Under the pieces are notes generated by a model. The model searched no databases and was not told the origin of the DNA. It was given only the letters and a program-made list of their open reading frames with translations. A stretch of DNA of 15,420 bases from Octopus sinensis (taxonomy: Eukaryota), in contig NW_021825505.1 of the NCBI RefSeq assembly GCF_006345805.1, forward strand, positions 1-15,420. Reading direction: 5' to 3'. The position numbers were made by a program, and so were the translations under genes. The stretch's first letter is position 1; each line of letters begins with the position of its first letter. Shown in pieces: positions 1 to 15,420 of this stretch.

Positions 1-85
1 TCCTTGTGGAGACGGTCATGAGTCGTTCCGGTTGGCTGGTTCTCTTAAAGAGTCATTTCGTTGTATTTGTTGAAGTTCGGTTTTG

Positions 86-151
86 ATTGGTCTGGAGTTA
101 GGTGACGTCAGCAACTCGTGTGTGTAAAATTTCATTGGACTAGAGGTAAGT
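86..151 (+). promoter_or_regulatory. Promoter-like / candidate non-coding first-exon end: inverted CCAAT boxes, CRE palindrome, splice donor
   Basis: ATTGG at 86-90 and 134-138, TGACGTCA at 103-110, consensus donor GAG|GTAAGT with GT at 146. Could splice to the acceptor at 1362 just upstream of the Kozak ATG. Confidence 0.4.
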
Positions 152-335
152 GGCGTCGGCCACTGGTGTTTCTATGGTGATTTGGAGTTGCGCTTTCGGA
201 ACCCGGGTGGAAGATTGTTACTAAAGTTTTTAAAAAATATTTGTTGTTCCTGGTTGGGTTTTTGTGTGTGTGTGTGTGTTGAAATTAAGTCTTTTTTCTT
301 TTTTCTTTTTTCTTCAACATTCCAAAAATGGTTCA

Positions 336-470
336 CCCCCTGTGACTCTTTCGATCCAAGACAACCAGCTAAAGGACACCGAGAAATTCACCTATTTGCG
401 TAGCATCATCTCAAGCAATGGGGTCATTGATCGCAAAATTCAGAATCGCATCCAGATCGCACTTTCCGGC
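336..470 (+). mobile_element. RTE/CR1-type LINE ORF2 fragment (region after the RT domain)
   Basis: Frame of ORF 264 reads PPVTLSIQDNQLKDTEKFTYLRSIISSNGVIDRKIQNRIQIA, matching the LINE post-RT pattern I.IdG..Le.V..F.YLGS.is.dg..d.EI..RI..A. Confidence 0.75.
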
Positions 471-474
471 GAGG

Positions 475-667
475 CCATGCTTCGCCTTGTCCATCAACAA
501 TTCCCAAGGCGAAACACTATCGGTTGCGGGCATCCATTTGGGGGGATCCGTGCTTTTCACATGAGCAACTTTATATGGCCTTCTCCCGTGTGGGGAGTAG
601 AAACGTACTTATTGTGTATGCTCCTCGGAGCAGAACACGCAATGTTGTCTATAGCAAAGTTTTATAG
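475..667 (+). mobile_element. Helitron RepHel (PIF1-type helicase) C-terminal fragment, frameshifted
   Basis: 481-540 reads FALSINNSQGETLSVAGIHL. After a +1 slip in the G run, 545-667 reads DPCFSHEQLYMAFSRVGSRNVLIVYAPRSRTRNVVYSKVL*. This matches the Helitron consensus FAMTINKSQGQTL...PVFSHGQLYVA.SRV...T.NVVY.EVL*. Confidence 0.85.
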
Positions 668-832
668 ACGCAGGAAAAAGAATATCTCGGGTTATTTTGA
701 ATATTTAATTAGAATAAGGTGAATAAGAAATGGAGAAGTAGAAGTAATTAATGTCTTACAGCTGATTCTGGGATATCCCAGGTGATGGGTCAGGTGTTTA
801 TGCAGGAATATACTTAGGTGTATATTCATACT

Positions 833-868
833 TGTGTGTGTGTGTGCGTGTGTGTGTGTGTGTGTGTG
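833..868. repeat. (TG)n microsatellite
   Basis: Direct reading; one C interruption, followed by (CG)n. Confidence 0.95.
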
Positions 869-880
869 CGCGCGCATTTA

Positions 881-1250
881 TACTCTTTTACTCTTTTACT
901 CTTTTACTTGTTTCAGTCATTTGACTGCGGCCATGCTGGAGCACCACCTTTAGTACTTATTCTATCGGTCGCTTTTGCCGAACCGCTAAGTGACGGGGAC
1001 GTAAACACACCGGCATCGGTTGTCAGCATGCTAGGGGGACAAACACAGACACAAACACACACACATATACATATATATACATATATACGACAGCTTCTTT
1101 CAGTTTCCGTCTACCAAATCCACTCACAAGGCATTGGTCGGCCCGAGGCTATAGCAGAAGACACTTGCCCAAGATGCCACGCAGTGGGACTGAACCCGCA
1201 ACCGTGTGGTTGGTTAGCAAGCTACTTACCACACAGCCACTCCTGCGCCT
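881..1250 (-). mobile_element. tRNA-derived SINE family A, copy 1
   Basis: Minus strand begins GGCGCAGGAGTGGCTGTGTGGTAAG (A box) ... GGTTCAGTCCC (B box) and ends in an (AAAAGAGT)n-like tail. Near-identical to 4868-5282, with a ~40-bp internal deletion. Confidence 0.9.
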
Positions 1251-1377
1251 TATGTGTATTTAACAGAAAATACTTATTGAACAACTAGACATTCTTTGCT
1301 CAAATTTCTAAGTTTCCTCTTTCTCGCATCAAGTCAGGTATTTCTGAAGAAATTTCCCTCAGCCGGACGGGGCCACC

Positions 1378-1508
1378 ATGATGCCATTTCTAGTTTATTC
1401 TCGAAGTTTCGCCATTTTAATAGCAGCCCTCAATTGCGCGGTTCTTGCTCAATTTACAGACTACACGACAAACAGCACGACAAACAGCACGGATACAGAA
1501 AAAAAAAG
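1378..1508 (+). CDS. First coding exon (signal peptide plus S/T-rich glycosylated stub) of an unnamed single-pass membrane protein
   Basis: Acceptor TTTCCCTCAG at 1362, Kozak GCCACCATG (ATG 1378), MMPFLVYSRSFAILIAALNCAVLA/QFTDYTTNSTTNSTDTEKK, donor AAG|GTAGGT at 1509 (phase 2). Confidence 0.75.
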
Positions 1509-1533
1509 GTAGGTAATCGTTTGCCTTTTCTCA

Positions 1534-1534
1534 T

Positions 1535-1622
<88 letters not shown>

Positions 1623-1627
1623 TATAT
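1534..1627. repeat. (TA)n microsatellite
   Basis: Direct reading. Confidence 0.95.
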
Positions 1628-1839
1628 GTTCCGAAGTCGGGACGCCATGATAGATCGTTAGCTCCTATACACATTTTTTTCTCTCCTTGTTTTTTTTCTG
1701 TGTATCTTTCTGTCGAAGAGCGTAGGCTCGAAACGTAAAAGACTTTTTCTATTTCTATTCCTGAGCGCCATACTAATACATTTGTTTGTTTGTACTCCAC
1801 CTGCCTTCGTCTTTTGTTTATTTTCGTAAACTTTCCCGT

Positions 1840-1840
<1 letters not shown>
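1628..1840 (+). mobile_element. Penelope-like/retrozyme-type short repeat with a hammerhead-like motif, between two (TA)n tracts
   Basis: TCTTT-CTGTCGAA-GAGC GTAG GCTC-GAAACGTA-AAAGA at 1705-1742 has type I minimal hammerhead geometry; GAAGAG...CTCGAAACG is typical of PLE terminal repeats. Confidence 0.55.
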
Positions 1841-1841
<1 letters not shown>

Positions 1842-1884
<43 letters not shown>

Positions 1885-1891
1885 TATATAT
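1842..1891. repeat. (TA)n microsatellite
   Basis: Direct reading. Confidence 0.95.
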
Positions 1892-2059
1892 TGCATTAAT
1901 TAACAGTAGAGTGGATTTTGTATTAGACTTTTTATGCTATTATTGAATACTATTACCCTAACTTCAACTCCGAAGTTCCTGACGTAGATTCAATGGAAGT
2001 GTACCACAACTACGGATGACAGCAGGAAGCCTATACTGTTCCGGTGCTCTGCTCAACAT

Positions 2060-2192
2060 TTAAACACACTAATTGAATTATACGTATTTGTTCACTCAAG
2101 CTACATAATGCAAAATTTTTACTTTTCAAAAATTCCAATTCTAAAGGGTCGAAAAGAAAACAAAGCCGAGCAACGCCGGGCTATACTACTAG
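2060..2192 (+). mobile_element. Helitron 3' terminus (left boundary approximate)
   Basis: Imperfect GC-rich hairpin GCCGAGCAACGCCGGGC at 2165-2181, then CTAG (2189-2192) and T, the canonical Helitron end. Confidence 0.7.
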
Positions 2193-2207
2193 TGTTTGAT
2201 ATTACAG

Positions 2208-2482
2208 GATACGAGCTATGCCATGTCCAGCACAGATTCCATAACAAACGTTCCTGTCGATACGCGTGCTAATGCTAAACAGGGCAGCGACTGCATGGCA
2301 GATAAATCATTTCTTCATAATGGTCAGGATTAGGTATTTGAAATTGAAATTAAAGAATTACAAGGCAAAAAAACGCATTCTTTTCCCTTGTTGAATGTTC
2401 AAACAAAAGCTCCACCAAAACTGAAATATCAATTCTTTTATCCAGGAGGGACTATCGAAGAACGTCATATTGCTTATTTCAG
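2208..2482 (+). pseudogene. Decayed exon, Ig-like inter-domain segment
   Basis: Acceptor ATTACAG at 2207. One frame is open except TAG 2331-2333: ...KSFLHNGQD*VFEIEIKELQGKKTHSFPLLNVQTKAPPKLKYQFFYPGGTIEERHIAYF. Phase-2 donor CAG|GTTGGT at 2483. Length 275 nt is not a multiple of 3. Confidence 0.5.
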
Positions 2483-2794
2483 GTTGGTATGCTTTTGACT
2501 TTCATCTTCTTTCGGCATCTTTCTCTCATTCTGTCTCTGTCTGTCTGTCTGTCTGTCTCTGTGTCTCTCTATCTCGCCCCACCTCTCTCAATGTTTGTCT
2601 GATTTACTATCAGTCCGATAAATACTAATTTTTTTCTTATTACTGTTTTATTTTGGCGAACTCCCATTGTCATTCGATGTTTAAAAACCAGTTTTATAGA
2701 TATTCCTTTCAAAATTCTTGTTTTGTTTTTCACACATTAACTTATGTAAGTTGAACTAGAGAAAAGAGCCGAGTCGTTTCTTGTTGTACGGAAT

Positions 2795-2847
2795 CCCAAA
2801 AATCTTATATGGGGGGGGGGCACATGAACCCCGGTTGAGAACCCCTG
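2795..2847 (+). mobile_element. hAT-type MITE right-end fragment
   Basis: Ends GGTTGAGAACCCCTG, similar to the TIR GGTTGAGAATCACTG at 12310-12324. Confidence 0.5.
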
Positions 2848-2911
2848 AGTGTAAGCAATCTAGCCGTACATTGCAAAACATTACAGAAGTAATTAATTGC
2901 AACGGAAACAG

Positions 2912-3424
2912 TGTTCATCCAAAAAAAGTAATCTTTATATCCAACTTAACGTAGTTGTGTTAGGACGCAGAACACTGCGTTATTCACCAAGAGGAGATCC
3001 CTCATAATGACTCTGGTTGCATAAAGGCGCTCCTAATTTTAGGAGAATGAGTGCTTTTATGTACCGCCAGCTCTTACAAGAGGTTCTCTCTCTCGAAATA
3101 TTCTACGTCGTAACACAACCTTCACGTTAAGTTGGAGATCAAGATTACAAAAGTACGTTACGGAGATGTACTTGCATAGCAAGTGACCTGATCTGAGATC
3201 GTGTGCTGTAACGAAAACAATTGCAGCGTGGAAGGTGTTTATAAGCCATTTAAGAAACACACAAAAACCGTTAAATTCACTTCAGCATTTAAATTTAATT
3301 TGTCAAAATATTTTCGTCGCTTTGAGATCGCGACCTGTTCACTGACAAAATTCCGTGCTGCATCTATAACTAAAAGTACTTTAGTTATAGTAGAAAACAT
3401 TACAGCATATATAAAAAGAAAATA
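2912..3424 (+). pseudogene. Decayed Ig-superfamily exon with multiple stops and frameshifts
   Basis: Mosaic reading VHPKKVIFISNLT / VVVLGRRTLRYSPRGDPS**LWLHKG / YKRFSLSKYSTS*HNLHVKLEIKITKVRYGDVLA*QVT*SEIVCCNENNC...TVKFTSAFKFNLSKYFRRFEIATCSLTKFRAASITKSTLVIVENITAYIKRK shows Ig strand motifs. Bounded by CAG| at 2911 and ATA|GTAAGT at 3425, both phase 2. Confidence 0.6.
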
Positions 3425-3565
3425 GTAAGTCAGAAGTACAGTTGAACTTAAAGGGAGAAATCCTGCGAGTGAAAATATTCGTCAGGAACAAAATTAAGTT
3501 ATGGGAGGTCCAAAACCCGGGAGGATTTTTTTTTTTCTTTTTTGAGACTTTTTTGGCGCAGAAGA

Positions 3566-3958
3566 TGGAAGCACTCCGTCGGTTACGACGACGAGGGTTC
3601 CGGTTGATCCGATCAACGGAACAGCCTGCTCGTGAAATTAAAGTGCAAGTGGCTGAGCACTCCACAGACACGTGTACCCATAACGTAGTTCTCGGGGATA
3701 TTCAGCGTGACACAAAGAGTGACAAGGCCACAAGGCCAGCCCTTTGAAATACAGGTACAACAGAAACAGGAAGTAAGAGTGAGAGAAAGTTGTGGTGAAA
3801 GAGTACAGCAGGGATCGCCACCACCCCCCTGCCGAAGCCTCGTGGAGCTTTTAGGTGTTTTCGTTCAATAAACACTCACACACCCGGTCTGAGAATCGAA
3901 ACCGCGATCCCACGACCGCGAGTCCGCTGCCCTAACCACTGGGCCATTGCGCCTCCAC
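3566..3958 (-). mobile_element. tRNA-derived SINE family B, copy 1 (full length)
   Basis: Minus strand starts GTGGAGGCGCAATGGCCCAGTGGTTAGGGC...GGTTTCGATTC and ends ACCGACGGAGTGCTTCCA. Closely similar to 8470-8838. Confidence 0.9.
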
Positions 3959-4060
3959 TAGTTCATCATATATGTCAACAAATACGGTAGGAGGTTCCGT
4001 TTTAAACCATTTGTCTCGTTACAATAAATTCATATTTGATACTGATATAAAATCTTCCAG

Positions 4061-4150
4061 TTCTGATGAAAATACAAATGTTACCGATTCCATTGCAGCC
4101 ATCACTCCATGCTTAGCCATACCAGTAATATGCGTCACCGTCTACCTCTG
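4061..4150 (+). CDS. Transmembrane exon of the single-pass membrane protein
   Basis: Branch-like ACTGAT 4041-4046, acceptor ATCTTCCAG at 4060, 90 nt phase 2/2, SDENTNVTDSIAAITPCLAIPVICVTVYL, donor CTG|GTAAGA at 4151. Confidence 0.75.
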
Positions 4151-4319
4151 GTAAGACCCTCATTTTATTCTTTCACTTGTTTTTAGTCAGGCTGGCGAAA
4201 CTTCTGAAAGGGCTTCTAGGCAAACGAATCGAGCCCTGCACTTTTTTTAAGTCTAATGCAAATACGCATACACTCATAGATATATACACGCACTTACACA
4301 CACACACACACATACGTAT

Positions 4320-4332
4320 ATATCTATATCTA

Positions 4333-4416
<84 letters not shown>

Positions 4417-4452
4417 ATATAACACATTATATATACAACATATATATATGTG

Positions 4453-4484
<32 letters not shown>

Positions 4485-4539
4485 TACATATACATACTAT
4501 ATATACATATATATATATACACACACACATATATTATAC

Positions 4540-4582
<43 letters not shown>

Positions 4583-4610
4583 TATATATACACACACACA
4601 CACATATATG
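4320..4610. repeat. Compound (TA)n/(CA)n microsatellite
   Basis: Direct reading. Confidence 0.9.
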
Positions 4611-4622
4611 TATAATTTTTTA

Positions 4623-4824
4623 TTCTTTTACTTGTTTCGGTCATTTGACAGCGGCCATGCTGGAGCACTGCCTCTAGTCGACCAAAAAGACCCAAGGGCT
4701 TATCCTTTGTAAGCCTAGTTATTTATTCTATATGTTCCTTTTGACGAACCGCTAAGTTACGGGAACGTAAACATACCAACATCGGTTGTGAAGCAGTGGT
4801 GGGAGGGACAAGCACAGACACACA
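4623..4824 (-). mobile_element. SINE family A, copy 2 (3' half only, diverged)
   Basis: Aligns by eye to 4868-5070 (CTTTTACTTGTTTC...GCGGCCATGCTGGAGCAC...GAACCGCTAAG...ACAGACACAC). Confidence 0.85.
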
Positions 4825-4867
4825 ATTCCATATATTTCCATATATTATATATATATATATATATATA

Positions 4868-5282
4868 TTCTTTTACTCTTTTACTTGTTTCAGTCATTTG
4901 ACTGCGGCCATGCTGGAGCACCGCCTTTTAGTCGAGCAAACGACCCCGGGACTTATTCTTTGTAAGCCCAGTACTTATTCTATCGGTCTCTTTTGCCGAA
5001 CCGCTAAGTGACGGGGACGTAAACACACCAGCATCGGTTGTCAAGCAATGCTAGGGGGACAAACACAGACACACAAACATATACACACACACTTATATAT
5101 ATATATACATATATACGACAGGTTTCTTCTTCAGTTCCTCCGCCTACCAAATCCACTCACAAGGCATTGGTCGGCCCGGGGCTATAGCAAAGACACTTGC
5201 CCAAGATGCCACGCAGTGGGACTGAACCCAGAACCATGTGGTTGGTTAGCAAGCTACTTACCACACAGCCACTCCTGCGCCT
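4868..5282 (-). mobile_element. SINE family A, copy 3 (full length)
   Basis: Same A/B-box head and tail as 881-1250. Confidence 0.9.
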
Positions 5283-5324
5283 ATATATATATATAAATAT
5301 ACACACTTAGCCATACCAAGACAG

Positions 5325-6365
5325 CTATTCACCTTTTTGGTGTATTAGGTTCCCAGTCAAGAAATTCAATTGGTTTCTCATTCCCCCAAATGCGACAAAT
5401 GATGACGATTAACCTTTCCACGTGTATGGAAGGTCGCTTCATCACTGAACAGAATTTTGCTGATTAAATCAACACTTTCAGTTTGATCAATAAGCTCAGC
5501 GTACATCACTGATCTTTGGAGATAATCCTATTCTTGTAAGTTGCGAAAAATTTGAATGCGATAAGCATTTTCGTTCAGGTCACTTGCTACGATTCTGTGG
5601 ATTGGTGTACGTGAAATTTCTACCATGTTAATTACCCTACGAGAAGATAATTGCGGATCCTGTTCAGATACTTCGCGAACCATTTCAATTCTTCGTATAT
5701 CTCGCCCTTTATCTTTCATGTTACCACAAACATCCGTTCTTTTCACATTCATCATCAGTTATTTGGGTCTGAAAAAGATAAATAAAACTACACAAATATT
5801 GACATAAACGGATAAGTATTTTGTTAAAACACAAATTTGCACTACTTACGCTATCCTTTATGGTGGTATAGAATTATTTTCAGGGCAGCGAGCTGGCAGA
5901 ATCGTTAGCACGCCGGGCGAAATGCGTAGCCGTATTTCGTCTGCAGTTTCGTTCTGAGTTCAAATTCCGCCGAGGTCGACTTTGCCTTTCATCCTTTCGG
6001 GGTCGATAAATTGAGTACCAGTTACGCACTGGGGTCGATATAATCGACTTAATCCGTTTGTCTGTCCTTGTTTGTCCTCTCTGTGTTTAGCCTCTTGTGG
6101 CTAGTAAAGAAATAGGTATTTCGTCTGCCGTTACGTTCTGAATTCAAATTCCGCCGAGGTCAACTTTGCCTTTCATCCTTTCGGTGTCGATTAAATAAGT
6201 ACCAGTTACGCACTGGGGTCAATATAATCGACTTAATCCGTTTGTCTGTCCCTGTTTGTCCTCTCTGTGTTTAGCCCCTTGTGGGTAGTAAAGAAATAGG
6301 TATAGAATTATTTTTTTTAAAAATCGGATGTCACTTAAATAGATAATGATTTTTGAGACACCCTA
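5325..6365 (-). mobile_element. Degenerate Tc1/mariner transposon (rosa/DD41D-like transposase), 3'-truncated and interrupted by a SINE
   Basis: Minus strand: HTH-like VREVSEQDPQLSSRRV...ISRTPIHRIVASDLNENAYRIQ, then ILFSDEATFHTRGKVNRH (FSDEATFH at 5426-5449). Terminus AGGGTGTCTCAAAA at ~6351-6364 resembles the CAGGGTGTCTCAAAA TIR. Confidence 0.85.
5881..6298 (+). mobile_element. tRNA-derived SINE family C with an internal 184-bp tandem duplication and 16-bp TSD
   Basis: Head GGGCAGCGAGCTGGCAGAATCGTTAG...GAGTTCAAATTCC, central CCTTTCATCCTTTCGGGGTCGATAAA domain (MetaSINE-like from recall). TSD GGTATAGAATTATTTT at 5865-5880 and 6299-6314. Confidence 0.9.
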
Positions 6366-6731
6366 GTTTAGTGGTAGAACACTCATCCAGTATCTGAGGG
6401 GTACAGGTAAATTTTATTTACCCGTCTTATAAGGCTAAATACCCAATTTTTTTCTGCTGTCCTTACCGCTTTACTGCGTTTGCGATTTACTTCCTCGTCT
6501 ATAATATTTATCAATTTGCTGGCCATTTACCAAAATTTGAAAAGAAATTGTTATATTATGGTAACACCTGGATCTTCAGATTTTCTTCGTCCATTTATTA
6601 TACATATTGAATCTTCAAATTTAGAGGTTTTGGAGATGTTGGGGGTTGCACCCCTTAACGGCTACATGATCTTATGCCACATGGTGCAAATTTCTACAAA
6701 TACATTTCTCAATAATCAAATAATTCTTTCT

Positions 6732-7289
6732 AATTTTGGACAAAAGATCAGCTGTTTTAGGGGAGGGGCAAATCAATTACATCGACACCCCGTACTCCGT
6801 CGATATTTTATCGACCCCGAAACCATGACGGACAAAGTCAGTCTCGGTTGAATTTGAACTTATGGCGTAAAGAGGGACGAAACGCCGCTAAGCACTTTTA
6901 CCAGCGATCCCACTAGTTCGCCGCCGCCGCCTCAGGGCTCTCCAGGATGGGTTTCAAATTTTGGCACAAGGCCAGCAAGGGAGTAAGTCGATGACCTCGA
7001 CCCCAGAACTGAGCTAATACTTATTTTATCGACCCCGAAAGGATGAAATGCTGTTAAGTATTTGGCCCTGAGTTCTAAGGATATTCGCCGTCGCCTTTGT
7101 ATATAATAATTTCAAATTTTGGTGCAACATCAGCAATTTCGGGGACGGTTGGGGACTGGTACTTATTTTATCGATCCCGAAAGGATGAACGGCAAGGTCG
7201 ACCCCGGCGGAATTTGAACTCAGAACGGGAAGACGGATAAAATGCTGCTGAACCTTTTTACTCCGCGTGCTAACGATTCTGCCAGCTCC
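6732..7289 (-). mobile_element. Three degenerate family-C-related SINE copies in tandem (~6732-6930, 6948-7095, 7111-7289)
   Basis: Each has an AATTTTGG...CAGC-type end and the TTTTATCGA(C/T)CCCGAAA reverse complement of the C central domain. The third retains the head (GCTAACGATTCTGCCAGCTC). Confidence 0.75.
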
Positions 7290-7334
7290 AATAACAATCA
7301 ACTGTATAAAAATAAAACTGGAATTTTCAATAGG

Positions 7335-7425
7335 TAAATAAGTTACCGGAGTCGATTTGTTGGACTAAACACTTCATGGTGGTGCCCCAGCATGGTCGCT
7401 CTCCAATGAATGATACAAGTAAAGA
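7335..7425 (+). mobile_element. SINE 3' fragment with the family-A-type tail
   Basis: GGAGTCGATTTG...GACTAAA...GGTGGTGCCCCAGCATGG...ACAAGTAAAGAG matches the sense-strand tail of family A. Confidence 0.6.
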
Positions 7426-7616
7426 GGGACGAAACGTTGAACGGTTTTGTATTCCTCAAAGACAAAATAGCAATCGAAGGAATCCGTGGGCGAAAAATGG
7501 TGAACATCCTTCTTAAGGATTCAAATGTCTCTCAGACATATTTGAATCGGTGCCAGGTTTGTAATTCCTCACAATGACTATTGAGTGTTCCTAATGCGGA
7601 AATATTCTCGTTTCAG

Positions 7617-7758
7617 CTACTTATTAAGAGATCGACCGAAACCTCGGCCTCTGCCGCCTCCAGACATGGTAGAAAGAATGTATCTAGAAGCTCAGAGGAA
7701 TGCAACTTTGCGCTCCCAGTCTATTTTCAACTCGACAGAACATATAGTGACCAGCGCG
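7617..7758 (+). CDS. Cytoplasmic-tail exon of the single-pass membrane protein
   Basis: Branch CTAAT 7591-7595, acceptor TTCTCGTTTCAG at 7616. Phase-2 start completes TG|C (Cys), then YLLRDRPKPRPLPPPDMVERMYLEAQRNATLRSQSIFNSTEHIVTSA. Donor GCG|GTAAGA at 7759. Confidence 0.75.
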
Positions 7759-7789
7759 GTAAGATTTTGAAATTCTAAAACAGTTTCGA

Positions 7790-7915
7790 TGGGCGTGGCT
7801 CTGTGGTAAGACGCCTACTTCCCAACCACATGGTCTTCGGTTCAATCCCGCCATAGCTTTGGCCTACCGAGGCCTTGTGGGTGGATTTGTCCGGCGGAAA
7901 CTTAGGAACCCGTCG
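7790..7915 (+). mobile_element. SINE family A-related 5' fragment, internally deleted
   Basis: GGGCGTGGCTCTGTGGTAAG...GGTTCAATCCC, then CCATAGC...GTGGATTTGT...GGAAAC, running into (TA)n. Confidence 0.7.
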
Positions 7916-7992
7916 TATATATATATATATATATATATATTAATGTGATATATATATATATATATTATATATATATATATATATATGTATTA

Positions 7993-8050
<58 letters not shown>

Positions 8051-8052
8051 AT

Positions 8053-8119
<67 letters not shown>

Positions 8120-8205
8120 TATAGATAGATAGTAGATAGATAGATAGATAGATAGATTAGATAGAGATAGATAGATAGTAGATAGAAGATAGATAGATAG
8201 AGATT
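7916..8205. repeat. Compound (TA)n + (GATA)n microsatellite
   Basis: (TA)n to ~8053, then (GATA)n. Confidence 0.95.
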
Positions 8206-8206
8206 T

Positions 8207-8457
8207 ATAAGTTATATCAGGCTCGTTATGTTCCATCTTCTTATCCGTTTGAATGGGAAAATCCCACAAAATCTTGCATGCTCCCGACTTACGTACTCTT
8301 TCTTCCCGAAGAGTGTATCATGAACATCTAGCTTCAAACCCCTCCTTCTGTCAAAGCTTCCGGTGTAAAACTTTCACAACTTCATCGTGCCTCTGTTCCT
8401 TATATTCTCCCTGTGCCAGCTTGGGTTATTTTGCAACAACGTATGCCATTATTTCAT
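8207..8457 (-). mobile_element. R4/Dong/NeSL-type non-LTR retrotransposon fragment (zinc-knuckle to RLE region)
   Basis: Minus strand PKLAQGEYKEQRHDEVVKVLHRKL*QKEG...KILWDFPIQTDKKMEHNEPDI, the conserved RHD...LWDF.IQTD...N.PDI block. Confidence 0.85.
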
Positions 8458-8469
8458 TCCAAATACTCC

Positions 8470-8838
8470 TTGGAAGCACTCCGTCGGTTACGACGACGAG
8501 GGTTCCGGTTGATCCGATCAACGGAACAGCCTGCTCGTGAAATTAACGTGTAAGTAGCTGAGCACTCCACAGACACGTGTACCCTGAACGTAATTCTCGG
8601 GGATATTCAGCGTGACACAGAGAGTGACAAAGCCGGCCCTTTGAAATACAGGTACAACAGAAACAGGAAGTAAGAGTGAGAGAAAGTTGTGGTGAAAGAG
8701 TACAGCAGGGATCACCACCATCCCCTGCCGGAGCCTCGTGGAGCTTTAGGTGTTTTCGCTCAATAAACACTCACAACGCCCGGTCTGGGAATCGAAACCG
8801 CGAGTCCGCTACCCTAACCACTGGGCCATTGCGCCTCC
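8470..8838 (-). mobile_element. SINE family B, copy 2, with 12-bp TSD
   Basis: Similar to 3566-3958. TSD TCCAAATACTCC at 8458-8469 and 8839-8850. Confidence 0.9.
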
Positions 8839-8931
8839 TCCAAATACTCCACGTTTTGCTGACCCCTTCTCCATAAACATATTTTCTCAAGTTGTTTTGT
8901 GGCAGCCATTGATCTTCAGCAGCAACAATAA

Positions 8932-9301
8932 AGTGGAGGCGCAATGGCCCAGTGGTTAGGGAAGCGGACTCGCGGTCGGAGAATCGCGGTTTGGATTCCC
9001 AGACTGGGCGTTGTGTGTGTTTATTGAGCGAAAACACCTAAAGCTCCACGAGTCTCCGGCAGGGGGTAGTGGCGACCCCTGTTGTACTCTTTCGCTCCAA
9101 CTTTCTCTCACTCTTTCTTCCTGTTTCTTGTCCCCCGACTTCCTACGCAACCGCTGAGATGGATGCGCATTCATCCATCCGTCGATGCTCTCGGTGTCGG
9201 AGGTTGACCTGCTTTCTCTTATGCGGGTCTTACGAATAGCAAAGGACCACGTTTCGGACTTCTCCCTCTAATGGGACGAAGACCACCTCGCTCAACAGCA
9301 A
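8932..9301 (+). mobile_element. SINE with family-B head/body and a different 3' half, 15-bp TSD
   Basis: 8933-~9128 matches family B, then unrelated sequence to a CAACAGCAA tail. TSD CAGCAGCAACAATAA at 8917-8931 and 9302-9316. Confidence 0.85.
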
Positions 9302-9464
9302 CAGCAGCAACAATAAGGCTTTCTCTTTCTTTTTCATCAACCGGGCCCTGGTTTTTGTTCCATATGCATCCTCCGTGGCTTTCCAAAAGCTAACCATTCA
9401 AAATGTTCTGTCCGATCTGGTTAAATCTCTTTGAATTTCGTTTTTGTTCTTTCTCCTTTTCTAG

Positions 9465-9470
9465 TTTTGA
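9465..9470 (+). CDS. Probable terminal coding exon (Phe + stop), followed by 3' UTR
   Basis: Strong acceptor TTTCGTTTTTGTTCTTTCTCCTTTTCTAG at 9464. Phase-0 join to 7758 gives ...HIVTSA-F-TGA. Confidence 0.5.
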   Translation, partial: F

Positions 9471-9480
9471 TCACCTGTTT

Positions 9481-9543
<63 letters not shown>

Positions 9544-9655
9544 GTCATCATCATCATCATCGTCATCATCATCGTCATCGTCGTCATCATCGTCATCGTC
9601 GTCATCATCGTCATCGTCGTCATCATCGTCATCGTCGTCGTCATCATCATCATCG

Positions 9656-9702
<47 letters not shown>

Positions 9703-9760
9703 GTCATCATCATCATCATCGTCATCATCATCGTCATCGTCGTCATCATCGTCATCGTCG

Positions 9761-9825
<65 letters not shown>

Positions 9826-9919
9826 GTCATCATCATCATCATCGTCATCATCATCGTCATCGTCGTCATCATCGTCATCGTCGTCATCATCGTCATCGTC
9901 GTCATCATCATCATCATCG

Positions 9920-9950
<31 letters not shown>

Positions 9951-9951
9951 C

Positions 9952-9982
<31 letters not shown>

Positions 9983-10078
9983 TCATCGTCATCATCATCA
10001 TCATCGTCATCATCATCGTCATCGTCGTCATCATCGTCATCGTCGTCATCATCGTCATCGTCGTCATCATCATCATCG

Positions 10079-10134
<56 letters not shown>

Positions 10135-10228
10135 GTCATCATCATCATCATCGTCATCATCATCGTCATCGTCGTCATCATCGTCATCGTCGTCATCATC
10201 GTCATCGTCGTCATCATCATCATCATCG

Positions 10229-10282
<54 letters not shown>
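9481..10282. repeat. ~800-bp (ATC/GTC)n trinucleotide array with higher-order structure
   Basis: Direct reading; ORFs 9403, 9431 and 9471 are translations of this repeat. Confidence 0.95.
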
Positions 10283-10283
<1 letters not shown>

Positions 10284-10299
10284 TATTATTATTATTATT

Positions 10300-10760
10300 G
10301 AGTGAGAGAGCAGTTCATGCCATCAAAGTGACACTGGGGTAAAATATACGAAGCCCAGTATACCCATCATGACTACCCGTCTGATAAGGGTACACCAGGC
10401 ACATGCATCACAACCATATGTGCGCGACATGGTGATCTCATATCAAGATAAACAGCACATGACCTTGCAGGTGGGGCCCAGTTAGAATTTTCTTCAGGTT
10501 GAGTAGCCCATCCCGCTCAAAAGGTCCCTGAATAAGGGTTGTTTAAGGATGTTGAAAGAACCACCCATGTTTCCAGAGGTGAACTATTCAAACCCCAAAG
10601 AATTCCTCTGGTTAAGGTCAAACAACTGACAAGCAAATCTGTGGTATTGAGCAGAATATTTGCTGTAGCCCATCTTTTATACCAAGACAAAACAATGTAC
10701 ATGATAACACTTCCAATCAGTTAAGATCAGAAGCCATGAGAGCCTCTGCCTGGTACTGCA

Positions 10761-10762
<2 letters not shown>
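10300..10762 (-). mobile_element. Interspersed repeat, probably a 5'-truncated LINE 3' UTR or SINE, with an (AAT)n tail
   Basis: Non-coding ~460-bp block. On the minus strand it ends CTGCTCTCTCACTC followed by (AAT)n (10282-10299); the other side abuts (ATT)n. Confidence 0.5.
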
Positions 10763-10825
<63 letters not shown>

Positions 10826-10882
10826 ATTATTATTATTATTACTATTATTATTATTATTATTATATATTATTATTATTATTAC

Positions 10883-10939
<57 letters not shown>

Positions 10940-10978
10940 TATTATTATTATTATTATTATTTTACTATTTTATTATTA

Positions 10979-11014
<36 letters not shown>

Positions 11015-11096
11015 TATTATTATTATTATATTATATTATTATTATTATTATTATTATTATTATCATTATTATTATTATTATTTTATTATTATTATT
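10763..11096. repeat. (ATT)n microsatellite with ACT/indel variants
   Basis: Direct reading. Confidence 0.95.
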
Positions 11097-11151
11097 TTGT
11101 CAGCTATAAATCTTCCGGAACTGACTTTTACTTGGATGCTGTGGTACTTAC

Positions 11152-11267
11152 CGTGAATAAACATAACATACGCGGACTATCGACTTTATGGCTGATACCC
11201 AAAGAATATCGCTACTTTCTAAGAATGGAAAACAACCATTCTGAAGACAGAACTTCATTTCGCAGCA
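11152..11267 (-). CDS. Candidate antisense exon, product unknown
   Basis: Minus-strand acceptor TTGAATTTTACAG and donor CACG|GTAAGT flank 116 nt. The phase-0 frame is open: CCEMKFCLQNGCFPFLESSDILWVSAIKSIVRVCYVYS. Confidence 0.35.
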
Positions 11268-11372
11268 CTGTAAAATTCAATTATTTTAAAAACTTTCTCA
11301 AAGAAAATATAAAAAATCTCAAAAAGGAAACTCTTTAAAAGTTTTACACCAAACATCGCAGATAACAAGTTA

Positions 11373-11664
11373 CTATATTTGCTGCTTTATGAGACGCATT
11401 TTATAAATATTTTTATCTGTACCAAAAAACTCTCCTGCGTCTGATGCGACCGTATTACGGACGGGGGACCAAGTGCCGAAGGCCAGACGACCATTAGTCT
11501 GCTTTGTACAATAATTGTTACTGATGACAAAATACGGAAAACAAGCCGAAATATTGCAGTCTCTTGGGATAAATTTACGAAAATTGGTTTTGCTGCTTTG
11601 GTAGTTATGTAGGAAGGTCACGCGTCTAATTGTGCCTCCTTCCTCAGGATACATATTCCAAACC
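11373..11664 (-). CDS. Candidate antisense exon/ORF, product unknown
   Basis: Minus-strand acceptor ATTTCAG| at 11665, then ~97 open codons VWNMYPEEGGTIRRVTFLHNY...DCNISACFPYFVISNNYCTKQTNGRLAFGTWSP. The donor is uncertain (weak GT at 11422). Confidence 0.35.
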
Positions 11665-11667
11665 CTG

Positions 11668-11668
<1 letters not shown>

Positions 11669-11766
<98 letters not shown>

Positions 11767-11790
11767 GTATGTATATATATATATAATATA
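11669..11790. repeat. (TA)n microsatellite
   Basis: Direct reading. Confidence 0.95.
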
Positions 11791-12210
11791 CCTTATCTTA
11801 TTTAATGAGTGTTGTTACATTTGAGAAACGTTTTCTCTTTATTTAAATAAGTGGTTCTCAGCCGGGGTCCATATGGCCCTTGGTGGTGGGGGGTTCACAT
11901 GAGATTTTAAAAAATTTCTGTGGAATAATCTGGTTATATTTCTATAATACACAAAATATTTAAACATTTTTTAATATAATTCCTAATAAAATTAGGAATT
12001 ATATTAAAAAATGTTTAAATATTTTGTGTATTATAGAAATATAACCAGATTATTCCACAGAAATTTTTTAAAATCTCATGTGAACCCCCCACCACCAAGG
12101 GCCATATGGACCCCGGCTGAGAACCACTTATTTAAATAAAGAGAAAACGTTTCTCAAATGTAACAACACTCATTAAATAAGATAAGGTATATTATATATA
12201 TATATACATA
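11768..12210. repeat. Perfect inverted repeat: 220-bp arms, 3-nt spacer
   Basis: 11768-11987 is the exact reverse complement of 11991-12210 by manual comparison; spacer AAA at 11988-11990. Confidence 0.95.
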
Positions 12211-12324
12211 AAAATATAATGGGGGGGTTTTACACATCCATCGAATGGCTATGAGGGTTTCCACCTCTCTGGGTAAAATAAGAATTGAAGGGATCCATAA
12301 GTTAAAAAGGGTTGAGAATCACTG
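11849..12324 (+). mobile_element. hAT-type MITE interrupted by the inverted duplication
   Basis: Left TIR AAGTGGTTCTCAGCC, right TIR GGTTGAGAATCACTG. Degenerate 8-bp TSD ATTTAAAT (11841-11848) / ACCTAAAT (12325-12332). Confidence 0.7.
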
Positions 12325-12387
12325 ACCTAAATTAAAAGAAAATCTTGAAAGATGACGAGAAAAATAAATAAAAAGAAAAATAACAAG

Positions 12388-12471
12388 ACGGCGGTGCGCC
12401 ACCTGCTGGCCAATCGCAGTTGCACAAAACATCACGGCCAGAAAGACGAGTTTTCTATTCTGTATGGTAAG
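12388..12471 (+). promoter_or_regulatory. Small GC-rich promoter-like island with a downstream splice donor
   Basis: GGCGGTGCGCC, E-box CACCTG 12400-12405, CCAAT 12410-12414, ATG|GTAAGT with GT at 12466. Confidence 0.3.
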
Positions 12472-12565
12472 TCTTCTTGACCAAAGTATACAACCAGACT
12501 GAAAGAAGATTAAGTTGAAATTCGGTTCTCCCATAAAGCAGTGTGTTTTTGACAAGTTTATGGTT

Positions 12566-12766
12566 TCGTACTTTTTTCCAGTATATTGTCACTGCATTAC
12601 ATTTTATTGCTCAGAATTCTATATTTCGCCCCCGACAAAACCACTTTAAAATGGTCTTCAATATATGTGTGATAAAACATACTAATTTGTCTTTCCACAA
12701 AATGTTTTTGTAAAACAGTAGTGCGTCTTAAGCGAGGAAGCGCTTTGTGTTCCGGCAAATACGGTA
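12566..12766. mobile_element. Degenerate Tc2/pogo-like MITE
   Basis: Right end GCGTCTTA...CCGGCAAATACGG-TA resembles the reverse of a CCGTATTT.CCGG...TAAGACGC TIR. The left end is only loosely similar. Confidence 0.4.
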
Positions 12767-13384
12767 ACTATTTATTTACCGAGGAATAAGAAGCCAAGGT
12801 CGTGACTCTTGCAGAAGTCCGACTGAGAAATGTTGAGTGTATTTTAAATTAAATACTATTTTTTAAAAGAAAAACGGTCTACCTTTATTTCATTTGTTTC
12901 GCAAACAATTGCAACAGTGTCAGCATATTTTTAGCAATGGTAAGAACTGTGTGAAGTTAACAGTCTGATTAGAATTTCGTAGCATTGTGAAATTTAGCAA
13001 AGATTTTCTATGCAAGAATTGTTGTAAATGTTTCAGTCGTGGTAATATTGCTATGTCCAAGTTTATTTTCTGAATATCTGTCCCTGCATTAACATAAGAG
13101 GTGAGTTAAAGGTCAGTAATTCAATCAACGGAATTTATTTTATAATGATTAAGATATTTAAGAGGAGACGATCAGGAGTGAATCCAATTTACGAAGTTAG
13201 TTTATGTAAGCATAAAGCTCTTGCATTTTCCTATTATATAGAGTGTTGGCTGAGAACTATAGATGTATACTTTGTGTGTACACAAATAAATACATATACA
13301 TCCATCTCTGCATACACACTTATACATACATACACACTTATAAGTATCAACATACATACATACATTCATACATACATACGATGT

Positions 13385-14108
13385 AGCTGGGACACTCTAT
13401 AATGAAATCCGTCGGAAGGATAATCTCGAGGACAATGAAATAAGAACCCACAATATGGTAGAAGCCATAGCTACTCATAATAAAAAGGAATACTAGTGGA
13501 ATGTACCAGTGAAGAACTCAAAAAATGTAAGTACAACAGACCTGATATAATGATTTGGGATTGAGAAGAGAAACTGTGCGCAGTTGTGGAAATTAGCTGC
13601 CCAGCAGATGTTAACATAAAGCTGAAGGTCAGTGAAAAAGAGAATACCTACGATGAACTATTGAGAAATCTGCAGTTATTCTATCCAGATTACAAGTTCA
13701 GGTATATACCTGTAATTATTGGGGCCCTGGGATATGTAACACATTGCCTAAATAGCAATCTTGAGAAATTAGGCTTCTCAAAATCAAAACTGGAGAAAGC
13801 TAATTCGAAGACGACAGATCCAATCCATCACTGACACTGTAAAAGTCTGTAAAACTTTCCAGAAGTTTATCATTTAAAATATCTATGAACATGTCTAGAT
13901 ATGAAACTGAATGTATGAGAATACATGTATGGAAAAACATACAAATCTACATACATACATACATACATACATACATACTACATACATACTACATACAAAC
14001 AAAAATACCCTGCTGTTGATGTTGAAATTCCAATGAAGGAACCTTGGACCTGGGTTAGAAACCGGTTTTCTCCAGTAGCAAGAAATCTTGAAACAAACTG
14101 AACAATGA
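13385..14108 (+). mobile_element. 5'-truncated RLE-type (R4/Dong-like) LINE: endonuclease C-terminus plus 3' UTR, flanked by (CATA)n
   Basis: NRPDIMIWD*EEKLCAVVEISCPADVNIKLKVSEKENTYDELLRNLQLFYPDYKFRYIPVIIGALG (PD..D/E..K RLE motif, PD at 13541). Frameshifted end with TAA 13875-13877; internal (TACA)n at ~13940-13998. Confidence 0.85.
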
Positions 14109-14193
14109 CATACATATATGTGAAGGCACGTAGCTTACTCATTATTGTATTCATGTTGCTCCAATCCACTGAGCTGGAAAAAGTAGATTGTAT

Positions 14194-14338
14194 CTGTATT
14201 CCAAAGGATCCGGGTTTGTCACATTCTGTGTCACGCTGAAATTCCCTGAGAACTACGTTATAAGAGTACACGTGTCTGTGGAGTACTCAGCCACTTGCAC
14301 GTTAATTTCATGAGCAGGGACTCTCGTCGCCGTAAGTG
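14194..14338 (+). mobile_element. SINE family B, 3' fragment
   Basis: TGTGTCACGCTGAA...GAGAACTACGTTA...ACACGTGTCTGTGGAGT.CTCAGCCACTTGCACGTTAATTTCA matches the sense strand of copies B1/B2. Confidence 0.85.
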
Positions 14339-14349
14339 ACCACAATCAG

Positions 14350-14608
14350 TTTTCGATGCACCAGGACGGGCAGATGCTACCCAGTTCTGAGATGTGTGTG
14401 ACCTTCCAGAAGCACTTCACATGGCTGTTTGAGTTGGACAAAGGGTCAACAACAGTAGTGGACTTTATTTTGTACCTGGACAGCCTGCCTCGGCACTTAG
14501 CAGAAGACACAAGGTTCTACAAAATTCTGTGGAAATATGGAAGGCAATGGATGGTTTGCCCTATGAATTCTATGAGTTCGTGTTAGATTTGTTCGGCAGC
14601 CTTGTGAC
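14350..14608 (+). mobile_element. L1/Tx1-clade LINE ORF2 fragment (linker to RT N-terminus)
   Basis: FQKHFTWLF...VDFILYLDSLPR and EIWKAM-DGLPYEFYEFVLDLFG resemble the SPG.DGLP.EFY..F.D..G motif. Confidence 0.7.
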
Positions 14609-14631
14609 ACACATATGTGTATATTTCTGCA

Positions 14632-14650
14632 TGTGTGTGTGTGTGTATGT

Positions 14651-14696
<46 letters not shown>
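14632..14696. repeat. (TG)n microsatellite
   Basis: Direct reading. Confidence 0.95.
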
Positions 14697-14699
<3 letters not shown>

Positions 14700-14949
14700 C
14701 TCCGGCCCCAAAAAGAACTGTTGCCAAAACAGGGTAACAGGATATTCAGCCATGTCAAATCATCAGGCTCTATACATCTGCATCTGATTGTCTCCGGGTT
14801 CCAAGCACGAAAATATTTTCCCTCAGCCTGGAGATATTTTCCAGGAAGATTACAAACAGACAACATCACTTGTATAACGATAGTATCTAGTTTACACTTA
14901 GCTCGCAATGTCAAGAGAAAATGACAGAACCAACACACACACATGTATG

Positions 14950-15052
14950 ATGAGCTTCTTTTCGGTTTCCGTTTAGCAGGTCTACTGACAAGAGCTCGGT
15001 CAGCCCAGGGCTAGAGTAGAAGACAGTGAGGCATCACACAGCCACACCTGCA
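14950..15052 (-). mobile_element. SINE family A, degenerate internally deleted fragment
   Basis: AGCTTCTTTTCGGTTTCCG...GGGCTAGAGTAGAAGACA...CACACAGCCACACCTGC aligns to 1091-1250 with a gap. Confidence 0.7.
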
Positions 15053-15364
15053 CGATGATGATGATGATACTTTGAAATGGTCTGGGAAGACTTCCAAGAT
15101 TGATGGCCAGACACAAGAAGAGGAACCTACGAATCATGAGTTGCAGTCCACCTTTATATTGAATTCTTCTCAGACCAAACACTGGTTTCGAATATGTGCA
15201 ACAGGGCATCCTTTGCTAATGCTACCCAAAGACCAACAGACAGATTATGTCTCCCAGCCATATCAAAGTACAGCCACAATCTTTCCAACAAGCTTCAACA
15301 CAGTTTCCATTTTACAAGGCTTGAACTGACTTTAATTCATGATAGAAGACGTGATGAGGTGCAG

Positions 15365-15420
15365 GGTTAGCAGGATTGAACTCAGGACCTCGTGATTACA
15401 AAGCAATATTTTTAACCCAC
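15365..15420 (-). mobile_element. Degenerate tRNA-SINE head at the window edge
   Basis: GGATTGAACTCAGGACCTCGTGATTACAAAGC...TAACCCAC is the reverse complement of a B-box-containing tRNA-like head. Confidence 0.4.

What the first reader, a model, noticed from the sequence alone, without database searches (positions are those of the whole stretch)
1363..9470. Hidden four-exon gene encoding a ~122-aa miniature type I membrane protein, missed by the ORF track
Seen: exons 1378-1508, 4061-4150, 7617-7758 and 9465-9470 have consensus splice sites and join in frame (369 nt; phases 2,2,0) to give MMPFLVYSRSFAILIAALNCAVLA/QFTDYTTNSTTNSTDTEKKSSDENTNVTDS-IAAITPCLAIPVICVTVYLCYLL-RDRPKPRPLPPPDMVERMYLEAQRNATLRSQSIFNSTEHIVTSAF. 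The start is a perfect Kozak. Inference: cleavable signal peptide, ~30-aa S/T-rich ectodomain with three N-glycosylation sequons (NST, NST, NVT), 23-aa TM with basic stop-transfer, proline-rich SH3/WW-type motif and a Tyr. The architecture is that of a small signalling adaptor or co-receptor; I do not recognise the family.
Basis: partly seen in the sequence, partly recalled or inferred. Interest (0 to 1): 0.75.

Follow-up and report, generated by a model that had tools for sequence, protein, structure and literature searches.

The report
Annotated octopus membrane microprotein gene, mis-spliced

Summary
The arithmetic is right. The four stated exons have GT/AG sites and join in frame to the quoted 122 aa. 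The gene is not hidden.

The RefSeq protein comes from five coding exons: 1378-1508, 2446-2482, 4099-4150, 7617-7758 and 11104-11109.

The cause is an A9 run at 1499-1507. The RefSeq protein needs mRNA with A10, and the O. vulgaris orthologue has A10. In O. vulgaris the five-exon model is intact with all GT-AG sites.

The signal-peptide, short glycosylated stalk, membrane-helix and Pro-rich-tail layout survives, with two ectodomain sequons rather than three and a C-terminal -SAL. An exhaustive search found no homologue outside O. sinensis and O. vulgaris, and there was no Pfam family. Function is unknown. Interest is low.

The parts
1378..1508 (+). Coding exon 1. It holds the ATG (GCCACCATGA context), a signal-peptide-like segment (MMPFLVYSRSFAILIAALNCAVLA) and TTNSTTNST with two N-glycosylation sequons. 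The canonical donor GT is at 1509-1510.
   Evidence: It is 100% identical to O. vulgaris L009:13124-13255 except for the length of the A run. It is single-copy in the genome.
1499..1507 (+). A9 homopolymer at the end of exon 1. It is one A shorter than in O. vulgaris (A10) and than in the mRNA implied by the RefSeq protein (…EKKK|EGLS…).
   Evidence: With A9 and canonical sites the five-exon model is frameshifted. The exact RefSeq protein is obtained from this DNA only by the join 1378-1507 + 2444-2482, whose intron is GG..CC. That join yields the same mRNA as A10 with a GT..AG intron.
1464..1491 (+). 12-nt tandem duplication (CACGACAAACAG x2.3) inside exon 1. It creates the repeated TTNS/TTNS and so both ectodomain sequons.
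   Evidence: (Tandem Repeats Finder).
2446..2482 (+). The acceptor is ttatccag| and the donor is |gttggt.
   Evidence: It is present in both the RefSeq O. sinensis model and the O. vulgaris model (GGLSKNDILLIS).
4099..4150 (+). Coding exon 3 (52 nt, core of the membrane helix: AITPCLAIPVICVTVYL). The acceptor is ccattgcag|.
4061..4098 (+). It is intronic in the annotated model. It reads in frame only on the A9 assembly and gives F** in O. vulgaris.
   Evidence: It shows 0 of 38 substitutions against O. vulgaris, which is uninformative because only about 1 is expected.
7617..7758 (+). Coding exon 4 (142 nt). It encodes the end of the membrane helix, the RDR stop-transfer residues, KPRPLPPP, and a predicted helical tail.
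   Evidence: It is the best protein match in the genome search (E 3e-23).
11104..11180 (+). Last exon: CTA TAA (L, stop) at 11104-11109, then a short 3' UTR with AATAAA at 11156-11161. The 3' end near 11180 is inferred, not observed. The acceptor ttttgtcag| follows directly on the (ATT)n microsatellite.
   Evidence: Both species' annotations use the same exon. This is the only + strand AATAAA between 8932 and 11985. The 76 nt after the stop are 100% identical to O. vulgaris.
9465..9470 (+). It has a good acceptor by sequence but is not used in either annotation. An 800-bp (ATC)n follows, and there is no poly(A) signal for 1.7 kb.

Best explanation
The locus is the already annotated Octopus sinensis gene LOC115227237. 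It has five coding exons: 1378-1508, 2446-2482, 4099-4150, 7617-7758 and 11104-11109. These are followed by a short 3' UTR with a poly(A) signal at 11156.

The assembly carries A9 where the transcript, and O. vulgaris, have A10 at the end of exon 1.

The product is a 122-aa protein without detectable relatives outside the O. vulgaris/O. sinensis pair. The rest of this description is inferred:
- A signal peptide is cleaved near A24|Q25 (AVLA|QF fits the -3/-1 rule).
- A ~26-residue extracellular stalk carries two N-glycosylation sequons.
- One ~27-residue membrane helix (VILLISAITPCLAIPVICVTVYLCYLL) contains three Cys and two Pro and is followed by a basic stop-transfer (RDR).
- A ~45-residue cytoplasmic tail carries a polyproline stretch (KPRPLPPP, class-I SH3-ligand-like), a predicted helix, and a C-terminal S-A-L that fits a class-I PDZ ligand.

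The most likely mode of action is a small type I membrane glycoprotein that tethers or modulates partner proteins through its membrane helix and tail motifs. It would act as an accessory or adaptor subunit rather than an enzyme or a ligand-binding receptor. Gene structure and topology are reasonably shown. The function is inference only.
For: Identity of the gene:
- The protein search returns XP_029653988.1 'uncharacterized protein LOC115227237 [Octopus sinensis]', 122 aa, on a contig of 15420 bp, which is the window.
- The genome has 13,516 contigs and 2,719 Mb. This matches the O. sinensis assembly of Li et al. 2020 as tabulated in PMC10700109.

Exon structure:
- The join 1378-1507 / 2444-2482 / 4099-4150 / 7617-7758 / 11104-11109 translates to XP_029653988.1 letter for letter.
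- O. vulgaris has A10. Its canonical five-exon model is intact with GT-AG at every intron.
[quoted passage not shown] It is therefore largely independent of RefSeq, yet it shares exons 2-5.
- The poly(A) signal lies 47 nt after the RefSeq stop.

Coding status:
- An ORF of at least 122 aa arises in 6 of 5000 shuffles of the spliced mRNA.
- Between O. sinensis and O. vulgaris there are 2 nonsynonymous and 3 synonymous differences, pN/pS 0.21.
- The nonsynonymous rate (0.7%) is below the intron rate (2.9%), one-sided p 0.012. The synonymous rate (3.4%) is about equal to the intron rate.

Topology:
- Two hydrophobic segments appear in a Kyte-Doolittle scan, residues 4-24 and 46-79.
- The single-sequence AlphaFold model gives helices at 2-35, 43-78 and 89-121.
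Against: - No transcript reads could be examined here. Exon usage rests on two annotation pipelines and one close orthologue.
- O. sinensis and O. vulgaris differ by only about 3%, so the selection test rests on five substitutions.
- Both nonsynonymous changes fall in the small exon 2.
- The O. vulgaris annotated model omits exon 1, which encodes the signal peptide.
- No orthologue was found in any other annotated cephalopod. A young or spurious ORF is therefore not excluded.
- Whether A9 is an assembly error or a real allele is not known.
- SH3- and PDZ-type motifs are short and common by chance.
- No signal-peptide or topology predictor was available.
- The structure model has mean pLDDT 71 and was built from a single sequence.
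Confidence: 0.8

Rival explanations
1. The reader's four-exon transcript (1378-1508 / 4061-4150 / 7617-7758 / 9465-9470) is the true or major isoform in O. sinensis. On this view A9 is the real sequence and the RefSeq model is wrong.
For: On the window as it stands, this is the only model with canonical GT-AG sites throughout and an open frame. The acceptor at 9464/9465 has a very good polypyrimidine tract.
Against: - The RefSeq protein requires an mRNA with A10 plus exon 2446-2482. This is hard to obtain without transcript evidence, because on this DNA it implies a GG..CC intron or an inserted base.
- Both annotations use 4099 and 11104.
- There is no poly(A) signal for 1.7 kb after 9470.
Confidence: 0.05
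2. The A9 run is a genuine allele or fixed change in the sequenced O. sinensis animal. The canonical transcript is then frameshifted (…EKKRRDYRRTSYCLFQPSLHA*) and this copy is a null allele or young pseudogene. The reader's ORF is an accidental by-product.
For: The assembly reads A9. Canonical five-exon splicing on A9 ends in a stop within exon 3. Only one copy exists in the assembly.
Against: - The RefSeq product corresponds to A10 mRNA. This suggests the transcripts used for annotation had A10.
- Single-base deficits in homopolymers are the usual residual error of long-read assemblies (own knowledge).
- The same scaffold carries a suspicious 230-nt perfect palindrome that O. vulgaris lacks.
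Confidence: 0.1
3. The transcript is real, but the ORF is not translated into a functional protein. It would be a lineage-specific non-coding or recently born transcript whose ORF and hydrophobic segments are fortuitous.
For: - There is no homologue among 1.84 billion representative proteins apart from the sister species, no Pfam family and no paralogue.
- T-rich sequence easily encodes hydrophobic stretches.
- The O. vulgaris annotation chose a different first exon.
Against: - An ORF this long is rare in shuffles (6 of 5000).
- pN/pS is 0.21, with the nonsynonymous rate below the intron rate (p 0.012).
- The stop lies in the last exon, 6 nt past the last junction, so the mRNA is not a target for nonsense-mediated decay.
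- The order signal peptide, sequons, membrane helix, basic stop-transfer is coherent.
Confidence: 0.12

Closest known systems
RefSeq XP_029653988.1 / UniProt A0A6P7TQH4, uncharacterized protein LOC115227237 (Octopus sinensis)
   Same: It is the same locus on the same 15,420-bp scaffold. Exon 1 and exon 7617-7758 are shared, as are the length (122 aa) and the overall architecture.
   Different: It has five coding exons rather than four. Residues 44-56 are KEGLSKNVILLIS rather than SSDENTNVTDSIA. The last residue is L rather than F. It implies A10 rather than A9 in the mRNA.
CAI9739978.1 / A0AA36BTI2, hypothetical predicted protein (Octopus vulgaris, chromosome OX597837.1)
   Same: It is the orthologue. 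Exons 2-5 are shared, and its C-terminal 78 residues are 97% identical to residues 45-122 of the RefSeq protein.
   Different: The annotated model starts at another exon 3 kb upstream (MSSTFHTKGDSLLIYAETVYM). It skips the signal-peptide exon, although that exon is intact in the O. vulgaris DNA.
Small single-pass mucin-stalk membrane proteins (Pfam TMEM154 PF15102, Mid2 PF04478; by architecture also SMAGP-like small cell-surface glycoproteins)
   Same: They share the layout: a short S/T/N-rich glycosylated ectodomain, one membrane helix, a basic stop-transfer and a short cytoplasmic tail.
   Different: The Pfam scores are 13 bits, against cut-offs of 30 and 23. The matches are compositional and cover the stalk plus the membrane segment. 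There is no evidence of homology.
Transmembrane adaptor proteins of vertebrate lymphocytes (LAT, SIT, LIME type); comparison from own knowledge
   Same: Both have a very short ectodomain (N-glycosylated in SIT), a single membrane helix with Cys at the cytoplasmic boundary, and a tail made of short linear docking motifs.
   Different: Those adaptors work through several tyrosine-based motifs. This tail has one Tyr (Y96) that is not in a YxxΦ or ITAM context. There is no sequence similarity, and the phylum is different.

Membership tests
RefSeq gene LOC115227237 (is the finding this annotated gene?) | The same scaffold, with a protein derivable from the window's DNA | tested here: met
   The exact translation of 1378-1507 / 2444-2482 / 4099-4150 / 7617-7758 / 11104-11109 equals XP_029653988.1. 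The contig length on record is 15420.
Type I (signal peptide-bearing) single-pass membrane protein | An N-terminal cleavable signal peptide with n-region, h-region and a small -3/-1 cleavage site | tested here: inconclusive
   R9 lies in the n-region. The hydrophobic stretch 11-24 has a Kyte-Doolittle score of 1.7-1.8. AVLA|QF fits the -3/-1 rule by eye. No SignalP-type predictor was available, and the O. vulgaris annotation omits this exon.
Type I (signal peptide-bearing) single-pass membrane protein | One internal membrane-spanning hydrophobic helix followed by cytoplasmic basic residues | tested here: met
   19-residue Kyte-Doolittle windows reach 2.65 over residues 49-79, followed by R78-D-R80. 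The model has a helix at 43-78.
Pfam Adeno_E3_CR2 (PF02439) | Score at or above the gathering threshold (36 bits) | tested here: not met
   16.2 bits, E 0.009, over the membrane segment only.
Pfam TMEM154 (PF15102) / Mid2 (PF04478) | Score at or above the gathering threshold (30.3 / 23.2 bits) | tested here: not met
   13.3 and 13.2 bits. No TMEM154-like or Mid2-like protein appears in the exhaustive phmmer search.
SH3 / PDZ ligand-bearing adaptor | Tail motifs that bind SH3 or PDZ domains | not testable with these tools
   KPRPLPP fits [RK]xxPxxP, and the C-terminal S-A-L fits [ST]-x-Φ (sequence). Both are short motifs that occur by chance. Binding was not tested.

The most novel reading that the evidence does not exclude
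LOC115227237 is a young gene restricted to the Octopus lineage, possibly born de novo. It encodes a translated, selectively constrained membrane microprotein that recruits SH3/PDZ scaffold proteins. That would make it a cephalopod-specific addition to membrane signalling. This reading fits three results: no relative among 1.84 billion representative proteins, no paralogue, and pN/pS of 0.21.
Probability: 0.25. Interest if true: 0.35.

Novelty: already known. Interest (0 to 1): 0.12.

Why it matters
The gene is already in RefSeq and UniProt as an uncharacterised protein, so nothing new is discovered.

The useful outcome is methodological. A one-base homopolymer deficit in a long-read assembly can lead a reader, or an ab initio gene finder, to a fully canonical, open, plausible but wrong splice model.

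The locus is also a small example of an orphan membrane microprotein in octopus. It would only become interesting with expression, translation and partner data.

Tried and rejected
- Homologue searches. [quoted passage not shown]
- Pfam gave only sub-threshold matches to the membrane segment.
- A paralogue search in the window's own genome found only the window's own exons plus noise. A DNA search with exon 1 found a single copy, so there is no second haplotype scaffold with A10.
- An exact look-up of the RefSeq protein's encoding contigs returned nothing, because records of the window's own genome are left out.
- I tried to reach the O. bimaculoides locus by synteny through the upstream Cu/Zn superoxide dismutase gene. 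Only a partial O. sinensis orthologue on a 2,990-bp contig and distant hits were found. No deeper orthologue could be examined.
- A search for the O. vulgaris alternative first exon in O. sinensis found only repeat matches.
- A literature search for the gene, protein and UniProt identifiers (and a guessed mRNA accession) found no papers.
- Rfam and tRNA scans of the window found nothing.
- Long stop-to-stop ORFs in the window are all low-complexity or microsatellite translations.
- I did not run a fold search. A single-sequence model made of three helices would give meaningless matches.
Full report
**1. The observation**

The window is AT-rich (38% GC), full of microsatellites and SINE-like repeats, and clearly eukaryotic. 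Each is bounded by AG and GT. Together they sum to 369 nt with phases 2, 2, 0 and translate to exactly the quoted 122 residues. The start context is GCCACCATGA.

**2. What the locus is**

- XP_029653988.1 is 'uncharacterized protein LOC115227237 [Octopus sinensis]'. It is 122 aa, 91% identical, and recorded on a contig of 15,420 bp, which is the window itself.
- CAI9739978.1 is 'hypothetical predicted protein [Octopus vulgaris]'. It is 99 aa long.

The window is the whole of contig C1976 of a genome of 2,719,151,902 bases in 13,516 contigs. These figures match the O. sinensis assembly of Li et al. 2020 as tabulated in PMC10700109. So the gene is not hidden. It is annotated in RefSeq and UniProt, with no function assigned. 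No paper in the library mentions its identifiers.

**3.

The RefSeq protein reads …DTEKKK-EGLSKNVILLIS-AITPCL…TSAL.

- EGLSKNVILLIS is encoded at 2446-2481, in a 37-nt exon (2446-2482) with acceptor ttatccag| and donor |gttggt.
- The next exon then starts at 4099, after ccattgcag|, and not at 4061.
- The last codon and stop are CTA TAA at 11104-11109, after ttttgtcag|. AATAAA follows at 11156-11161.
- That AATAAA is the only one on the + strand between 8932 and 11985.

**4.

On the window's DNA, the canonical five-exon join (1378-1508 / 2446-2482 / 4099-4150 / 7617-7758 / 11104-11109) is 368 nt and frameshifted after exon 1.

The exact RefSeq protein is recovered from the unaltered DNA only by the join 1378-1507 + 2444-2482 + the remaining exons. 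The first intron of that join is GG..CC. The join produces the mRNA string G-A10-GGAGGGA. A genome with ten A's and an ordinary GT..AG intron would produce the same string.

The orthologous O. vulgaris locus (L009, from chromosome OX597837.1) has exactly that. It carries A10 where the window has A9 at 1499-1507, and exon 1 is otherwise identical.

In O. vulgaris the five-exon model is 13124-13255, 14191-14227, 15872-15923, 19042-19183 and 24336-24341. It is canonical at every intron and gives an intact 122-aa protein.

My inference is as follows.
- The transcripts that supported the RefSeq model carried A10.
- The assembly's A9 is most likely a homopolymer error of the long-read assembly. Less likely, it is a real allele.

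Independent hints of local assembly weakness support this.
- The locus sits on a 15-kb unplaced scaffold.
- The neighbouring SOD gene's orthologue is on a 2,990-bp contig.
- The scaffold carries a 230-nt, 99% perfect palindrome at 11758-12220, of which O. vulgaris has only one arm.

**5. How independent the two annotations are**

According to PMC10700109, the O. vulgaris annotation combined three sources through EVidenceModeler and PASA:
- Iso-Seq and RNA-seq transcript models;
- ab initio predictions.

The O. sinensis RefSeq set was not among the inputs. Even so, it agrees with RefSeq on exons 2-5 and their junctions.

It disagrees on the first exon. It starts at L009:10001-10063 and skips the signal-peptide exon, although that exon is intact in O. 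vulgaris. I could not find a counterpart of that alternative exon in O. sinensis. Whether it is an alternative promoter or an annotation choice is open.

**6. Whether it is a coding gene**

- With exons taken from the annotation, an ORF of at least 122 codons appears in 6 of 5000 dinucleotide-preserving shuffles of the ~478-nt spliced mRNA.
- O. sinensis and O. vulgaris differ at 2.9% of intron sites (149 of 5132) and at 5 of 368 coding sites.
- The five coding differences are E45G and V51D (both in exon 2) and three synonymous changes. This gives pN/pS = 0.21.
- The synonymous rate is 3.4%, about equal to the intron rate. The nonsynonymous rate is 0.7%, below the intron rate with one-sided binomial p = 0.012.

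This is modest evidence for constraint on the protein and it rests on few events. The stop codon lies in the last exon, 6 nt after the last junction.

**7. The protein**

- Kyte-Doolittle scanning finds two hydrophobic segments, residues 4-24 and 46-79, the latter peaking at 2.65.
- The first follows R9 and ends in AVLA|QF, which fits a signal-peptidase site. This was judged by eye; no predictor was available.
- The mature ectodomain would be about 26 residues (QFTDYTTNSTTNSTDTEKKKEGLSKN). Its two NST sequons were created by a 12-nt tandem duplication.
- The membrane helix is long (VILLISAITPCLAIPVICVTVYLCYLL), with three Cys and two Pro, and is followed by RDR.
- The tail carries KPRPLPPP, which fits [RK]xxPxxP. 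A stretch modelled as a helix covers 89-121 (pLDDT 75-86, single-sequence AlphaFold). The tail ends in -TSAL, which fits a class-I PDZ ligand.
- The NAT and NST sequons in the tail would be cytoplasmic and so unused.
- These motifs are short, and I treat them as hints only.

**8. Relatives**

- An exhaustive phmmer search over 1.84 billion representative proteins found only the two octopus proteins.
- The genome has no paralogue.
- Pfam gave only sub-threshold matches over the stalk and membrane segment: Adeno_E3_CR2 at 16 bits against a cut-off of 36, TMEM154 at 13 against 30, and Mid2 at 13 against 23.

The protein belongs to no described family. By layout it resembles small mucin-stalk single-pass glycoproteins and transmembrane adaptor proteins, but it meets no membership criterion. 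Orthologues in more distant cephalopods may exist unannotated. I had no means to search those genomes, and a synteny route through the SOD neighbour failed.

**9. Verdict**

The best-supported structure is the five-exon RefSeq model. Function remains unknown. My working view is a small type I membrane glycoprotein acting as an accessory or adaptor subunit through its membrane helix and tail motifs, held with low confidence. Interest is low.

Noticed in passing
window 11758-12220: There is a near-perfect palindrome: arms 11758-11987 and 11991-12220, 230 nt each, 99% complementary, with a 3-nt spacer. The O. vulgaris orthologous region has a single arm (L009:24954-25188). This is either an inverted duplication private to this scaffold or a long-read assembly artefact.
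   Followed up: partly
window 9481-10283 and 10763-11096: There are two very long trinucleotide microsatellites in the last intron: (ATC) of about 268 copies with a higher-order pattern of interspersed variants, and (ATT) of about 113 copies. The (ATT)n runs directly into the acceptor of the final exon (11103/11104), so the repeat itself supplies the pyrimidine-rich tract. O. vulgaris has the same arrangement.
   Followed up: partly
window 1464-1491: A 12-nt tandem duplication (CACGACAAACAG, 2.3 copies) lies inside coding exon 1. It produces TTNS-TTNS and thereby both ectodomain N-glycosylation sequons.
   Followed up: yes
L009:10001-10063 and L009:13124-13255 (O. vulgaris): The annotated O. 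vulgaris protein CAI9739978.1 starts in an exon 3 kb upstream and skips the signal-peptide exon. That exon is nevertheless intact there and identical to O. sinensis apart from the A run. This may be an alternative promoter or a mis-annotation. No counterpart of the upstream exon was found in the O. sinensis assembly.
   Followed up: partly
window 876-1259, 4602-5115, 4866-5283; 5932-6303; 3566-3729 / 8471-8634; 8659-8813 / 8974-9128: Several interspersed repeats are present. A SINE-like element (…TTTCAGTCATTTGAC.GCGGCCATGCTGGAGCACCGCC…) occurs in several copies, with many copies in the O. vulgaris locus. There is a 253-nt unit in two tandem copies, a 184-nt tandem duplication, a 164-nt direct repeat 4.9 kb apart, and a 155-nt inverted repeat. 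None overlaps a coding exon.
   Followed up: no
L009:1-4748 (O. vulgaris) and protein P0003: The upstream neighbour in O. vulgaris is a Cu/Zn superoxide dismutase-domain gene with an acidic His/Asp-rich C-terminal extension. Its O. sinensis counterpart is only a partial protein on a 2,990-bp contig. This chromosomal region is therefore shattered into small unplaced scaffolds in the O. sinensis assembly.
   Followed up: no
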